This document shows positions 1 through 64,000 of a stretch of DNA of 64,000 nucleotides, one piece after another. Source of the DNA: an uncultured Gemmatimonadales bacterium. GTDB taxonomy: Bacteria > Gemmatimonadota > Gemmatimonadetes > Gemmatimonadales > Gemmatimonadaceae. Both the position numbers and the translations under genes were made by a program. The stretch's first letter is position 1; each line of letters begins with the position of its first letter. The notes under the pieces are model-generated. The model made no database searches, was not told the origin of the DNA, and worked only from the letters and a program-made list of their open reading frames with translations. Location: the NCBI GenBank assembly GCA_963793305.1, contig CAWBZV010000005.1, positions 640,001 to 704,000 of the forward strand, in the 5' to 3' direction.

Positions 1-1543
1 TATCACGCTCGTCGTGCGCCCGTTCATCACCGGCCGCGGCATCCATACGCTGCACGCCGAAAATCCGTCTTTCGCTTTCGAATCGCAGACGGTGGCGGGA
101 GGCGTCCACTGGCAGCCGTACGAGTCCATGCCGGGCGTGATCTCGCTCGCCAACGGCGCATACAAGCCGGATCCGCAGTGGTATCGCCACGTGCAATACG
201 ATCTCGATCGCGCACGGGGCTACGACTTCGTCGAGGACGTCGGCTCACCTGGCGTCCTGACGTGGTCGCTCTCGTCCGGCGCGGCATCATGGGTGATGGC
301 GGCTGATACCGACGAAGCACGCCAGTGGATCGGCCGCGCGCGCTCGTCGATCGCGTTGTCCGAGCGGGCGCGTCGCGAGGAACGGCGGCGACGCGCGGCG
401 TTGGCGGCTCCGCTCCGGCGCGCCGGCGACCAATACATTGTCCGCCGCGGGCACGGCGAGACGATTCTCGCTGGCTACCCGTGGTTCGGCGATTGGGGAC
501 GCGACACGTGTATCGCGGTTCGTGGTCTCTGTCTTGCAACCGGCCGCCTCGATGTCGCCGAGCGCATCCTGGCCGAGTGGGCGGAACACATATCGCAAGG
601 CATGATACCGAACCGGTTTCCCGAGCATGGCCAGGAGCCCGAGTACAACTCGGTCGACGCGTCCCTGTGGTTCATCATTGCGGTCGACGAGCTGCTCCGA
701 CTGGCCGGACGGGACATCGCGCATGCTGGCCAGCTGATCCTGGCCGTCCTGAACATTGTCGACGCCTATGTCCGGGGCACCCGCTATCACATTCGGGCCC
801 AGGGCGATGGGCTGCTCGCCGCCGGTGACCCGAGCGTGCAGGTCACGTGGATGGACGCCAAGATCGGCGATCGCTGCATGACCTCTCGCGCGGGCAAAGC
901 GGTCGAGATCCAGGCGTTATGGATCAATGCACTCCGGATCGCGGCGGACCTCGATCCCGCGCGGTGCTCCGTATGGATGGAGGGGTTCGAACGCGCCCGC
1001 GCCGCGTTCAGCGAACGGTTCTGGCGTGAGGATGTGGGCTGGTGCTACAACGTCGTCGACACCGACAACGTGAGCGGCGCGGTCGATCCCTCGTTCCGGC
1101 CGAATCAGATTTTCGCGGTCGGCGGATTGCCGAACCAGCTGCTGGGCGGCAACGATGCGCGCCGGTTGGTCGACGCCGTGGAGCAGCGCCTGTGGACGCC
1201 AATGGGACTGCGGACGCTGGCTCCCGATGACCCGGCCTATCGTGGCCGGTATGGCGGCAATCAAGAGCAGCGCGACGAGGCGTACCATCAGGGCACGGTG
1301 TGGCCGTGGCTCGCCGGACCGTTTATCGACGCCTGGGTGCGCGTGCGCGGCGGCACGGATCGCGTACGGCGCGAAGCCCGCGCGAAATTCGTCGAGCCGT
1401 TGATCGCCAGGCTCGATGAAGGGCCGGGCATGGGACACCTGCCGGAAGTCGCCAATGGCGATGCGCCGTTCGAGCCCGGCGGCTCGCCGTTCCAGGCCTG
1501 GTCGGTGGCCGAGTTGCTACGAGTCACGCTGACCGTGGTATGA
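1..1543 (+). CDS. Amylo-alpha-1,6-glucosidase (glycogen debranching enzyme), 5'-truncated by window edge
   Basis: Motifs AGYPWFGDWGRDT, YNSVDASLWF, TWMDAK, GKAVEIQALW, YHQGTVWPWL, FQAWSVAE. Confidence 0.9.
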   Translation, partial: ITLVVRPFITGRGIHTLHAENPSFAFESQTVAGGVHWQPYESMPGVISLANGAYKPDPQWYRHVQYDLDRARGYDFVEDVGSPGVLTWSLSSGAASWVMAADTDEARQWIGRARSSIALSERARREERRRRAALAAPLRRAGDQYIVRRGHGETILAGYPWFGDWGRDTCIAVRGLCLATGRLDVAERILAEWAEHISQGMIPNRFPEHGQEPEYNSVDASLWFIIAVDELLRLAGRDIAHAGQLILAVLNIVDAYVRGTRYHIRAQGDGLLAAGDPSVQVTWMDAKIGDRCMTSRAGKAVEIQALWINALRIAADLDPARCSVWMEGFERARAAFSERFWREDVGWCYNVVDTDNVSGAVDPSFRPNQIFAVGGLPNQLLGGNDARRLVDAVEQRLWTPMGLRTLAPDDPAYRGRYGGNQEQRDEAYHQGTVWPWLAGPFIDAWVRVRGGTDRVRREARAKFVEPLIARLDEGPGMGHLPEVANGDAPFEPGGSPFQAWSVAELLRVTLTVV

Positions 1544-2922
1544 ATGAAGACCGGTTCAATGTCATCATCATCGGGACAGGCCAAGCCGGCGTACCGCTGG
1601 CGGTAGCGTTCGCGCAAGCAGGCCGGCGGACCGCGATTATCGAACGCCGGCACGTTGGCGGAACGTGCGTGAACGAGGGCTGCACGCCGACCAAAACCAT
1701 GGTGGCGAGCGCACGCACCGCGTACGTCGCGCGGCGTGCGGGCGATTACGGCGTGCGCACGGGCTTTGTCAGCGTGGACCTGGCCGCGGTCGTCGCGCGG
1801 AAACGAGCCGTCGTCGAGAGCTTTCGCCATGGTGGCGAGCGACGACTCGCCAACGCCGGCGTCGAGTTGATCCGTGGAAATGCAACGTACGTCGACGCGC
1901 GTACGATTCGGGTCGCGACTGTTGGCGATGCGGCGCGCACGGTGACGTCGCCGCTCTCCGTGATCAATACCGGCGGCCATCCGGCGCGGCCGGACATTCC
2001 CGGACTCGACGAGGTTACGGCGTTCGACTCGATGTCGATCATGGAGCTCACGGCGTTGCCCGATCATCTCATCGTGATCGGTGGCGGCTATGTGGCCGTC
2101 GAGTTCGCGCAGATGTTCCGGCGGTTCGGCAGCCAGGTCACGATCGTCCAGCGCGGCCCGCGCTTGCTCGGGCGAGAAGATCCGGATGTCGCCGATGGCC
2201 TGGCCGAGGTCCTGCGCGGTGAAGGTGTCGAGGTGCTGCTCGGCGCCATGCCGACCCGCATCGAGCCGGGTCGCGAGGCCGCGGTCAGCGTCACGGCCAT
2301 GACCGCCGATGGCGAGCGCATGGTCTCAGGCTCACACCTCCTCCTCGCCACCGGCCGCGACCCGAGTACCGCCACGCTCGGCCTGGACGCGGCGGGCGTC
2401 GAGCGACACGCGCGTGGTTTCGTCAAAGTGAACGAACGCTTGCAGACCACCGCACCCGGCATCTACGCGGCCGGCAACGTCACTGGCGCGCCAGAGTTCA
2501 CGCACGTCTCGTACGACGACTATCGCATCCTGCGGCGCAATCTGCTCGAGCACGGCAATGCGACGACCACGGGCCGCCTGATCCCCTACACGGTCTTTAC
2601 CGACCCGCAACTCGGGCGCATCGGCATGAGCGAGTCCGAGGCCCGCGGCATGGGCCTCAACGTGCGCGTCGCCCGCTTGCCAATGACCTCCGTCGCGCGC
2701 GCGATCGAAATGGACGAGACGCGCGGTTTCATGAAGATCGTCGTCGACGCCGGTACCCAGCGCATCCTCGGCGCCGCGATCCTCGGTGTCGAGGGCGGCG
2801 AGATCATGGGCGCGATCGAGATCGCGATGATGGGTGAACTCCCGTACCCGCGCCTCCGCGACGCCATCTTCGCGCATCCGACCCTGATGGAAGCGCTGAA
2901 CAACGCGTTCGCGACACTATGA
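1540..2922 (+). CDS. Pyridine nucleotide-disulfide oxidoreductase (MerA/RclA-like)
   Basis: GTGQAG FAD motif, GGTCVNEGCTPTK redox disulfide, GGGYVAVE, C-terminal HPTLME; no C-terminal Cys pair. Confidence 0.85.
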   Translation: MNEDRFNVIIIGTGQAGVPLAVAFAQAGRRTAIIERRHVGGTCVNEGCTPTKTMVASARTAYVARRAGDYGVRTGFVSVDLAAVVARKRAVVESFRHGGERRLANAGVELIRGNATYVDARTIRVATVGDAARTVTSPLSVINTGGHPARPDIPGLDEVTAFDSMSIMELTALPDHLIVIGGGYVAVEFAQMFRRFGSQVTIVQRGPRLLGREDPDVADGLAEVLRGEGVEVLLGAMPTRIEPGREAAVSVTAMTADGERMVSGSHLLLATGRDPSTATLGLDAAGVERHARGFVKVNERLQTTAPGIYAAGNVTGAPEFTHVSYDDYRILRRNLLEHGNATTTGRLIPYTVFTDPQLGRIGMSESEARGMGLNVRVARLPMTSVARAIEMDETRGFMKIVVDAGTQRILGAAILGVEGGEIMGAIEIAMMGELPYPRLRDAIFAHPTLMEALNNAFATL

Positions 2923-2963
2923 GACACGCCAAGTACACAGCGCGCTTCGCGCGACCGTCTCCG

Positions 2964-3002
2964 GCGCGAGAACGTGAAGCGCGAGTACGTGAAGCGCGAG
3001 TA
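2964..3002. repeat. Short tandem repeat, 15-bp unit (GCGCGAGWACGTGAA), about 2.6 copies
   Basis: gcgcgagaacgtgaa-gcgcgagtacgtgaa-gcgcgagta read directly in the intergenic region. Confidence 0.6.
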
Positions 3003-3078
3003 TGCGACGCGCTATCAGCCGGAGCTCAAGACGGGCGAAGCGAAGCGAGCCGACGCGAAGCGTCGCTCAGAACCGTAC

Positions 3079-3552
3079 TTAGTCGAGCGAGAAGGGCAGC
3101 ACGACTGGCCCAGTCTTACGACCGTGGCCGCGCCGAGACAGCGCCGGCCAATGGCGCGCCGCATTGTCGAGCGCCGCACGCCGCGCGGCGTCCCACATCG
3201 GATCGAACGTGGTCGCCTCACAATGCGCCCGAACCTCGACCGAGGTCGCAAACGTCGCGCAATGCGCGTCGAGCTGCGCGGCCCCGTCCGCGTCCTCCGT
3301 CGCCAGCCGCTCGCTGATGACAAACCAATTATCGGTCGTCAGGACGACATCGATGCCGACGTTGCGCGAGAGCCTCGCGCCGTCGCGCCCGTCCGCGCGC
3401 CCACGGCCAATGGTCCAGCCAAAGGCCGTACGCGGACCTTCCTCGCTCAACACGAGGATCGACGTCGGGGGACCGAGATGGGCGCGAACGGCTTCCACCG
3501 CGGCGCTGACATTATCGTCCCGAGGTTCTAATATTCGAGCCGGCTCGGACAT
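3079..3552 (-). CDS. Hypothetical protein, paralog of 55825..56238
   Basis: ORF fills the gap between genes and aligns colinearly with a second ORF in this window (GxPT..GP...GWxxG, C-terminal AALDxAxRxWPxL). Confidence 0.7.
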   Translation of the reverse strand: MSEPARILEPRDDNVSAAVEAVRAHLGPPTSILVLSEEGPRTAFGWTIGRGRADGRDGARLSRNVGIDVVLTTDNWFVISERLATEDADGAAQLDAHCATFATSVEVRAHCEATTFDPMWDAARRAALDNAARHWPALSRRGHGRKTGPVVLPFSLD

Positions 3553-3715
3553 ATATAGTAGCGACCTCAAGCGATATCCGGACCATGATGTCGACCCATG
3601 CCAACTACCATGGGCTCATAGCGTTATCTTGCGGTGCGACCCCGTGGAATCCAGGCGTTTGCCGCATTTTGCGGCGTTTCCTCGCGAACTGCGAGACCGG
3701 ATTACTTTCACCACC

Positions 3716-4681
3716 ATGAAAGCCTTTACGCTCGCGTTGTGCCTAACGATCGGTGTCGCGCCCGCGCTCATCCCGAGCACGGCATCAGCACAACCCGCTG
3801 CCGAGCAACAGCAATCCGACAGCGAGAAGCTGCAAGAGATCAAAGTCGGTCACGGCCGCAAGGTGATCCGACCCGGCGGCGACGTCGAGCCGATCTTCGT
3901 CTGGCGCCGCGGCGCGACGCTGGCCACGCTCGTGGCGCTCGCGGGCGCCCTCGTGCTCGCGCTACCGGTCGCCGGCGTCTACGAGTTCACGAACCGCCGG
4001 CGCACGACGCTCGACCGCGGTGTGACGCAGAGCATTCTGTTGCTACCGCCGATCGTCGCCGGGATCGTGATGGTCGTGCAGAATAGCCTGGCGCTCGCGT
4101 TCAGTCTCGCCGGCGTGGCGACGACCGTGCGGTTCCGGAGCTCGCTCAAAGACACGAACGACGCCGCGTACATTTTTCTCGCGATCGCGATCGGCATCGC
4201 CGCGGGCGCGCAAGCGCTGGACGTTGCGACCGTCGTATCCGCCGGCGCATGCGCGGCTGCGCTCTTCGTCTCCGGCCTGTCCGGTATCGTCCACCAACCG
4301 CCCGTGTCAGTCGCGCCCTCGCCGTCCTCGTCATCGTCGCCACCGAAGAAGGCCGACGCGCCCGCGGCCGCCTCTCCCGACGATACCGCGCGCAGCGTCG
4401 CGATCCTCGTCTCGGCGCCGCACGACGAGCACGCGCGATCGGCGGTCGAGTCGTTGCTCGACGGCCTGGCGAAAGACTGGCGCCTCGACACACTCGAGAA
4501 CAACTCGCTTTCGGAAGAGGCGCATCTCCGCTACGTCGTTCGCACGAAGAAGCGTTTGGATGCCGATGCCTTGATCAGCGCCATCAACGCGGCCGGCGCA
4601 TCGCAGGGCATTCACGCCGAGATCGACCACGGTCCGGCACCGGCGAGCGCACCCGTGCCGGCGCCAGCGACGAGCACGTGA
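3716..4681 (+). CDS. DUF4956-family membrane protein with N-terminal signal-like segment
   Basis: NSLALAFSLAGVATTVRFRSSLKDTNDAAYIFLAIAIGIAAG signature; start taken at MKAFTLAL. Confidence 0.8.
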   Translation: MKAFTLALCLTIGVAPALIPSTASAQPAAEQQQSDSEKLQEIKVGHGRKVIRPGGDVEPIFVWRRGATLATLVALAGALVLALPVAGVYEFTNRRRTTLDRGVTQSILLLPPIVAGIVMVVQNSLALAFSLAGVATTVRFRSSLKDTNDAAYIFLAIAIGIAAGAQALDVATVVSAGACAAALFVSGLSGIVHQPPVSVAPSPSSSSSPPKKADAPAAASPDDTARSVAILVSAPHDEHARSAVESLLDGLAKDWRLDTLENNSLSEEAHLRYVVRTKKRLDADALISAINAAGASQGIHAEIDHGPAPASAPVPAPATST

Positions 4682-5766
4682 TTGGGTTACCGGTCATCGC
4701 TTGCGCGATGCTCGCCGCGATCGCGCAGTCGCAGCAGCCGCCGCAGGCCGATACGACCGATGTTGCGCTGTTCCTGATCGGTGACGCGGGCGTCCCGCGT
4801 GTCGGCTTCGAGCCGGTGCTCGCCGCGCTCCAACGCGAAGTGGCCGCCGCGCCCGGCGAACGGGTGATCGTGTTCCTCGGCGACAATATTTACCCCCGCG
4901 GCCTCCCCGACTCCACGGATCTCGCGGGCCGCATCGAGGCCGAGCGTCGCCTCACCGTGCAGGTCGTCGCCGCGGAGTCCTCACACGCCAAGACCATCTT
5001 CGTTCCCGGCAATCACGACTGGGACGCCGAGCGCCCGGACGGTCTGGCGGCCATTCGGCGCGAGGCGGCGTACATTCGTCAGATCAGCCACAACACGGTG
5101 CTGTTTCTTCCAGCGAACGGTTGCCCGGGTCCGGCCGTGTTCGATGCCGGCACACGGGTTCGCCTGCTACTCCTCGATACGCAATGGTGGTTGCACGCTG
5201 GCCCGAAGCCCGAGGGACCGCCCGGGAGCTCCGGTTGTCCAGCCGCGACCTCGGCGGACGTCGTCGATTCGATCCGAACGCATATCGCAACCGCGGGCAA
5301 TCGATCGGTCGTCGTCCTCGCGCATCACCCGATCTATTCCGGCGGCGCACACGGCGAGCATTGGAACATCGGCGATTATCTGGGATCGGCTCCGGTTCTC
5401 CTCCTCCGACGCATGGTGAACTCCCCGCAAGATTTCCGGAACAGCGTCAATACGGCGATGCGGCAGGCGTTATCGAGCGCCTTCGATCCGCTCCCCCCGT
5501 TGCTGTATGTGTCCGGCCACGACCACGGCCTGCAAGTCCTGACCGGCCGACCATCGGCGCACGAGCCGCTGCGCTACATCGTATCCGGCGCGGGCGACTA
5601 CGACCATCTGGATCCCACGCGACGCGTCGACCGCACTCGTTGGGAGCAACGCGCATCGGGCTACGTGCGGGTGGATTTCTATAAGAGTGGGACGGCCCGG
5701 CTCGCCGTTCACGTCGTCGACGCGCAGGGTGGCACGAAAGAAGCTTATACAGAAACTCTACAGTGA
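4678..5766 (+). CDS. Secreted calcineurin-like metallophosphoesterase
   Basis: LIGDAG, LGDNIYP, PGNHDW, HHP, SGHDH motifs; GTG start overlaps the upstream TGA. Confidence 0.85.
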   Translation: MIGLPVIACAMLAAIAQSQQPPQADTTDVALFLIGDAGVPRVGFEPVLAALQREVAAAPGERVIVFLGDNIYPRGLPDSTDLAGRIEAERRLTVQVVAAESSHAKTIFVPGNHDWDAERPDGLAAIRREAAYIRQISHNTVLFLPANGCPGPAVFDAGTRVRLLLLDTQWWLHAGPKPEGPPGSSGCPAATSADVVDSIRTHIATAGNRSVVVLAHHPIYSGGAHGEHWNIGDYLGSAPVLLLRRMVNSPQDFRNSVNTAMRQALSSAFDPLPPLLYVSGHDHGLQVLTGRPSAHEPLRYIVSGAGDYDHLDPTRRVDRTRWEQRASGYVRVDFYKSGTARLAVHVVDAQGGTKEAYTETLQ

Positions 5767-8438
5767 CGAAACGGATATTCTGGTCTCTCGCCAGTTGTTG
5801 TTGCATTGCCTCCGCCTCGGTGCGCGCCCAGAATCCGGGCGCGGACCTGACGACGTCGAAGGACACGAACCGGGGGCCGCATGCCAGGCCCGCGCCGGGC
5901 CACGTCTTTCCCGCGCCACCACCTCCGACGAGTGATGTGCCGGAGTCGGTCACGGTCGTGCCTGGTCCGGAATATCGCGCGTCGTTCTGGCGCAAGTTCT
6001 TCGCGGGTGCGCACAATCGCGATCTATGGACCACGCCGATTCGAGTACAAGTCTTGGATCTGGCGCGATTCGCGGGCGGCCTGACGCCGATCGAGCACGG
6101 CGGCGGCTTGCAAACCGTGTCGTTGCACATGATGGGCGCGAACGGTATCGAATACTCGCTCCGCTCGGTCGACAAGCGCCCGAAGGTGCCCGAGGAGCTG
6201 CAAGGCTCGGTTGTCGAGCAAATCGTCGCCGACCAGACGAGCGCCGGCCATCCCGCCGCACCGCTGATCGTCGCACCGTTGGAGACCGCGGCGCGCGTGC
6301 TCCACGAGGAGCCCGCGTACTACGTGATCCCCGACGATCCACGCCTCGGCGCATTCCGGCACGAGTTCGCGGGGATGCTCGCTGAAGTCGAGGGCCGGCC
6401 CAAGACCAAGGATGGCGAGGAAGGGTTCGGCGACGCTTCGAAAGTCGTGAAGACCGAGAAGCTGCTCGACGACCTGAACGCCAAGAGCGAATCGAACCGC
6501 GTCGACTCCCGCGGTTATCTCACCGCGCGACTGACCGACATGTACGTCGGCGATTTTGACCGTGACGCCTCCCAGTGGCGGTGGGCGCGTTTCGGCGACA
6601 AGGACGACCGGATCTGGAAGCCGATTGCCGTCGATCGGGACTGGGCATTCGCGAAGAGCGATGGCCTCATTGCGTGGATCGCTCGACCGCACCGGCCGGA
6701 GCTCATGATCTTTGGCCCTCACTATCCGTGGCTCTTCGGGTTGATGTTCGAGGAGTGGGACCAAGACCGCCGACTGATGCAAGACCTGCAGCGGCCCGTG
6801 TTCGACTCGACCGCCCGATGGTTGCAGACGGTATGGACCGACTCGGCCATCAAGGACGCGGTCGCACATATGCCGCCCGAGATGCAGGCAAAGCGCGGTC
6901 AGTTCACGACCGAGGCGCTCGAGAAGCGACGCGACAATCTTCCGCGCGAGGCCGACGCGTTCTATCGGGCGATGGCATGGGGCGCGGACGTGCATACGAC
7001 GAGCGAGGCGAGCGTCATCGACATCACCAGGCGCCACGACACGGTCGACGTTCGGATGCGCCTCAAGGACGCCACGCCGGTCGATCCGTACTTCGAGCGG
7101 TCGTTCGTACGCGGTGAGACGCACGAGATCCGAGTCTATCTCGATGCGGGTCCCGACAGCGTCACCGAACGTGGCGGCGGCGACGGCATCAAGATTCGCA
7201 TTCTCGCTGGCGCGAATGGCGATGTCCTGGTCGATTCGACGACCGATAGCCCGGGCCAGACGCGCGTCTATGACTACGGCCACCCGGTGCGCCTGGTCAA
7301 TGCGCACGCCGTCGGCGTCGACAGTCGCCGCTTCATGGGACCCAAGGTGCCGCCCGGCACGCTCGTGCGCGATGTCGGCGAGAAGTGCGAGACCGAGCCC
7401 GGCTTCGCTGGCGGGTCGGACGCTGGCGTGGGCGTCGGGCTCAACATGACGTGCAACGACTACGGGTTTCGCCGGCAGCCGTGGGCGCTGAGCAACAGCT
7501 TCACGATCGGCTATGGCAGCGCGGCCGGCGGCGGAGGACTCGACTACTTGGGCCAGCTTCGTCCCGTCGGGAGCCGCGAGCTCTGGACGTTGCATGCGAC
7601 CGCGGTCACGTCGCAGTTCACGTGGTTCTTTGGCTACGGGAACAATAGCAAATTCGTCGCGGACACCAACCACGGCTTCGGCGAGTCGTTCTACCGGGCG
7701 CGCCAGTCGTACTTCCAGTTCAATCCGGGGCTGACGCTCCCATTCAATGGAACCACATCGCTCACGTTGTCGCCGTTCCTCCGCTATTGGCAGACCGGTA
7801 GGACGGGGACGATACATCATCGACAAAGCCGTACGGTGGCGACGGACCGTTCGGCTCGATCGGTGGGACGGTCGACTTCCGGTACGACACGCGCGACGAC
7901 AGGGGGTACGCGAGGAGCGGCGTGCTACTCAACGTCTTCGGCCGTGGCGTTCCCGATGTCTGGAATGCGCAGGACGTCGTATGGGAAAGTACGGGCAACC
8001 ATTGGCACCTATCTCTCGCCGCCGGCCGACTTCGCGGTGCGGCCGACTCTCGCGCTCCGCATCGGCGGCGAGAAGCTCTGGGGCACGGCGCCCTACGAGG
8101 ACATGGCGCACATCGGCGCCGCCGCCCCCGGCGAGCCGTTCAGCGTGCGTGGCTATATCGCCGACCGCTTCACCGGAACCGCGTCGGCATTCGGCAACGC
8201 GCAAGTCGAGTTGCCGATCTTCCAGCCGCTGATCTTAGTGCGCACCACGTTCGGGCTCATCGCCTTGAACGACATCGGCCGCGTGTGGATGCCGGGCGAG
8301 CACTCCTCGGCGTGGCACGATGGTTACGGTGGCGGTCTGTTCCTCGCGCCATTTTCGGGGAAGGTGACGGCGAATTTTCTCCTGGTCCACGGGACGGACG
8401 GCAACCGATTCTATTTCGGATATGGCACTGGACTCTAG
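5763..8438 (+). CDS. Outer-membrane protein: N-terminal kinase-like domain plus C-terminal Omp85/BamA-type barrel; compensated frameshift near 7800-7980
   Basis: Signal peptide; GGGLQT, LRSVDK, DMYVGDFDRDASQW, PIAVDRD; barrel motifs VRGYIADRFTG and DIGRVW; another frame gives DFRYDTRDDRGYARSG. Confidence 0.75.
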   Translation: MTKRIFWSLASCCCIASASVRAQNPGADLTTSKDTNRGPHARPAPGHVFPAPPPPTSDVPESVTVVPGPEYRASFWRKFFAGAHNRDLWTTPIRVQVLDLARFAGGLTPIEHGGGLQTVSLHMMGANGIEYSLRSVDKRPKVPEELQGSVVEQIVADQTSAGHPAAPLIVAPLETAARVLHEEPAYYVIPDDPRLGAFRHEFAGMLAEVEGRPKTKDGEEGFGDASKVVKTEKLLDDLNAKSESNRVDSRGYLTARLTDMYVGDFDRDASQWRWARFGDKDDRIWKPIAVDRDWAFAKSDGLIAWIARPHRPELMIFGPHYPWLFGLMFEEWDQDRRLMQDLQRPVFDSTARWLQTVWTDSAIKDAVAHMPPEMQAKRGQFTTEALEKRRDNLPREADAFYRAMAWGADVHTTSEASVIDITRRHDTVDVRMRLKDATPVDPYFERSFVRGETHEIRVYLDAGPDSVTERGGGDGIKIRILAGANGDVLVDSTTDSPGQTRVYDYGHPVRLVNAHAVGVDSRRFMGPKVPPGTLVRDVGEKCETEPGFAGGSDAGVGVGLNMTCNDYGFRRQPWALSNSFTIGYGSAAGGGGLDYLGQLRPVGSRELWTLHATAVTSQFTWFFGYGNNSKFVADTNHGFGESFYRARQSYFQFNPGLTLPFNGTTSLTLSPFLRYWQTGRTGTIHHRQSRTVATDRSARSVGRSTSGTTRATTGGTRGAACYSTSSAVAFPMSGMRRTSYGKVRATIGTYLSPPADFAVRPTLALRIGGEKLWGTAPYEDMAHIGAAAPGEPFSVRGYIADRFTGTASAFGNAQVELPIFQPLILVRTTFGLIALNDIGRVWMPGEHSSAWHDGYGGGLFLAPFSGKVTANFLLVHGTDGNRFYFGYGTGL

Positions 8439-10509
8439 CACGATCGCCGAAGTCCCCGGTTGGCGCGCACCCGATGACGATGACACGCACGATACGCTGC
8501 TCGAGTTCAACGCCCACGTCTTGGCACTCGCGCAGCATCCGCGCACGCCCCTCTGCGAGCGCGCGCGCTTTCTCGCCATCCTCGGCGGGAATCTCGACGA
8601 GTTCTTCACCGTCCATGTGGGCGAAGCGAAGGCCTGGCTGGCGGGGAAGGGCGCGTTCGAGCCGGACTTCACGGATACCGACGGCGGAATAGGCGCGCGC
8701 GGTACAAACGTCCAGACGCTGATTCACGACACGATGCAGGCCGCGAAGGGCGCCGGCGCGCTGCTGCATCATGGGCGCGAGTGGTTCCGCACGGAATGCC
8801 GGCCCGCGTTCGCCGACGCTGGTATTCACCTGAGTCGCTGGACCGAGCTCTCGCCCTCATCCAGCGAAATCGCCGAGCGGTACTTCGCGGATCATGTCCT
8901 TCCCGTATTTGCGGGGATCGGCGGCGACGGGCTCCCGCATCTCCCGTCGCTGTCCCTCGCGTTGGTCGTGGTGCGTCAGAGCGACGGCAAGCTGCTCATC
9001 GTGCCCGTTCCCCGCACGCTGCCTCGCGCGATCGAGCTCCAGCCGGGCACCGAGTACATGGCGCTCGAGGAGCTGATGCTGCTCCACGCTCATGTGCTGT
9101 GCCCCGATGCAGGACCCGACGCGAAGGCGTTCGTGGTGCGAGTCACCCGCGCCTCCGATACGCGACTGGGGAAACGGCCGAGCGGCGACCCCGTCTCGGC
9201 GGCCGAGGCCTTGCTCGCACGCCGTGAGCACGCGCCGGTCGTGCGCCTCGAGGTCAACTGCTCGATGCCGCGCGCGATCCGCAAGCAACTCCTGGCGATG
9301 TTCAGCGCCGAGGCGCAGGCGGTTGGCGTGAGCGGCGCGACGCTCGATGCGTGCGACGTCTTCGAGACTGACGGCCCGGTCGTGTCGCTCGATGCGCTCT
9401 CGTCCATCGCGTCGATCAAGCGAGCGGATCTCACGTACCAATCGTTCCGCCAGCGCATCCCGATTCCGGAGTCGCAATCCATCTGGGAGCGGCTGCGCGC
9501 GGGCGATGTGTTCGTCCATTTTCCCTACGACTCGTTCACGGCCTCCGTGGGCCGCATGCTCGAAGACGCCGCCAGCGACCCCAATGTGCGCGCCGTGCGG
9601 TGTACGATCTACCGCACCGAGCGCGACTCCCGGGTGATCTCGGCGCTGGTGCGCGCCGCGCAGGCTGGCAAGGATGTGCTGGTGGTCGTCGAGCTCATGG
9701 CGCGCTTCGACGAGAGCCCGAATCTCCGATGGACCACGATCCTGACCGATGCCGGCTGCCGCGTGGTGCACGCGCCACCGGGCCTCAAGGTGCACGGGAA
9801 GGTCGGGGTCATCGTCCGTCCCGAGGGTTCGTACGGGTTCGTGAGCACGGGCAACCTGAATTCGATCACGGCGGCCCACTACACGGATTTCGCGATCCTC
9901 ACGGCACGCCCGGACATCATCGCCGAGCTCGCGGCGTTATTCGATGATCTCGCGGCGGGCGATGTGACGCGTGCCAAGTACCACCACGTGTTGGTGTCGC
10001 CGTACTCGATGCGCGACCCACTGCTGACGCTCATCGGCCGCGAGGCCGCGCGCGGCGAACAGGGCCGTATTCGCGCGAAGCTCAACGGTCTCGACGACCC
10101 GGAGATCATCGGCGCGTTGTACACGGCGTCCGAAGCGGGCGCGCGTATCGATCTCCTCGTACGCGGGCTCTGCACGCTCAGACCAGGTATTCCGGGTCGT
10201 TCCGAACGAATTACAGTTTCCAGCATTGTGGGCCGGTTCTTGGAGCATGGCCGCATCTATGCTTTCGGCGACGACTACTGGATCGGATCGGCCGACTGGC
10301 GCATGCGCAACTTGATGCACCGCGTCGAGGTTGCCACGCCAATCGTTGACGCGACGGCTCGGCGTCAAGTCGAGGAGATCTTGAGCGCCGAGTTGAACGA
10401 CCCGACGCGATGGATGATGCGCGGCGACGGGTCGTATGCGCAGGACCCGAACGCGGCATTGACCGAGGGGACTCAAGACCGATACGTATCGCGGCTGTCG
10501 CCTGTGTGA
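8422..10509 (+). CDS. ppk1: Polyphosphate kinase 1
   Basis: NLDEFF, HFPYDSF, VELMARFDE, KVHGK (phospho-His), STGNLN, SIVGRFLEHGR, SADWRMRNLMHRVE. Confidence 0.95.
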   Translation: MALDSSTIAEVPGWRAPDDDDTHDTLLEFNAHVLALAQHPRTPLCERARFLAILGGNLDEFFTVHVGEAKAWLAGKGAFEPDFTDTDGGIGARGTNVQTLIHDTMQAAKGAGALLHHGREWFRTECRPAFADAGIHLSRWTELSPSSSEIAERYFADHVLPVFAGIGGDGLPHLPSLSLALVVVRQSDGKLLIVPVPRTLPRAIELQPGTEYMALEELMLLHAHVLCPDAGPDAKAFVVRVTRASDTRLGKRPSGDPVSAAEALLARREHAPVVRLEVNCSMPRAIRKQLLAMFSAEAQAVGVSGATLDACDVFETDGPVVSLDALSSIASIKRADLTYQSFRQRIPIPESQSIWERLRAGDVFVHFPYDSFTASVGRMLEDAASDPNVRAVRCTIYRTERDSRVISALVRAAQAGKDVLVVVELMARFDESPNLRWTTILTDAGCRVVHAPPGLKVHGKVGVIVRPEGSYGFVSTGNLNSITAAHYTDFAILTARPDIIAELAALFDDLAAGDVTRAKYHHVLVSPYSMRDPLLTLIGREAARGEQGRIRAKLNGLDDPEIIGALYTASEAGARIDLLVRGLCTLRPGIPGRSERITVSSIVGRFLEHGRIYAFGDDYWIGSADWRMRNLMHRVEVATPIVDATARRQVEEILSAELNDPTRWMMRGDGSYAQDPNAALTEGTQDRYVSRLSPV

Positions 10510-10638
10510 TACCGGTATTGCCCTCCCGGGGGGACAGTCTCATGCGCGTTAAGGCCGTGTTTCGGTTCCAACGACTTGTAGGTCAACGAGTTGGGAACCG
10601 GGCCCCAACGGGCGCGAATCTCGCTTCCCGATACTGGC

Positions 10639-10947
10639 ATGCCCGCCATACCAGTAGAGACCACGGACGCGCTGCGATCGGCGATCATCGAGCACGTCAC
10701 GTTGGAGCCGGCGCCCGAGGCCCAAGTGCTCGATCGCGTGATCGAGCGGCTGACGCGAGAAGGGCAGCATCTCAACCTGCGCGTCGAGCAACTTCTGGTT
10801 GTCGTGAAGACCTGCTGGCACGAACTGCCCCTGGCCATTCGCCGCTCGCCACGCGCGGCTCCGGATATCCTGCTGAATCGCATGGTCCAAGGGTGCATTC
10901 GGACGTACTACGCGGATTCACGGCGTCGTCGGAGATTGGTCACGTAG
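10639..10947 (+). CDS. Small hypothetical helical protein
   Basis: Protein-like ORF between ppk1 and ackA (EQLLVVVKTCWHELP...CIRTYY); no recognised domain. Confidence 0.6.
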   Translation: MPAIPVETTDALRSAIIEHVTLEPAPEAQVLDRVIERLTREGQHLNLRVEQLLVVVKTCWHELPLAIRRSPRAAPDILLNRMVQGCIRTYYADSRRRRRLVT

Positions 10948-12066
10948 CACGTCGGTCACGTGTCGTGCGATCATCAGCTCTTCGTCGGTCGCGACGACAC
11001 GCACGGTGACCGCATCGCCGTCCGCGGAGAGAATCGCAGCGTTGGCGCCGTTCCGTGCCGGGTCGACACGCACGCCGAGAAATCCCAGCCCCTCGCAGAT
11101 CTGCTCACGCACCGGCGCCGCGTGCTCGCCGATGCCGCCAGTGAACACGATCGTATCAACGCCTCCAAGGGCCGCGGCATAGGCGCCAATGGTTTTCTTG
11201 ACGTGGTAACAGAACACGTCGATGGCTTCTCGCGAATCGGCATCCGTTCGCGCCAGCAATTCCTGCATATCGCTCGTCGCGCCCGAGAGCCCGAGCAATC
11301 CCGCTTGATGGTTGACGAGACGCCCGACGTTACCGGCCGACATATCACGTAACAGATACAGCATGACGCCAGGATCCAGATCCCCGGATCGCGTCCCCAT
11401 GACGAGCCCTCCGGTCGGCGTCATCCCCATACTGGTATCGACACTCCGCCCGTCGAGGACAGCCGCGACGCTCGCGCCGTTGCCGAGGTGCGCGATGATG
11501 GCCCGCTTGCCCAGCGGGACGGCGCTGACCACGTACTCGTAAGACAGCCCGTGGAACCCGTAGCGAATCACCCCGCGATCAGTGAGCGGCCGGGTGAGCC
11601 CCCACAGTTGCGCCACCCGCGGCATGCGCCGGTGAAACGCGGTATCAAAGCACGCGATCTGCTCAAGTCCGGACGACCATCGCCGCACCGCCTCGATCGC
11701 CTCGAGTGCCTGCGGCAGATGCTCCGGCGCCAGGGGAATCAGCCCACGCAACGTGTCCTCCACCGTTGACGTGATGCACACCGGTCCGAAATACGTCGCG
11801 CCACCGTGCACGATGCGATGCCCGACCGCGGCGAGACTCCGCACGTCGAGCCGTGCCTCGAGCGTCTCGGTCAGCACGCGCCACGCGGCGGCATGATCGG
11901 GCAGATCAACGCGCCGCTCGTCCGATGGCGTGCCGTGCACGGTCAGCGTGCCATCCGGCGTCCCGATGCGTGCCAGCGCGCCGGACATGATGCGCCCGTT
12001 CGCGTCTGCCTTCGCGAACACGGCGAACTTGAGGGACGACGAGCCGGCATTGAGCGCGAGAATCAT
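10918..12066 (-). CDS. ackA: Acetate kinase
   Basis: LNAGSSSLKF, GHRIVHGG, FDTAFH, YGFHGLSY, HLGNGAS, MGTRSGDLDPG, FTGGIGE. Confidence 0.95.
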   Translation of the reverse strand: MILALNAGSSSLKFAVFAKADANGRIMSGALARIGTPDGTLTVHGTPSDERRVDLPDHAAAWRVLTETLEARLDVRSLAAVGHRIVHGGATYFGPVCITSTVEDTLRGLIPLAPEHLPQALEAIEAVRRWSSGLEQIACFDTAFHRRMPRVAQLWGLTRPLTDRGVIRYGFHGLSYEYVVSAVPLGKRAIIAHLGNGASVAAVLDGRSVDTSMGMTPTGGLVMGTRSGDLDPGVMLYLLRDMSAGNVGRLVNHQAGLLGLSGATSDMQELLARTDADSREAIDVFCYHVKKTIGAYAAALGGVDTIVFTGGIGEHAAPVREQICEGLGFLGVRVDPARNGANAAILSADGDAVTVRVVATDEELMIARHVTDVLRDQSPTTP

Positions 12067-12106
12067 GGACGAATGGCCAATTTGGTATATGTTGGACCCC
12101 GGGCGT

Positions 12107-13603
12107 ATGGAGCAGCGCGTATTCTACTGCCAGGGCCCGGAAGCACACGTCTGGTCCGATCCAGATGATGCGGGCAAATGTTGTAACGGGTACGAGCGCG
12201 CCGTCGAGATCCAGCGCGACGCGCAGGGCAACGCGCAACTCGCATACTTCTGGCGCCCGATCCCGTCCCCAATCGTCGGTATCGCGGGAGCGCTGGTCGC
12301 CGATGAGGCACGCACACTCGGAACCGACCAGATCGTGATCCCGCCGAGCCCGACCCCGCCTGTCGAGGCCCACAGATGCTCGTTAGACGACGAGCCGCGC
12401 AGCGGGGAGGAGGGTCTTAGCCCGCTCCGCCACATAGCGTACTTCGAAGCACTCGGCGCCTCCGAGACGGGCACCCCGGAGTGGGAGGCGACGTCAGCCG
12501 GACTCGTCGTGCTCAGGCTCGTTGACCGTTGGGTCTGGCGCCACGTCCGCGAGCGCGCACCGACGTTTCGTGAATTCGTCACCGTTCGGCGAGCGATCGC
12601 GCGCGTCGCGCCCGGTGCGATGCGCGCCGCGCTCGAGGAGCTCGCCTCGGCGGTCGCCGTATTCTCCAGCGCGCGCGCGTCGCCAGTGAACGACTGTCTC
12701 ATGGCCTACGCGCAGGTCCTGCAAGATGGCGCGCAGTGGTCGTTGGCGGCCGACGTGTATGACACAGTCCTAATGAATGCGAGATCGGCGTCGGACGCGC
12801 GGGCGTTGCCGGTCTGCGCGGTGCGTGCCGGTCTCTGTCTCCGGATGATGGGCAAACTCCGGGAGGCCGACCGGGTGTACCGCTTCGGTCTCGACGTTGC
12901 CTCGGAGATCGGCGATCGGCACAGCGCGATGCTCGCGCGCGTCGGCCTGGCCGCGGTCGCGGCGCAGCGCGGTGAGCTGCCGGAAGCCGTGTCCGTGCTG
13001 GACCAGGTGATTCTTGACGCTGTCGGGCCGGAGCTCAAGGCGGTCCGGGCCGCGGCGCTTCACGATCGTGGCGGCGTCGCGATCGTCCGGCAGGAATATG
13101 AGCGGGCGGTGCTGCTTCTATATGAAGCGTTCACGCTCTATCAGGATGTCGCGAACCGTGACCGGGCGTTGAACGATCTCGCGACCGCGCTCGGCAGTCT
13201 CGGGTTGCGTGGGGCGGCGCACGATGCGTACTTCGTCATTCATTCGACGTTGCATCAGCGGGATCTGCGGTGGTGGGCAGGCCTCAACCTCATGCGGTTG
13301 GCGGTGCTGGAGCACAACGAGAGCGAGTTTGAGCAGTACCGGCTGCGGCTGCGCCGGGAATCGCTGACGGGCACGCATGCGGCCCACTATGCCCTCTTCG
13401 TCGGGGAGGGGCACGCACGGTTCGGGCGACCCGATCGGGCGCGCCGTGCGTTCTCGCGCGCCGCGGAGCTCGCGCTGGAGTTCGGTCTTCCGTCGGTTGC
13501 CGCCGGAGCGATCGCGGCGCGGGGATCGTCGGAGGTCGCGGCCACGCCCGCCGTCGCGCGGGTCGTCACCGCGATCCGCGCATTGGCCGGAGTCGAATCC
13601 TGA
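12107..13603 (+). CDS. TPR-like helical repeat protein; the Cys-containing N-terminal ~90 aa may be a separate gene
   Basis: Ala/Leu-rich helical repeats; extensive similarity to 23753..24788; start uncertain (12107 or about 12376). Confidence 0.7.
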   Translation: MEQRVFYCQGPEAHVWSDPDDAGKCCNGYERAVEIQRDAQGNAQLAYFWRPIPSPIVGIAGALVADEARTLGTDQIVIPPSPTPPVEAHRCSLDDEPRSGEEGLSPLRHIAYFEALGASETGTPEWEATSAGLVVLRLVDRWVWRHVRERAPTFREFVTVRRAIARVAPGAMRAALEELASAVAVFSSARASPVNDCLMAYAQVLQDGAQWSLAADVYDTVLMNARSASDARALPVCAVRAGLCLRMMGKLREADRVYRFGLDVASEIGDRHSAMLARVGLAAVAAQRGELPEAVSVLDQVILDAVGPELKAVRAAALHDRGGVAIVRQEYERAVLLLYEAFTLYQDVANRDRALNDLATALGSLGLRGAAHDAYFVIHSTLHQRDLRWWAGLNLMRLAVLEHNESEFEQYRLRLRRESLTGTHAAHYALFVGEGHARFGRPDRARRAFSRAAELALEFGLPSVAAGAIAARGSSEVAATPAVARVVTAIRALAGVES

Positions 13604-13605
13604 CC

Positions 13606-14451
13606 ATGCGGTTGCACCTGGGTCGCCGTTTGCGTGTGCTGCCAGCGCTCGCCGATCACGTCCTGCCATCGACGCGATCGATCGATGTCATCGCGTTTCT
13701 GCCCGACCGGCTGCTCCAGACGCTCCGCGTGGTCGCCGCGGGGCGTCATGTGCTCACGACTGTCGCGACGATGTCGGAGCTGGACGCAGCGTTGCGACAG
13801 GGTCGCGCCGATTGCGCGGTGGTCGATCCGCAGGGTCCTGGCCGGCCCGGGGCCAAGCGACTCGGACCGTTGCTCGCGCGGTATCCGGGCGTGCACGTCG
13901 TGGTGTATACGACGCTCACGGCCGAGTCCATGCACGACGTCGCGGCCCTCGGCGTTCGCGACGTCGTGCTCTTCAACTGCGACGACCGGCCGACCTACTT
14001 TCGCGACCTGCTCGAGACCGCGCCGGCGGCCTCGCTCACGGACGACGTGCTGGCGCGGGTCGAGGGGGCGCTCACGATCGTGCGACCCGAGCTCCGTCGC
14101 GCGCTGGCCGAGCTCTTTCGCGCTCCGGAAACAATCAGATCGGTCGATGCCTTCCGTCGCGTCGCGGGTATGTCACGCATGACGCTCGGCCGTGCGCTCA
14201 CGAAGGCTGGGCTGACGTCGCCTAGTGGTCTTCTGCGATCGGCCCGCGTGGTCCGCGTGTACTTCCTGGTGCGTCGCGGCGGGCTCCGCCTCAAGATTAT
14301 CGCGCCGCGGCTAGGCTACTCGTCGCCGCGAAAGTTGGCGGATGAGTGCAAGGCGTTGACGGGGCTCACGCCGATGCTGTTGTCGCGGACCGTCGATCCC
14401 GATGAGTTCTCGGCGCTCATCGCGCGCAAACTCATGCGCCATCCGTTGTAG
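13606..14451 (+). CDS. AraC-family regulator with receiver-like N-terminal domain
   Basis: DCAVVDP and VVVYT receiver-like strands; C-terminal twin HTH (AGMSRMTLGRAL; IAPRLGYSSPRKL..CKALTGLTP). Confidence 0.8.
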   Translation: MRLHLGRRLRVLPALADHVLPSTRSIDVIAFLPDRLLQTLRVVAAGRHVLTTVATMSELDAALRQGRADCAVVDPQGPGRPGAKRLGPLLARYPGVHVVVYTTLTAESMHDVAALGVRDVVLFNCDDRPTYFRDLLETAPAASLTDDVLARVEGALTIVRPELRRALAELFRAPETIRSVDAFRRVAGMSRMTLGRALTKAGLTSPSGLLRSARVVRVYFLVRRGGLRLKIIAPRLGYSSPRKLADECKALTGLTPMLLSRTVDPDEFSALIARKLMRHPL

Positions 14452-14515
14452 CTGCGCCGTTCATAACCACTCCGTTTTCAACACCACGTATCGTCCTCGT
14501 CGCGTATTGCTTCTG

Positions 14516-14562
14516 GCAACATTTTACAGTTGCGGGTGTGACTCAGTGGGCATATCTATGCC
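14516..14562. promoter_or_regulatory. Candidate operator/hairpin elements upstream of the lasso operon
   Basis: GCAAC-N8-GTTGC dyad (14516-14533) and GGCATA-TC-TATGCC (14549-14562) in an AT-richer spacer. Confidence 0.3.
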
Positions 14563-14634
14563 GCCACAGGCAAGCAGTCAGTGAGAGTGCGCCGCTGACG
14601 GGTCGTATGCAGCGAGTTCGATCCCTTTGTTCCG

Positions 14635-14958
14635 ATGATCGCGAGCTTTTTCCGGCGCGCCCGCGGGAAGCCAGCCGTTTCGTTGTCCGACCGTCTCATC
14701 GCGTCCCCACGCGTGTCGCGCGCGACGCAGCACGGTCAGACCATGCTGCTCGATCTCTCGGGCGGGGCGTACTACACGCTGAACGAGAGCGGCGCGTTCA
14801 TCTGGGACATGCTGAAGCAAGGCACCACGCTCGGCGAGATCGTCGACGCGCTCGAAGCGCGCTACGATGCGCCACGCGAACAGATCGCTTCCGACGCCTC
14901 CACAATGACCACGGAGCTGATTGCTGCCTCCTTGGTCCGCTTTGAGCGTGCCCAGTGA
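14635..14958 (+). CDS. PqqD-family RiPP recognition element (lasso B1/E)
   Basis: LLDLSGGAYYTLNESGAFIWDML signature; adjacent to B2 peptidase and cyclase. Confidence 0.92.
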   Translation: MIASFFRRARGKPAVSLSDRLIASPRVSRATQHGQTMLLDLSGGAYYTLNESGAFIWDMLKQGTTLGEIVDALEARYDAPREQIASDASTMTTELIAASLVRFERAQ

Positions 14959-15356
14959 TGACGCGAACTCGCGTCATCAAGCGAATTCGAGCCGTCGACA
15001 GCGCGGTCGCGCTGATCGCGATCAAGCTCATGCTGCTCGTGATCGGCTTCGCGCGCACTTACTCATTGCTCCAATCGCGCGTGCGCGATCTCGCCACAAC
15101 CACCGAGCCCGATGCCGCGACCTTGGACGCCTCCGCGCGCTCGATCGTCGTCGCCGCCATACTGATTCCGGGCCGCATCGAGTGCCTTGAGCAATCTTTG
15201 GCACTCTGGTACTTACTCCGCCGCCGCGGTGTCTGCGCCGAGCTGACGTTCGGCATGCGACAGTACCCGTTCGGCGCGCACGCCTGGGTAACCTACCGAG
15301 GCGAGCCGCTCAACGAGGATCGCGAAGCGCTCCGACATTACGTCGCCTTCGCCTGA
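14955..15356 (+). CDS. Lasso peptide leader peptidase (B2, transglutaminase-like)
   Basis: CLEQSLAL (catalytic Cys) and PFGAHAWV (catalytic His) motifs. Confidence 0.93.
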   Translation: MMTRTRVIKRIRAVDSAVALIAIKLMLLVIGFARTYSLLQSRVRDLATTTEPDAATLDASARSIVVAAILIPGRIECLEQSLALWYLLRRRGVCAELTFGMRQYPFGAHAWVTYRGEPLNEDREALRHYVAFA

Positions 15357-15360
15357 TCTC

Positions 15361-17107
15361 ATGCCCTCATTCTTCACACTGGTGCGCCCGGGCGGCGTCC
15401 CAGCCGACGAAGGAGTTCGCTGCGGCGACTGGACCGTCGTTGGCACGGCGCGCCTCGACAACCGCGCCGATCTCCAGTCGTGGGCGAACGCACCGGCAGC
15501 GGCCTCCGATCTCGATCTGATCGCGTCGGTAATCTCCACTCGCGGCGAACGCTGCGTCCGCGACCTCCTCGGCGACTTCGCTTTCGTCGCCCAGAATGCC
15601 GTGACTCACCAGGCAATCGCGGCGCGCGACGCATTCGGCGTGCGGCCTCTCTACTACCGCACCAAGCCCGACGAGCTGGCCTTCTCTTCCCACGCCGCTC
15701 GTCTGGCCGAGGGCACCGAGTATGACCTCGACTACATCGCCGAGTTCATTCTTTCGGGCTTCGACCGCGACCACCGCACACCTTACCGCGGCGTCCGCGC
15801 TTTCCCTCCGGGCCACGTCCTCGTAGCCCAGAACGGCACCACGACTCTCTCGCGCTACTGGTCCGCGGCCGAGTTCCAGCCCGCCGAGCATGCCTCGGCC
15901 GAGGAGAGCTGCACCGAGTTCCGTGCTTTGCTCGAGCGCGCGCTCATTCTCGAACCTCACAGGCGCCGACGACTGTTGGTCGCAACTGTCAGGCGGTCTC
16001 GACTCCTCCTCGCTCGTTTCGCTCACAGAAACAATGCGCCGTGCCGGCCGAGTCCCACACGGGATCGCCGGCACCGTGATGATGGTCGACTCGCTCGACG
16101 ACGAGTCTCACTACGCACGCGCGGTCGTCGAACAGTACGGCGTTCGCTTCGAAACGGTCACCGACTACTGGCTCTGGCAAGACGACGGCGAACCGCCGCC
16201 GCCCAACGACCTACCGGACCCACTCTACCCGATGTACGCCCGCAACCGCGCCCTCTGCTCGATCGTGCGCAACGCCGGCGGTCGAGTTTTGTTCAGCGGC
16301 GTCGGCCCCGACCACTTCGTCGCCGGCAACCTGTATTTCTTCGCCGACTGGCTCGCACGCGGCAAGGTCCTCGAAACCATTCGCGAGCTCTGGCGTTGGT
16401 CGGTGCTCGGCAAGAAGCCATTCTGGAAATACGCGGTCGACAACGCGATCGCCCCTTTGCTGCCGTCACGCCTCCGCAGCCTGGCGGCGCCGCGCTGGGC
16501 GCAGGTATACGACTGGATCTCTCCAGGGTTTGCCCGTCGCCTTGGGTTGAACGATCGGACCGCATGGGGCCGCGCGCTTAACGAGGCCCCACTCGGACAC
16601 AAATTCGAGGGGCAGGGCGTAGCGGACATCGATCACTTGGTCGTATGCATCGATCGTGGCGAGTTTGAGAGGGGCATCGAGATGCGATGTCCATTCCTCT
16701 ATCGCCCATTCGTGGAATTCTGCCTTCGGCTTCCGCGCGAGCTCCGTATTGAGAAGGCGACCAAGAAGTGGCTCATGCGCGAGGCGATGAAGGGCGTCCT
16801 TCCCGAAGGCGTTCGCACTCGTCGCGATAAGGGTGCGATCAGCGGTCGCACGCGCTGGGCTCTGAGTCGAGAAGGGTCAACTATCGCAACTATGCTGAAG
16901 TCGTCAACCCTCGCCGACCTAGGATGTATCGACATTACGAAGGTGCGGAAGGCAATTGAACGCGCTCGCACCGGTGATGACGCGGTGCTGTTCGCGGTCA
17001 CGCGAACGTTGGCGCTCGAATTCTGGCTACAGGTTACCAATCACCGGAGGAGGGTCCGCAGCCTTCCTACCGATTCGGCGGCATCGACCCTCGCCGTCGC
17101 CGTATAA
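15361..17107 (+). CDS. Lasso cyclase (asparagine synthetase-like), split by a +1 frameshift near 15947
   Basis: ARLDNR, GDFAF, ARDAFGVRPLYY in the first frame; LSGGLDSS, SGVGPD, RCPFL, KWLMREAM in the second; no N-terminal glutaminase Cys. Confidence 0.9.
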
Positions 17108-17135
17108 CACCACTCATTCTGGAGAAAGCAAGACA

Positions 17136-17255
17136 ATGCACAGCACCATCAAGCAGAGCTACCTTGCACCAAGCGCCACGCACACGACAATCGCGGTCGT
17201 CACGCTCGGAACCGCCAGTCAGTCTGGTGAGCCTGTCGCCGGCCTCCACTGGTAA
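17136..17255 (+). CDS. Lasso peptide precursor, 39 aa (MHSTIKQSYLAPSATHTTIAVVTL-GTASQSGEPVAGLHW)
   Basis: GGAGA RBS at 17121-17125; YxxP leader motif; Thr at -2; core starts with Gly and has Glu at position 8; directly follows the cyclase. Confidence 0.9.
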   Translation: MHSTIKQSYLAPSATHTTIAVVTLGTASQSGEPVAGLHW

Positions 17256-17264
17256 GCCGAGCTG

Positions 17265-17297
17265 CTGACGTGGAGCGGTCGCGGCCGCTCCCGTCAG
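17265..17297. terminator. GC-rich hairpin between convergent precursor and TonB-dependent receptor genes
   Basis: CTGACG(T)GGAGCGG-loop-CCGCTCCCGTCAG; no clear U-tract. Confidence 0.5.
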
Positions 17298-19888
17298 TAC
17301 AGGACGCGGAGTCCGAGGCTGGTCGTACGTCCGGGTGTCACAAACGTGGCAAATTGCTCGACAGCGTGGTTGTCGGTGAGGTTGTCGACGCTGACCCAAC
17401 CAGAGACGCGTCGGCTCAATTGCTGGTCGATCGTAAACCTGAGCTTGACGAAGCCAGGCCAACGCTTGAGTTCTTGGCGGGGAGTGAGGAGCGAATCTGC
17501 GGGGAGCGCCTGCTTCACGACGTCCATGCTGGTCCAGTAACCGACATACGTCCCTCCGACGCCAATGTCTCCGCCACGCCAGGGCGTAGCATTCATCGTC
17601 ATCCCACCTGACGTCAGTGGTACCAGTTGCGCTTGGTCGCCGACTCGGTATGAGCCGGTCGTGTCGCCGCCTAGTTTGACGATCTTGCTGGATGTGTACG
17701 AGTATTCCCCGGTCAAGCGCACCGGTGGCAAGGTGACCGTGCCGCTGATCTCCAACCCTTCGTTCTTGATCTCGCCGATATTTTGATACTGAAAGATGGT
17801 GGTTCCTTGTTTCGATCCCACTTGCTCGTGAATGATCAGATCATGTGCCCGCTGGTTGTAGTACGTGACCGAGAGTGATCCTGAATTGCCGAATTCCAGA
17901 TCAACTCCGCCGTCGCCGCCATCTTGACGCTCCGGCGCCAGCACCGGATTCGCACGCTGAACGGCGCCGAAGAGAAGAGACGCAGAATCACGTTGCGCCG
18001 GTAGACCGGGTTGGATCGCCGATCCGTACGAGGTCCGAGCTTTCAATACGATGTCGCCCAATGATTTAACGAAGGAGGCTCCGATTCGAGGAGCCAGCGC
18101 CACGCTGTAGTGCAGTCCGAAGCCGTTGTCTATGTCTGCGCGCAACCCGCCCGTCACGAATAGATGTTCCAGCACATTGATCTGGACTTGGCCGAAGCCG
18201 CCTGTGTTACTCACGGGATTGCGGTTGATAGCTGCCGCCGACGAGGAAGCGAGTCCCACGATGGCCGGCAATAGTGAGAGACCGACTTGATCTGATGTCC
18301 GTTCGTAGTGATCGAACCCGATCGTTGCTACTCCGTTCCATTCACGGCCGATTGGAACATGCACCGACGAGTTGTACGCGATGGATGCCTTGCCACTGGC
18401 TTGGTTGAATGACGCCAATAAGCTGTCGCCGGGGCTCGTGTATTGTGGTGACGTGCGTACTTCTTCGAGCTCGGAACGATCATAACCGATCGTGAGGCTG
18501 TGTGTCCACGCTTCGAAAGGACGATAAACGAGATTCAGCCCGTACGTCTCCTCGCGCTCCGTGTCGGTAGTGTTCTGCGGCTTCGCGTACGCCGGGACCC
18601 CAGTGGCGATGAGCGCCGGCGACTCGATGGCTGGGAAGGTCCTTTCGATATAACGAGCCGAGAGTTGAACGGAGACTGGCCGCTCGTCCAGGCGAATGCC
18701 GCCGTAGGCGCTCGGATCAGACGAATAGTACCCCGGTAGCCAGTCACCTACGTGGCGATAAGAAGCCCCGAGGTCATAGCTCGCGTCACCGTGAGCCCGT
18801 TCCAGAGATACGCTGTACTTCTGCTGCAACGCGGCGCCAGGCTGCGCAGGATCTTGGACGACGCCCTCGGCGACCGATGCCTCCAGGGTCGGATGGTCGG
18901 TCGCCAGCTCGCCATGCTTCGTGAAGATTTGCATCACACCACCGCTGGCATCCGATCCATAGATGGTCGACGCTTCCGGTCCGCGGATGACTTCGACGTG
19001 ATCGATACTGTTGATGTCGACAGCCGCATATGCGGGATCCGCAACCTCGACTCCGTCGATGTACGTCTTGATGTTGTTGATATTGAACGAGTTGATGCCT
19101 CGCACGCTGATCGTGCTGTAGTAGTCAAGTTGGCCTTGATCCCAGGCGATGCTCCCCGGCACTTGCCCGCGGAAGATCTGGTCCACACTTGTGAGGTGCT
19201 GTTGCTGGATCTCGTCACTCGTGATGACGCTGATGGGCGTCGGTATGTCGGCCACCAAAGTGGGCGTGACGGTACCGGTCACAACGACCCGTTCGAGCTC
19301 ACCCGTGAACTGCTCGACGCGAAACTCGACAGTCTGCCGACTGCTCTGGGTGACCGTGACCGTCTGGGACACGGGATGGTAGCCGAGCAGGCGTGCCTGG
19401 ACGGTGAAGGTGCCGTTGGGCACCGAGTCCAGACGGAACGCGCCGCTGTCCGTGGTAACCCCGTGGTGCCACAGGCCCACAATGACGATCGTGGCGCCGG
19501 GGATAGGTGCGCCGGTGTGCGAGTTCAGAACGTGGCCGCGGACGACCGACGGCGGAGCCTGGCGGACGATGATCGCGGAATCGAATGGCTGCGCGACGAG
19601 CCCCGTGCCGCGCAGAACGAAGCCGAGGGCGCGGGCTAGGGTGGTGCGGGAGTCGTGGAGTGTGACTCTCTGGGCAAGTGAGTTGACGACCAGCGTCTCG
19701 AAATTGAAGTCGACGCCAGTCGACCTGTGGATCTCGTCGAGCGCCTCGCGGACCGTCGCGTCGCGAAGGTCGACGGTGACGATCCGATCGAGGGGAGTCG
19801 GCGACGAACTGGCGGGGCGGGGAGTCGCCGGAGCCTGGGCACGCGCAACGCAAGGCTCCACTCCCAACCCGACGGAAATGGCCAGCAC
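17294..19888 (-). CDS. TonB-dependent receptor/transducer (STN signalling domain, carboxypeptidase-regulatory-like domain, plug, barrel)
   Basis: N-terminal LDRIVTVDLRDATVREAL; VVVTGT TonB box; IDHVEVIRGPEASTIYGSDASGGV; C-terminal NLTD...PGRTTSLGLRVLY. Confidence 0.93.
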   Translation of the reverse strand: MLAISVGLGVEPCVARAQAPATPRPASSSPTPLDRIVTVDLRDATVREALDEIHRSTGVDFNFETLVVNSLAQRVTLHDSRTTLARALGFVLRGTGLVAQPFDSAIIVRQAPPSVVRGHVLNSHTGAPIPGATIVIVGLWHHGVTTDSGAFRLDSVPNGTFTVQARLLGYHPVSQTVTVTQSSRQTVEFRVEQFTGELERVVVTGTVTPTLVADIPTPISVITSDEIQQQHLTSVDQIFRGQVPGSIAWDQGQLDYYSTISVRGINSFNINNIKTYIDGVEVADPAYAAVDINSIDHVEVIRGPEASTIYGSDASGGVMQIFTKHGELATDHPTLEASVAEGVVQDPAQPGAALQQKYSVSLERAHGDASYDLGASYRHVGDWLPGYYSSDPSAYGGIRLDERPVSVQLSARYIERTFPAIESPALIATGVPAYAKPQNTTDTEREETYGLNLVYRPFEAWTHSLTIGYDRSELEEVRTSPQYTSPGDSLLASFNQASGKASIAYNSSVHVPIGREWNGVATIGFDHYERTSDQVGLSLLPAIVGLASSSAAAINRNPVSNTGGFGQVQINVLEHLFVTGGLRADIDNGFGLHYSVALAPRIGASFVKSLGDIVLKARTSYGSAIQPGLPAQRDSASLLFGAVQRANPVLAPERQDGGDGGVDLEFGNSGSLSVTYYNQRAHDLIIHEQVGSKQGTTIFQYQNIGEIKNEGLEISGTVTLPPVRLTGEYSYTSSKIVKLGGDTTGSYRVGDQAQLVPLTSGGMTMNATPWRGGDIGVGGTYVGYWTSMDVVKQALPADSLLTPRQELKRWPGFVKLRFTIDQQLSRRVSGWVSVDNLTDNHAVEQFATFVTPGRTTSLGLRVLY

Positions 19889-19989
19889 GAGAAGCGATGA
19901 AGCGAACCGCCGAGCGGTGCAGGCCAGGACTTAGGCCTCCCAATGAGGTGGGGATGCGTCTTTACGCCCCCCACACTACATTAGGTTCT

Positions 19990-21045
19990 CTATTGCCGGA
20001 ATAGCTGAACCTTATGCTCGTCGGGTTTGTATTGCAGACCCGCAACCGTCTGCGTGAGCAACCCGAGGGTGTGCTCCATTGTGCCGTCAGCAACAGTGAT
20101 TGTGACTGGAACGGCAGCAAGACTCGCGTCCGCGATCTCGATGTCGATATTGTACTTTCGTCCGATCGTCTCGGCGACCTCGCGAAGTGGCGTATCCGTG
20201 AACGCCAACCGCCCCACGGTCCAGTCGAAGTACGCCGAGCCCACGGCCGTCACACGCACCGCACGCCCGGCGACGTTGACCTGCCCGATGCGCCCGCCCT
20301 CGAGGATCTCACTCCCGTACGGCGTCTTCACCGACACGCGCCCACTCTTGACGGCCACGCGCGCATCGCTGCCCGGATAAGCTCGCACGTCGAACTCAGT
20401 GCCGAGATCCCGCGTCTCGATGTTGCCCGCGCGCACGAGGAAAACGCGATCGGATCGATGCTCGACAGTGAACGATGCCTCGCCGACCAACGTCGCGACG
20501 TGATTGCCCGCGCGATCGATGGCGAACGAGAGACGGCTATCAGGTGCGAGCACGACGCGCGCGCCATCAGGCAAGCGCTGCTCGTGCGGCGTCTCCCCGC
20601 GCATCGCCATATAACTCACCGGCACGGACCGCACGGTAGCCACGCGCGAGATCACGTATGTCGTGCTAATCAACACGACCGCAGCACTCGCCGCGACAGC
20701 ACGCCACGGGATGCGCCAGCGCGGCATACCTTCAGCGAGCCCGCCGTCGACAACGCGCAGATGCTCGATCCCGCGCCCAGGCAGAGAGAACCGATCGCGC
20801 CGGTCGTGCTCGGCGATACGATCCTGTACCGATTCCCACGCATCTTCCGGATCGACCGGACTCGCCCCGATGCGCCGCCCGATCATCGACCAGACTTTCT
20901 TGTGCGCCTTGATGTAGCGCTGCACCGAGAGATCGTCCGACATCCAGCGCTCGACCTCGCGCCGCTCCGGCAGCGGACTCAATCCATCCAAAAAGCGGTG
21001 GACCGCCTCCCACCGCGGATCGTCCGGTCCGTATTCGTCAGTCAT
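19990..21045 (-). CDS. FecR-family anti-sigma factor
   Basis: N-terminal EVERWM helix, TM segment, LPDGARVVLAPDSRL, GEASFTV, LGTEFDV, LAFTDTPLREVAETI; start taken at MTDEY. Confidence 0.92.
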   Translation of the reverse strand: MTDEYGPDDPRWEAVHRFLDGLSPLPERREVERWMSDDLSVQRYIKAHKKVWSMIGRRIGASPVDPEDAWESVQDRIAEHDRRDRFSLPGRGIEHLRVVDGGLAEGMPRWRIPWRAVAASAAVVLISTTYVISRVATVRSVPVSYMAMRGETPHEQRLPDGARVVLAPDSRLSFAIDRAGNHVATLVGEASFTVEHRSDRVFLVRAGNIETRDLGTEFDVRAYPGSDARVAVKSGRVSVKTPYGSEILEGGRIGQVNVAGRAVRVTAVGSAYFDWTVGRLAFTDTPLREVAETIGRKYNIDIEIADASLAAVPVTITVADGTMEHTLGLLTQTVAGLQYKPDEHKVQLFRQ

Positions 21046-21095
21046 GTGTCCGTCTCGGAGGTTCAACACATATATAGACGCATGAGACCCGCTAT

Positions 21096-21803
21096 CTACG
21101 TATTCCGTCCCGGAGTCGGCAACCACGGCGCCAACTCTTTACGAAGCGTTGCATACGCCTGATGCAACTGCGTGTCCACCGTACGAATCGACACGCCCAT
21201 CAGCTCCGCGATCTGTGCGTTCGTGATCTGCCCGACGCGATGTAACACCAGCGTCTCGCGCCGCCGCACCGGCAACTTGGCGACCGCCCGCGCGATCGCC
21301 GCTTGCAATTCGCCAACCGCGAGCTCCGACTCGACCGGCAGTCGCTCCGGGTTCTCCGGAAGCGGCCCGGGACCAAACGTCCCGTTCGACCGGAGCACCC
21401 GCGCGATCCAATGGCGCTCCACGCGCCGCCGCCGGAGCGCCGAAATCGCCCGCTTCCGCACGGCCGCGTACAAATACGAAACGAGCGACTGCCGCACCGA
21501 CAACGTCGTCCGCTTCGTCCACAAGTTCAGCATGACCTCTTGGACAATTTCCTGCGCGTCCGCGTCCGACGCTACGAGCGCATAGGCGATATTGACAAGC
21601 CAGGGCTGATAATGTAGAAACGCATCGCGGAACGCGGTCTCGTCACCGCGATGAATCCCATCGATCCACTGGCGATCGGTCGTCGCCTGATCGATGGCGC
21701 CCCCGTGCTGCACGGAGGGCGATTCGAATCGCGGCCGGCGATTCACCGATGGCTGCCGGTGGCGGAACGGAGGACGGCGAGAATCATCTGACGCGGAGAA
21801 CAT
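21096..21803 (-). CDS. ECF RNA polymerase sigma-70 factor (FecI-like)
   Basis: Region 2 DAQEIVQEVMLNLW; region 4 LPVRRRE...IAELMGVSIRTV; upstream of fecR-like gene. Confidence 0.92.
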   Translation of the reverse strand: MFSASDDSRRPPFRHRQPSVNRRPRFESPSVQHGGAIDQATTDRQWIDGIHRGDETAFRDAFLHYQPWLVNIAYALVASDADAQEIVQEVMLNLWTKRTTLSVRQSLVSYLYAAVRKRAISALRRRRVERHWIARVLRSNGTFGPGPLPENPERLPVESELAVGELQAAIARAVAKLPVRRRETLVLHRVGQITNAQIAELMGVSIRTVDTQLHQAYATLRKELAPWLPTPGRNT

Positions 21804-21819
21804 AGAACACCCTCACTCA

Positions 21820-22023
21820 CTACGCAGCAGTATGTGGCAAACTCAACTCAACGACCGGCTCGACGAGATCACGCGCCCGCCGACCCGGCAACCGATCGGC
21901 ACGCATCGCTTCCGCGAGATGCCGTAGCCCCTCGAAGTACGCGACCATCTCCGTCTCGGCGCGCACGCGCGCCTCGAAGATCGGACGATCCGTCGTATCG
22001 AATGCCCGGTAGATCCAATACAT
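21820..22023 (-). CDS. Small hypothetical protein (67 aa)
   Basis: AAGGAGG-like RBS upstream on the minus strand; protein-like composition. Confidence 0.5.
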   Translation of the reverse strand: MYWIYRAFDTTDRPIFEARVRAETEMVAYFEGLRHLAEAMRADRLPGRRARDLVEPVVELSLPHTAA

Positions 22024-22239
22024 GGTGGGAGTCCTCCTTAATGCTCAAGAGACGCTCGCCACGCCCCGACTACGTATAGACGTGCGGACAACGTGACCGG
22101 GTGAACGTCGTTACGAAGCGCAAAGCCGGGGTCGCCAGGAAGCAACCTCAGCAAGGGCTTGTGCGGGGTATCTCAGCGCCTAATGTTGAGCCCGTTGAGA
22201 GCTCGCGCTCCGGCCCGCTCATAGGGGACGGGCCCGCGA

Positions 22240-22335
22240 TAACGGCACAACCGCCGAAAGGCGGCGTCGCAAAGCTCTGGAGGCTAACGCGCGCTTGAGC
22301 CATTCGGGCGCGCCATGCCAGTCCGGCCGCCGAAC
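22240..22335 (+). ncRNA. Cyclic di-GMP-I (GEMM) riboswitch
   Basis: GGCACAACCGCC-GAAA-GGCGG (P2, GNRA loop), CGCAAAGC junction, P3 with CTAA/ATG tetraloop receptor, closing GCCGAA; ends about 25 nt before a start codon with RBS. Confidence 0.8.
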
Positions 22336-22359
22336 GGACGAGAGGGGAGGAGCGCGCAC

Positions 22360-23710
22360 GTGACCACGCGGCTCATACTCGGCGCCTGCATGCTCGCGCA
22401 CGTGGCGCACGCGCAACTAGCGGCGAAGCCGTCGTTGGCGACACCCACAACGCTACGCGAGACAGAGACCGGTTCCTGGCGCGCGGGCGACGCCATGGTC
22501 TGGATCCGCGTCGCTCCCACCGGCGCGATCTCCGTCTACGCATCCCACGGGTACCGCAGCGCGTTCGCGCATGCGGTGATCATCACGCCCGAGGACGCCG
22601 ATAAATGGGCGGACCTCGGCGACCACGTTCTCGCCGGGCAAACGGCGAGTGGCGCGATCATGCTCGGCGACAGCGACATCGCGCTCGAGCCCATGCGCGC
22701 CGGCGACTCGGTCGCGCTCGCCGTCAGACTCGGCGGCGTGCGCCCCGACGGCATCACGTTCCTCATGAACGGGCAGTCGCTCCGTGAGGTCCTGCCGATT
22801 CTCCGGGCGACCGCGAAAGCAGCGCGCGCCACGCAATCGGCGAGCGCGGCACCTCCGGCGACAACACCGGCAACGCCGGCAGCCGCGCCGACTGCCGCGA
22901 AAACAGCTCCTGCGGCGCCAGTTATTGCGCCCGCTCCGGCAACGGCGACTGCAGCCCCACCTGCCGCGGCACCAGTTACCGTGACGCCAGCTACTGCGGC
23001 GCCAGCCGCTGCCCGCGCCACCACTCCGGCCGCCGCTCCCGCACCTACGCCGCACACGGCAGCGATCGACTCGCCCCCACCCGCAGTGCCGGTTGTCTTA
23101 GCCTCTGCGGCTGCGGCGCCCGCGGCTCCGCCAGAGGTCGCTGCGGCCGACACGCCACCCGCGCCCGCTCCCGAGGCCGAAGTGGCGCCAGCGACATCGA
23201 CGCCGAGCTGTCGTGGCAGCTCCGGTCGCGCCAGCTCAAGTCGCGCCAGTTCCGGTCGCGCCAGCTCCCGTTGCTCCCGCGAAAATCGCGAAAGTGACAA
23301 AGCTGAAGCCAACGCCCCAAGCGCCTGAGACGGTGCCGTTACGCCGTACGAGCGCCGGCAGCATCGCCAAGCCCGCGGCCGCCATGACGATCACCGTTGG
23401 GCCGACCGATGCCACCAAGCTCGCACCGTCGACCGTGGCCAACCTCGTCAAGCAATGGCAGTCGCAATTGGATCTTTGCTACTCTGAATTCGGCTTGAAG
23501 GTCAACCCGGCGTTGACCGGTTCGATCGCGGTGCGCCTCGCGATCCGTACCACGGGCGACGTTGGCGCGGCGACCTTCGTGCACCACAAGTGGTCTGGTG
23601 CGGGCGGTACCGAGGCCGAGTCGTGCATGCGCGCACGAGTGATGGCGTGGATGTTCCCACCGGCGTCGACGCCGAGTGCACACGAGTTCACCGTCGCCTT
23701 CGCACCGTAA
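22360..23710 (+). CDS. Secreted Pro/Ala-rich protein with C-terminal AgmX/PglI (TonB-C-like) domain; frameshift near 23208
   Basis: GAGGAG RBS, signal peptide, long PA linker, C-terminal LDLCYSEFGLKVNPALTGSI...ESCM...WMFP. Confidence 0.72.
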
Positions 23711-23752
23711 TCGATCGAGAGGGTTGCCAACGTCGGCGGCGACGCCAATGTT

Positions 23753-24788
23753 ATGTGTCCGATGTCGCCGATTGCGTCTCTGACGCTTCGCTTGTCCGAT
23801 GCACCGCGCTCTGAGGACGACACCCAGTCGGTGCACCTGAGACTGGCCGATGCCGATCGGCTCCGCCGCAGCGAATCATGGGATGACGCCATCGCCGCAT
23901 ACCGCGCCGCGATCGGCGCGGCCGCCCCAACTGACCGCGATCTCCTCGCCGACGCCAATCGGCACCTCGGCTTCTGCCTGCGCATGGCGGGACGCCTCGG
24001 CCCCGCGGCCGACGCGTACGCCGCGGCGGCCAGCATGGCCCACGGCCTCCGCGATGTGCGGCGCATGCTGCTCGCGCGCATTGGATCCGCCGTGGTCGTG
24101 TTCTATCGCGGGAATCTCCCCGCAGCCGCCGATATGCTCGAGGCCGTAGTGCTCGAGGCCGAGTCGCTCGTGGCCACGAATCGCTCTCTCGTCAATGTCG
24201 TCGCGCGCGCCAAGCACGATCGCGCGACCATCGCGCACGATCGAGGGTCGCCCGAGATCGCCGTCGCCGATCTCTACGAAGCGTTTCATTTATATACCGA
24301 TGCCGCACAACGCGATCGCGTGCTGATCGACATGGCGCGCGCGTTCGGTGACCTCGGACTGACCAACGTCGCGCGCGATGCGCTGCTGCTCTGCCGAACG
24401 TGCGCCGCCGGTCCCGCCGCGCGCACCGCCGCGACGATCAATCTGCTCGACATGGCCCAGCGCGAAAGCGATCACGTCACGTTCGAGCACTATCGCCAGA
24501 ATGCTCGCCGCGGAGCCGCTCATTCCAAGACACGCGGCGTACTATCATCTGTTCGTCGGTGAAGGCCTGAGACGGTTCGGCGACGCCGCGGCAACGGATG
24601 CGTACGCGCGCTCACGCGACATCGCCGAGCGGTACGGACTGAACGAGGTCATGCTGCGTGCCGAGGCGGCACTGACCACCCCCGCTCAGTCGCCCACGGC
24701 ACGCGCCCCTCGCAAGACGACGTATCCGCCGGCGGTCCAGCGCGTCGCCGCGTCAATTCACGCGCTAGCCGCACAAAACGCGGGCTAG
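23753..24788 (+). CDS. TPR-like protein, paralog of 12107..13603; frameshift near 24500
   Basis: Shared motifs CLRMxG, LARxG, RGxLP, HDR, LYEAF.LY, RDR.L.D, FE.YR, Y.LFVGEG..RFG. Confidence 0.75.
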
Positions 24789-24901
24789 CGCGTGACGCTT
24801 CGAGGCAGCGCTGACGCGCCGCACGAAGCTGGTCGGTTGGACAACGCTCGGCTGCGCCTCGCTGTGGCGCGCTGCCGCATTCGACGCCTAGATTGTCGGG
24901 C

Positions 24902-25330
24902 ATGCGTCGAACCGTGTTCCTCCTGATGGTGCTGGCCGTTGCCGCATGCGGGGCAACGCTGTGGCCTACGACGAAGGTGCAAACCAAGTCCTTCGCGCCC
25001 GATCTCTACGGCTGCGCGGCCGCGAGCGTCCGGGCGCTCAAGTACTCGTTGGTCAGCAACGACTCCAACGGTGGCCGGTTCGAGGCCCGGCGCAAGTACT
25101 CGCTCAAAGCAGAAGGTCCGGATGTCGATGAGGTCGGGCGTGCCAATGTCCTGACGGTGGAGATCGTCAAGGCACGGAACGACTCGAGTGGTACCACGAC
25201 CCTGAAGGTCCAAGCTGGGACGCTCTCGACACACGAGACGAAGCGTGGGCCGACGGAAGACCCGGAGTATGCTTCGCCCGCGGTGAAACAGGACGCCCAG
25301 ACAGTCGTCACCCGCTGCGCGAGCACATAA
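24902..25330 (+). CDS. Hypothetical lipoprotein
   Basis: MRRTVFLLMVLAVAAC lipobox. Confidence 0.7.
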   Translation: MRRTVFLLMVLAVAACGATLWPTTKVQTKSFAPDLYGCAAASVRALKYSLVSNDSNGGRFEARRKYSLKAEGPDVDEVGRANVLTVEIVKARNDSSGTTTLKVQAGTLSTHETKRGPTEDPEYASPAVKQDAQTVVTRCAST

Positions 25331-25334
25331 ATAC

Positions 25335-25982
25335 ATGCGGAACTACATCACGGAGTTCATCGGGACGTTTTTCCTCGTACTGACCGTCGGCTTCTGTGTG
25401 ACGTCCAACGCCCCCCTCGGCGCGCTGGCGATCGGCTCGTCGCTCATGATCATGGTCTACATGGGCGGCCACATCTCGGGCGGACACTATAACGGCGCCG
25501 TGTCGCTCGCCGTATTCCTCCGCGGCAAGATCGACGCGCGCACGTTCGTCGGCTATCTCATCAGCCAGCTCCTCGGCGCGATCGCCGCCGCGCTCATCGT
25601 GTACCTCGTGACGAGCAAGACCTATCCGCTCGCCCCTGGTCCGGGCGTCTCGCCGATGGCCGCGCTCATTGTCGAAACGCTGTACACGTTCGCACTCTGC
25701 ATCGTCGTGCTCAACGTCGCGACCTCGCCCGATACCGAGGGCAACTCGTACTACGGTCTGGCGATCGGCTTCACGATCGTCGTCGCCGCGATCAGTGGTG
25801 GATCGATCTCGGGCGGCGCGTTCAACCCGAACGTCGGCACGGGCCCGATCCTGGTCGATGCGATCCTCAAGGGAGGCTCGCTCGCCAATGTCTGGCTCTA
25901 TCTCGTCGGCCCATTCCTGGGCGGTGCATTGGCGGCATGGGTCTATCGGTTGCAGAACCCGGCACCGGCGGGCAGCGCCTGA
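25335..25982 (+). CDS. MIP-family aquaporin with variant NPA boxes
   Basis: EFIGTF, HISGGHYNGAVS, ISGGAFNPN, WLYLVGPFLG; six hydrophobic helices. Confidence 0.93.
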   Translation: MRNYITEFIGTFFLVLTVGFCVTSNAPLGALAIGSSLMIMVYMGGHISGGHYNGAVSLAVFLRGKIDARTFVGYLISQLLGAIAAALIVYLVTSKTYPLAPGPGVSPMAALIVETLYTFALCIVVLNVATSPDTEGNSYYGLAIGFTIVVAAISGGSISGGAFNPNVGTGPILVDAILKGGSLANVWLYLVGPFLGGALAAWVYRLQNPAPAGSA

Positions 25983-27122
25983 CTTTAGCCGCGGCATTCA
26001 ACGCGCGCCTCACGCAGCTCACATGCTTTGCGTGCGGGCGCGCGCATGACCCGCATGTCCCGCAGCGCGTCTGCACGGCGTGCGGCATGCCGTTGCGCGT
26101 GGACTATCGCCTCGATAGCTCGTCTCTTCCTCGTCAAGCGCTGACCAACCGGCCGGCGTCGCTGTGGCGCTACCGCGAAGTCTTGCCGTTGGCCTCAGGC
26201 GAAGTCACGCTGGGCGAGGGCTGGACGCCGTTGGTCCAGGTCGAGCCTCGCGTCTGGATAAAGGATGAATCGCGCAATCCCACCGGCTCCTTCAAAGCCC
26301 GCGGTCTGGCGATGGCCGTTTCCGTCGCCCGAGCGCTCGGAGCGAAAGCACTGACCGCACCCTCGGCCGGCAACGCCGCTGGCGCTCTCGCGGCGTACGG
26401 GGCGAGAGCCGGTATTCCCGTCGTCGTCGCGATGCCCGAAGACACCCCTCGTGGGTGCATCGAGGAGTGTCGGGTCTACGGCGCGCACGTGGAGCTCGTG
26501 CCGGGGACCATATCTGATGCCGGCAAATGGCTCCGGGACCACGGACCGGCGGACGCATTCAATGTCTCGACGCTCAAGGAGCCGTACCGGGTCGAAGGCA
26601 AGAAGACGATGGCCTACGAGCTCTTCGAGCAATTCGAGGGGAGCCTGCCAGAATGTGATCGTCTATCCCACGGGTGGCGGAACAGGGCTGGTTGGGATGG
26701 GGAAGGCGATCGAAGAGATGCGCGCACTGGGCTGGATCCCGGAGGGAGCAAAACCCCCGAGGTTCGTGTCGGTGCAGACCGCGGGCTGCGCCCCAGTTGT
26801 CCGTGCGTTCGACTTGGGCGCCGAGAAAACAGAGACATGGGCCGACGCCGAGACCCGGGCGTGGGGCCTTCGAGTCCCGTCGCCGATCGGCGGGTTCGTT
26901 TGCCTGAGAGTGATCCGCGAAACGCATGGCACGGCCGTCGCGGTGAGCGAAGGCGAGATCGCGCCCGCCACTCGCGCGCTCTCGGCACAGACCGGCGTCG
27001 ACATCTGCCCTGAAACCGGGGCGGCGTGGTCGGCGTTTGTCTCTTTGCGCGCATCGGGATGGATCACGCCCCGAGACCGGGTCGTCGTCTTCAATACGGG
27101 GACTGGGCTCAAGTATCGTTGA
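25979..27122 (+). CDS. thrC: Threonine synthase (PLP fold II), frameshift near 26650; start uncertain
   Basis: N-terminal CxxC pairs, LGEGWTPL, NPTGSFKARG, SAGNAA, EGKKT, YPTGGG, FNTGTGLKY. Confidence 0.85.
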
Positions 27123-27251
27123 CCTAACCCCGGCCCGTATCTTGATTTGGACGCGCTAGCCGGTTTGTTCCAGCCCGTGTATGTTACGAGCGCGCTACAA
27201 CCCCGAGAGCCTGTGAAATCGAGCATCAAGCCTTCTGCGAGTTCCGATGAT

Positions 27252-28463
27252 ATGGATGCGCCTCAGCTGAGCGCATCATCGGATGTCTTCTTTAAGACCC
27301 GAGATTTTACGCGGCTCGCCGAAGCGAAGGCCTCCGGACTCTACCCGTATTTCGTCCCCATCGAGTCCTCGACCGGCACCGAGGTCGTCATCGACGGCAA
27401 GCGTCGCGTGATGATCGGCTCGAACAACTATCTCGGCCTGACGCACGACCCCCGCGTGATTGCCGCGGCCCAAGCCGCCATCGAGAAGTACGGCAGCGCG
27501 TGCACGGGCAGCCGGTTCCTGAACGGCAACACCGACCTCCACGATCGCATCGAGGTCAAGCTCGCCGAGCTCACCGGCAAAGAAGCGGGCCTGGTGTTCT
27601 CGACAGGGTTCCAGACAAACCTCGGCGTCATCGCGACGCTGGTCGGCCGCACGGACTTCGTCTACATCGACAAGCTCGATCACGCGAGCATCGTCGACGG
27701 ATGCTTCCTATCAGCCGGCGACACCGTCCGGTTCCGCCACGGTGATCTCGGCGATCTCGAGGCCAAGCTCGCCCGAGGCAACCGCAATGGCGGCGGCAAA
27801 CTGATCGTCGTTGACGGCGTGTTCAGTATGGAAGGCGACATCGTCGACCTCCCGCGCTTGGTCGAGCTCTGCGCCCAGTACGACGCCCGTCTCGTGGTCG
27901 ACGACGCACACTCGATCGGCGTCCTCGGCGAGACCGGCGCCGGTACCGCCGAGCACTTCGGACTCACGCCACAAGTCGATCTCATCGTCGGCACGTTCAG
28001 CAAGTCGTTCGCCTCGATCGGTGGGTTCGTCACCGGCGAGCGCGAGGTGATCGAGTACCTCAAGCATCAGGCGCGGGCGCTCATCTTCAGCGCCTCGATG
28101 CCGCCATCGGCGTGCGCCGCGGTACTCACCTGTATTGACATCATGGCCGCCGAACCCGAGCGCCGTCAGAGGCTCTGGGAAAACGCGGACTACATGCGTG
28201 CCGGGCTCCGGTCGCTCGGCTATGATACCGGCGTCAGCGAAACTCCCATCGTGCCGGTGATCATCGGCAACGATCTCATGACGTTCCATTTCTGGCGCTC
28301 ACTCTTCGACAAAGGCGTGTTCACGAATCCAGTCGTGGCGCCCGCCGTCCCCGAAAAAGAATCCCGGATCCGCACCTCATACTCGGCTACCCACACGCGT
28401 GACCAACTCGATTTCGTACTCGATGTGTTCGCCAAAGTCGGGCGAGCGGCCGGCGTGATCTAA
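27252..28463 (+). CDS. spt: Serine palmitoyltransferase-like alpha-oxoamine synthase
   Basis: GLYPYF, SNNYLGL, CTGSRFLNG, DDAHSIG, GTFSKSFAS, IFSASMPP; context of GNAT plus SDR; alternative GTG start at 27213. Confidence 0.8.
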   Translation: MDAPQLSASSDVFFKTRDFTRLAEAKASGLYPYFVPIESSTGTEVVIDGKRRVMIGSNNYLGLTHDPRVIAAAQAAIEKYGSACTGSRFLNGNTDLHDRIEVKLAELTGKEAGLVFSTGFQTNLGVIATLVGRTDFVYIDKLDHASIVDGCFLSAGDTVRFRHGDLGDLEAKLARGNRNGGGKLIVVDGVFSMEGDIVDLPRLVELCAQYDARLVVDDAHSIGVLGETGAGTAEHFGLTPQVDLIVGTFSKSFASIGGFVTGEREVIEYLKHQARALIFSASMPPSACAAVLTCIDIMAAEPERRQRLWENADYMRAGLRSLGYDTGVSETPIVPVIIGNDLMTFHFWRSLFDKGVFTNPVVAPAVPEKESRIRTSYSATHTRDQLDFVLDVFAKVGRAAGVI

Positions 28464-29588
28464 TGACGAACGTCACGGTCAAGGCTGCCGACAGCGCCTC
28501 TGACCGCAAAGAGTTTATCGAACTTCCGTATCGCCTCCACGCAGGGCACCCGTACTGGGTTCCCCCGTTGCGGTCGGAACGTCGCACACTTGCTCGACCC
28601 CGCCAATCCATTCTTCGCGCACGCGGAAGCGCAGCAGTTCATCGCCCGCGACGCCTCGGGGAAGGTCGTTGGTCGCATCGTCGCGGTCAAAAACGACGCG
28701 CACACGGATCGCCATCACGACGGCGTTGGATTCTTCGGCTTCTTCGAGGCCGAGAATGATCCGGGCGTGGCGGCTGCGCTATTTGACACGGCCCGCGACT
28801 GGCTCAAGCAACGCGGCTTCACGACCATGCGCGGCCCGATGAGCCCATCGATCAACGACGAGATCGGTTTTCTGATCGACGGTTTCGACCAGACGCCCGT
28901 CGTGATGATGCCGTACACGCCGCAGTACTATCCCGCCCTCGCCGAGAGCTATGGGTTCACCAAGGCGAAGGACGTGTACGCGTATCGGCACGACAAGACC
29001 GCGCTGCAGCTCGATCGCGTCAAACGGCTGGCCAACGTCCTGGCGAAGCGGAACAACATCGTCGTCCGCCCGCTCAACATGAAGAACTTCCAGGGCAACG
29101 TCGACAAAGTCAAAGATCTCTACAACGCCGCCTGGGAAGCGAATTGGGGCGCGGTACAGATTACCGAAGAGGAGCTGGCCAACGTCGCGAAGCAGCTCAA
29201 GCCCGTCGTGCTGCCCGACCTCGTGCAATTCGCCGAGATGGACGGACAGACGGTTGGATTCTCGCTCGCGCTGCCCGATCTCAACGTCGCCCTGAAACAC
29301 ATGGGCGGCCGCCTGTTCCCATTCGGCTTCCTCAAGCTGCTCTGGTACCAGCGCAATATCCCAGGCCTCCGCGTCTGGGCGCTCGGCGTGCATCCCGACC
29401 ATCGCCGGAGCGGCGTGGCGGAGCTCCTGTACCTGGCCATCGTCAAGAATGGACTCGCCCGCGGGATGGTGTATGGGGAGTCCGGGTGGATCCTCGAGGA
29501 CAACTATTTGATGCGCCAGGCGATCGAGAAGATGGGCGGCCAGCGGTACAAGACGTACCGCGTTTACGACAAGCCGATCGGGGGCTGA
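28463..29588 (+). CDS. GNAT-fold N-acyltransferase, bacterial ceramide synthase-like; frameshift near 28585
   Basis: PYWVPPL, NPFF, GRI, FFGFFE, MRGP, MPYTPQYYP, AWEANWG, LPDLN, LGVHPDHRRSG, WILEDN, YKTYRVY. Confidence 0.8.
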
Positions 29589-30572
29589 ACCATCCCGGCG
29601 TCTCAGCGCTTCGCGCTGGTGACCGGCGCGAGCGGGTTTGTTGGTGGCCATCTGACCGAGGCGCTCCTCGCCGACGGATGGCGCGTGCAATGTCTCGTGC
29701 GCCGCGACAGCAATACGCGCTGGCTCCCCACCGATCGGGTCGAAATCATCTACGGCGACGTCGGCACGCCGTCCACGCTCCCGGATGCCGTCCGCGGCGT
29801 CGACATGGTGTTCCATCTCGCGGCCGTGACCTCAGCCCGGGAGCGCAGCGAATACACCAGGATCAATGCCGGCGGCACGCAAGCCGTCATCGAGGCGATG
29901 CAGGTTGCCGCGCCGGGCGCGATGCTCGTCCTCTGTTCCAGCCAATCGGCGGCGGGCCCGTCGCGCGAGGGACGACCGATCACCGAAGCGGACGCGCCAC
30001 AACCGATTGGTCCCTATGGCGAGTCGAAGCTCGCCGCTGAACAGCTGGTGATCGCGAGCGAGCTTCGTCACATCATTATTCGCCCTCCGGCGGTCTACGG
30101 CCCGCGCAATGTCGACATTCTGTTTGCGTTCCGCCTGGCGAGCGCCGGCATCGCCGTTCGCGTGAGCTCGCGCGGGCAGAAGCTGTCCATGGTGCACGTG
30201 CGCGACCTCGCGGCAGGGCTCGTGGCGGCCGCATCGGCGGAGCATGCGCGCGGCGTGTATTACGTGAGCGGAGGAACGCATGCGTGGGAGGATATCGTAC
30301 GGGGCATTGGCGTCGGGGTCGGCCGCCGCGCACGCGTGATTGTCCTGCCGCGCCCGCTGGTCGTCGCCGCGGCCTGGGGCAACCGTTTAGTGGCGCGCGC
30401 GATACACGCGAAGCCGCTGCTCACGCCAGAGCGTGTCCTCGACATGGTACAACCCGACTGGAGCTGCGACGATTCGCGCGCGCGTCGCGAGCTCGGCTAC
30501 TCGTCCGCCATACCATTGGATGAAGGACTGGCCGAAACGGCCGCTTGGTATCGCCAGGCTGGCTGGCTGTAG
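29589..30572 (+). CDS. NAD-dependent epimerase/dehydratase (extended SDR), ceramide reductase candidate; start uncertain
   Basis: VTGASGFVG, FHLAA, YGESK (YxxxK), RPPAVYGP. Confidence 0.8.
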   Translation, partial: TIPASQRFALVTGASGFVGGHLTEALLADGWRVQCLVRRDSNTRWLPTDRVEIIYGDVGTPSTLPDAVRGVDMVFHLAAVTSARERSEYTRINAGGTQAVIEAMQVAAPGAMLVLCSSQSAAGPSREGRPITEADAPQPIGPYGESKLAAEQLVIASELRHIIIRPPAVYGPRNVDILFAFRLASAGIAVRVSSRGQKLSMVHVRDLAAGLVAAASAEHARGVYYVSGGTHAWEDIVRGIGVGVGRRARVIVLPRPLVVAAAWGNRLVARAIHAKPLLTPERVLDMVQPDWSCDDSRARRELGYSSAIPLDEGLAETAAWYRQAGWL

Positions 30573-30594
30573 GGTGTAACTGTATACTGGCGGT

Positions 30595-31965
30595 ATGCGC
30601 CTAACAATCGTTGCCCTCGCGCTCGCTGGGTTGGCCGTCACCGCCCGCGCGCAGGATCCCGGAAACACCGGATCAAACGTCCCTGACGCCCAGAAACGCG
30701 GCGGGAACGAAAAGATGAAGCTGCTGTCCCGCACCGAGACCAACCCCGGTTCGTGGAAAGCCGCCGACATCGAGATCGAGCAGGACAAGAACCGACCGTA
30801 CGTGTATGTCTGCGGGTTCACGAACTTCAACACCAAGATCTACGACATCTCGAACACGTCGAGCCCGAAGTTGATCTACACCTGGACCATCGAGAACCCC
30901 GAGCTGCATCGCGGCATCGGCGCGATGGACGGGAAGTACTTCAAGATCAACGGCAAGTACTACTACGCGCAGTCGTTCCAGTTCATGCAGGGGAGCCCTG
31001 ACCAGGACTTGGGCGCCGTCATCTTCAACGTCACCGGCTTGCCCGATCCGTCGAAAGTAAAAGTCGTCGCCCGCATCAAGTACCCGCAGGCGCTCGGTGG
31101 CTTCCACAACACGTTCGCCTACAAGCACTCCGACGGCCGCGTGATCTACTTCGTGACCGTGAACGACTCCAAGTCCGTCATGTACGACTTGGACAAGATC
31201 GTCGCCGGCGTCGATCCGGCCCAGGCGATCATCGGTGGTGTCCCCAATCCCACGCCGTTCAAGCAGATCGGCTCCGGTGGGTACCACGACTTCGAAGTCC
31301 AGTACGATCCGCAGGATCACAAGGACAAGTTCTACGGCGCCGGCCTCGGCGGCTTCTCGGTGTGGGACATCACGAAGCCCGAAACGCCGACCCAAATGTT
31401 CACGATCACGTCGCTCGGCCAAGACGTGGCGCACACGTTCACGCCATCACCCGACGGCAGGTACGCGGTCACCGAGACGGAGTATCAGTACACGCCGCTC
31501 CGGATCTGGGACCTGCAGGCCGCGCAAGCCGGGACGATGAAGAACGTCGACACGCCGATCGCCGCGTGGACGGCCGACTGGCACGACCTCTCCCACAACC
31601 ACGAAGTGCGCTGGCCGTACGTGTTCGTGTCGGCCTACGAAGACGGTCTGCAAGTCTTCAACTTGAAGGATCCGAAGCACCCGGTTACCGAAGGGCACTG
31701 GTTTACGTGCGAGTGCGAGCATGAGCACGGGTTCGGCGGCTCACCCGACAATAACTGGGCGAGCACGACCAGCGTCATGCAGGGTGCGTTCGGCGTCGAT
31801 ATTCGGAACTACAATGGGCTCGTCGTGATCTCGGACATGCGGACCGGTCTGTGGCTGTTCCACATGGACGGGTTCAACGGATGGAACGGCAAGGACTACG
31901 GGATGCCGAACATCTCGAGCGTGCAGGACTACGATCACGGTCCGGCCCACGTACCCATCTCCTGA
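30595..31965 (+). CDS. Secreted LVIVD-repeat beta-propeller-like protein
   Basis: Signal peptide; repeated IYDISN / VWDITKP / IWDL / VFNLKDP strands; several His motifs (FHN, YHD, AHT, SHNHE); ISDMRTGLW. Confidence 0.75.
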   Translation: MRLTIVALALAGLAVTARAQDPGNTGSNVPDAQKRGGNEKMKLLSRTETNPGSWKAADIEIEQDKNRPYVYVCGFTNFNTKIYDISNTSSPKLIYTWTIENPELHRGIGAMDGKYFKINGKYYYAQSFQFMQGSPDQDLGAVIFNVTGLPDPSKVKVVARIKYPQALGGFHNTFAYKHSDGRVIYFVTVNDSKSVMYDLDKIVAGVDPAQAIIGGVPNPTPFKQIGSGGYHDFEVQYDPQDHKDKFYGAGLGGFSVWDITKPETPTQMFTITSLGQDVAHTFTPSPDGRYAVTETEYQYTPLRIWDLQAAQAGTMKNVDTPIAAWTADWHDLSHNHEVRWPYVFVSAYEDGLQVFNLKDPKHPVTEGHWFTCECEHEHGFGGSPDNNWASTTSVMQGAFGVDIRNYNGLVVISDMRTGLWLFHMDGFNGWNGKDYGMPNISSVQDYDHGPAHVPIS

Positions 31966-31985
31966 GCTCGGCGCAGCCGAAGCTC
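31965..31985 (+). terminator. Short hairpin after the LVIVD gene
   Basis: GAGCTCGGC-GCA-GCCG(A)AGCTC. Confidence 0.3.
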
Positions 31986-32037
31986 CGTCTAACAGACCAG
32001 TCGAGCAGCGCTCATCAATGAAGTCGCAGCCCGCCTC

Positions 32038-32523
32038 ATGAGCGCTGCATCGACGCGCGGCGGAGCCGCGTGGTGGGCAGCACTCCTCGTCGTCGCCGCC
32101 ATCGGTCCCTGGGATATGAAGCTGTTCCCAGGGACCGTGGTACCCGACGCATCGGGCCAGGCACGACTCGTGTACGCGGCGTCGCCGTTCGGCGTCGCCG
32201 TCACGGCTGATGGTCACGCGCGCTACGACATCCAGGTAACGGCGTCGGGTCTTCCGAAGCCGTCTACCCTCGGCAGCTACACCGCTTACGTCGCGTGGCA
32301 GGCCTCGCCCGATCTCTCACACTGGACTCGCCTCGGCACGGTCACCAACGGCAAGACGACCGTCGGCTCGGCCGATCTCAACAAGTTCTTGTTCGTGGTT
32401 ACCGCCGAAGCCTCACCCACACCGTCAACCCGCCAAGGTCCCACCGTGCTCCACGGGACCTCGCCCAGCGGCTGGCTCCAATCGTTCCTGACACATCCGC
32501 TGTTCAGAGGCAACGCCCAGTGA
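32038..32523 (+). CDS. Hypothetical exported protein coupled to the multicopper oxidase
   Basis: Hydrophobic N-terminus; SPFGVAVTADG, YVAW, KFLFVVTAE, GTSPSG; stop overlaps the oxidase start. Confidence 0.7.
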   Translation: MSAASTRGGAAWWAALLVVAAIGPWDMKLFPGTVVPDASGQARLVYAASPFGVAVTADGHARYDIQVTASGLPKPSTLGSYTAYVAWQASPDLSHWTRLGTVTNGKTTVGSADLNKFLFVVTAEASPTPSTRQGPTVLHGTSPSGWLQSFLTHPLFRGNAQ

Positions 32524-34197
32524 GGTGCGCGGTCGCCGTCATGCTGATCGCATCGGTCGCGGCCGCCCAGACCGCGCCGTCTCGCGACACGAGCATGGCG
32601 AACATGCCGGGAATGTCCAACATGCCGGGCATGGCGATGATGCCGATCCCGATGCCGCCAGGAATGGTGGTGATGCCTGGTCTCATGGGGCTTACGCCGG
32701 CAGTAGCCAAGACGTTCCTGCCGAGTGGATCAGCCGAATCCGACGCCGTCGCTCGCAAAGAGATTCATCTCAAGAACGGCGACACGCTCGACCTGGCCGC
32801 CACGCTCGTGCGCGAGATGATCGGCGCTCACCCGACGATCGCCTACGCGTACAACGCGCAAATCGCCGGCCCGCTGATCCGCGTCCCGCAAAACGCGACG
32901 ATCATAGTCCGGTTCACGAACAAGATCGACCTGCCGACCGCGGTCCACTGGCACGGCGTCCGCCTCGACAACGCGAGCGACGGCGCGCCGGGATTGACTC
33001 AAGACCCGGTAGCATCCGGCAAAGGCTACCTCTATCGCGTGCATTTCCCGGACGCCGGGATCTACTGGTACCACGCGCACGTCCGCGAGGACATCGAGCA
33101 GCCGCTAGGCCTCTACGGCAACATCATCGTCGACTCGCCCGATCCGCACTACTACGAGCCGGCGAATCACGAAGAGGTCCTGATGCTGGGCGACATCCTC
33201 GTCAATCAGGACACGTTGATCCCATTCGGCGCCGAGCAGCCGGACTTCACACTCATGGGCCGCGTCGGGAACGTCATTCGGGTCAACGCCCAACCGACCT
33301 ATGCGGTCACCGTGGCGCAGGGCTCCGTCGTCCGGTTCTACCTGACCAACGTCGCCAGCTCCCGAACCTTCAACGTCTCGTTCGGCGACGCGCCGATCAA
33401 AGTCGTCGCATCCGACGAGAGTCGCTTCGAGCACGAAGAGCTGGTGCCGAGCGTGGTCCTCGGCCCAGCGGAACGCTACGTCGTCGACGTGCGTTTCCCG
33501 CATCCCGGCCGCTACGCGTTCGTGAACGCGGTCCAAGCCATCAACCACTTCCAGGGCGAGTTCATGCCCGAAGTGGACACGCTCGGCGTCGTCACCGTGA
33601 GCGCCACCCCGGCCGCGCCGAGCTACGCGTCGAGCTTCGCGACCCTGCACGCGAACGCCGCGGTCTCAGCCGACATCGCACATTATCGTCCGGCATTCGA
33701 TCACACCCCGGACAAGACGTTCCGCCTGACGCTCAAAACGAACGGCTTGCCGCTCGCCACCGTTCAGTTCATGAGCATCGACACGTCGTACTACGCTCCA
33801 GTCGAATGGGTCGACGGCATGCCCGACATGAACTGGCTGTCGACGGCCTCACAGGTGCGCTGGGTCATCCACGACGAGGCGTCGGGCAAAGACAACATGG
33901 ACATCGACTGGCACGTGCCCGGTCGGATCCACGCCGGTGGTCCGCATCATCAACGACGATCGATCGTTCCACCCAATGCAGCACCCGATCCATCTCCACG
34001 GCCAGCGGATGCTGGTCATCTCCCGCGACGGCGTGCCGACCAAGAACCTCGTCTGGAAGGACACGGTGATAATCCCCGTCGGCTCGACCGTCGACCTCCT
34101 CGTCGACGCCTCAAACCCCGGCGCGTGGATGCTCCACTGTCACATCTCCGAGCATCTCGAGTCGGGGATGATGACGGTCATGCACGTGGACCGGTAG
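32520..34197 (+). CDS. Multicopper oxidase (CueO-like), Met-rich N-terminus; frameshift near 33915-33940
   Basis: All four copper motifs: VHWHG, YWYHAH, HPIHLHG, HCHISEHLESGMM. Confidence 0.93.
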
Positions 34198-34213
34198 CGC
34201 ACCTGAATGGGGT

Positions 34214-34597
34214 TCAGGGGGTCTCGGGTTCAAGTTCGGCGTCCCGATCGCGCCCCCTTTTTCCCCGGTAAGCAGAGCTTTTCAGGTAGTGTTCAAGTCG
34301 CCGCCCCACACTGAGCGTCAGCGCCATCGTTGCGGCGATCCACATGGGGAGTGCGAGCGGGGCAATGTGATGGAACCGGAAGGCCGTAGCGAGGTCTCCG
34401 TGCAGCGTGGCATTCCAGGCGCGTGTGGTGCCACACAGTGGGCAAGGGATACCCGTGAGCGCCAGAAATGGACAAAGCGGCGGGTGAAGCGCGGGCAGCG
34501 TGCGGAGCGTGTATGCGTATCCCAGGTAGCTCCACCCGACCATGGCCAACGCCGCACGGCCGAGCTGCTGGCGAGTGGCTTCGGGCACGAGCGTCAT
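34214..34597 (-). CDS. DUF2752-family membrane protein
   Basis: CPFLALTGIPCPLCGTTRA...HGD...AF signature. Confidence 0.85.
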   Translation of the reverse strand: MTLVPEATRQQLGRAALAMVGWSYLGYAYTLRTLPALHPPLCPFLALTGIPCPLCGTTRAWNATLHGDLATAFRFHHIAPLALPMWIAATMALTLSVGRRLEHYLKSSAYRGKRGRDRDAELEPETP

Positions 34598-34857
34598 GCC
34601 GTGGCCGGAAGATTCACGACGGTGATCTCAACGATCTCAACGTCGGGCTGCATGGCGTAAATGATGAGATAGATGAGGAGCGGGAGGAGGCAGAGGACGA
34701 ATCCCACGACTGCCCATAGGACGCTGAACTCTTTCTTCTTCTGCAACGTCGTGGAGGTCAACGTCTTGTTGGCAACCACGAACCCCTTGGCCAGATAGCT
34801 GAGGATCGTAGTCTCCATGTCCTGCGTCGACCGCACGTGCACCTTGCTGATTGCCAC
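34594..34857 (-). CDS. Small hypothetical membrane protein
   Basis: GGAGG RBS before GTG; KKKEFS followed by a hydrophobic segment. Confidence 0.7.
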   Translation of the reverse strand: MAISKVHVRSTQDMETTILSYLAKGFVVANKTLTSTTLQKKKEFSVLWAVVGFVLCLLPLLIYLIIYAMQPDVEIVEITVVNLPATA

Positions 34858-35242
34858 GCCATCGCCTCCAAGTAGTGGACGAATGCAGCCGCCCAAATCA
34901 TAGCCACACTAGAGCAATCACGCGAGCGTGCGGCGTCCGCGGCCGACTATGTCGACCGGGTTGCCCGCGCAGATGGCTGCCACGCTATCGTCGTTGTTAT
35001 CGCGACGGTTCGATGTCACCACGCAGTACTTTTGAGTGCGGTTTGCGGTAAATCGGGAAGTGGCGAAGGGGGCGGCTAGGTCGGGACTAGCCTGCATTCG
35101 TGTTGCTTATGACTCATCAATGTCAGAAAACAGCCCCTTTGTGTCAGAATCGTGCCCTGTCGATTGTTCCAGAACGCGAGTCTTTTACTTCGCCACCTAG
35201 GTAACCCACTCGCTCAGCGGGCGCCACTATCGGAGTCACCCT

Positions 35243-35722
35243 ATGCATTCCATTGCCCCACCACTAAGTCTGGTGACGCCCGAGGATCTTTACATACACG
35301 CTTACGACGCATTGAAGAAGGAGATTGCGGAGTCGGTAAAGGACGCTCGTGCGATGGAGCGAAATTCACTGTTGGCTTGTGGTGGGATTTTGACCTATCT
35401 CGCTGGGCGTTGCCCGAATCCGGCGCCCGATGTTCTCTGGTACGTACCTCTAGCGCTTGCACTTTTTGGTGCGTTTCGGACGGCGGCTCTGATGATAAGT
35501 ATCAGACCGCGGGCGATGTACCTCAGCGAGATTGAAGGGCGTAGCCTGCGGAATCAACCGCTGGAAGGATGGGAGCAATACTTCCGATCTCACTACCGCC
35601 GTGGAGTAGGAATCACGATAATTGTCTTCTGGCTTGGCTTGGTAAGCGCGACGGCGGCGATTCCTAGGTCTGCCCCTCGCTTTTGCAGGACGACGAGCGC
35701 CGCGCCTGCAGCGCACTCCTAA
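35243..35722 (+). CDS. Hypothetical membrane protein, lower GC
   Basis: YDALKKEI helix, two TM segments, YLSEIE..GWE, final TM; atypical codon usage. Confidence 0.65.
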   Translation: MHSIAPPLSLVTPEDLYIHAYDALKKEIAESVKDARAMERNSLLACGGILTYLAGRCPNPAPDVLWYVPLALALFGAFRTAALMISIRPRAMYLSEIEGRSLRNQPLEGWEQYFRSHYRRGVGITIIVFWLGLVSATAAIPRSAPRFCRTTSAAPAAHS

Positions 35723-35733
35723 GTGCACGGGGA

Positions 35734-35817
35734 TGGCGCGAGCCTGCTCGCCGACGGCGACCTGGCGCCGGAGCCCATGCGCGCCGGCGACTCGGTCGCC
35801 CTCGCCGTCAGACTCGG
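35734..35817 (+). repeat. 84-bp diverged copy of 22650..22733 (gene-fragment remnant)
   Basis: Ungapped manual alignment, 75/84 identical. Confidence 0.85.
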
Positions 35818-35855
35818 GCGTCCTTCGGCCCGACGCCTTTGTCGACGGCCTTCGG

Positions 35856-36743
35856 TCACACCCAGACGAGCCCTAGGCCAATGGCGATCCAGATCATCTC
35901 GCGGATGCGACTGACGATCAATGCGTAGACGCCAAGGTCCGGCGGCAGGCCGAGAAGACTGAAGATCAGCGACATACTGCCTTCTTTGGTGCCGAGCTCG
36001 AACGGGATAAAGAACGTCGCGTTCGTGATAAACTGCGAGAACGCGCCGATCATGAAGGCGGTGGGATAGTCAACGTCGAGGCCGAGTGCCCGGGTAATGA
36101 ACAGATATTCGAGCATCGACAAGCACCGGCCCACGAACTCGGCGCCGACCGCCATGAAGATCGTCCCGCGGGAATACGCCGCGATCTGCTCATGGATCGC
36201 ATTTAGCTTGGGCCAGCGGCGGAACAATCGGGTCCGAGGACGAAAGAGCGCCGCCAGCGCGAGCGAGCCGCCGGCAAACACGGCCGCGAGCGCAATCAGC
36301 GAGACCGTGGTAGCCGGCGTCCGAGGCAGGAGCACGAATGCGACGGGAATCGCGGTGACCCAGAAGATGAGCTGTCCGAGCGTATGGATCACACGAAACC
36401 CAACAACGGACGCGGTCGCGCGCGACGGTTCGACCCACTTCGAAGCAGCGGCTATCCGGAACGGCTCGCCACCCAAGGGTACCAGCGGCGTGACGTAATT
36501 GATCGCGAAGCTCGAGACGCTGATCACGTACGCGCGCCCGAACGGGATGGCTCCGTCGAGCAGCGCGCGCCAAGCAATCGTGTTGCACGCATACACGAGC
36601 GCCCAGGCGACCACCGATGGCACGATCGCCCAGCGCGCCGAAACGAGATTGTGAAGGAGCCCGCGCACCCCAGCGTGCGCGATGAGCACGACAAAGAGCA
36701 CCAAGGCGCCGGCAAATACCAGCGCCTGAATTTTTTTGTTCAC
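35856..36743 (-). CDS. Lysylphosphatidylglycerol synthase TM-domain (flippase-like) protein
   Basis: AW, INYVTP..PLGGEPFR, FFIPFELGTKEG, SRIRE motifs; multi-TM. Confidence 0.85.
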   Translation of the reverse strand: MNKKIQALVFAGALVLFVVLIAHAGVRGLLHNLVSARWAIVPSVVAWALVYACNTIAWRALLDGAIPFGRAYVISVSSFAINYVTPLVPLGGEPFRIAAASKWVEPSRATASVVGFRVIHTLGQLIFWVTAIPVAFVLLPRTPATTVSLIALAAVFAGGSLALAALFRPRTRLFRRWPKLNAIHEQIAAYSRGTIFMAVGAEFVGRCLSMLEYLFITRALGLDVDYPTAFMIGAFSQFITNATFFIPFELGTKEGSMSLIFSLLGLPPDLGVYALIVSRIREMIWIAIGLGLVWV

Positions 36744-37729
36744 ACGCCCACGGCGCAGCCAGAGCGCGCGGATGCATATGCGGCCTCGACGACCGCCGCC
36801 ACGCGCGTGATGTCCGCGAGCGCCTCGTCGGCCTCCCCACGATCCATCGCGTCGGCGAACGCGCCGAACAAGCCGGCGAACCAACTGGCGTACGATCGCT
36901 TATCGAGCTGCGCGGAGTAGTCGACCTCTTGTCGCGGCTCGCCGGCTCGCTCGAGGCTCAACGTGCCGCCATGCCAGTCGATGGTCCCGCGCTCGCCGAT
37001 GATGCGCACGCGGTTCTCGCGATGCCCGGCGGCCCACGTCAACAATATCGTCGCGATCCGGTCGGCAAACCCAACGAGCAGGTGCGCGGTGTCCTCGACC
37101 TCGTACTCCTGATGTCGCAGTCGTCCAGTCCACGCCTGGACCGTCCGCGGTTCGCCGCCGAGATCGAACAATGAGTACAGGAGATGCGTGCCATGATCGA
37201 GCAAGATGCCACCGCTGCTGTCGGCACGAATTGATCTCCAAGGCACCGCACCGCCGTCAGCCTGAAGCCGATACACAGACAGCTCGGCCAGATGCCAATG
37301 TCCAATGGCTCCCTCCCGCACCCATTCGCCAATCTGCCGCCAGACCGGATTGAACCGATACTGGTGGCAGGGGATGACCACGCGACCGGCCTTCCGCGCG
37401 GCCGTAGCCAGCGTATCCGCGTCCGCACGAGTCACTGCCACGGGCTTCTCGCACAACACGTGGAGGCCGTTCTCCAGCGCCCACAACGCTAGCGGCAGGT
37501 GCGATGATGGCGGCGTGCAGATGTCGATGAAATCGAGCGGCCCAGCAGCAAGTAGGGACGGCCGGTCCCTGAAGAGAGGCACGCCATCGATCGGTCCGAC
37601 GTTGGGATCCGAGTCGAGCGCCGCCACGATCTCCATGCGCGGTGCAGCCGCTTTAAACCCCGGAAGGTGCGCCGTGCGGGCGATGCCGCCCAGGCCGATT
37701 ACCGCGCCTCGATATGCTCGGCGTCCCAC
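36740..37729 (-). CDS. Gfo/Idh/MocA-family oxidoreductase (inositol 2-dehydrogenase-like)
   Basis: VIGLGGIA, ICTPPSSH, VLCEKP, RFNP, GGILLDHGTH, VEDTA. Confidence 0.9.
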   Translation of the reverse strand: MGRRAYRGAVIGLGGIARTAHLPGFKAAAPRMEIVAALDSDPNVGPIDGVPLFRDRPSLLAAGPLDFIDICTPPSSHLPLALWALENGLHVLCEKPVAVTRADADTLATAARKAGRVVIPCHQYRFNPVWRQIGEWVREGAIGHWHLAELSVYRLQADGGAVPWRSIRADSSGGILLDHGTHLLYSLFDLGGEPRTVQAWTGRLRHQEYEVEDTAHLLVGFADRIATILLTWAAGHRENRVRIIGERGTIDWHGGTLSLERAGEPRQEVDYSAQLDKRSYASWFAGLFGAFADAMDRGEADEALADITRVAAVVEAAYASARSGCAVGV

Positions 37730-38529
37730 ACGAACACGAAGAGGACGAGATTGAGCGGCACCACCGTAATCCACAGCATGGCCGCCGGCCACCCCGGCAC
37801 GACAGTCACCAGCAGCAACAGCCACCGCACGTTCTGCCCGAGCCACATGCACCGCCCGAGCAGCGGCGCCGCGTGTCGGACGTACGCCTCGCGCGCCGCG
37901 GCGGACAGCGTCCCTTGCCGGCGCTGCCGCTCCAGCGCGACCGTGGCCGGGAACATGCTCGCCTGTCGCCGCACCCACGAACCATACAGCCAATTTTTGA
38001 GCGAGCCGCCTTGAAGGTCCTCAGGCAGCTCCAGCTCCGAGTCCTGCCCGCTCATGGCCAGAAACGCGTGCCGTATGAAATCGACGGCCGCCGCCTGCCA
38101 CGTATGGCTCAGCAGCGCGGCCAGCGCCAGCGCGATCGCGCCGGCCACGGGCCACCCGAGGAAGACGATGAGCCGCGCCCCGAGATGCGCGTACAGGTTG
38201 ATGAACCGCGCGCTGTCCGACAGCCCATCGAGCATGCGCCCCAGCGGCGTCGACGTCCCGCGCAGCCGCGCCAGTTGCCCGTCGACGCTATCGAAGATGT
38301 CGGAGACGATGAAGAGCACCCATCCGATCGCGTTGATCTCGATGCTCTGATAGAAGAACAGGTGCCCGGCGACGAGACCCGTCGCCAGGCTCCACATCGT
38401 CACCTGATCGGGCGACACCCGCGTCGGCGCCAGCGCTCGAGCGAGTCGAATCCCGATGGGCCGAAAGAAACGGAGGTCGAGCCACTCCTCGACCTCGTCC
38501 CCTTTCGTCGCCAGCGTGCCAGTCGTCAT
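37699..38529 (-). CDS. CDP-alcohol phosphatidyltransferase family protein
   Basis: SPDQVT and canonical DSVDGQLAR...GRMLDGLSD motif. Confidence 0.93.
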   Translation of the reverse strand: MTTGTLATKGDEVEEWLDLRFFRPIGIRLARALAPTRVSPDQVTMWSLATGLVAGHLFFYQSIEINAIGWVLFIVSDIFDSVDGQLARLRGTSTPLGRMLDGLSDSARFINLYAHLGARLIVFLGWPVAGAIALALAALLSHTWQAAAVDFIRHAFLAMSGQDSELELPEDLQGGSLKNWLYGSWVRRQASMFPATVALERQRRQGTLSAAAREAYVRHAAPLLGRCMWLGQNVRWLLLLVTVVPGWPAAMLWITVVPLNLVLFVFVWDAEHIEAR

Positions 38530-39860
38530 ACCCGCGCGGCGGCTTCGCCCAACACACCCTTCATGACGGCGAGCGCGCTCATCGCCTGCTCGGTCGTGAT
38601 CACGAGCGGCGGGTTGATCCGCACTTCGGGGTTGTAGATCATCGCCAGCACGCCCCTCGCGAGGAGCGTGTCGAAGATCCATCGCGCGATGTCTTTCGGC
38701 AGAAGCTTGGTCGTGCCCGGATAGACGAGATCCATGCCGATCATGAGCCCGCGCCCGCGGACGTCACTGACGATCGGGATGTCTTTCTCCCACGTTTTCA
38801 TCTCGGCCATCATAGTGGCGCCGAGCACACGACTATGCTCGACGAGCCCCTCTTCGATGATGGTCTCGATGCTCACCCGTGCCGCCGCGGCCGCCAGCGG
38901 ATTCCCGCCGTAGCTCGACGAGCTCCCGCTCGGATTCGCCCAGGGCTTGGCCCGCGCGATCTCCTCGCGCGCGATGATGCCCGTCATCGGGAATCCACCG
39001 CCGAACCCTTTCCCGACCGTCATGATATCGGGCAACACCTCCTCGTGCTCGATCGCGAACATCTTCCCGGTTCGCCCGAACCCGGTCAGCATTTCGTCAG
39101 CAATCAGCACGGCGCCGATGCTATCCGCGAATTTTCTGAGGATCCGCAGGTAGCCGGGGGGCGGCACGATGTTGCCCGCCGTCCCCTGGATCGGCTCGAC
39201 GATGATCGCCGCGACGTCATTCGAGGTCTCGAGCGCGATTTTCTTTTGCAAGAACTCGACGCAATGCCACTCGCACGAGGGAAATGTCTTGTCGAACGCG
39301 CAGCGAGCACAGGAGGCGTACGGCGAGCTGTAGGTACCCGGCATCAGCGGCCCCAGCCCGTGCTTGAAGGAGCCACCGAGCAAGGGAAGGACGCCGGCGG
39401 TCTTGCCGTGGAATCCGCCCCAGAAGCCGACAAACTCGGTCTTCCCAGTCCACGCCTTCGCTAGTCTGAATGCCGACTCGACGGCCTCGGCGCCGCTCGA
39501 ATAGAGCTGTGTCCGATTGAGATCCCCGGGCGTGATGTCGGCGATCAGCTTGACCAGCGCAACCCGATGCTCCGACGTAAAGCTGCCGACATGCACCCGT
39601 GCAACTTGCCGCTGCATGGCCGCGACGAACTTGGGATGCGCATACCCGAGACTGGCCACGCCGACCCCGGCCAACAGATCCGTGTAGCACTTCCCGTCGA
39701 CATCATAAAGGAGCGCGCCTTCGCCGTGGTCGATGCTCAGCTTGCTGAACAGCGCGACGCTCTGCGTACCGGGCGCGAGATAGGCGGACTCGGCGTCAAA
39801 CGCCGCCAAAGACTTTGGACCGGCCGCTGTCTCTGGCCGTGGCTGAACCGTCAACGTCAC
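38526..39860 (-). CDS. Class III PLP aminotransferase
   Basis: SGAEAVE, FHGKT, EPIQG, LIADEMLTGFGRTG, DIMTVGKG, SSYGGNP, RGRGLM. Confidence 0.93.
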   Translation of the reverse strand: MTLTVQPRPETAAGPKSLAAFDAESAYLAPGTQSVALFSKLSIDHGEGALLYDVDGKCYTDLLAGVGVASLGYAHPKFVAAMQRQVARVHVGSFTSEHRVALVKLIADITPGDLNRTQLYSSGAEAVESAFRLAKAWTGKTEFVGFWGGFHGKTAGVLPLLGGSFKHGLGPLMPGTYSSPYASCARCAFDKTFPSCEWHCVEFLQKKIALETSNDVAAIIVEPIQGTAGNIVPPPGYLRILRKFADSIGAVLIADEMLTGFGRTGKMFAIEHEEVLPDIMTVGKGFGGGFPMTGIIAREEIARAKPWANPSGSSSSYGGNPLAAAAARVSIETIIEEGLVEHSRVLGATMMAEMKTWEKDIPIVSDVRGRGLMIGMDLVYPGTTKLLPKDIARWIFDTLLARGVLAMIYNPEVRINPPLVITTEQAMSALAVMKGVLGEAAARV

Positions 39861-40753
39861 TTCGACTGAATCCTCGGTGGAAGCGGGGGGTCCGGGGGGC
39901 GTACTTGGGGTTGCCCCCCGGAGGCGAACCGACCAGTCGAGCGGCGCGCCAGCGCCGAATCGACGAGCCGCGGAGCGGCTTCGTCAGCGTACGCGGCAAT
40001 GTGCCGCGCTGCCTCGTCGCGAAATGGCGCGAAGCTCGGCCAGTCGTTGAGATCAATCAGCACGGGCCGATCTGGTTCCGGAAACGCGACATCACCCCCG
40101 AAAACGCCCAGCCCAAGCCGCTCGGCGGCGGCAAACGCCAAGGTCTTCAACCGCTCGCCGTCCACGTCATCGGCGCCGTAGTACCGGAAGAATCGCCCGT
40201 CGGCGACGCCGTAGAACTTCACGATCGGCCCGGCCACGTGTTCCTGCATCGCCACCCGCGCGATGCCGCGCGCGGCAAACACGCGCAACGCCTCGGGGAT
40301 CTCCTCGCGCCAGAGCGATACGACATCCTCGGCCCGCTCGGCGTGCACGTCGCCGCGCTTGAGCCAGACGCGCCGCCCGTCCGCGCCAAACCCGTCGAGC
40401 TCAGGATCGCCGCTCGTCGGAACGATCGCGGTGCGCGGAATCTGATCGCCGAGGAGCACCACCATCTTGTGCCGGTGACACCCGAGCACGCTCGACGGGC
40501 GATTCATGATCGGCAGCCCCGCGTGCTCGAGCGAAAGCAAACGCTCCGACGCCGCGGGTCCTTGGCACATGTTCAGCACCAGATCGGCGTCGGTCAGCAG
40601 CTCCAGCTCGAAGGTGCTCTCGTTGGCGCGCGTCGCCGACCAGCCGAGGGCTTCCAGCTCGGCCACCGTGGCATCGAGAATGGCGGTGTCGTTCGTCCGA
40701 TGCTGATTCGGCGAGTACGACGCCTGCCGATAGAGCGCGACGAGCCGCTTCAC
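39857..40753 (-). CDS. ATP-grasp fold protein (ligase or ITPK1-like kinase)
   Basis: WLKRGD, MQEHV, KFYGV, GLGVFGGDV, LIDLNDWPSF. Confidence 0.8.
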   Translation of the reverse strand: MKRLVALYRQASYSPNQHRTNDTAILDATVAELEALGWSATRANESTFELELLTDADLVLNMCQGPAASERLLSLEHAGLPIMNRPSSVLGCHRHKMVVLLGDQIPRTAIVPTSGDPELDGFGADGRRVWLKRGDVHAERAEDVVSLWREEIPEALRVFAARGIARVAMQEHVAGPIVKFYGVADGRFFRYYGADDVDGERLKTLAFAAAERLGLGVFGGDVAFPEPDRPVLIDLNDWPSFAPFRDEAARHIAAYADEAAPRLVDSALARRSTGRFASGGQPQVRPPDPPLPPRIQSK

Positions 40754-41469
40754 AACGCCAATGCCTCAGTGGCGAGCAGCGCGTCGGCGGCGTCGATATC
40801 GCGCTTGTGGTCGAGATCGACGATCAGCGCCACCTCGGTCGTCGCCACGCGGGCGCCCTCGTCGACGAGCGCCGACAAGAAATAGCGCATGCGGGATCCG
40901 CCGTCGCGCCAGACGCGCAACGCCGTTGTCCGCGCCCGTGGCCCGAACGCGTAGACGCCACCCGTCACGCACGGCGGCATCACCGGCCGGCTGCCGATCC
41001 GAATGGCGTCGCCACCCGGGGCCCGCTCGACCCACAGGGGCCGCTCGTCGTCGACATGCGGCGTCACCGCGAGAACGACGTCAGCGCTGTCAGCGATGTG
41101 ACGAATCGACTCGTCATAGACTCGTTGCCAATCGCGCGCGGGCATGACGGTATCGACCATGCTGCAGAACACCGGACCGGGCGGCATGCGGAGCAGCGCC
41201 TCGGCGAGCGTATGCAGCGACAATGGGGTCTCGCACGCGATCACCCGAGGACGGCCGATCGACAACTCGATGTTGCGCACCGAGGCGATGACCTCGGGGA
41301 AGGTCGACCGGATCATGCAGGTGATGTCCTGACATCCGATCGCACCGAACGTCTCCGCGAGCCGCAGGATCTGCGATCGCCCCGCGACGGACACCGCCGC
41401 CTTCGGCTCGGCCACGCCATCGGCCGCGAGTCGCGAGCCCTCTCCGCCCGCGAGGATCAGGCCGTGCAC
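40750..41469 (-). CDS. Nucleotidyltransferase (NTP_transf family)
   Basis: GLILAGGEGSRL...EPKA; C-terminal IVDLDHKRDI. Confidence 0.9.
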   Translation of the reverse strand: MHGLILAGGEGSRLAADGVAEPKAAVSVAGRSQILRLAETFGAIGCQDITCMIRSTFPEVIASVRNIELSIGRPRVIACETPLSLHTLAEALLRMPPGPVFCSMVDTVMPARDWQRVYDESIRHIADSADVVLAVTPHVDDERPLWVERAPGGDAIRIGSRPVMPPCVTGGVYAFGPRARTTALRVWRDGGSRMRYFLSALVDEGARVATTEVALIVDLDHKRDIDAADALLATEALAL

Positions 41470-42155
41470 ACGACCTCGGGCAGCTCGGTGAGCGACGCGA
41501 TGCGCGCGGTCGGCGCGCAATCGTTCGGCGTCTCGCGCTCGGGCTCCGTCAGCCAACACGTACAGAGTCCCAGCGTGCGCGCGGGCCGAATGTCGGCGTC
41601 GAGATTGTCGCCGACGATCCACGCCGCGCCGGGCTCGACATCGAGCGCGGCCAACGTCGCGTTGAAGATCTCCGGATCGGGCTTCGACGTGCCGAGCACG
41701 CCCGAGTCCGACACCGTCTGGAAGTAGTTCGTGAGGCCGAGCTCCGCGAGACAGCACGACAAATTGCCGGTGAAATTCGAGACGATGCCGAGTCGATACC
41801 GATCCGCCAGACTGGAGAGCACGCGCGCGTTCCGTTCGGTCGTGCGCACGGCGTCGCGGTGAAAACGATCCGCGACCTCGGTGAAGTCGATAGTGGCGCC
41901 GTCGGGTACCATCTCCTGCAGCAGCTGCGCTTGGGCATCGATCATTGCGCGAAATCCGAGACGCCGAATATCCGGCCGTCTCTCGAGTGCACGATCAGAT
42001 GCTCGGAAGACCGTCTCAAAGTTCCCGGAATCCAGGGAGCCGCCGAGTCCCCTATAGGCCGCGTGGAAGCGAGTGCTCCACCTCAGGCCGTCAGCGTCGA
42101 GCGTTCCGCCAAAGTCGAAGAGTACCGCGCGAACAGGGGTGGCTGATTGCACCAC
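41457..42155 (-). CDS. HAD-superfamily phosphatase
   Basis: FDFGGTLD, IVSN, KPDPEIF, VGDNLDADI. Confidence 0.9.
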   Translation of the reverse strand: MVQSATPVRAVLFDFGGTLDADGLRWSTRFHAAYRGLGGSLDSGNFETVFRASDRALERRPDIRRLGFRAMIDAQAQLLQEMVPDGATIDFTEVADRFHRDAVRTTERNARVLSSLADRYRLGIVSNFTGNLSCCLAELGLTNYFQTVSDSGVLGTSKPDPEIFNATLAALDVEPGAAWIVGDNLDADIRPARTLGLCTCWLTEPERETPNDCAPTARIASLTELPEVVCTA

Positions 42156-42195
42156 GTACTGTATCGCTCAGGTAACGAGGCGGCAAGCCGAAATG

Positions 42196-43923
<1,728 letters not shown>

Positions 43924-43984
43924 GACGTTCCCCAGGGTATAACGCGTATACTATCCCCGCCAGATCACCTCCCAGAGTCGCCAC

Positions 43985-44428
43985 GTGAACACTATCCTCA
44001 TCCTCGCCGCCGCCGCGGCCGGCGGGCTCTTGGCGGTACAAGTTGCCGCCAATAGCGCGCTCGGCATCCACCTCGGACGGCCTGCCGGCGCGACGCTAGT
44101 GTCGTTCCTCGTGGGTTCGGCCGGCCTCGTGCTGTATATGCTGGTCATCCGCGAGCCTCCTCCGGCGGTCAAAGCCCTGGCCCAGACACCTTGGTGGGCG
44201 CTGATGGGTGGCCTTTTGGGCGCGGCGTACGTGATGGCGACTGTTGTCGTCACGCCACGCCTCGGACCAGGCCTCACCTTGGGCGCGGTCGTCGCCGGTC
44301 AGATGGTCGTCGCGCTGGCCCTGGAGCAGGCGGGCGCGTTGGACGTCGCCCGCCATCCGATCACGCTGGGGAGGGTTCTTGGTGTGTTGCTGGTCGTTGC
44401 CGGGGTGGTGTTGCTCCGCAAGACGTAG
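43985..44428 (+). CDS. DMT-family (YdcZ/DUF606) small membrane protein
   Basis: Q.AANSAL, SFLVG, WWALMGGLLGA, PRLG, AGQM. Confidence 0.88.
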   Translation: MNTILILAAAAAGGLLAVQVAANSALGIHLGRPAGATLVSFLVGSAGLVLYMLVIREPPPAVKALAQTPWWALMGGLLGAAYVMATVVVTPRLGPGLTLGAVVAGQMVVALALEQAGALDVARHPITLGRVLGVLLVVAGVVLLRKT

Positions 44429-45554
44429 CGCGCGCCGGTGCCATCGCAATGGACGCCTCGGCACCCCGCTTCAGCGTGATCCGAGTCACCTCCGGCTGAG
44501 CGCCGAGACGGAAAGGCAACCCCCAGTAACCCGTGCCGGGGTGGATATACAGCATGCTGTTTCCGTCGCGGTGAACGCCCATGGCCCGCGTCTGGAACGG
44601 ACTGGCCAGGCTCCAGCCGAGTTGGGGTATGGCGAACTGGCCCCAGTGCGTGTGCCCGCTGAGCGTGAGCGCCACACCTCGCTCTGCCAGTGCCGGCCAG
44701 AGCGCCGGATTGTGCGCCAACGCGATGATGGTAGTCCCGGGGTCGATCCCCTCGAGGGTTCGGCCGATATCCGGCGCCGCGTTGCCCATGCGCCGGCCGG
44801 CCGGATCACCTGTTCCCGCTATAGCGATGCGCGCCGAGCCTCGATCGAGAATGGCCGCCGAGTTCACGAGGACCGTGGCGGGGAGGCGCGAGCGCAGCGA
44901 GCGCTCAACCTGATCCCACCCGGCGTAGATATCGTGATTCCCAGGGATGGCGTACACGCCGAGCGGCGCCCGGAGTGTGCCCAACCCCTCGGCGAATGCC
45001 GAGACGTCCTCGGCCCGATCGTCGATGAGATCCCCGGTAATCGCGATAATGTCCGCGCCGAGCCCGGCGACAGTGCGAGTGACACGCCGGAGGAACGCCT
45101 GTGACGTCTGCGGCCCCACGTGCAAATCGGAGATCTGCGCGATCGTGAGCCCGTCGAACTCGCTCGGGAGGTTCGGCACCGAGACGCGAACGTCGCGGAC
45201 GACGAGCAGCTTGCTCCCGACATACCCGAAGGCGAACAGGACCAGCAGGACGCCCAGCACGATCGTCGCCGCAATGCGACCACCAGCCATGGGCGCCCCG
45301 ACGATCGCCCCGATGCCGAGCCCGACGATGCCCGCCACGCTCACCAGCGGCAGCGCGAGTTGGACGTAGAGTACGGGCCGCACCACGAACAGCCGAAAGG
45401 CCGCGGTCGGGTACCTCCGCCATCCGCGTCTGGCGTAGAACGCGACGAGCGGAGCCGTCGTCAGGACTGCCACGGCCAGCACCCACCATCGCCCCCCGGG
45501 AACCAAAAGGGCGATAACTGACCAACAGAAGATGTCGTAGATGAACGCTCGCAT
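44361..45554 (-). CDS. Membrane-anchored metallophosphoesterase (YkuE-like)
   Basis: SDLH, TGDLID, GNHD, LAHNP, SGHTHWGQ. Confidence 0.9.
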   Translation of the reverse strand: MRAFIYDIFCWSVIALLVPGGRWWVLAVAVLTTAPLVAFYARRGWRRYPTAAFRLFVVRPVLYVQLALPLVSVAGIVGLGIGAIVGAPMAGGRIAATIVLGVLLVLFAFGYVGSKLLVVRDVRVSVPNLPSEFDGLTIAQISDLHVGPQTSQAFLRRVTRTVAGLGADIIAITGDLIDDRAEDVSAFAEGLGTLRAPLGVYAIPGNHDIYAGWDQVERSLRSRLPATVLVNSAAILDRGSARIAIAGTGDPAGRRMGNAAPDIGRTLEGIDPGTTIIALAHNPALWPALAERGVALTLSGHTHWGQFAIPQLGWSLASPFQTRAMGVHRDGNSMLYIHPGTGYWGLPFRLGAQPEVTRITLKRGAEASIAMAPARATSCGATPPRQRPATHQEPSPA

Positions 45555-45571
45555 TTGGTAGATTTGATTTT

Positions 45572-46192
45572 ATGGTCTCTATCGCCGAACGCGTGAAAGG
45601 CATCCTGCTGCACCCGCGCGGCACGTGGGCCACGATCGACACAGAACAGACGACGACCCGGGCGCTGTACCTCCATTACATCGCGCCACTCGCCGGACTT
45701 TCGGCCCTTGCACGGCTAATCGGCGTGGCGTTCGTCGGGTTCCCGGTCATCGCCCGCCCACCGTTCTGGCAGGTGCTCGTCTGGGCCGCGCTCTACTTCC
45801 TGTTCGAGCTCCTCGCGGTCAACGTCATCGCGTTCGTCATAGACTGGCTTGGCCCGAGACTGGGGTGTCCCGAGTGCGAGGGGATACCGCGCCACATTCA
45901 AGCGCTGAAGGTCGCCACCTATGCCCGCACGCCGCTGTGGATCGCCGGACTCGCCCTGATCGTTCCCACGACCGAGGTCGTCGCCATCGCGATCGGCGCT
46001 CTCTACTCCGTCTACTTGCTCTGTCTCGGCCTTCCGGAGTTAATGAAGGCACCGAAGCATCGGGTCCCCGTATACGCAATGGTAACGGTCGTTGCGGCCG
46101 CCGGGGTCTACGGGCTCCTCCGGATACTCGTGAACACGATTCTTGCGATGGCGTTTGGGTTCGCCGTCGACGCTCGGGACTACACGTCATGA
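45572..46192 (+). CDS. Yip1-family membrane protein
   Basis: ERVKGILLHP..W, Y..TPLW, LYSVYLL.LGLP.LMKAP. Confidence 0.88.
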   Translation: MVSIAERVKGILLHPRGTWATIDTEQTTTRALYLHYIAPLAGLSALARLIGVAFVGFPVIARPPFWQVLVWAALYFLFELLAVNVIAFVIDWLGPRLGCPECEGIPRHIQALKVATYARTPLWIAGLALIVPTTEVVAIAIGALYSVYLLCLGLPELMKAPKHRVPVYAMVTVVAAAGVYGLLRILVNTILAMAFGFAVDARDYTS

Positions 46193-47095
46193 ATACAAGA
46201 CCGCTCGGTAACTCCGATCTTCATATCACGCCGCTCGGCTTCGGCGCCTGGGCGGTCGGTGGCGCCTGGCAATTCGGTTGGGGACAGCAAGACGATAACG
46301 ACTCCATCAGCGCGATAGAGCGTGCACTGGATCTCGGCATCAACTGGATCGACACGGCGGCCGTATATGGCCTCGGCCACTCCGAGGAAGTCGTCGCGCG
46401 CGCGCTCGTGGGTCGCGCGAAGCGTCCGTACGTGTTCACGAAGTGCGGGCTCGTGTGGGATGCCCAGGGCAACACCACACGGTCCCTCGCATCAGTGCGG
46501 AGCGAGCTCGAATGCCAGTCTCCGTCGTCTCAAAACGGACGTCATCGATCTCTATCAGGTGCACTGGCCTCCGGCGAACCTGGCCGAGCTCGAGCCAGGC
46601 TTGGAAGCACTCGTCGAAGCGCAACGCCAAGGAAAAATCCGGCACATTGGCGTGTCGAACTTCAATGTGCCGCTCATGGAACGCGCCCGTCGCGTCGCGC
46701 CCATTGTGTCTTTGCAACCGCCTTACTCGATCATTCGTCGCGATATCGAGTCGGAGATTCTGCCGTACTGTCAACGAGAGCACATCGGCGTGATCGTGTA
46801 CTCGCCGATGGCGTCAGGGCTCTTGTCGGGTGCGATGACGCGCGAGCGTATTGCGAACCTGCCGGCCGATGACTGGCGGCGGCGGTCGTCGGCGTTCAAC
46901 GAGCCCAATCTTTCGCGCAACCTCGCGATCGTCGAGGAGCTCCGCGAGCTCGGTTCGCCGGGGGAAGTGGCCATCGCCTGGACACTGAAAAATCCGGCGG
47001 TCACGGCGGCGATCGTTGGCGCGCGGAACGCCGAGCAAGTCGACGGCTGGATCGGCGCGGCCGCGCTCGATCTTTCAAACGTCGCGGTCGTATGA
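46189..47095 (+). CDS. Aldo/keto reductase; frameshift near 46510
   Basis: GFGAWAVGG, IDTAAVYG, SLRRL.TDVIDLYQVHWP, IGVSNF, YSPMASGLL. Confidence 0.92.
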
Positions 47096-47559
47096 GTGCT
47101 TGGGCTTTGGCGCTGGCGCTCGCGCTCGCGCTCGCGCTCGCGGTGTCTCCGCCGCATCCAATGCCATCGCTCTCCCCCGGCCAGGTGGTCGAGATCGTGC
47201 TGACTGCGCTGCAGCACAACGACAACCCCCAGCCGGATGCGGGCATCGCGACGACCTTCGAGTTCGCCTCGCCCACCAATCGCCTGGAAACCGGTCCGCT
47301 GCAACGGTTCGCGTCAATGATCAAGAATCCCGCGTATCGCGTGATGCTCGGGTTCCGGAGCGTGACCAAGGGGCGGCTCGAGCTCGATGGGAATCACGCG
47401 CAGCAACGCGTCGTGATCGTCGGTCGGGATGGCTCGCAGGTCACCTATTTATTCTTGCTCTCGAAACAATCGGACGGTCCCTACGCGAACTGCTGGATGA
47501 CCGACGGCGTGATTCGGCAAAAGGACCCCGCGCTCCCGCCCGGCACGACGGCTACCTAG
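47092..47559 (+). CDS. DUF4864-like exported protein
   Basis: ALQHND.PQPDAGI, FASP.NR, GP..RF, CWMTDGV. Confidence 0.7.
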   Translation: MSAWALALALALALALAVSPPHPMPSLSPGQVVEIVLTALQHNDNPQPDAGIATTFEFASPTNRLETGPLQRFASMIKNPAYRVMLGFRSVTKGRLELDGNHAQQRVVIVGRDGSQVTYLFLLSKQSDGPYANCWMTDGVIRQKDPALPPGTTAT

Positions 47560-47601
47560 CGTTACATGCTCGCGACGTACATCTGCTAACATGCGGGTCT
47601 C

Positions 47602-48976
47602 ATGACGGTCGCACCAGAAATCTTCCGTGAGTATGACATCCGCGGCTTGGTCGGCTCGGAGCTCGACGCCGACACGGCGCGCGACGTCGGCCGCGCCTTT
47701 GCCGTCTATCTCGACGACATCGGCGTTCACGGACCGATCGCGGTGGGGCGCGACAACCGGCCGAGCGGGGATGCCCTGCGCGACGCACTCGTTGCATCGC
47801 TCACCGAGTCTGGAGTCGATGTGATCGAACGTCGGGGTTGTGCCGACGCCGACGCTGTATTGGGCGCTCGAGAAACTCGGAGTCGGAGGCGGGGTCCAGA
47901 TCACCGCGTCTCACAATCCAGCGCCGTATAACGGGTTTAAGGTCTGCGTCGGTACGAACGCTCTCTACGGCGAGGACATTCAGAAGCTTCTGGTGCTCGT
48001 TGAAACGGGGAAGCGGGTCACCCCCAACACGCCAGGCTCGGTACGACAAGAGGCGATCCTCGACCGCTATCTCGACGATATCGTTTCCCGCATCGGCCCA
48101 TTGGCCCGCCCGTTGTCGATCGCGCTTGACTGCGCCAACGGCGTCGGCTCGCTCGTCGGCCCGCGCCTCATGGACCGCCTGGGCGTCAAGGTCACGCAGT
48201 GCTTGCTGTGCACGAGCGATGGCCGGTTCCCCAAGCGGCAGCCAGACCCGAGTCAAGCGAAAAACCTGGCCGATCTCCAACAAGCGGTTCGCGCCACATC
48301 CGCCCAGGTGGGTATCGCGCTTGACGGCGACGCGGATCGAATTGGCGTCGTCGACGAGCACGGCGAAATCGTCTGGGGCGACCGCGTGCTCGCGATCTAC
48401 GCCCGCAATGTGCTGGCACGGAATCCGGGCAAGCCCGTGATCTTCGACGTGAAGTGCTCCGAAGCACTGCCGCAAGCGATCACGGCGGCTGGCGGCAAGC
48501 CATTCATGTGGCGCACCGGACACTCGCTCATCTTGGCGAAGATGCACGAGATCCACGCGCCATTGGCCGGCGAGCTCTCGGGGCACATGTACATCGCCAA
48601 TGGCTACTACGGTTATGATGATGCTCTGTACGCCGCCGCCCGGCTGCTCTCGATCATGGCGTCGTCTGGTAAGACCATCACCGAGCTGCTCGCTGGCGTT
48701 CCGGTCTACCCGTCCACGGACGAGATTCGCGTCGATTGCCCGGACGACAAGAAGTTTGGCATCGTGGCCAACGCGGTCACCCACTGGCAAGCGAATCACA
48801 CGGTGATCAACGTCGACGGCGCGCGCGTGTTGTTCAATGGCGGCTGGGGCTTGATCAGAGCGTCGAACACGCAACCCGCACTGGTGCTGCGATTCGAGGC
48901 GCACACGCAGCAAGAGCTCACGTCGATACAGAACGAAATGCAAGGCTGGCTCCGCCAACAGGGTGTCGCCATCTAA
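47602..48976 (+). CDS. Phosphomannomutase/phosphoglucomutase; frameshift near 47830
   Basis: FREYDIRG, GRDNR, TASHNP, DGDADR, GELSGH, RASNTQP. Confidence 0.93.
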
Positions 48977-49437
48977 TGCGGATTGCCGTCGCCTCCGACC
49001 ACGCGGGGTACAACATCAAGGTCAATGTGGCCACGGCGCTTCGCGCTGCCGGTCACAATGTCACCGACTTGGGCACGTATGACGAGACCCCGGTCGACTA
49101 TCCAGACTACGCCGAAAAAATCGGGACGGCGATCGTAGGGCAGACGGTAGAGCGCGGCGTCTTAGTGTGCGGCAGCGGTGTCGGCGCGTCGGTGGCCGCG
49201 AATAAGATTCCGGGAGTCAGAGCCGGCCTCTGCCACGACACCTACTCCGCACACCAAGGCGTGGAGCACGATGACATGAACGTCCTCGTGCTCGGCGGCC
49301 GCGTGATCGGAACCGAGGTCGCCAAGGAGCTGGCCCGCACGTTCGTGTCCGCGCGCTACACGCACGAGGAACGCCACGAACGCCGGCTGGCGAAAGTACG
49401 AGCTATCGAGACGCACTATCTTCGGGAGATGACATGA
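48976..49437 (+). CDS. rpiB: Ribose-5-phosphate isomerase B
   Basis: ASDHAG, DYPD, CGSGVG...ANK. Confidence 0.95.
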   Translation: MRIAVASDHAGYNIKVNVATALRAAGHNVTDLGTYDETPVDYPDYAEKIGTAIVGQTVERGVLVCGSGVGASVAANKIPGVRAGLCHDTYSAHQGVEHDDMNVLVLGGRVIGTEVAKELARTFVSARYTHEERHERRLAKVRAIETHYLREMT

Positions 49438-51125
49438 CGACTGTGACGGCCCTGTCGGCCGATCTGGGATCCTACACGGAGCCGGTGGGGAAGACGCTGG
49501 CGCGCGCACATTCGGAGCAGATCCTGGCCCGCATCAATCGCGGCGACTACACCGTTTGGAAACCCCAGCCCACCGAAATCACCAACCGACTCGGCTGGCT
49601 CACGATCGCCGATCGGATGCGCGATGAGATTCCCGCCATTCGAAAGGTCGTCGAGGCGGTCCGCAAAGACGGCTATACCCACGCGCTATTGCTCGGCATG
49701 GGCGGCTCGAGCCTGGCGCCAGAAGTGTTTCACAAAGTCTTCGGCACAAAGGCCGGCTATCTGGACCTCCACGTGCTCGACAGCACGGACCCCGACGCGG
49801 TCACCGCGGCGATTGCTCCGCTGGATCTTGCGAAAACTCTCTTCATCGTCTCCACGAAATCCGGTGGAACCGTCGAGACGTTCTCGTTCTTCAGAACGTG
49901 CTATCGCCGCGTCATAGCTGCCCTCGGCGCCGAACACACCGGGGAGCACTTCATTGCCATTACCGACCCGGGGAGCGCCCTCGCGGACACGGCCAGCAAA
50001 TATCGCTTCCGCGCGACATTCTTGAACGACCCGAACATCGGCGGCCGATACTCGGCGTTGTCGCATTTCGGCTTGGTGCCAGCCGCACTCGTCGGCGTCG
50101 ATCTCAACAAGCTGCTCGACAGCGCAGTCAAGGCCGAGGGCGACCAAGAGAGCGCCTTGGAGCTCGGCGCGATCATGGGTGAGCTCGCCGTCGCTGGCCG
50201 CGACAAATTGACATTTATCTGCTCGCCGGGCATCGCCGCGTGGGGCTCATGGGTCGAGCAACTCGTGGCCGAAAGCACGGGCAAAGAAGACAAGGGCATC
50301 CTCCCGGTCGCCGACGAACCGATTGGCGCACCTGGTGTCTACGGGAACGATCGTCTGTTCGTCTCGTTGCGCCTCGCGCGTGAGACGTTGAGCGACGCCG
50401 CGTTGGCCGCGCTGCGCGCCGCCGGTCAGCCCGTCGTGCAGATCGATCTCGCCGATCCGTACGATTTGGGTGGCGAGTTCTTCCGCTGGGAGCTCGCGAC
50501 TGCCATCGCCGGCTGGCGCCTCGGTATCAACCCATTCGATCAGCCGAACGTCGAGGCCGCGAAACAGCTCGCCCGCCTGATGGTCGATACGTATCAGAAA
50601 AGCGGCGCCCTGCCGACGTTGACGCCGAATGTGACGATCGATGGCCTGGCCCTGTACGCGACCAGCCCGGACCTCACCGATGCATCCCAAGTCATATCGG
50701 GTTTCGAGGGCGCGATCAAACCCGGCGATTATCTCGCCATCCAAGCGTGGATCGCGCCGACGACAGAATCGACGGCATCACTGGCGCGCATGCGCGTAGC
50801 GCTGCGCGACCATTATAAAGTGGCGACCACACTCGGCTACGGCCCACGGTTCCTGCACTCGACCGGTCAGTTGCACAAAGGTGACGGGGGCCATGGCGTG
50901 TTCCTGCAGATCGTCACGCCGCCACCCGCACCGGCGAACGATGTGCCGATTCCCGAGACGGCCGACGCCGACACGTCGAACATCACGTTCGGAGTGCTGA
51001 AAGAGGCCCAAGCGCTCGGCGATCGGCGCGCGCTGCTGGACCGTGGCCGGCGTGTCCTGAGAGTCGATGTCCCGCGCGATGCAACTGCGAAGGGCTTGCA
51101 GCAACTGGCGACTCTGCTCTCGTGA
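49434..51125 (+). CDS. pgi: Glucose-6-phosphate isomerase (type usually fused to transaldolase)
   Basis: LGWL, GMGGSSL, STKSGGTVET, GGRYSAL, QLVAESTGK, NPFDQPNVE, GPRFLHSTGQ. Confidence 0.9.
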   Translation: MTTVTALSADLGSYTEPVGKTLARAHSEQILARINRGDYTVWKPQPTEITNRLGWLTIADRMRDEIPAIRKVVEAVRKDGYTHALLLGMGGSSLAPEVFHKVFGTKAGYLDLHVLDSTDPDAVTAAIAPLDLAKTLFIVSTKSGGTVETFSFFRTCYRRVIAALGAEHTGEHFIAITDPGSALADTASKYRFRATFLNDPNIGGRYSALSHFGLVPAALVGVDLNKLLDSAVKAEGDQESALELGAIMGELAVAGRDKLTFICSPGIAAWGSWVEQLVAESTGKEDKGILPVADEPIGAPGVYGNDRLFVSLRLARETLSDAALAALRAAGQPVVQIDLADPYDLGGEFFRWELATAIAGWRLGINPFDQPNVEAAKQLARLMVDTYQKSGALPTLTPNVTIDGLALYATSPDLTDASQVISGFEGAIKPGDYLAIQAWIAPTTESTASLARMRVALRDHYKVATTLGYGPRFLHSTGQLHKGDGGHGVFLQIVTPPPAPANDVPIPETADADTSNITFGVLKEAQALGDRRALLDRGRRVLRVDVPRDATAKGLQQLATLLS

Positions 51126-51811
51126 TCCGCGCCATCATCTTCGACCTCGATGGCACGCTCGTGCAAACGGAAGCCCTCAAGGCCATCTCGTATGCCCGCG
51201 CGGCCAAGCGGTTGAAGCCAGCACTCGACGAAGATGAAATCGTCAGGCGATACGACGACATGATCGGTCGATCGCGCAACGAGGTAGCCGAAGCGTTGGT
51301 CGAGCGATTTGGGCTGAACGTGACATGGCAGGGGTTGATCGACATTCGCATGAAGATCTACGACGACATGCTGGCCGACCCGGGCTTGCTCAAACAACAA
51401 GAATATCCGTACGCGACCGCTCTTCTGCGAAAGGTCAAGGGGATGGGCTATCCAACCGGGCTGTGCACAATGTCCTACGCCCCGGAGACCGCGGTCGTGC
51501 TGAAAACGCTCGACATCGGCCAGTACCTGGATGTGGTCGTTACACGAGACCAGGTATCGAAGCCAAAGCCGGATCCGGAGATCTACCGCCTGGCCGCCAC
51601 CAAGCTCAATGTTCAGCCAGCCGAGTGTCTCGTAGTCGAGGACTCGGAGCCGGGCGTCGATTCCGCGATCGCGGCCGGGACGCAGTGCGTGGTGGTGCCG
51701 AGCGACTTGACCCGGGAACGGGTGCTGGCCCACGCGCCGCTCAAAGGCGAGGTGATCGTGAATGACCCCGCCGATCTCGATCGCATAGTCATGACACTAC
51801 TGGGGAGATAA
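51122..51811 (+). CDS. HAD-family phosphatase (beta-PGM-like)
   Basis: FDLDGTL, KPDPEIY, VEDS..G. Confidence 0.9.
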   Translation: MIRAIIFDLDGTLVQTEALKAISYARAAKRLKPALDEDEIVRRYDDMIGRSRNEVAEALVERFGLNVTWQGLIDIRMKIYDDMLADPGLLKQQEYPYATALLRKVKGMGYPTGLCTMSYAPETAVVLKTLDIGQYLDVVVTRDQVSKPKPDPEIYRLAATKLNVQPAECLVVEDSEPGVDSAIAAGTQCVVVPSDLTRERVLAHAPLKGEVIVNDPADLDRIVMTLLGR

Positions 51812-51818
51812 CGCACCA

Positions 51819-52733
51819 ATGCAATTAGGGATGATCGGGCTGGGGAAGATGGGCGCGAATATGACGACCCGGCTCGTGAAAGGTGGTCACACGATCGTCG
51901 TCTACGATCGCGACGCGCACGCGATTTCAACGTCCGTCTCCGGTGGCGCGACCGGGTCTTCCACGCTCGCCGACTTGGTCGCGAAGCTCACGCCGCCGCG
52001 TGCCGTGTGGATCATGGTGCCGGCCGGTGACCCCACCGAATCCACGGTCCGCGAATTGGCCAAGTTACTGTCCAAAGGCGACACGATAATCGACGGCGGC
52101 AATAGCAATTACAAAGACGACATGCGCCGCCAAGTTGAGTTGAACCCGCTCGGCCTCCACTACGTGGATGTCGGCACGAGCGGTGGTATCTGGGGCTTGA
52201 AAGAGGGCTATAGTCTCATGGTCGGCGGCGATAAGGCAGCCGTCGAGCGCCTGCGCCCAATTTTCGAGACGCTTGCCCCCGCCAAGGACCAGGGTTGGGG
52301 TCGCATGGGCCCAACGGGATCTGGCCATTTCGTGAAGATGATCCACAATGGCATCGAGTACGGCCTCATGCAGGCGTATGCCGAAGGGTTCGCCATTATG
52401 GAGGCAAAGAAAGAATTTGCGCTGGATGTCGCGCAGATCGCGGAGGTCTGGCGCTATGGATCGGTGGTGCGGTCCTGGCTGCTCGATCTCGCGGCCAACG
52501 CGCTCAAAGAAAACCCGACGCTGAAAGGCATTGCGCCGTACGTCGTCGATTCCGGCGAGGGACGCTGGACGGTGGCCGAGGCCATCGACCTCAATGTTCC
52601 GGCGCCGATCATTACCCAATCGTTGATCGAGCGGCTCCGGTCGCGCGATGACGATTCCTACAGCGACAAGATGCTGGCCGCACTGCGCAACCAGTTCGGT
52701 GGGCACGCCATCAAAACCGAGGCCGCCTCGTGA
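51819..52733 (+). CDS. gnd: 6-phosphogluconate dehydrogenase (decarboxylating, short type)
   Basis: GLGKMG, IDGGNS, GTSGG, KMIHNGIEY, DSGEGRWT, RNQFGGH. Confidence 0.95.
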   Translation: MQLGMIGLGKMGANMTTRLVKGGHTIVVYDRDAHAISTSVSGGATGSSTLADLVAKLTPPRAVWIMVPAGDPTESTVRELAKLLSKGDTIIDGGNSNYKDDMRRQVELNPLGLHYVDVGTSGGIWGLKEGYSLMVGGDKAAVERLRPIFETLAPAKDQGWGRMGPTGSGHFVKMIHNGIEYGLMQAYAEGFAIMEAKKEFALDVAQIAEVWRYGSVVRSWLLDLAANALKENPTLKGIAPYVVDSGEGRWTVAEAIDLNVPAPIITQSLIERLRSRDDDSYSDKMLAALRNQFGGHAIKTEAAS

Positions 52734-54230
52734 GTCAACCGACCGTCGATCCGAGCATATTCGTCGTCTTCGGCGCCACGGGCGATCTGGCGCACCGCAA
52801 GATTCTGCCCGCGCTGTATCAGCTGCACAAGCACAACCTGATCGGGCCCAAGAATCTGATCCTCGGCATCGGGCGCGACACCGATACCGACGACGCCAAA
52901 TTTCGCGCCGATATCAAGGGCTCGCTCACGGGCCCCGACACCTCGGCCAATGACCTCCAGGCGTGGCTCGACTCCGTGCTCTTCTATCAAGGTATCGGCG
53001 CGTCGACGCCGGCGGATTTCCAAGCACTCAAGACGCGGCTCGAGACGCTGGAGCGCGATCATGGCCTCCCAGGGAATCGCGCCTTTTATCTCTCACTGCC
53101 GCCGACGGCTTTCCCGTCGACCATCGCGGGACTCGGTGCAGCGGGGCTCAACCAGAGCGCGGGCTGGACGCGAGTGGTGATCGAAAAGCCATTCGGCCGC
53201 GATCTCGAGTCGGCGCGCGAGCTGAACCGCCTGGTGCATCAGTTCTTCGACGAATCCCAGGTCTATCGCATCGATCACTATCTGGGCAAAGAGACCGTCC
53301 AGAACCTGTTGGTGTTCCGATTCGCCAACGCAATGTTCGAGTCGCTGTGGAATCGCGACCATATCGAAAGCGTGGAGATCACGGTCGCCGAGGAGCTGGG
53401 TGTCGAACAGCGCGCCGACTACTACGAACACGCGGGCGCGTTGCGTGACATGGTCCAGTCGCACTTGACGCAGCTCTTCGCCCTCGTCGCCATGGAAGTG
53501 CCGACGGCGTTCGAAGCCTCGGCCATCCGCGACGAGAAGATCAAAGTCTTGCGCTCGATCGCGCCACTCGGCCCGCGCGACGCGGTGCGTGGACAGTACG
53601 TGGCCGGCGAGATTGACGGCAAGCCGGTGGTTGGCTATCGCACCGAGCCTGGCGTGGCCCAGCGGTCGAACACCGAGACGTTCGTCGCGCTCAAGCTGAG
53701 TCTCGACACCTGGCGGTGGCAGGGCGTCCCGTTCTATCTCCGGACGGGCAAGCGCATGGCACGCCGACTCACGGAAATCCGCGTGCGCTTCCGCCAGGCG
53801 CCCGTCTGGATGTTCCGCGCGCTGTCCGGATCGCAGCCAACGGCCAACACGCTGGTGATTACGCTGCAGCCCAACGAGGGCTTCCGCTTGTACTTCAACG
53901 TCAAGGCGCCCGGCGAGCCATTTCGTCTACAGCGTCTCACGCTGCACTTCGATTACGGCGAGGAGTTCAAGTTCTTGCCGGAAGCGTATCAAACGTTGCT
54001 GCTCGAACGTCCTGCGCGGCGATCAGACGCTGTTCGTGCACGCCGACGAGGTCGAAGCGTCGTGGCGTGTCTATGCGCCGCTGCTGGCGCTCAAGGACAC
54101 GCCGTACTTCTACGAGGCCGGCACGTGGGGCCCGCCGCAGGCCGCCACCGTAATACCAGAGCGTGAGCCACGGGAGAAGTACACGACCGAAGGAGCAGCA
54201 ACGGGAGCGGGAGCCGGTGCCGCCGCTTGA
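52730..54230 (+). CDS. zwf: Glucose-6-phosphate dehydrogenase; frameshift near 54008
   Basis: [30 protein letters not shown]-terminus DEVEASW..GTWGP in a second frame. Confidence 0.95.
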
Positions 54231-54234
54231 GCCA

Positions 54235-54960
54235 GTGCCGCTCGAAGTCCGCGAGGTCCCGGACGCAGCCGGTCTCTGTCGCGCCGCTGCCGATCTGATC
54301 GCGACAACGGCCGCCGCGGCAGTCGCCGCGCGCGGCCGTTTCACGCTCGCCCTCTCTGGCGGCAACACGCCACGCGCCCTATACCAATTGCTCGCCAGCG
54401 AATTGGTGACGCGCGTGCCGTGGGCCTCAACGCACCTGTACTTCGGTGATGAACGTTGCGTGCCGCCGGATGACCCGGACAGCAACTATCGCATGGCGTT
54501 CGAGTCGCTCCTATCGAAAGTCCCGGGTCTTGTCGAACGCACGGCCCGCATCGAAGGCGAACGCGAGCCTGCGGAGGCGGCGAAGCGTTACGATGCCGTT
54601 CTGCGCAAAGCGTTCGTCGATGGCACAACGTTCGACATAGCGTTGCTGGGAATAGGCGAAGATGGCCACACGGCGTCGCTCTTCCCGGGGAGTCCGGCGC
54701 TCGACGAGCGCACACGGTGGGCGGTTGCCACCGAGGCGCCGCCCACGATGAAAACGCGCCGTCGTGTCACGCTGACCTATCCGGTGTTCGCCAACACGCG
54801 CATGGTTGTCTTTCTCACAGTGGGGAAAGACAAGCATCGCATTCTCACCGATGTTCTCGCCGAAGCCGGCAACCCGCTCGCGCACTATCCCGCTGCTCGC
54901 ATCACGGCGCGCGAGCAATTGATCTACCTCGCCGATCACGCCGCACTGTCACCGACCTGA
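54235..54960 (+). CDS. pgl: 6-phosphogluconolactonase
   Basis: LSGGNTP, GDERCVP, SNY, LGIGEDGHTASLFP. Confidence 0.93.
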   Translation: MPLEVREVPDAAGLCRAAADLIATTAAAAVAARGRFTLALSGGNTPRALYQLLASELVTRVPWASTHLYFGDERCVPPDDPDSNYRMAFESLLSKVPGLVERTARIEGEREPAEAAKRYDAVLRKAFVDGTTFDIALLGIGEDGHTASLFPGSPALDERTRWAVATEAPPTMKTRRRVTLTYPVFANTRMVVFLTVGKDKHRILTDVLAEAGNPLAHYPAARITAREQLIYLADHAALSPT

Positions 54961-54986
54961 CAGGTCGGCTGGCTAACGTTCGCGCC

Positions 54987-55883
54987 ATGAAGAAACTTCT
55001 CGCCTTCCTCGCGCTGCCCGTCGTCGCGTCGGCGCAAACGAGCTTCCTCGTGATCGGCGACTGGGGCCGCGATGGGGCTGGATTCCAGACCGCCGTCGCG
55101 ACGCAGATGGCCGCGGAGGCGGCGAAAATCCACGCGGCGTTCGTCGTCTCCGTCGGCGACAACTTCTACGAAGAAGGCGTGCAGAAGCCGACCGACAATC
55201 AATTCAAAACGTCGTTCGAAGATATCTACAAAGCCCCATCACTCCAGATCCCGTGGTTCGTCGCGATCGGCAATCACGACTATCACGGCAACGTGGACGC
55301 CGAGATCGACTACAGTAAGGTCGACCCGCGCTGGCACATGCCCGCCCGGTATTTCACGGTGCACCAAAAGATCGACGACACAACGTCGCTCGATCTCTTT
55401 TTCTTGGACACCTCGCCGTTCGTCACCCAGTACCGGACCGAGGACAAGTACAAGTCACACGTCGCGGGGATCGATACGAAGGCACAGGTGCATTGGCTGG
55501 ACAGCGCACTCGCGGCATCGACCGCGCAATGGAAGATGGTGATCGGCCACCACCCGATATACTCAGCGAGCCCGAAGCACGGGAACACGCCCGAGCTCAT
55601 CGCCGCCATTAATCCGTTGCTCGTGAAGTACCACGCGCAGGTCTACCTCTGCGGCCACGACCACAACCTGCAGCACCTACACTTGGGGCATATCGACTAC
55701 TTCGTGTCCGGTGGCGGCTCCGAGGCGCGCCAGGCAGGACATGGCGCCCACACATTGTGGAGCGCGACGAGCCCGGGATTTCTGGCGGTCGAGATGAGCG
55801 CCACCACCATGCGCGCCCAGTTCATCAATCAGCGAGGAAGGATCCTCGACTCGACCGCGGTTCGAGCCACGGCCAAACTCTGA
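54987..55883 (+). CDS. Secreted purple/tartrate-resistant acid phosphatase
   Basis: Signal peptide; GDWG, GDNFY, GNHD, GHHP, GHDH. Confidence 0.9.
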   Translation: MKKLLAFLALPVVASAQTSFLVIGDWGRDGAGFQTAVATQMAAEAAKIHAAFVVSVGDNFYEEGVQKPTDNQFKTSFEDIYKAPSLQIPWFVAIGNHDYHGNVDAEIDYSKVDPRWHMPARYFTVHQKIDDTTSLDLFFLDTSPFVTQYRTEDKYKSHVAGIDTKAQVHWLDSALAASTAQWKMVIGHHPIYSASPKHGNTPELIAAINPLLVKYHAQVYLCGHDHNLQHLHLGHIDYFVSGGGSEARQAGHGAHTLWSATSPGFLAVEMSATTMRAQFINQRGRILDSTAVRATAKL

Positions 55884-56238
55884 TCGCGTGGTCCAGGGCG
55901 CTGGCGCGCGCCATATCGCGCACCATGTCGCCCGTTGGACTCTCGCACATCTGTCGCACGTCCTTCGCCGCGCGGCACACCGCGACCGTCGCCTCCATTC
56001 GCGTCGACCCGTCCATCCGTCGGGTCTGGACCCGCTCGGCCACCGCGTACGGCGTGGTGCTCGAGTAGAGCACCTCGACCGTCACGGTTTTGATATCCCC
56101 CTCGGTTTCCGCACACGTCGCTTCGGCCGAGCCTAGCTTCCATCCGGTGAACGAGACCGCGGGGCCGTGGTCGTTGACCAGCACCACGTGCGTGGGTGCC
56201 CCAAACAATCGCTCTGCGGCCAGCGTTCGTGTCATCAT
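55825..56238 (-). CDS. Hypothetical protein, paralog of 3079..3552
   Basis: Colinear similarity to 3079..3552. Confidence 0.7.
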   Translation of the reverse strand: MMTRTLAAERLFGAPTHVVLVNDHGPAVSFTGWKLGSAEATCAETEGDIKTVTVEVLYSSTTPYAVAERVQTRRMDGSTRMEATVAVCRAAKDVRQMCESPTGDMVRDMARASALDHAIRVWPWLEPRSSRGSFLAD

Positions 56239-56341
56239 ATTCGGAAGGCCTAAATTGCAAACGCCGGGCCCAACGGTAGAGCCCGTCTTTTCTCGCCCCA
56301 ATACTGGAGTCTGTCGCAAGTGCGCCACAGACTGATCGACG

Positions 56342-57655
56342 ATGCCGCATCGCCGCATCCTACTCGCTGACTGCGACCAGTTTTTCGTCGCGGTCGCTCG
56401 CCTGGCCGACCCCGAAGGGGCGGGCAAAGCGCGCCTTTTGATCGTCGGCGGCACCCGGGAAAGCCGCGGAGTCGTCTGCTCTGCCTCATATGAGGCTCGG
56501 CGCTTCGGCGTCCGGTCGGCCATGCCGATAGCCCGCGCGCTGCGCCTATGTCCAGACGCCGTTTGCGTCCCGGTGCCGCGCAAAGCCTGCATCGAGAAGA
56601 GCCGCGCGGTAGCCGCGGTGCTCCGGCGCTTCTCGCCGATCGTGGAGCCCGCGTCGGTCGATGAGCTCTATTTGGATCTGACCAACACAGAACGCCTGTA
56701 TCGGGATGAACCGCTGGACCAGACCTCGGTCCGTATCCGAAACGCCGTACTCGCCGAGACCGGTCTCTCGGTCTCGATTGGCGGTGGCACGTCGAAGCTC
56801 GTCGCGAAGCTCGCCACCGAGTATGCGAAGCCGCGCCCGGGCACGAGCGCCACGGGTGTCTTCATCGTGCCTCCGGGCGAGGAAGCCGAATTCGTCGCGG
56901 GTCTCGCGCTGGCCGAGCTGCCGGGGGTAGGGCCGCGCTTCCAGGAGCGGCTCGCCGAACACGGCTGGCGCGTGGTGGCCGACGTACTCCCGCTCGACCA
57001 AACCGCACTGACGCGCAACCTCGGCGACCGCGCTGGCGAGTGGCTCTATCAGCGCATTCGCGGGATCGACCCATCAGTCGTCCACGAGCGCGACCACGCC
57101 AAATCGGTGAGTCGCGACGAGACGTTTCCACGCGATCTCAACGACGACGAAGATCTCGAGCGCGAGCTGGTGCGACTGGTCGACCGTGGCGCGGCCGATA
57201 TGCGCGAGTCGGGCCTCGCCGCGCGGACGATCACCGTTAAGCTGCGCGACTACGACCGAACGACGCGCCAGGCGAGCCGCACGCTGCGCGCCCCGGTGAT
57301 CGCCGATCGCGCGATCCTGGCGCTGGCGCACGAGTTGCTCGCGCGACTCCGCGCCGCCCGCCGCGTGCCAGCCCGGCTGATCGGCGTCGCGCTCTCGCAG
57401 TTCGCCGACGTTGCGCAGCTCGATCTGCTCGACGTGAGCGAAGCCGAAGTCGAGGTCGACCGCGATCGTCGCCTGACGCGCGCGGTCGACATCGTGCGCG
57501 AACGATTCGGGAGAACGGCCCTGACGCCCGGCGTGCTCGCCGTCAGTGCTGCGTCAGGGAAAAAACGAATCCCTGGCGCACGAGCTGACGCACACGGCGA
57601 CCGCCGACCAGCGCCGGGTGGTACCGCGTCCCGGCCAGCGCGTCGCGAACGCTGA
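56342..57655 (+). CDS. dinB: DNA polymerase IV (Y family)
   Basis: ADCDQFF, SASYEARRFG, SVDE, KLVAKLA..KP, little-finger KSVSRDETF. Confidence 0.93.
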   Translation: MPHRRILLADCDQFFVAVARLADPEGAGKARLLIVGGTRESRGVVCSASYEARRFGVRSAMPIARALRLCPDAVCVPVPRKACIEKSRAVAAVLRRFSPIVEPASVDELYLDLTNTERLYRDEPLDQTSVRIRNAVLAETGLSVSIGGGTSKLVAKLATEYAKPRPGTSATGVFIVPPGEEAEFVAGLALAELPGVGPRFQERLAEHGWRVVADVLPLDQTALTRNLGDRAGEWLYQRIRGIDPSVVHERDHAKSVSRDETFPRDLNDDEDLERELVRLVDRGAADMRESGLAARTITVKLRDYDRTTRQASRTLRAPVIADRAILALAHELLARLRAARRVPARLIGVALSQFADVAQLDLLDVSEAEVEVDRDRRLTRAVDIVRERFGRTALTPGVLAVSAASGKKRIPGARADAHGDRRPAPGGTASRPARRER

Positions 57656-58196
57656 CGACGAACGCATCCGCGGCGCTCGACAGGGTGCGCACGGACCCTC
57701 GTTCCACGCGCCCCGTTGTATCGACGACGAACTCCAGCGTGACCTCACCTTCTATCCCCGCCTGGCGCAGCGTTTCGGGATATACCGGCGTGGGTGCGCC
57801 CGGATACGGTGTGACCTGCACTTCGACGACGTCGGCCGAAAGCGGACCCGACGTCGCGGTCTCGTTGCCACCGCCGCTGTTTCGCGACGGACCATCCCAC
57901 ACGTCGACAGCGCTCGCTCCAGTCGGCCTCGTCGGATCTGTGAGCTGGACGTCGACGCCCGGAATCTCGGGCGGCACCGGTCCCTTCGCGTCGGCGGGCA
58001 TGCACATCTCCCGACACGAAGGCCCTGCGCTAGTGAGCGTCGTAGAGTAATGCTCGACGTGATGGACCGGCTCCGTGTAAAACAGGAGCGGCTGCTCTCG
58101 TTGTCTCGGTCGCGCGTTCAACTCACGCGTGCCATAGGGGATCACCAGACCGATCACGAGAACGTGAATCATGATGCTGACGAGTGAGCTCTTCAT
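57543..58196 (-). CDS. tonB: Energy transducer TonB-family protein
   Basis: S...H TM anchor; PVYPETLRQAGIEGEV.LEFVVDTTGRV C-terminal domain. Confidence 0.85.
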   Translation of the reverse strand: MKSSLVSIMIHVLVIGLVIPYGTRELNARPRQREQPLLFYTEPVHHVEHYSTTLTSAGPSCREMCMPADAKGPVPPEIPGVDVQLTDPTRPTGASAVDVWDGPSRNSGGGNETATSGPLSADVVEVQVTPYPGAPTPVYPETLRQAGIEGEVTLEFVVDTTGRVERGSVRTLSSAADAFVVSVRDALAGTRYHPALVGGRRVRQLVRQGFVFSLTQH

Positions 58197-58253
58197 GGGC
58201 CGATGGTAGCTTCGCTACCCGGTCACCATCATGATCGTCGCGTGACGATCCGA

Positions 58254-59255
58254 TTAATCGAGCGATCGCAACATGCGCAGCGCCGAGATGCCCTCCGGCG
58301 GCAGTTGATCAAACGTGCATTGCCGCGGCGCCTTGTCCGGTCGCCACCGTCGAAACGTGGTCCCATGTCGAAACCGGCCATCACTGAAGTGATCGTACGT
58401 CACTTCGACGACAAGCGTGGGTTCGAGCGGCTGCCACTCCCCGGTTCGCTCCGTCGCCCACCGACTCGGCCCCCCTGGCGCCCGCCCCGTGAAACCGGGC
58501 GGTTGGACGAGCGGCTCGACTTTCGTGCGCAGCTCCAGTCGTTCACCAGCCTTGAACGACGACGTAAATCCGACGTGATGGAGCAGCCCGTCGTCGTCAT
58601 AGAGCCCGAGCAGCAGCGACCCGATGCCGCCCCCTTTCGCCGCGTAGCGAAATCCGCCGACGACGCAATCGACGGTCCGTATGTTCTTGACCTTCTCCAT
58701 GCCGGTCCTGAGACCGGCCTGATACGGCAGGTTGTGTCGCTTCGCGACCACGCCATCCAACCCAACCTGCTCGCCGCGCAGCCACTGTTGCGCGACATCG
58801 AGCTCTGACGTGATCGGCGAAAGCTTGACGGTGGCCGAATCGGGAAACGCGCGCGGCAGGAATGCCTCGAGCTGGTGTCGTCGCGCCGATAAAGCCGCAT
58901 TGACGTCCGCAAGCAGATCGAAGACGATGTATTGCGCGGGCCACTCCGCCGCCAACTTGCGCACCCGACTCTCGGCGGGATGAATGCGCTGCAGCAGCGC
59001 GTCGAACGACAGTTGTTCTTCGAGCGGCACCACCAGCTCACCGTCGAGCACAAACTGTCTCACCGGCGATGCCAAGAGGGCCTCCGCGATCTCCGGGAAA
59101 TATCGCGTCAACGGTTTCCCGGCTTTCGACATCAGTTCGATGTCCGAGCCGTCGCGAGATGCGAGGCACCGGAACCCGTCCCACTTGGGTTCGTACCACC
59201 ACTCGGGTCCGACCGGAAGCTCGTCGACGAGCTTCGCCTCCATGGGCTCGATCAT
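58254..59255 (-). CDS. ligC: ATP-dependent DNA ligase (LigC type)
   Basis: EPKWDGFR, LDGE, DGVVAK, GGPSRW, RFRHG, WRPDK. Confidence 0.9.
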   Translation of the reverse strand: MIEPMEAKLVDELPVGPEWWYEPKWDGFRCLASRDGSDIELMSKAGKPLTRYFPEIAEALLASPVRQFVLDGELVVPLEEQLSFDALLQRIHPAESRVRKLAAEWPAQYIVFDLLADVNAALSARRHQLEAFLPRAFPDSATVKLSPITSELDVAQQWLRGEQVGLDGVVAKRHNLPYQAGLRTGMEKVKNIRTVDCVVGGFRYAAKGGGIGSLLLGLYDDDGLLHHVGFTSSFKAGERLELRTKVEPLVQPPGFTGRAPGGPSRWATERTGEWQPLEPTLVVEVTYDHFSDGRFRHGTTFRRWRPDKAPRQCTFDQLPPEGISALRMLRSLD

Positions 59256-60142
59256 AAGACGGTGCGCAGATCGAATCGTCCATGTGCCGCGCGCACCGGT
59301 TCCCAGAGATCGCCGACGGCTTGCACACGCTCAGCCACGTTCGTCAAATCAAAGTCTTCAATCGCGACGCCCGCGGCGAGCTCGTCCCACGACACGGGCG
59401 TCGAGACAGTCGCGCGCTCGGTCGGCCGGACCGAATACACGGATGCCAACGTCCGCCCCCACGCGTTCTGATTGTAGTCGACAAGGACATGCTTCGGCGG
59501 CCGGTGCGCCACGCGGTACTCCGAGGTGAGCAGCCCCGGCTCGAGCTTCGCCATGGAGATCGCGAATCGTTTGGCAAACGTCCAGACCTCTTTCTGATCC
59601 GGGCCCCGAACGATGGGCACGTACACGTGCACGCCTCGCGATCCACTCGTTTTCGCGACACACGGCATACCGAGACCGGTCAGCCCATCGCGCACGAGCA
59701 ACGCGGCTCGCCTCACGTCCTCGAACGTCGCACCCGGCGTCGGATCGAGATCGAAGTGCAGCACGTCCGGCTTGTGCACGTCATCGCACGTGGAATACCA
59801 CGGATTGAGATCGATGCATCCCAAGTTGATCACCCACAAGAGCGCCGCCTCGTCATCGATGACGGGGAAGTCGATCTCGTTGCCGGATCCGTGCCGGATG
59901 CAGCACTGCACGAGCCACTCGGGGTGCGGGGTCGGCGTCCGTTTCATGAAGAACATCTTGCCGGCGATCCCGTTCGGGTACCGCTTCATGACCATGGCGC
60001 GGCCCTGGATATACGGCACGAGCACCGAAGCCACGTCCCCGTAGTACCGCACCAGGTCGCCCTTCGTCAGGCCGAGCGAGGGCCAGAAAATCTTGTCGAG
60101 ATTCGTGAGCCGAACGGTACGGCCACGGATGGTGACCTCCAT
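59252..60142 (-). CDS. Stand-alone LigD-type primase-polymerase
   Basis: TNLDK, TKGDL..YY, RYPNG, FDLDP, KTSGSRGVH, DYNQN, YSVR, STPVSW. Confidence 0.9.
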   Translation of the reverse strand: MEVTIRGRTVRLTNLDKIFWPSLGLTKGDLVRYYGDVASVLVPYIQGRAMVMKRYPNGIAGKMFFMKRTPTPHPEWLVQCCIRHGSGNEIDFPVIDDEAALLWVINLGCIDLNPWYSTCDDVHKPDVLHFDLDPTPGATFEDVRRAALLVRDGLTGLGMPCVAKTSGSRGVHVYVPIVRGPDQKEVWTFAKRFAISMAKLEPGLLTSEYRVAHRPPKHVLVDYNQNAWGRTLASVYSVRPTERATVSTPVSWDELAAGVAIEDFDLTNVAERVQAVGDLWEPVRAAHGRFDLRTVL

Positions 60143-60167
60143 GAGGCAAATATGCTAAACTGCTGCC

Positions 60168-60776
60168 ATGACAACCATGTGGCACTTCGACATCGCGTGG
60201 CAAGAGAAGGTCGTCCGGACGATCGTGGTGTATGTGTTTCTGCTCATCGGCCTGCGCTTGGCCGGCAAACGGGAGCTCGGTCAGTTCAATCCGTTCGACC
60301 TCGTCGTGCTCCTGCTGCTGTCGAACACGCTGCAAAACGCGATCATCGGCAATGACAACTCCCTCGCCGGCGGTCTCCTGGGAGCGGCCGTCCTGCTGGC
60401 CGTCAATTATACCGTCGTGCGATTCCTGTACCGGCACCCCGCGATCGAGCGTCTCGTCGAGGGCGATCCCGATGTGCTCGTCCGCGACGGCGAAACGATC
60501 CAGCATCGGATGGAGCGCGAGCTGATCACGAAAGATCAGCTCGAGGCTGCCGCCAGGCGACAAGGCATCGACTCACTCGATCGCGTACGGGAGTGCCGTC
60601 TCGAGACCGGCGGCGCGCTCACCTTCATCGAGCGCAAGCCCACGGGCGACGAGGAGCGCCACTCCGAGCTCGTCACGCGGCTGAACGAGCTGGCGGAGCA
60701 GCAGGCGCGGCTCAGTTCGCAGCTGCTCGCGCTGCAGACACAACAGGCGCCGGCTCGCTCGGCGCCGCCGTCGTAA
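60168..60776 (+). CDS. DUF421/YetF membrane protein
   Basis: LRLAGKRELGQ..PFDLV, EGDP.VLVRDG, LETGG. Confidence 0.9.
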   Translation: MTTMWHFDIAWQEKVVRTIVVYVFLLIGLRLAGKRELGQFNPFDLVVLLLLSNTLQNAIIGNDNSLAGGLLGAAVLLAVNYTVVRFLYRHPAIERLVEGDPDVLVRDGETIQHRMERELITKDQLEAAARRQGIDSLDRVRECRLETGGALTFIERKPTGDEERHSELVTRLNELAEQQARLSSQLLALQTQQAPARSAPPS

Positions 60777-61977
60777 GCGGCCCGAGGCGCCGGAGCTCGG
60801 GCCACTTCCACGCCACAGCTGCCACGACGACCATCGTCCCGATGGCGCCCGAGACGACGGACACGACCGGCGTAAAGAGTCGTGCGACCACGCCAGACTC
60901 GAAGCCGCCGAGCTGATTCGAGGTCCCAATAAACAGTGAGTTGATCGCTCCCACCCGTCCCCTCATGTGGTCGGGCGTGAGCAGCGGCACGAGTGTCCCT
61001 CGCACGACGACGCTCACCATATCGAGGCCGCCGAGCAGTACCAACATGCCGAGGGAAAGCAAGAACGATCGCGACAGCCCAAACACGAGGGTCGCTGCCC
61101 CAAATCCGAACACGGCCCAGAGCAATGTCGGCCCGGCCTTCTTGAGCGGCACCCGCGCTAACGCCACCGCCACGATGACCGCGCCAACACTCGGCGCCGC
61201 ATCCATCCACCCGAGTCCTTCGGGTCCGACGTGCAAAATATCCTTTGCATACACTGGCATGAGCGATGTCGCTCCGCCGAGCAATACCGCGAAGAGATCC
61301 AGCGTGATCGTCGCCAAGATGAGCTTCGTGTGCAGAACGTATCGCGCGCCCGCGACGAGCGACTCGAACGTGATTGCCCTCTTCTCGCGATCGACCGGGC
61401 GATAGTGTAACAACACAGCGCACGTAAGAAAAACAAGCGCGCCAGTCGCGCCACACAGGTAGACGAGTGCCGGTAATCGGAACGCCCCGATCATCAGCCC
61501 GCCGATCGCGGGCCCGATGACCGCGGCCAGCTGCCACCCGCCGGAATTCCAGGTCACGGCGTTTGGCAGCACCTCGGATGACACGAGTGACGGCAGTATG
61601 GCGTTCCGGACGGGTTGTTGAAACGCGCGCGCCGCTCCCATGACGAGAAAGCAGGCATAGATCGCGAGCACCGGCGCATGGAACCATGACACGGCCGCGA
61701 GCCCGACCGACGCACTCGCCATGGTCGCCTGCGCGCAGATGAGTACCCACCGCCGATCAACGGTATCCACGATGTGTCCCGCGGGCAGGACGAGCGCGAG
61801 GAGCGGAATGACGCTGACGAGCCCGATGTAGCCGAGGGCCAGGGCGGAGTGAGTGCGCTCGTAGAGCTCCCACCCGACAGCTGTTCCCTGCATCTCGAAT
61901 CCGACCGTGCCGGCGAACGCGCCGAGCCAGAACAACCGGAAGTCACGCGCCCGGAGCGCCGCAAACGGTGAGTGCAC
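60712..61977 (-). CDS. MFS transporter (DHA3/EntS-like)
   Basis: ALRARDFRLFW, GHIVDTVDRR, DLFAVLLGG, PDHMRGRV; about 12 TM. Confidence 0.9.
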   Translation of the reverse strand: MHSPFAALRARDFRLFWLGAFAGTVGFEMQGTAVGWELYERTHSALALGYIGLVSVIPLLALVLPAGHIVDTVDRRWVLICAQATMASASVGLAAVSWFHAPVLAIYACFLVMGAARAFQQPVRNAILPSLVSSEVLPNAVTWNSGGWQLAAVIGPAIGGLMIGAFRLPALVYLCGATGALVFLTCAVLLHYRPVDREKRAITFESLVAGARYVLHTKLILATITLDLFAVLLGGATSLMPVYAKDILHVGPEGLGWMDAAPSVGAVIVAVALARVPLKKAGPTLLWAVFGFGAATLVFGLSRSFLLSLGMLVLLGGLDMVSVVVRGTLVPLLTPDHMRGRVGAINSLFIGTSNQLGGFESGVVARLFTPVVSVVSGAIGTMVVVAAVAWKWPELRRLGPLTTAAPSEPAPVVSAARAAAN

Positions 61978-62048
61978 GCTTGGAAATCTGGCGGGGAGTG
62001 AGCCTCGTGTGCTACGATAGCGACATTCCTCCAACGGACGGGACGGCG

Positions 62049-62615
62049 ATGGCGATCTTTCCTGGCGCAAAGGCCATGATCATCCAGCACAACTTCCAGC
62101 CGTGGATGCGGAAGCCGCTCCGCGGGCTCATCATCCACATCGATGGTGGGGCGTGGGTGAACGCGACGAAAACGACCCAGGCGCATTTCGCGCATGGGTC
62201 GATTAACGGCGTTTTCGGCGAATTCAATACTGCCGGCAAGGGGAAGTCAGCGCATTTTGGTGTCGACAAGCAAGGCAACATCAACCAATTCCTCGACACG
62301 TCGAAGAGCGCGTTCGCCGTCGACGGGACGTATGACGGCGTCGACTCGCACTGGGTCAGCGTGGAAAACATCGCGGTCCCTGGTGAGGAGCTGACGGACG
62401 CGCAGATCGAGTCGTGTGCCGACATATTTCGATGGCTGCACCAGACGGAGGGTGTACCATTGCGGCTCGCCGGGCACAGTACCGACAAAGGACTCGCCTA
62501 TCACTCGCTTTTTCTCTCGGAAGAGGGCGCCAAGAGACACCCGTGCCCGACCTTGAAAGTGATCAATCAGCTTCCGGACATCGTGGACGCGGCACTGGCG
62601 TTTTGGGACAGCTGA
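62049..62615 (+). CDS. N-acetylmuramoyl-L-alanine amidase (Amidase_2 fold)
   Basis: LIIH, SAHFGVD, SVE, YH, CP; consistent with His/His/Cys zinc ligands. Confidence 0.8.
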   Translation: MAIFPGAKAMIIQHNFQPWMRKPLRGLIIHIDGGAWVNATKTTQAHFAHGSINGVFGEFNTAGKGKSAHFGVDKQGNINQFLDTSKSAFAVDGTYDGVDSHWVSVENIAVPGEELTDAQIESCADIFRWLHQTEGVPLRLAGHSTDKGLAYHSLFLSEEGAKRHPCPTLKVINQLPDIVDAALAFWDS

Positions 62616-64000
62616 CCGACGCTCCCCTCTGGAGCCCGTCGCCCGAGCGCGTGGCAAGGTCGAACATGGCCGCGTTCGCCGGGCCGGGCTCCGCGTACGA
62701 TGCACTGTATCGGTGGTCGATCGCCGAGCCGGCAGCGTTCTGGGACAAGGTCTGGCGTACGCACGGCATCATCGGCGAGCGCACGTCCCACGTGGTCCAC
62801 GGCCTCGACCGCATGGCGCCGCCCGACCCCGATCTCGGGCCGACCTGGTTCCCCGGCGCGCGGCTCAATTTCGGCGAGAACCTCCTTCGGTACGACGACA
62901 GCCGCCCCGCTTTGATCTCCTGGACCGAGCTCGGTCCACGGTCCACGCTCTCGTTCTCCGATCTCCGCGCCGAGGTGGCCGCCTGCGCCTCTGCGCTCCA
63001 CTCTGCCGGCGTCGTACCAGGCGACCGCGTCGTCGGCTTCTTACCAAATTGTCCCGAGGCCGTTATCGCCATGTTGGCGACCACGAGCCTCGGCGCAATC
63101 TGGTCGAGCTGCTCGCCCGATTTCGGCGTCGCAGGCGTGCTCGATCGCTTCGCTCAGATCACTCCCACGGTCCTGTTCGCCGTCGACAGCTATCGCTACA
63201 ACGGGCGCCTCATCGACCTCCGCGACCGTATCGCCGCCATTCGCTCGAGTCTCACCTCGCTGCGCTCGGTAGTGATTGTCGCATACGCGGCTAAGACTTC
63301 AGCGACTCCCGCGACTCCCGCGACTCCCGCGACTCCCGCGACTCCCGCGACTCCCGCGACTCCCGCGACTCCCGCGACTCCCGCGACTCCCGCGGCACCC
63401 GCGGCACCCGCGGCACCCGCGGCACCCGCGGCACCCGCGGCTCCCGCGGCACCCGCGGCTCCCGCGACTTCTGCGGCCTCTGCGAGTTCTGCGACGCGAG
63501 TGGCTCAAGCCACCCAAGGGACTCGAGTGGCTCAAGTAGCTCGGCTCGCAGGCGAAGTCTCATGGGACGAATTCTTAGCGCAGGCGCGAAGCGCCGCGCG
63601 CACAGTGTTTGAACGCGCAGCGTTCAACACGCCAGTGTACATCCTGTATTCGTCAGGCACGACGGGGTTGCCGAAGTGCATTGTCCATGGTGCCGGAGGA
63701 ACTCTTCTGCAGCACGTGAAGGAGCTGGCGCTCCACACGGATGTCCGAGCCGGCGACCGCGTGTTCTACTACACAACCACCGGCTGGATGATGTGGAACT
63801 GGCTCGTCAGCGCCCTGGCCTTAGGCGCGACGCTAGTCTTGTACGACGGCGCCGCGATGCCAGACGCAAACCCGTCGATCCTCTGGGACCTCGCCGCCCG
63901 CGAGCACGTAGCCGTCTTCGGCACGAGCGCCAAGTACCTGAGCCTGGCCGAGAAACGCGGGATCAAGCCGCGCGATCTCGCCGCGCTGCGTACGATCCTA
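62603..64000 (+). CDS. Acetoacetate-CoA ligase, runs off the window end; start approximate
   Basis: Manual translation (absent from the ORF track): [60 protein letters not shown]. Confidence 0.92.
63302..63490 (+). repeat. 9-bp coding tandem repeat encoding (A-T/A-P)n
   Basis: 10x GCGACTCCC, then 8x GCGGCWCCC, then 3 degenerate units; reading frame preserved. Confidence 0.95.

Follow-up and report, generated by a model that had tools for sequence, protein, structure and literature searches.

We propose that the lasso peptide predicted at this locus is the ligand of the adjoining TonB-dependent transducer, and that peptide and receptor may be kept as allele pairs in the manner of pyoverdine and FpvA, a reading by analogy to which we assign a probability of about 0.5. 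The window, i.e. the whole stretch of DNA analysed (64,000 nt; G000:C5:640001-704000, from a genome of 5.7 Mb in 26 contigs), contains a lasso operon on which an ECF sigma-FecR-TonB transducer operon converges, with the receptor stop codon 38 nt behind the precursor stop codon (Table 1). Comparisons of related loci show a sequence pattern of exchange between lineages, in which the peptide, the C-terminal half of the cyclase and the ligand-facing part of the receptor move as one allelic cassette; we infer that peptide and receptor are matched in specificity. The closest titled relatives of the window are Gemmatimonadaceae/Gemmatimonadales MAGs; the hosts are known here from metagenome data only, and the cluster from its genes alone.

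All four lasso genes described in the sequence-only reading, encoding an RRE, a transglutaminase-like peptidase, a cyclase and a 39-aa precursor, were recovered by profile matches and translation. The leader peptidase is formed by the RRE and a B2 protein with the catalytic-type residues Cys77, His109 and Glu117/121. The cyclase begins with MPS and carries SGGLDSS, as read before, including the lack of an N-terminal Cys; among NCBIfam models, those of the lasso cyclases (NF033535 and NF033561) match it best, though neither match reaches its cut-off. The precursor combines YxxP and Thr at -2 of the leader with an Asp/Glu at core positions 7-9, and no Cys occurs at positions 1-15 or in the tails of the 40 cores of the family, in line with class II (disulfide-free) lasso peptides as defined in the available part of PMC13352647. 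As judged from its genes, the cluster is a class II lasso member in every testable feature except the cyclase break (see below), and the peptide family very probably yields a genuine lasso product.

Table 1. Features of the lasso operon, its upstream region and the facing receptor operon (positions in the window)
Feature	Position	Strand	Remarks
TPR protein, Gemmatimonadota-expanded family	11930..13603	+	start uncertain; TPR_12/TPR_MalT matches weak, below cut-off
AraC-type HTH regulator, receiver-like N-terminus	13606..14451	+	PF12833 E 6.1e-10; PF00072 at E 0.096 only
Conserved non-coding element 5' of RRE gene	14530..14601	+	two possible hairpins; conserved in 8 loci
RiPP recognition element (B1; PqqD/RRE)	14635..14958	+	PF05402 E 1.8e-20; NF033530 best NCBIfam model, under cut-off
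Lasso leader peptidase (B2)	14955..15356	+	PF13471; NF033537 86 bits, cut-off 33
Lasso cyclase (C)	15361..17107	+	581 aa in relatives; split here by one extra base at 15947-15949
Precursor (A)	17136..17255	+	39 aa: 24-aa leader and 15-aa core; Gly1-Glu8 ring predicted
Strong hairpin separating precursor and receptor stop codons	17263..17299	.	z -2.84; 0/200 shuffles as stable
TonB-dependent transducer	17294..19888	-	PF07660, PF13715, PF07715, PF00593: STN, carboxypeptidase-like domain, plug, 22-strand barrel
FecR-type anti-sigma/sensor	19990..21126	-	PF04773, PF16344; start possibly nearer 21045
ECF sigma factor	21096..21803	-	PF04542, PF08281; TIGR02937 over cut-off

The precursor gene had been picked out from the sequence as an RBS-led 39-codon ORF forming the tail of a longer ORF (16956-17255), and our translation agrees. 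It starts 10 nt after a GGAGA site, appears in the protein collection as a gene call of its own, and lies directly 3' of the cyclase gene in 4/4 close loci that were found by the cyclase alone (L004-L007). The 99-aa ORF 16956-17255 was rejected as the true gene, as it is not conserved: in L004, a stop codon interrupts the frame 8 codons upstream. A profile seeded with nine family precursors identified 37 homologous precursors (E 6.6e-20 to 4.9e-10) among 50 candidates; with three further cluster members, these gave 40 distinct cores, a diversity that is partly by construction, the 37 matches being representatives of 90% clusters. Because an earlier pattern search had fixed core positions 1, 2, 7-9 and 12-14, conservation was counted in the profile-derived set. 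L040 (a chance pattern match) as well as L042, L044 and L046 (identical in sequence to L005, L004 and L006, respectively) were dropped ahead of all counting.

Gly1, Gly7, Glu8 and Gly12 are invariant in these cores (40/40), Pro9 and His14 are kept in 38/40, and position 13 is always Tyr (26), Leu (9) or Phe (5). Variation occurs at positions 3-6, 10 and 15, and 34 of the 40 cores are 15 residues long; the computed monoisotopic mass of the cyclised core in the window is 1477.695. The Cys-free class II precursor with a Gly1-Glu8 ring that had been predicted from the single sequence thus recurs throughout the family, with Thr at -2 and Leu at -1 in 38/38 distinct leaders. The fuller lasso leader motif is YxxPxLxxxG. 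The Tyr of the Tyr-x-x-Pro motif lies at -16 in 35/38 leaders and at -17 in the other three, so that the leader, remarked earlier to be one residue short, is a family trait; one of the loci, L007, combines canonical leader spacing with the core pattern of the rest of the family, which fixes the cleavage site before Gly25. Of the plugs suggested previously, Leu13 and His14 fit the conservation described above, whereas Trp15 is weakened by the variability of its position (F13, I8, V7, L5, W3, A3, N1), which is Ala in three cores; residues 13 and 14 therefore appear to be the better plug candidates.

On the opposite strand, the receptor operon provides all components of a cell-surface signalling system, namely a TonB transducer with an N-terminal signalling domain, a FecR protein and an ECF sigma factor, following the definition in the available part of PMC2729926. 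The STN signalling domain of the transducer scored over the cut-off (PF07660, E 4e-8), and a structure model based on 136 sequences (pLDDT 96) consists of a plug and a 22-strand barrel, with a SusC-type transporter as the best fold match and siderophore receptors and RagA close behind. A complex prediction of the receptor with precursor residues 10-39, presented as a linear chain and not in lasso form, scored 0.00 and counts neither for nor against binding. The hairpin between the facing stop codons is kept in 11/11 loci though its sequence changes, and is probably a two-way terminator. The bounds set by the sequence-only reading, 14635..17255, leave out this convergent operon, the more informative part of the region.

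Divergence between related loci is concentrated where the two operons meet. Relative to L004 and L043, dS is 0.11-0.33 in the TPR, AraC, RRE and B2 genes, the cyclase N-half, FecR and sigma; it rises to about 2 for the barrel and to 0.9-3.2 for the short parts of the precursor. L048 has more distant flanks (dS 0.5-0.76) and the nearest core, and its barrel stands at dS 0.47-0.57. The peak at four-fold sites stretches from about residue 300 of the cyclase, in its C-half, through the precursor into the plug and the barrel, and subsides at the periplasmic signalling domain, FecR and sigma; in the most divergent pairs, its maximum lies over the barrel rather than the peptide. In comparison to G062, the cyclase C-half (0.38) and the receptor (0.39) diverge more than any other of the 55 coding segments in 60 kb, the 52 background segments of the window showing a median of 0.185 and a maximum of 0.29. 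The receptor dS comparison comprised 31 loci, with L070, L075, L092 and L094 dropped as non-orthologues (34-39% identity or no match). In G221, the lasso receptor shows a dS of 2.28 versus 0.11-0.32 in six other receptor orthologues. In G062, 2/18 other receptor orthologues (dS 1.47 and 0.93) lie above the lasso receptor (0.69), and such peaks are therefore not unique to the lasso receptor.

Trees of the barrel and of the upstream genes reject each other (AU p 4e-50 and 2e-58). The barrel dN/dS of 0.08-0.10 indicates that the alleles stay functional. At position 5, the core has Gln/Arg in all five members of one barrel clade (window, L005, L045, L048 and L049; bootstrap 100) and Leu in the other 5/5 loci, a split that matches the receptor clade in 10/10 loci and counts as a single event. 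Core distances correlate with barrel distances (rho 0.46, p 0.004), the corresponding values being 0.77 for leader versus barrel and 0.28 for core versus cyclase tail; as precursor and receptor are neighbours, linkage explains such co-variation, which needs no binding. With loop bounds read off the secondary structure of the model, the values for variable receptor sites were 0.52 (loops), 0.45 (strands), 0.74 (periplasmic turns) and 0.18 (plug), and those for clade-diagnostic sites 0.073 (loops), 0.089 (strands) and 0 (plug). We found no enrichment of receptor differences in the extracellular loops, and positive selection on these loops, looked for by dN/dS and site classes, was not found.

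The receptor family is linked to lasso clusters beyond the window. Each of the five other genomes of the genus carries a matching cyclase, the best-matching of which faces this receptor. Among the 14 best receptors outside G000 of the 47 matches listed in 400 phylum genomes, a lasso cyclase faces nine, with four of the remaining five near contig ends, and an S9-like gene follows 12. In the window and in L004-L007, L043, L045, L047-L049 and L057, S9 is absent and receptor and precursor are arranged tail-to-tail. In a quick tree that left out L047 and two C3 receptors, ten of the S9-less receptors form one group (SH-aLRT 99), and S9-linked receptors branch as its sister group as well as more distantly, a pattern that argues for loss of S9; L058 (G289) has no S9 either but is placed elsewhere in the tree. 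The PF00326 match nearest to the S9-less lasso locus of the window lies about 50 kb away. None of the 36 S9-family matches in the genome stood out as an orphan orthologue of the lost S9; an S9-family peptidase encoded elsewhere may act on the peptide. G000 carries two further lasso clusters, both with S9 and receptor genes.

Like the S9-bearing Gemmatimonadota clusters, the locus has the facing layout and a related receptor (32-38% barrel identity), FecR, sigma, cyclase and B2; unlike them, it has no S9, its receptor stop abuts the precursor stop, and it encodes one 15-aa core instead of one to five mostly longer ones. A receptor and a sigma/anti-sigma pair are described as constant companions of isopeptidase-bearing lasso clusters in the available part of PMC9266682. 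With the proteobacterial clusters of this type treated there (astexin/AtxE2, sphingopyxin I and benenodin; PMC9266682), the locus shares A, B and C genes without an ABC exporter, the TonB-dependent receptor, sigma/anti-sigma and a class II core. It differs from them in its phylum, in the split of the peptidase into RRE and B2, in the precursor coming last, directly preceded by the cyclase, in a TPR-AraC pair ahead of the operon in place of a GntR-like regulator before the precursor, and in the lack of the isopeptidase (prolyl-oligopeptidase-like, S9). The cluster works most like the isopeptidase type yet is no member, as it has neither the isopeptidase nor the GntR-like gene. Nor is it of the exporter type: no ABC exporter/transporter and no immunity gene was found between 8000 and 26000 (flanking proteins scanned over 5763-25982).

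In the preferred reading, the RRE would capture the leader, B2 would cleave before Gly25, and the ATP-dependent cyclase would link Gly1 to Glu8 around the tail. These three steps are established lasso chemistry (PMC13352647, available part), and the predicted outcome is a class II lasso of 15 residues. The product would probably be locked in its threaded form by residue 13 and His14. It would leave the cell via a general route encoded outside the locus and bind, from outside, to the plug/barrel of the tail-to-tail transducer, whose STN domain would then act through FecR to activate the ECF sigma factor; the domains for this relay are present in the operon. The lineage has apparently lost the S9 peptidase that neighbours related receptors, and the ring would not be opened by a dedicated enzyme, which would suit a signal better than a catch-and-release carrier.

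Carrying this one step further, we raise as a tentative and somewhat doubtful idea that the lasso is a strain-type signal, i.e. a protease-proof pheromone with its own TonB transducer, FecR and sigma, whose old balanced alleles would cut across species, with cells responding to their own type only. If true, this would give receptor-linked lasso peptides their first physiological role and peptide pherotypes a Gram-negative counterpart; the available part of PMC9266682 describes isopeptidase-type lasso peptides as mostly without antimicrobial activity and their role for the producer as still enigmatic.

Alternatively, the lasso could serve as a siderophore-like carrier that binds a metal or small cargo, for example via His14, and is re-imported by the receptor, with sigma induction only tuning uptake. 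Such a role has been put forward for isopeptidase-type clusters (PMC9266682 and PMC11006600, as far as available), and it is consistent with the retention of His14 in nearly all cores and with the full barrel of the modelled receptor; moreover, pyoverdine illustrates that carriers, too, form matched allele pairs (PMC2777410, available part). We nevertheless regard a carrier as unlikely, given that the proposed release enzyme is absent at the locus, that Glu8 would be consumed in the ring while the core offers no other conserved acid or Cys, and that no inner-membrane uptake genes were found nearby in the window's ORF listing.

The allelic pattern could also arise by hitch-hiking, with phages or bacteriocins diversifying the receptor and dragging along the adjoining peptide gene, whose product would act elsewhere or have no role needing the receptor. 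The maximum of the peak over the barrel, the high dS of two other G062 receptors and the closer tracking of the barrel by the leader than by the core are all in keeping with this view, and bacteriocin pressure has been suggested to underlie fpvA mosaicism (PMC2777410, available part). Phage escape, however, would tend to raise loop differences and dN/dS, which show no enrichment and are low, respectively; some 0.9 kb of the cyclase C-half lies within the peak; and the receptor family adjoins lasso genes throughout Gemmatimonadaceae genera. We therefore consider hitch-hiking decidedly unlikely.

Very unlikely, in our estimate, is a narrow-spectrum antimicrobial directed against relatives and entering through this receptor family, with allele switching as self-protection. 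Microcin J25 is taken up via the TonB-dependent receptor FhuA (PMC11006600, available part), and the 40 precursors carry 40 different cores, with the reservation on their sampling given above. The producer, however, retains an intact receptor next to the peptide gene, and the missing ABC exporter and immunity gene likewise speak against such a function.

The preferred reading, that of the peptide as ligand of the adjoining receptor, draws on pyoverdine-FpvA of Pseudomonas aeruginosa (PMC2777410 and PMC2729926, as far as available), which likewise combines a self-made peptide-based molecule with a TonB transducer bearing an N-terminal signalling domain, an anti-sigma and an ECF sigma factor. 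In both cases, the ligand and receptor types are the most divergent part of the region. In contrast to pyoverdine, the ligand predicted here would be ribosomal and knotted, iron binding is not indicated, and positive selection on the loops was not found. Microcin J25 has a Gly1-Glu8 ring. The peptide predicted here shares this ring with that exporter-type peptide, and also class II membership (PMC13352647, available part); unlike microcin J25, the locus has no ABC transporter, a much shorter tail in its peptide and its own receptor operon.

New lasso cores as such are common, and that of the window is by itself of modest weight, since one public table already lists 4,749; the added value is a stripped-down peptide-receptor pair with a natural allele series. 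The family pares the system down to a peptide and a signalling receptor, and its 40 cores and ten peptide-receptor pairs, spanning one tight receptor clade plus several outside lineages, form a natural series that can probe the receptor-ligand idea and tell a signal from a carrier. In addition, the compact 15-residue scaffold appears undescribed, and the cyclases, as far as the encoded cores tell, seem to accept wide variation at positions 3-6, 10 and 15.

The peptide family appears undescribed, in agreement with the earlier impression that the core was not a known one: it was absent from the lasso table and the literature searched. The family motifs searched were not found in the LassoPred table (PMC12214591 supplement 3; 4,749 entries), in which 31 rows are labelled Gemmatimonadota, nor in six LassoESM supplement files (PMC12480086; a picture-only PDF aside). 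The core motifs had no literature match, and subscription papers, bioRxiv supplements and RODEO/antiSMASH databases could contain the family. For marine Gemmatimonadota, lasso clusters have been reported from 29 MAGs in a survey with no peptide sequences in its available part (PMC11316326). No Pfam or NCBIfam model matches the precursors. A PDB sequence search with the precursor returned only chance sedolisin matches (E 0.6); most solved lasso peptides could not surface there, as chains of less than 20 residues lie outside the collection.

As assembled, the cyclase is spread over two frames (15361-~15948 and ~15950-17107), so that the cluster, previously called complete, is so only if the frameshift is an error. 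The cyclase is in frame in 8/8 distinct relatives spanning the site (L004-L007, L041, L043, L048 and L049), which excludes a programmed frameshift, and a related protein cluster has 12 cyclase members, each 581 aa in length. Following the suggestion to check the indel near 15947 in reads, we found the extra base absent in 4/4 contigs covering 15947-15949 (runs X1, X2 and X4), which derive from other strains about 91-96% alike. One-base insertions relative to G062 break at least seven other genes in the window (at 7976, 24500, 26653, 33918, 46513, 47829 and 54006), among them what we take to be genes for threonine synthase, phosphomutase and glucose-6-phosphate dehydrogenase. TCGA adjoins 4/8 insertion sites, the cyclase site counted, against a background of 6.9%, and 4/22 TPR paralogues hold five frame changes. 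The extra base is very probably an assembly error. That the frameshift is real and the cluster inactive in the source strain, with the family alive in relatives, is highly improbable: the contigs spanning the site do come from strains differing by about 4-9% from the window, but the other broken genes lie in the same 60 kb (three beside TCGA), both cyclase halves have a dN/dS of about 0.1-0.2, and the two other lasso clusters of G000 might in principle provide a cyclase.

Upstream of the RRE gene, the conserved non-coding element is a candidate promoter/operator or structured leader. It is present as a single copy in the genome; it had no Rfam match, and with a two-sided change in 1/16 pairs its covariation is weak, so that a known RNA was rejected. 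No sigma-70-type site was found on the + strand over 14300-17500. The TPR protein is probably a regulator with a putative tie to the lasso genes; a role as peptide sensor was unsupported, its Atlas matches <0.9 comprising only Gemmatimonadota TPR clusters. The G000 genome holds 22 paralogous TPR-protein loci, and the position of the TPR gene matches that in the window in L004, L005, L007, L043 and L048. The AraC-type regulator is 88-98% identical to those of close relatives and 69% identical to that of L007.

The TPR and AraC-type genes ahead of the window's lasso operon (11930-14451) belong to a recurrent pair. Genome-wide, the source genome holds 22 paralogous loci for the TPR protein and seven for the AraC protein, and in five of the seven cases the AraC gene lies directly behind a TPR gene. 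The pair is probably a two-gene regulator that recurs across this genome.

Two further lasso clusters are found in the source genome (see table). Each holds two to four precursor-like ORFs, and both contain an S9 peptidase gene (PF00326) and a TonB receptor gene. The SusD position is occupied in both by a lipoprotein-like gene, for which no Pfam match was found. Three GT9-like genes lie upstream of cluster 2; cluster 3 includes a Ser/Thr kinase gene, as do two of the loci compared, L056 and L060.

Features of the window and additional lasso clusters of its source genome (G000)
Feature	Position	Strand	Remark
Conserved non-coding element, 70 nt	14530-14601	+	ahead of RRE gene; two possible hairpins
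67-aa ORF	21820-22023	-	just upstream of ECF sigma gene
c-di-GMP-I riboswitch	22234-22334	+	57.5 bits vs gathering 35
Lasso cluster 2	G000:C3:509800-521750		L061, L062
Lasso cluster 3	G000:C3:755100-767250		L063

In many other Gemmatimonadaceae lasso precursors (loci L018-L023, L025, L027-L033, L035 and L038), the first core residue is unusual (N, L, V, M, Q, R, H, A or S), and the core Asp/Glu is mostly at position 8. S9 and receptor genes adjoin these precursors at the loci checked. The set shares a C-terminal motif resembling G-[SAT]-[VIL]-G-[FY]-x-[LIV], which may be recognized by the receptor or the peptidase. A second lasso cluster of G062, another Gemmatimonadota genome, encodes five precursor-like ORFs (L139:7619-8702), some containing Cys, that face S9, receptor, FecR and sigma genes. 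A locus of a third genome, G160 (L057:5822-14392), has the same parts in another order, with TPR and AraC genes adjoining the sigma gene; its core is of a different, 19-residue type with Glu8, and S9 is absent here as well.

Unusually high silent divergence from the G062 orthologues was observed for two other TonB receptors of the source genome (G000:C3:1280606-1281691, dS 1.47; G000:C9:16869-18083, dS 0.93).

Occurrences of the conserved element ahead of the RRE gene are confined to orthologous loci. The 67-aa ORF is preceded by a ribosome-binding-like site and has no NCBIfam match. Behind the riboswitch stands a gene (22315-23710) that is broken in the present assembly; in its orthologue at locus L048, a match to NF033768 that exceeds the model's cut-off marks the C-terminal domain as AgmX/PglI.

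One-base insertions at window positions 15949, 46513, 47829 and 54006 all adjoin TCGA, and this clustering suggests that they originate from a methylated TCGA site misleading long-read base calling.

Follow-up and report, generated by a model that had tools for sequence, protein, structure and literature searches.

A candidate operon for an amino-inositol phosphate lipid head group in a soil Gemmatimonadaceae bacterium

What product is built by seven overlapping genes that combine a phosphatase, a nucleotidyltransferase, an ATP-grasp protein, an aminotransferase, a CDP-alcohol phosphotransferase, a dehydrogenase and a membrane protein? A sequence-only reading of this locus proposed an amino-cyclitol or amino-sugar phospholipid head group and knew of no described pathway with the full gene set; the latter statement stands, no characterized match having been found in the literature searched. 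Sequence and gene context together lean towards a more specific product, an amino-inositol (inosamine) phosphate head group, which a predicted CDP-activated donor would pass to a membrane lipid, with ceramide as the probable acceptor.

Organization and conservation of the operon

The host is a soil Gemmatimonadaceae bacterium. Within the window, the whole 64,000-nucleotide stretch of DNA that was analysed, the operon runs from 42155 to 35856 on the minus strand, and all of its reading frames are open. It encodes, in this order, a HAD-IA phosphatase (41457..42155; 232 aa; likely start 42155; PF00702, 57 bits), a MobA-like nucleotidyltransferase (40750..41469; 239 aa; likely start 41469; PF12804, 34.9 bits), an ATP-grasp protein (39857..40753; likely start 40753), a class III PLP aminotransferase (38526..39860; 444 aa; likely start 39860; PF00202, 310 bits), a CDP-alcohol phosphotransferase (37699..38529; 276 aa; likely start 38529; PF01066, 39.5 bits), a Gfo/Idh/MocA dehydrogenase (36740..37729; 329 aa; likely start 37729; PF01408/PF22725) and an LPG-synthase-TM membrane protein that is MprF-flippase-like or HpnL-like (35856..36743; 295 aa; likely start 36743; PF03706, 81 bits). 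The likely start codons agree with homolog alignments, and all six junctions overlap, by 13, 4, 4, 4, 31 and 4 nt, respectively. Six of the seven gene labels pass the curated Pfam cut-offs, the exception being the ATP-grasp protein, which has no Pfam match and was assigned through a structure model (pLDDT 96.4) and fold searches. Its core of ~261 aa is followed by a tail derived from a 95-bp GC-rich dispersed hairpin repeat (39885..39979, minus strand), which lies inside the 3′ end of the reading frame, has 87 further matches in the host genome (folding z -3.6) and is skipped by a relative's contig. This repeat, which falls outside the pathway, has displaced the usual stop, and the ATP-grasp and aminotransferase frames overlap in the host for this reason.

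In an independent assembly from short reads, two long contigs span the operon. Its gene order is retained in all 9 related loci compared, as far as the contigs extend, and in 17 of the 20 loci of a second set, where one locus is cut by a contig end and two lack an LPG-TM match, while all seven genes occur in 41/43 full-context Gemmatimonadota-type loci. The retention of order and gene set across related loci shows that the operon is more than a chance assemblage. The overlapping arrangement, the family labels and the belonging together of the genes, as put forward in the sequence-only reading, are thus all borne out.

Relationship to the alternative inositol lipid cluster

The alternative inositol lipid cluster of Phocaeicola (Bacteroides) vulgatus and Prevotella is itself putative; in the accessible text of its description, a CDP-inositol donor is proposed, species bearing the cluster make PI-DHC, the HAD protein is cast as PI-DHC synthase, the ATP-grasp gene is given no role, and the inositol-phosphate synthase gene (MIPS) usually lies nearby, with exceptions noted (PMC9246714). 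The order in B. finegoldii is MIPS, nucleotidyltransferase, hypothetical, CDP-alcohol phosphotransferase, LPG-TM and HAD. Five of these cluster proteins have one match each in the host genome, in every case the product of a window gene (30-34% identity; E 1e-20 to 4e-36), including the nucleotidyltransferase (31%; E 2e-21), for which the alignment with cluster orthologs agrees, the CDP-alcohol phosphotransferase (31%; E 1e-28) and the HAD protein (31%; E 1e-20). By sequence comparison, five operon genes are therefore orthologs of the proposed cluster, the unannotated 'hypothetical' gene between the nucleotidyltransferase and CDP-alcohol phosphotransferase genes corresponding to the ATP-grasp gene, and the earlier suggestion of a tie to this Bacteroidota cluster is upheld.

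Both systems also share a reliance on MIPS. As had been noted previously, no inositol-phosphate synthase is encoded in the window; the host MIPS gene is located 270 kb from the operon, and as such the operon represents a variant rather than a plain member of the alternative cluster. It further differs in the addition of the class III aminotransferase and the Gfo/Idh/MocA dehydrogenase, from which a different head group is predicted, and in the linkage of a trio of ceramide-type genes. In other genomes the MIPS gene is closer: it lies inside the operon in 10/64 full-context amino-type loci, Ignavibacteria among them, and in or beside the operon in loci of another phylum (L235, L237, L241-L243). 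MIPS is encoded by 40 of the 43 operon-bearing genomes, a count restricted to such genomes and lacking an operon-negative baseline. The occurrence of MIPS inside amino-type operons favours a cyclitol, so that of the two head groups originally proposed the amino-cyclitol is preferred over the amino-sugar.

In one genome (G381) a long cluster coexists with a short one and both have a MIPS of their own, and the host genome encodes a separate pair of MIPS and a PIP-synthase-like enzyme (166.5 bits; cut-off 170), suggesting that the long operon should yield a different product. CDP-alcohol phosphotransferase chemistry on inositol phosphate is common to the operon, the PIP route of B. thetaiotaomicron (BT_1522-1526) and mycobacteria, and the IPCT/DIPPS system. 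PIP synthase, however, uses CDP-DAG without a nucleotidyltransferase, and the CDP-alcohol enzyme of the operon scores only 34.5 on the PIP-synthase model.

Core enzymes and the nature of the product

The HAD protein, present in 74/74 full-context loci, contains a DFGGTLD motif I and conserved columns at D14, D20, K158 and D183. It lacks a predicted membrane segment and is here read as a likely inositol-phosphate phosphatase, in contrast to the PI-DHC synthase function proposed for its counterpart in the alternative cluster (PMC9246714, accessible text). The nucleotidyltransferase, which is fused to the ATP-grasp protein in 8 of the 12 long homologs scanned, retains GGEGSRL...PK, D106 and D218-x-D220 and is likely a putative cytidylyltransferase, with predicted specificity for CTP. 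In the CDP-alcohol phosphotransferase, D80-x2-D83-G-x2-A-R...G97-x3-D101 are conserved columns, and the DxxDGxxAR...GxxxDxxxD motif expected of the cluster enzyme is present. Amino and non-amino orthologs are interleaved in trees of this enzyme, which would pass the head group to the lipid. The LPG-TM protein reaches 63.5 bits on the HpnL model, below its cut-off, and its gene occurs in 61/74 full-context loci; it is a predicted flippase that appears dispensable in some clusters.

A nucleotidyltransferase paired with a CDP-alcohol phosphotransferase is also the IPCT/DIPPS arrangement, and a weak match to the DIPPS model was found (31.6 bits), in keeping with a soluble phosphodiester solute, an aminated analog of di-myo-inositol phosphate. 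The match lies far below the DIPPS cut-off of 580 bits, the LPG-TM, Mla-type and ceramide-type genes are neighbors, and short-cluster species make inositol lipids (PMC9246714, accessible text), all of which make a soluble solute unlikely, to the point of being highly improbable. The Mla-type ABC genes (MlaEFD) are found inside Ignavibacteria operons. The same spt/GNAT/SDR, MlaEFD and LPG-TM neighbors point to a head group carried on a lipid, as originally supposed, and we hold it very probable that an inositol-derived lipid head group is the product of the operon.

The aminotransferase and dehydrogenase pair

Alignment to PuuE indicates that the aminotransferase keeps K284, D255 and R414, while K153, T227 and M257-L/I258 are unlike GABA aminotransferase. 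K153, T227, D255 and K284 are invariant in 81 aminotransferase rows, as is R414 in all 79 rows covering its position, and most cross-phylum orthologs share 49% or more identity. No NCBIfam equivalog cut-off was reached among the best 25 matches listed. The dehydrogenase contains GxG, an acidic D39 pointing to NAD+, EKP and D178/H182, and scores 75 bits on the IolG model, far under the cut-off of 355; no close solved or characterized relative was found. From these features the former is likely an inosose aminotransferase and the latter likely a putative inositol dehydrogenase.

Both genes are present in 75 of the first set of 86 loci and both absent from the other 11, without a single locus holding one alone. 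No ortholog of the aminotransferase occurs elsewhere in 3/3 short-cluster genomes (best match 35-38%), and across five or more phyla the two genes are embedded between those encoding the ATP-grasp and CDP-alcohol proteins. Together they form, judging from this distribution, an add-on pair to the core cluster.

In streptomycin biosynthesis (StrI, StsC and StsE), inositol is converted to an inosamine, which is then phosphorylated. For hygromycin A, neo-inosamine-2 is likewise proposed to arise through MIPS, a phosphatase, a Gfo/Idh/MocA dehydrogenase and an aminotransferase (PMC10949010, accessible text). The likeness to this branch (Hyg18/Hyg25/Hyg17/Hyg8) is one of family content, with the same enzyme classes leading from inositol to inosamine: in the host a Gfo/Idh/MocA dehydrogenase and a PLP aminotransferase are paired, and MIPS and a phosphatase are available; a search directed at the Hyg proteins found nothing above 40%. 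Both antibiotic routes differ from the operon in feeding antibiotics rather than lipids, without CDP activation or CDP-alcohol transfer. The pairing of dehydrogenase and aminotransferase was earlier called the standard route to an aminocyclitol, which overstates the precedent for class III enzymes: in the literature consulted, Gfo/Idh/MocA dehydrogenases usually partner DegT-type aminotransferases (15,139 versus 1,236 for class III).

The pair might alternatively act without net amination of inositol, by epimerizing the ring, by using a different substrate, whether polyol or sugar (kanosamine-like), or as an unrelated catabolic pair merely carried along. Neither enzyme has a close characterized relative, class III matches include racemases and a lyase, and in 3/10 later long loci of another phylum the aminotransferase lacks an adjacent dehydrogenase, two of these three genomes having a best dehydrogenase match of 40-41% with no cluster gene beside it. 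Against this stand the otherwise tight pairing and embedding of the two genes across phyla, MIPS in the same operons, and the intact PLP lysine, D255 and R414, and we consider such a function quite unlikely. What we take to be the racemase-type Asp and Tyr positions are occupied by T227 and mostly F150. Given an inositol-derived lipid head group, its net amination is strongly favoured.

The ATP-grasp protein as a putative kinase

The ATP-grasp fold of the modelled protein is matched with a Z of 20.5 (rmsd 2.9; 243 aligned residues). Carboxylate-amine ligases rank about 3 Z units above the kinases (ArgX 20.5 and RimK 20.0 versus ITPK1 17.2 and PPIP5K 17.4), and the ATP-grasp gene directly precedes the aminotransferase gene in amino-type loci. 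A ligase that (amino)acylates the new amine or another one, giving an N-acyl amino-inositol lipid, is nonetheless very improbable: 11 loci that lack an aminotransferase conserve the gene to the same degree and with the same motif set, and the R and E-x-N of RimK are replaced by K and D-x-N. Comparison of structures 7pup and 1z2n with 7qyr, 5zct and 7drm aligns K179-F-Y, G-G-D221 and D234-x-N236-x-x-P-S-F with ITPK4/ITPK1, and these motifs are also unlike PsnB. Among 115 homologs, K179 and R94 are conserved in 115/115 and D234 in 114/115; K132 is a further candidate active-site residue. The ITPK1-type features present are thus the ATP-grasp fold, the K199-like lysine, D...D-x-N and P-S/G-F/Y.

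ITPK1 acts on inositol monophosphates, and ITPK1/PPIP5K kinases are reported from eukaryotes and Asgard archaea, the accessible main text making no mention of bacteria (PMC6900528). The protein of the operon shares with them the fold and the K-F/V-Y/F, G-D and D-x-N-x-x-P-S-F/Y motifs, but structural identity is 14-18% and the substrate loop is shorter. Weak Pfam matches among the 115 homologs comprise 8 to ITPK, 8 to RimK and 16 to ATPgrasp_ST, the ITPK matches (PF05770; best E 0.002) all below the cut-off, and no invariant Arg equivalent to R212 of ITPK1 was found, position 190, by inferred mapping, being R in 34/115. With the ligases nearer by fold, no PF05770 cut-off match and a variable position 190, the likeness to ITPK1 is claimed for function rather than descent. 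Clusters that lack an amine source altogether still keep the gene, as does P. distasonis, a species with no MIPS match in the reference strain. Of the phosphorylation or aminoacylation originally envisaged, the ITPK-type motifs and this retention support the former and not the latter, and the protein is probably an (amino)inositol kinase.

The lipid acceptor

A trio of genes overlooked in the sequence-only reading lies 5.3 kb from the operon on the plus strand (27147-30572). It comprises a serine palmitoyltransferase-like gene (spt; 27147..28463), whose best NCBIfam model is SerpalmtaseCFB (532 bits, below the cut-off of 640), a GNAT acyltransferase gene (28463..29588; GNAT Pfam) and an extended SDR gene (29619..30572; PF01370, 110 bits), the latter two being bCerS-like and CerR-like by context. 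In families and clustering the three genes resemble the bacterial ceramide trio spt-bcerS-cerR, of which they are a putative counterpart. An extra base near 28578 in the GNAT gene of the host assembly is absent from two short-read assemblies, and the gene is whole in genome G001.

Such a trio is found beside the operon in 19/43 full-context Gemmatimonadota-type loci, and spt/GNAT/SDR genes lie within the stretch fetched in 25/64 amino-type loci. The SDR gene is the immediate neighbor of the operon, in convergent or co-directional orientation, in L036, L037, L041, L072, L073, L095 and L097. In L037 and L095 the trio immediately precedes the operon on the same strand, and in Verrucomicrobiota loci the two are interleaved. 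A GNAT homolog occurs in 37/37 operon-bearing Gemmatimonadota genomes. Within the host family it is present in 3/3 operon-bearing genomes versus 7/67 others, while in family f2 it is found in 123/125 genomes regardless of the operon, counts that ignore kinship.

Diacylglycerol (DAG), an ether lipid or a hopanoid polyol could instead receive the same head group. For the short cluster, DAG has been proposed to accept the head group directly (Heaver et al. 2022; PMC9246714, accessible text). In L231-L234 of other phyla the operon lies among genes of hopanoid type, with HpnH-like radical SAM, IspH and MlaC genes on its flanks, LPG-TM resembles HpnL, a squalene-hopene cyclase is encoded in the host, and in 24/43 Gemmatimonadota-type loci the fetched stretch contains fewer than two ceramide genes. 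The host cyclase is, however, on another contig, and the abutting or preceding trio recurs in several arrangements in the host genus and family, which together with the GNAT distribution renders these acceptors unlikely. Of the DAG or ceramide first suggested, trio adjacency favours ceramide over DAG, and ceramide is the probable acceptor in the host lineage.

Proposed pathway and implications

In the pathway proposed here, the inositol-phosphate synthase encoded outside the window would supply inositol-3-phosphate, from which the HAD enzyme would release inositol by removing the phosphate. The NAD+-type dehydrogenase would oxidize one ring hydroxyl to give an inosose, which the class III PLP enzyme would transaminate to an inosamine. 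With its ITPK1-type catalytic residues, the ATP-grasp protein may then phosphorylate the inosamine at a new position, and the nucleotidyltransferase may convert the product to CDP-inosamine. The CDP-alcohol phosphotransferase would place phospho-inosamine onto the 1-OH of ceramide derived from the linked spt-GNAT-SDR genes, with Kennedy-type polarity, and the LPG-TM protein would flip the product. This exact order of steps is put forward tentatively, at somewhat less than even confidence.

The predicted product is 0.984 Da lighter than inositol phosphoceramide, with head-group ions at m/z 258.038 and 240.028 versus 259.022 and 241.012, and would be the zwitterionic counterpart of that anionic lipid. 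It would represent a lipid class without a description in the literature searched. More speculatively, at least five phyla may make zwitterionic phospho-inosamine ceramide via a CDP-aminocyclitol route with bacterial ITPK1-like ATP-grasp kinases, the human-gut Prevotella/Phocaeicola cluster being a reduced form from which the amination pair was lost more than once and in which the kinase is still needed. If so, Parabacteroides without MIPS could, through this overlooked kinase, draw on inositol from the diet as well.

Conserved structure and distribution of the operon

The seven open reading frames described in the sequence-only reading were all found in the window, on the minus strand and with start codons picked from homologue alignments: a HAD phosphatase (42155-41457), a nucleotidyltransferase (41469-40750), an ATP-grasp protein (40753-39857), a class III aminotransferase (39860-38526), a CDP-alcohol phosphotransferase (38529-37699), a Gfo/Idh/MocA dehydrogenase (37729-36740) and an LPG-synthase-TM membrane protein (LPG-TM; 36743-35856). 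Neighbouring genes overlap at all six junctions, and six of the seven proteins reach Pfam cut-offs, the ATP-grasp protein having zero Pfam matches. The closest named records are Gemmatimonadaceae MAGs, and two contigs of a short-read assembly span the operon at ~99.6% identity. A scan at the operon found no sigma-70 promoter and no excess of terminators. Contigs of relatives from one soil RNA run, mostly 90-99% alike, cover parts of the operon and the spt gene, and as such are no demonstration of operon transcription.

Because it is single-copy and specific to the cluster, the ATP-grasp gene was chosen as bait. Of 301 genomes in the host phylum, 37 carry it, and the expectation that the genes are conserved together held: gene order is preserved in 9/9 related loci as far as the contigs extend, and the full order in 17/20 further fetched loci. 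A genome-collection scan with the bait gave at least 596 confirmed stretches, the best 80 of which were retained and fall in the Gemmatimonadota, Ignavibacteria, Bacteroidota, Verrucomicrobiota, Myxococcota, Syntrophobacteraceae and Elusimicrobiota. A further 250 genomes, sampled from the phylum that contains G326, gave no match to the bait. Gene content was counted for 117 loci, of which 107 are distinct and 74 have full context; among the 74, the nucleotidyltransferase, CDP-alcohol enzyme and HAD gene are each present in 74/74, the aminotransferase and dehydrogenase in 64/74 (amino-type, or long, clusters) and LPG-TM in 61/74. Three loci titled Hyphomicrobiales, Syntrophomonadaceae and Bifidobacterium (L122, L160 and L167) carry genes that branch among Gemmatimonadota, Ignavibacteria and Verrucomicrobiota-type rows, which suggests mislabelled bins or transfer.

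Many relatives (L038, L074-L081, L088, L090, L144, L149 and L150) have two additional genes, encoding a YdjM-like membrane protein of 145 aa and another, short CDP-alcohol phosphotransferase; behind them there is often a PAP2 protein or an alpha/beta hydrolase and a GT4 glycosyltransferase. This pair suggests further tailoring or a second transfer.

A Ser/Thr kinase gene (42196-43923), 40 nt upstream on the same strand, encodes a protein with a linker of TTQPT/TTEPT repeats and a TPR-like end; it was rejected as an operon member, adjoining the operon only in same-genus loci (3/9). A 95-bp GC-rich, REP/MITE-like repeat with three hairpins (39885-39979; folding z -3.6) has 87 further full or partial matches in the source genome and is also present in other same-genus genomes. 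It displaced the ATP-grasp stop here, the reading frame extending to 298 aa versus about 263-290 in close relatives, and reads also connect the repeat with a site near 32050. Between the operon and a ceramide-type gene trio, a lower-GC stretch (34594-35722) contains two small ORFs that match no Pfam family; they are missing at the same position in genome G003, where operon and trio abut. The assembly contains single extra bases at 26652, 28578, 31980 and 33918 that are missing from two short-read assemblies, and because of these the threonine synthase, GNAT and multicopper oxidase genes are split. Further split genes are an aldo-keto reductase (45625-47095) and a transporter in L002, a second locus of the source genome.

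Relation to the Bacteroidota inositol-lipid cluster

Heaver et al. (PMC9246714, available text) put forward, as yet unconfirmed, a cluster in which NTP transferase, CDP-alcohol phosphatidyltransferase and HAD genes lie near an inositol-phosphate synthase (MIPS) gene. The annotations of P. nigrescens, B. finegoldii and P. distasonis contain such a cluster, and in all three the 'hypothetical protein' between the NTP transferase and CDP-alcohol genes is an ATP-grasp homologue. Five B. finegoldii cluster proteins have one match each in the source genome, always the window gene; five of the seven operon genes therefore correspond to the Heaver-type cluster, which bears out the link to Bacteroidota inositol lipids drawn in the sequence-only reading. 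As far as the available text of Heaver et al. defines the cluster, these matches identify the ATP-grasp gene as an apparently overlooked core member.

Clusters that lack both the aminotransferase and the dehydrogenase are called short clusters here. In the ATP-grasp tree (56 rows, midpoint root), 10 short-cluster proteins branch together (98/91), nested within amino-type Ignavibacteria. The CDP-alcohol tree, built on 30 of 48 rows after dropping 2 paralogues, 6 Verrucomicrobia-type and 10 near-redundant rows, rejects a single clade for the 14 short-cluster rows (p-AU 0.002). Drawn without an independent root, the two trees disagree, pointing to one and to several long/short changes, respectively. 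In trees, long- and short-cluster CDP-alcohol enzymes are intermixed and therefore likely use similar donors.

A candidate inositol kinase

Single-sequence PDB searches returned no match for the ATP-grasp protein or the nucleotidyltransferase. A model of the ATP-grasp protein built from a 115-sequence alignment was confident (single-sequence model: pLDDT 37.7) and has an ATP-grasp fold; in a fold search ligases ranked at the top (ArgX: Z 20.5; rmsd 2.9; 243 aligned), with PPIP5K and ITPK1 lower (Z 17.4 and 17.2; rmsd 3.4 and 3.3; 235 and 237 aligned). The catalytic motifs, however, point the opposite way, to the ITPK side rather than the ligases. The near-invariant KFY, GGD and DxNxxPSF positions align with KFY, GFD and DLNYLPSF of ITPK4 and with R, GID and DVNVFPSY of Entamoeba ITPK1, and RimK and PsnB have R and E-x-N at the aligned positions. 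ITPK1 phosphorylates inositol monophosphates, according to the accessible part of PMC6900528. The ATP-grasp gene also persists in clusters where no amine is made, and it is fused to the nucleotidyltransferase in 8/12 long homologues scanned. The short cluster of Parabacteroides distasonis (L205) has no MIPS in the stretch read, and Table S5 of Heaver et al. (PMC9246714) lists no MIPS match for the reference strain, so free inositol would need a kinase there; the cluster would require inositol salvage. We thus regard the ATP-grasp protein as a candidate bacterial ITPK1-type inositol kinase.

Clusters with two ATP-grasp copies occur in L195 (7636-9307), L197 (8864-10503) and L231, with motifs intact in both copies of the first two, and perhaps reflect two phosphorylations.

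The aminotransferase-dehydrogenase pair

Of the distinct loci, 86 extend 3.5 kb or more downstream; aminotransferase and dehydrogenase are both present in 75 of these, both absent from 11, and never found singly. In the class to which G322 belongs (Melioribacter according to its record), 20/201 genomes have the bait, with 14 cases of an aminotransferase directly behind it and seven short clusters; genome G381 has one long and one short cluster, each with MIPS. No aminotransferase orthologue was found elsewhere in the genome in 3/3 short-cluster genomes tested. In the phylum of G325, the bait occurs in 19/251 genomes, with an aminotransferase behind at least one copy in 19/19; the adjacent dehydrogenase is missing in 3/10 extended loci, adjoining a second ATP-grasp gene and MIPS in G559, and having its best match away from the cluster in G722 and G692.

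The aminotransferase is the best-conserved operon gene (mostly at least 49% across phyla). It retains the PLP lysine K284, D255 and R414 and departs from GABA aminotransferase at K153, T227 and M257-L/I258. The enzyme thus appears to represent a dedicated subfamily, not a housekeeping one. A plasmid search found no aminotransferase above 40% identity and so gave no named orthologue, and the ESM Atlas returned only 'hypothetical' or generic class III clusters. The dehydrogenase carries EKP and D178/H182, plus an acidic residue typical of NAD+ use; profile and solved-structure comparison found no close characterised relative. A phosphonate lipid, prompted by a PbfA match (277 bits; cut-off 525), was dropped, phosphonate genes being absent among the neighbours examined.

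Inositol as the probable substrate

MIPS lies within 10/64 full-context amino-type loci and inside or beside another five in a different phylum. It is present in 40/43 operon-bearing genomes, a figure that covers operon-positive genomes alone, with no negative baseline. The source genome carries MIPS 270 kb from the operon, paired with a PIP-synthase-like gene, and this pair would already supply ordinary phosphatidylinositol. The two genes overlap (L002:9384-11404; G000:C5:971384-973403), which suggests that this Gemmatimonadota genome has a phosphatidylinositol route of mycobacterial type. The hygromycin A branch, as outlined in the available sections of PMC10949010, shares with the operon plus MIPS the four activities proposed as the route to neo-inosamine-2, although class III aminotransferases such as that of the operon are the rarer partners in the survey there.

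Lipid acceptor

Located 5.3 kb beyond the operon are spt (27147-28463), GNAT (28463-29588) and SDR (29619-30572) genes, the break in GNAT being an assembly error; spt, bcerS and cerR are bacterial ceramide genes (PMC11087976, available part). The trio abuts the operon convergently in five loci (L036, L041, L072, L073 and L097) and, in L037 and L095, lies upstream of it in the same orientation. Among Verrucomicrobiota and Bacteroidota loci, spt/GNAT genes border the operon or are part of it. Two or more genes of the trio occur in 19/43 Gemmatimonadota-type and 25/64 amino-type loci. GNAT is found in 37/37 operon-bearing genomes, and in the host family in 3/3 operon-bearing versus 7/67 other genomes; in a further family, f2, it is nearly always present. 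Ignavibacteria operons include ABC genes that we take, from sequence features, to be Mla-type. The operon adjoins hopanoid-type genes in other phyla and the source genome has a hopene cyclase, on a different contig, so the acceptor may vary.

A second spt-GNAT-PAP2-like-SDR set in the source genome (G000:C3:6060-9015; L207) is in several frame pieces, which suggests decay or assembly errors.

Proposed pathway and significance

The operon is real, conserved and uncharacterised. It represents a variant of a pathway already proposed, and makes a specific prediction that can be tested. In the most likely model, inositol-3-P would be converted to inositol, inosose, inosamine, inosamine-P and CDP-inosamine in turn, the last yielding phospho-inosamine ceramide, which LPG-TM, presumably in an MprF-like role, would flip. 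A phosphatase and a kinase would make sense together if the original phosphate were removed, the free ring modified and a new phosphate added at another carbon. Oxidation and amination could instead take place on the phosphate or CDP form, with the HAD enzyme acting last. The expectation that no described pathway has the full gene set has stood: no description of the seven-gene set or of an inosamine lipid was found in literature that covers subscription and older papers thinly, and the available portions of PMC12904256, PMC11334938, PMC9969633 and PMC11324152 contain nothing on an inosamine-type lipid.

The membrane lipid class predicted from the operon would be recognisable by its mass, 0.984 Da less than that of inositol phosphoceramide, with head-group ions expected at m/z 258.038 and 240.028; being isomeric with a hexosamine phosphate, it is easily misassigned. 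The predicted makers are abundant uncultured soil and groundwater bacteria. The candidate ITPK1-type kinase would provide an enzyme so far missing from the inositol-lipid pathway proposed for gut Bacteroidota, a group with cultured strains in which this can already be tested, and the operon suggests that the aminocyclitol chemistry of antibiotics also serves membranes.
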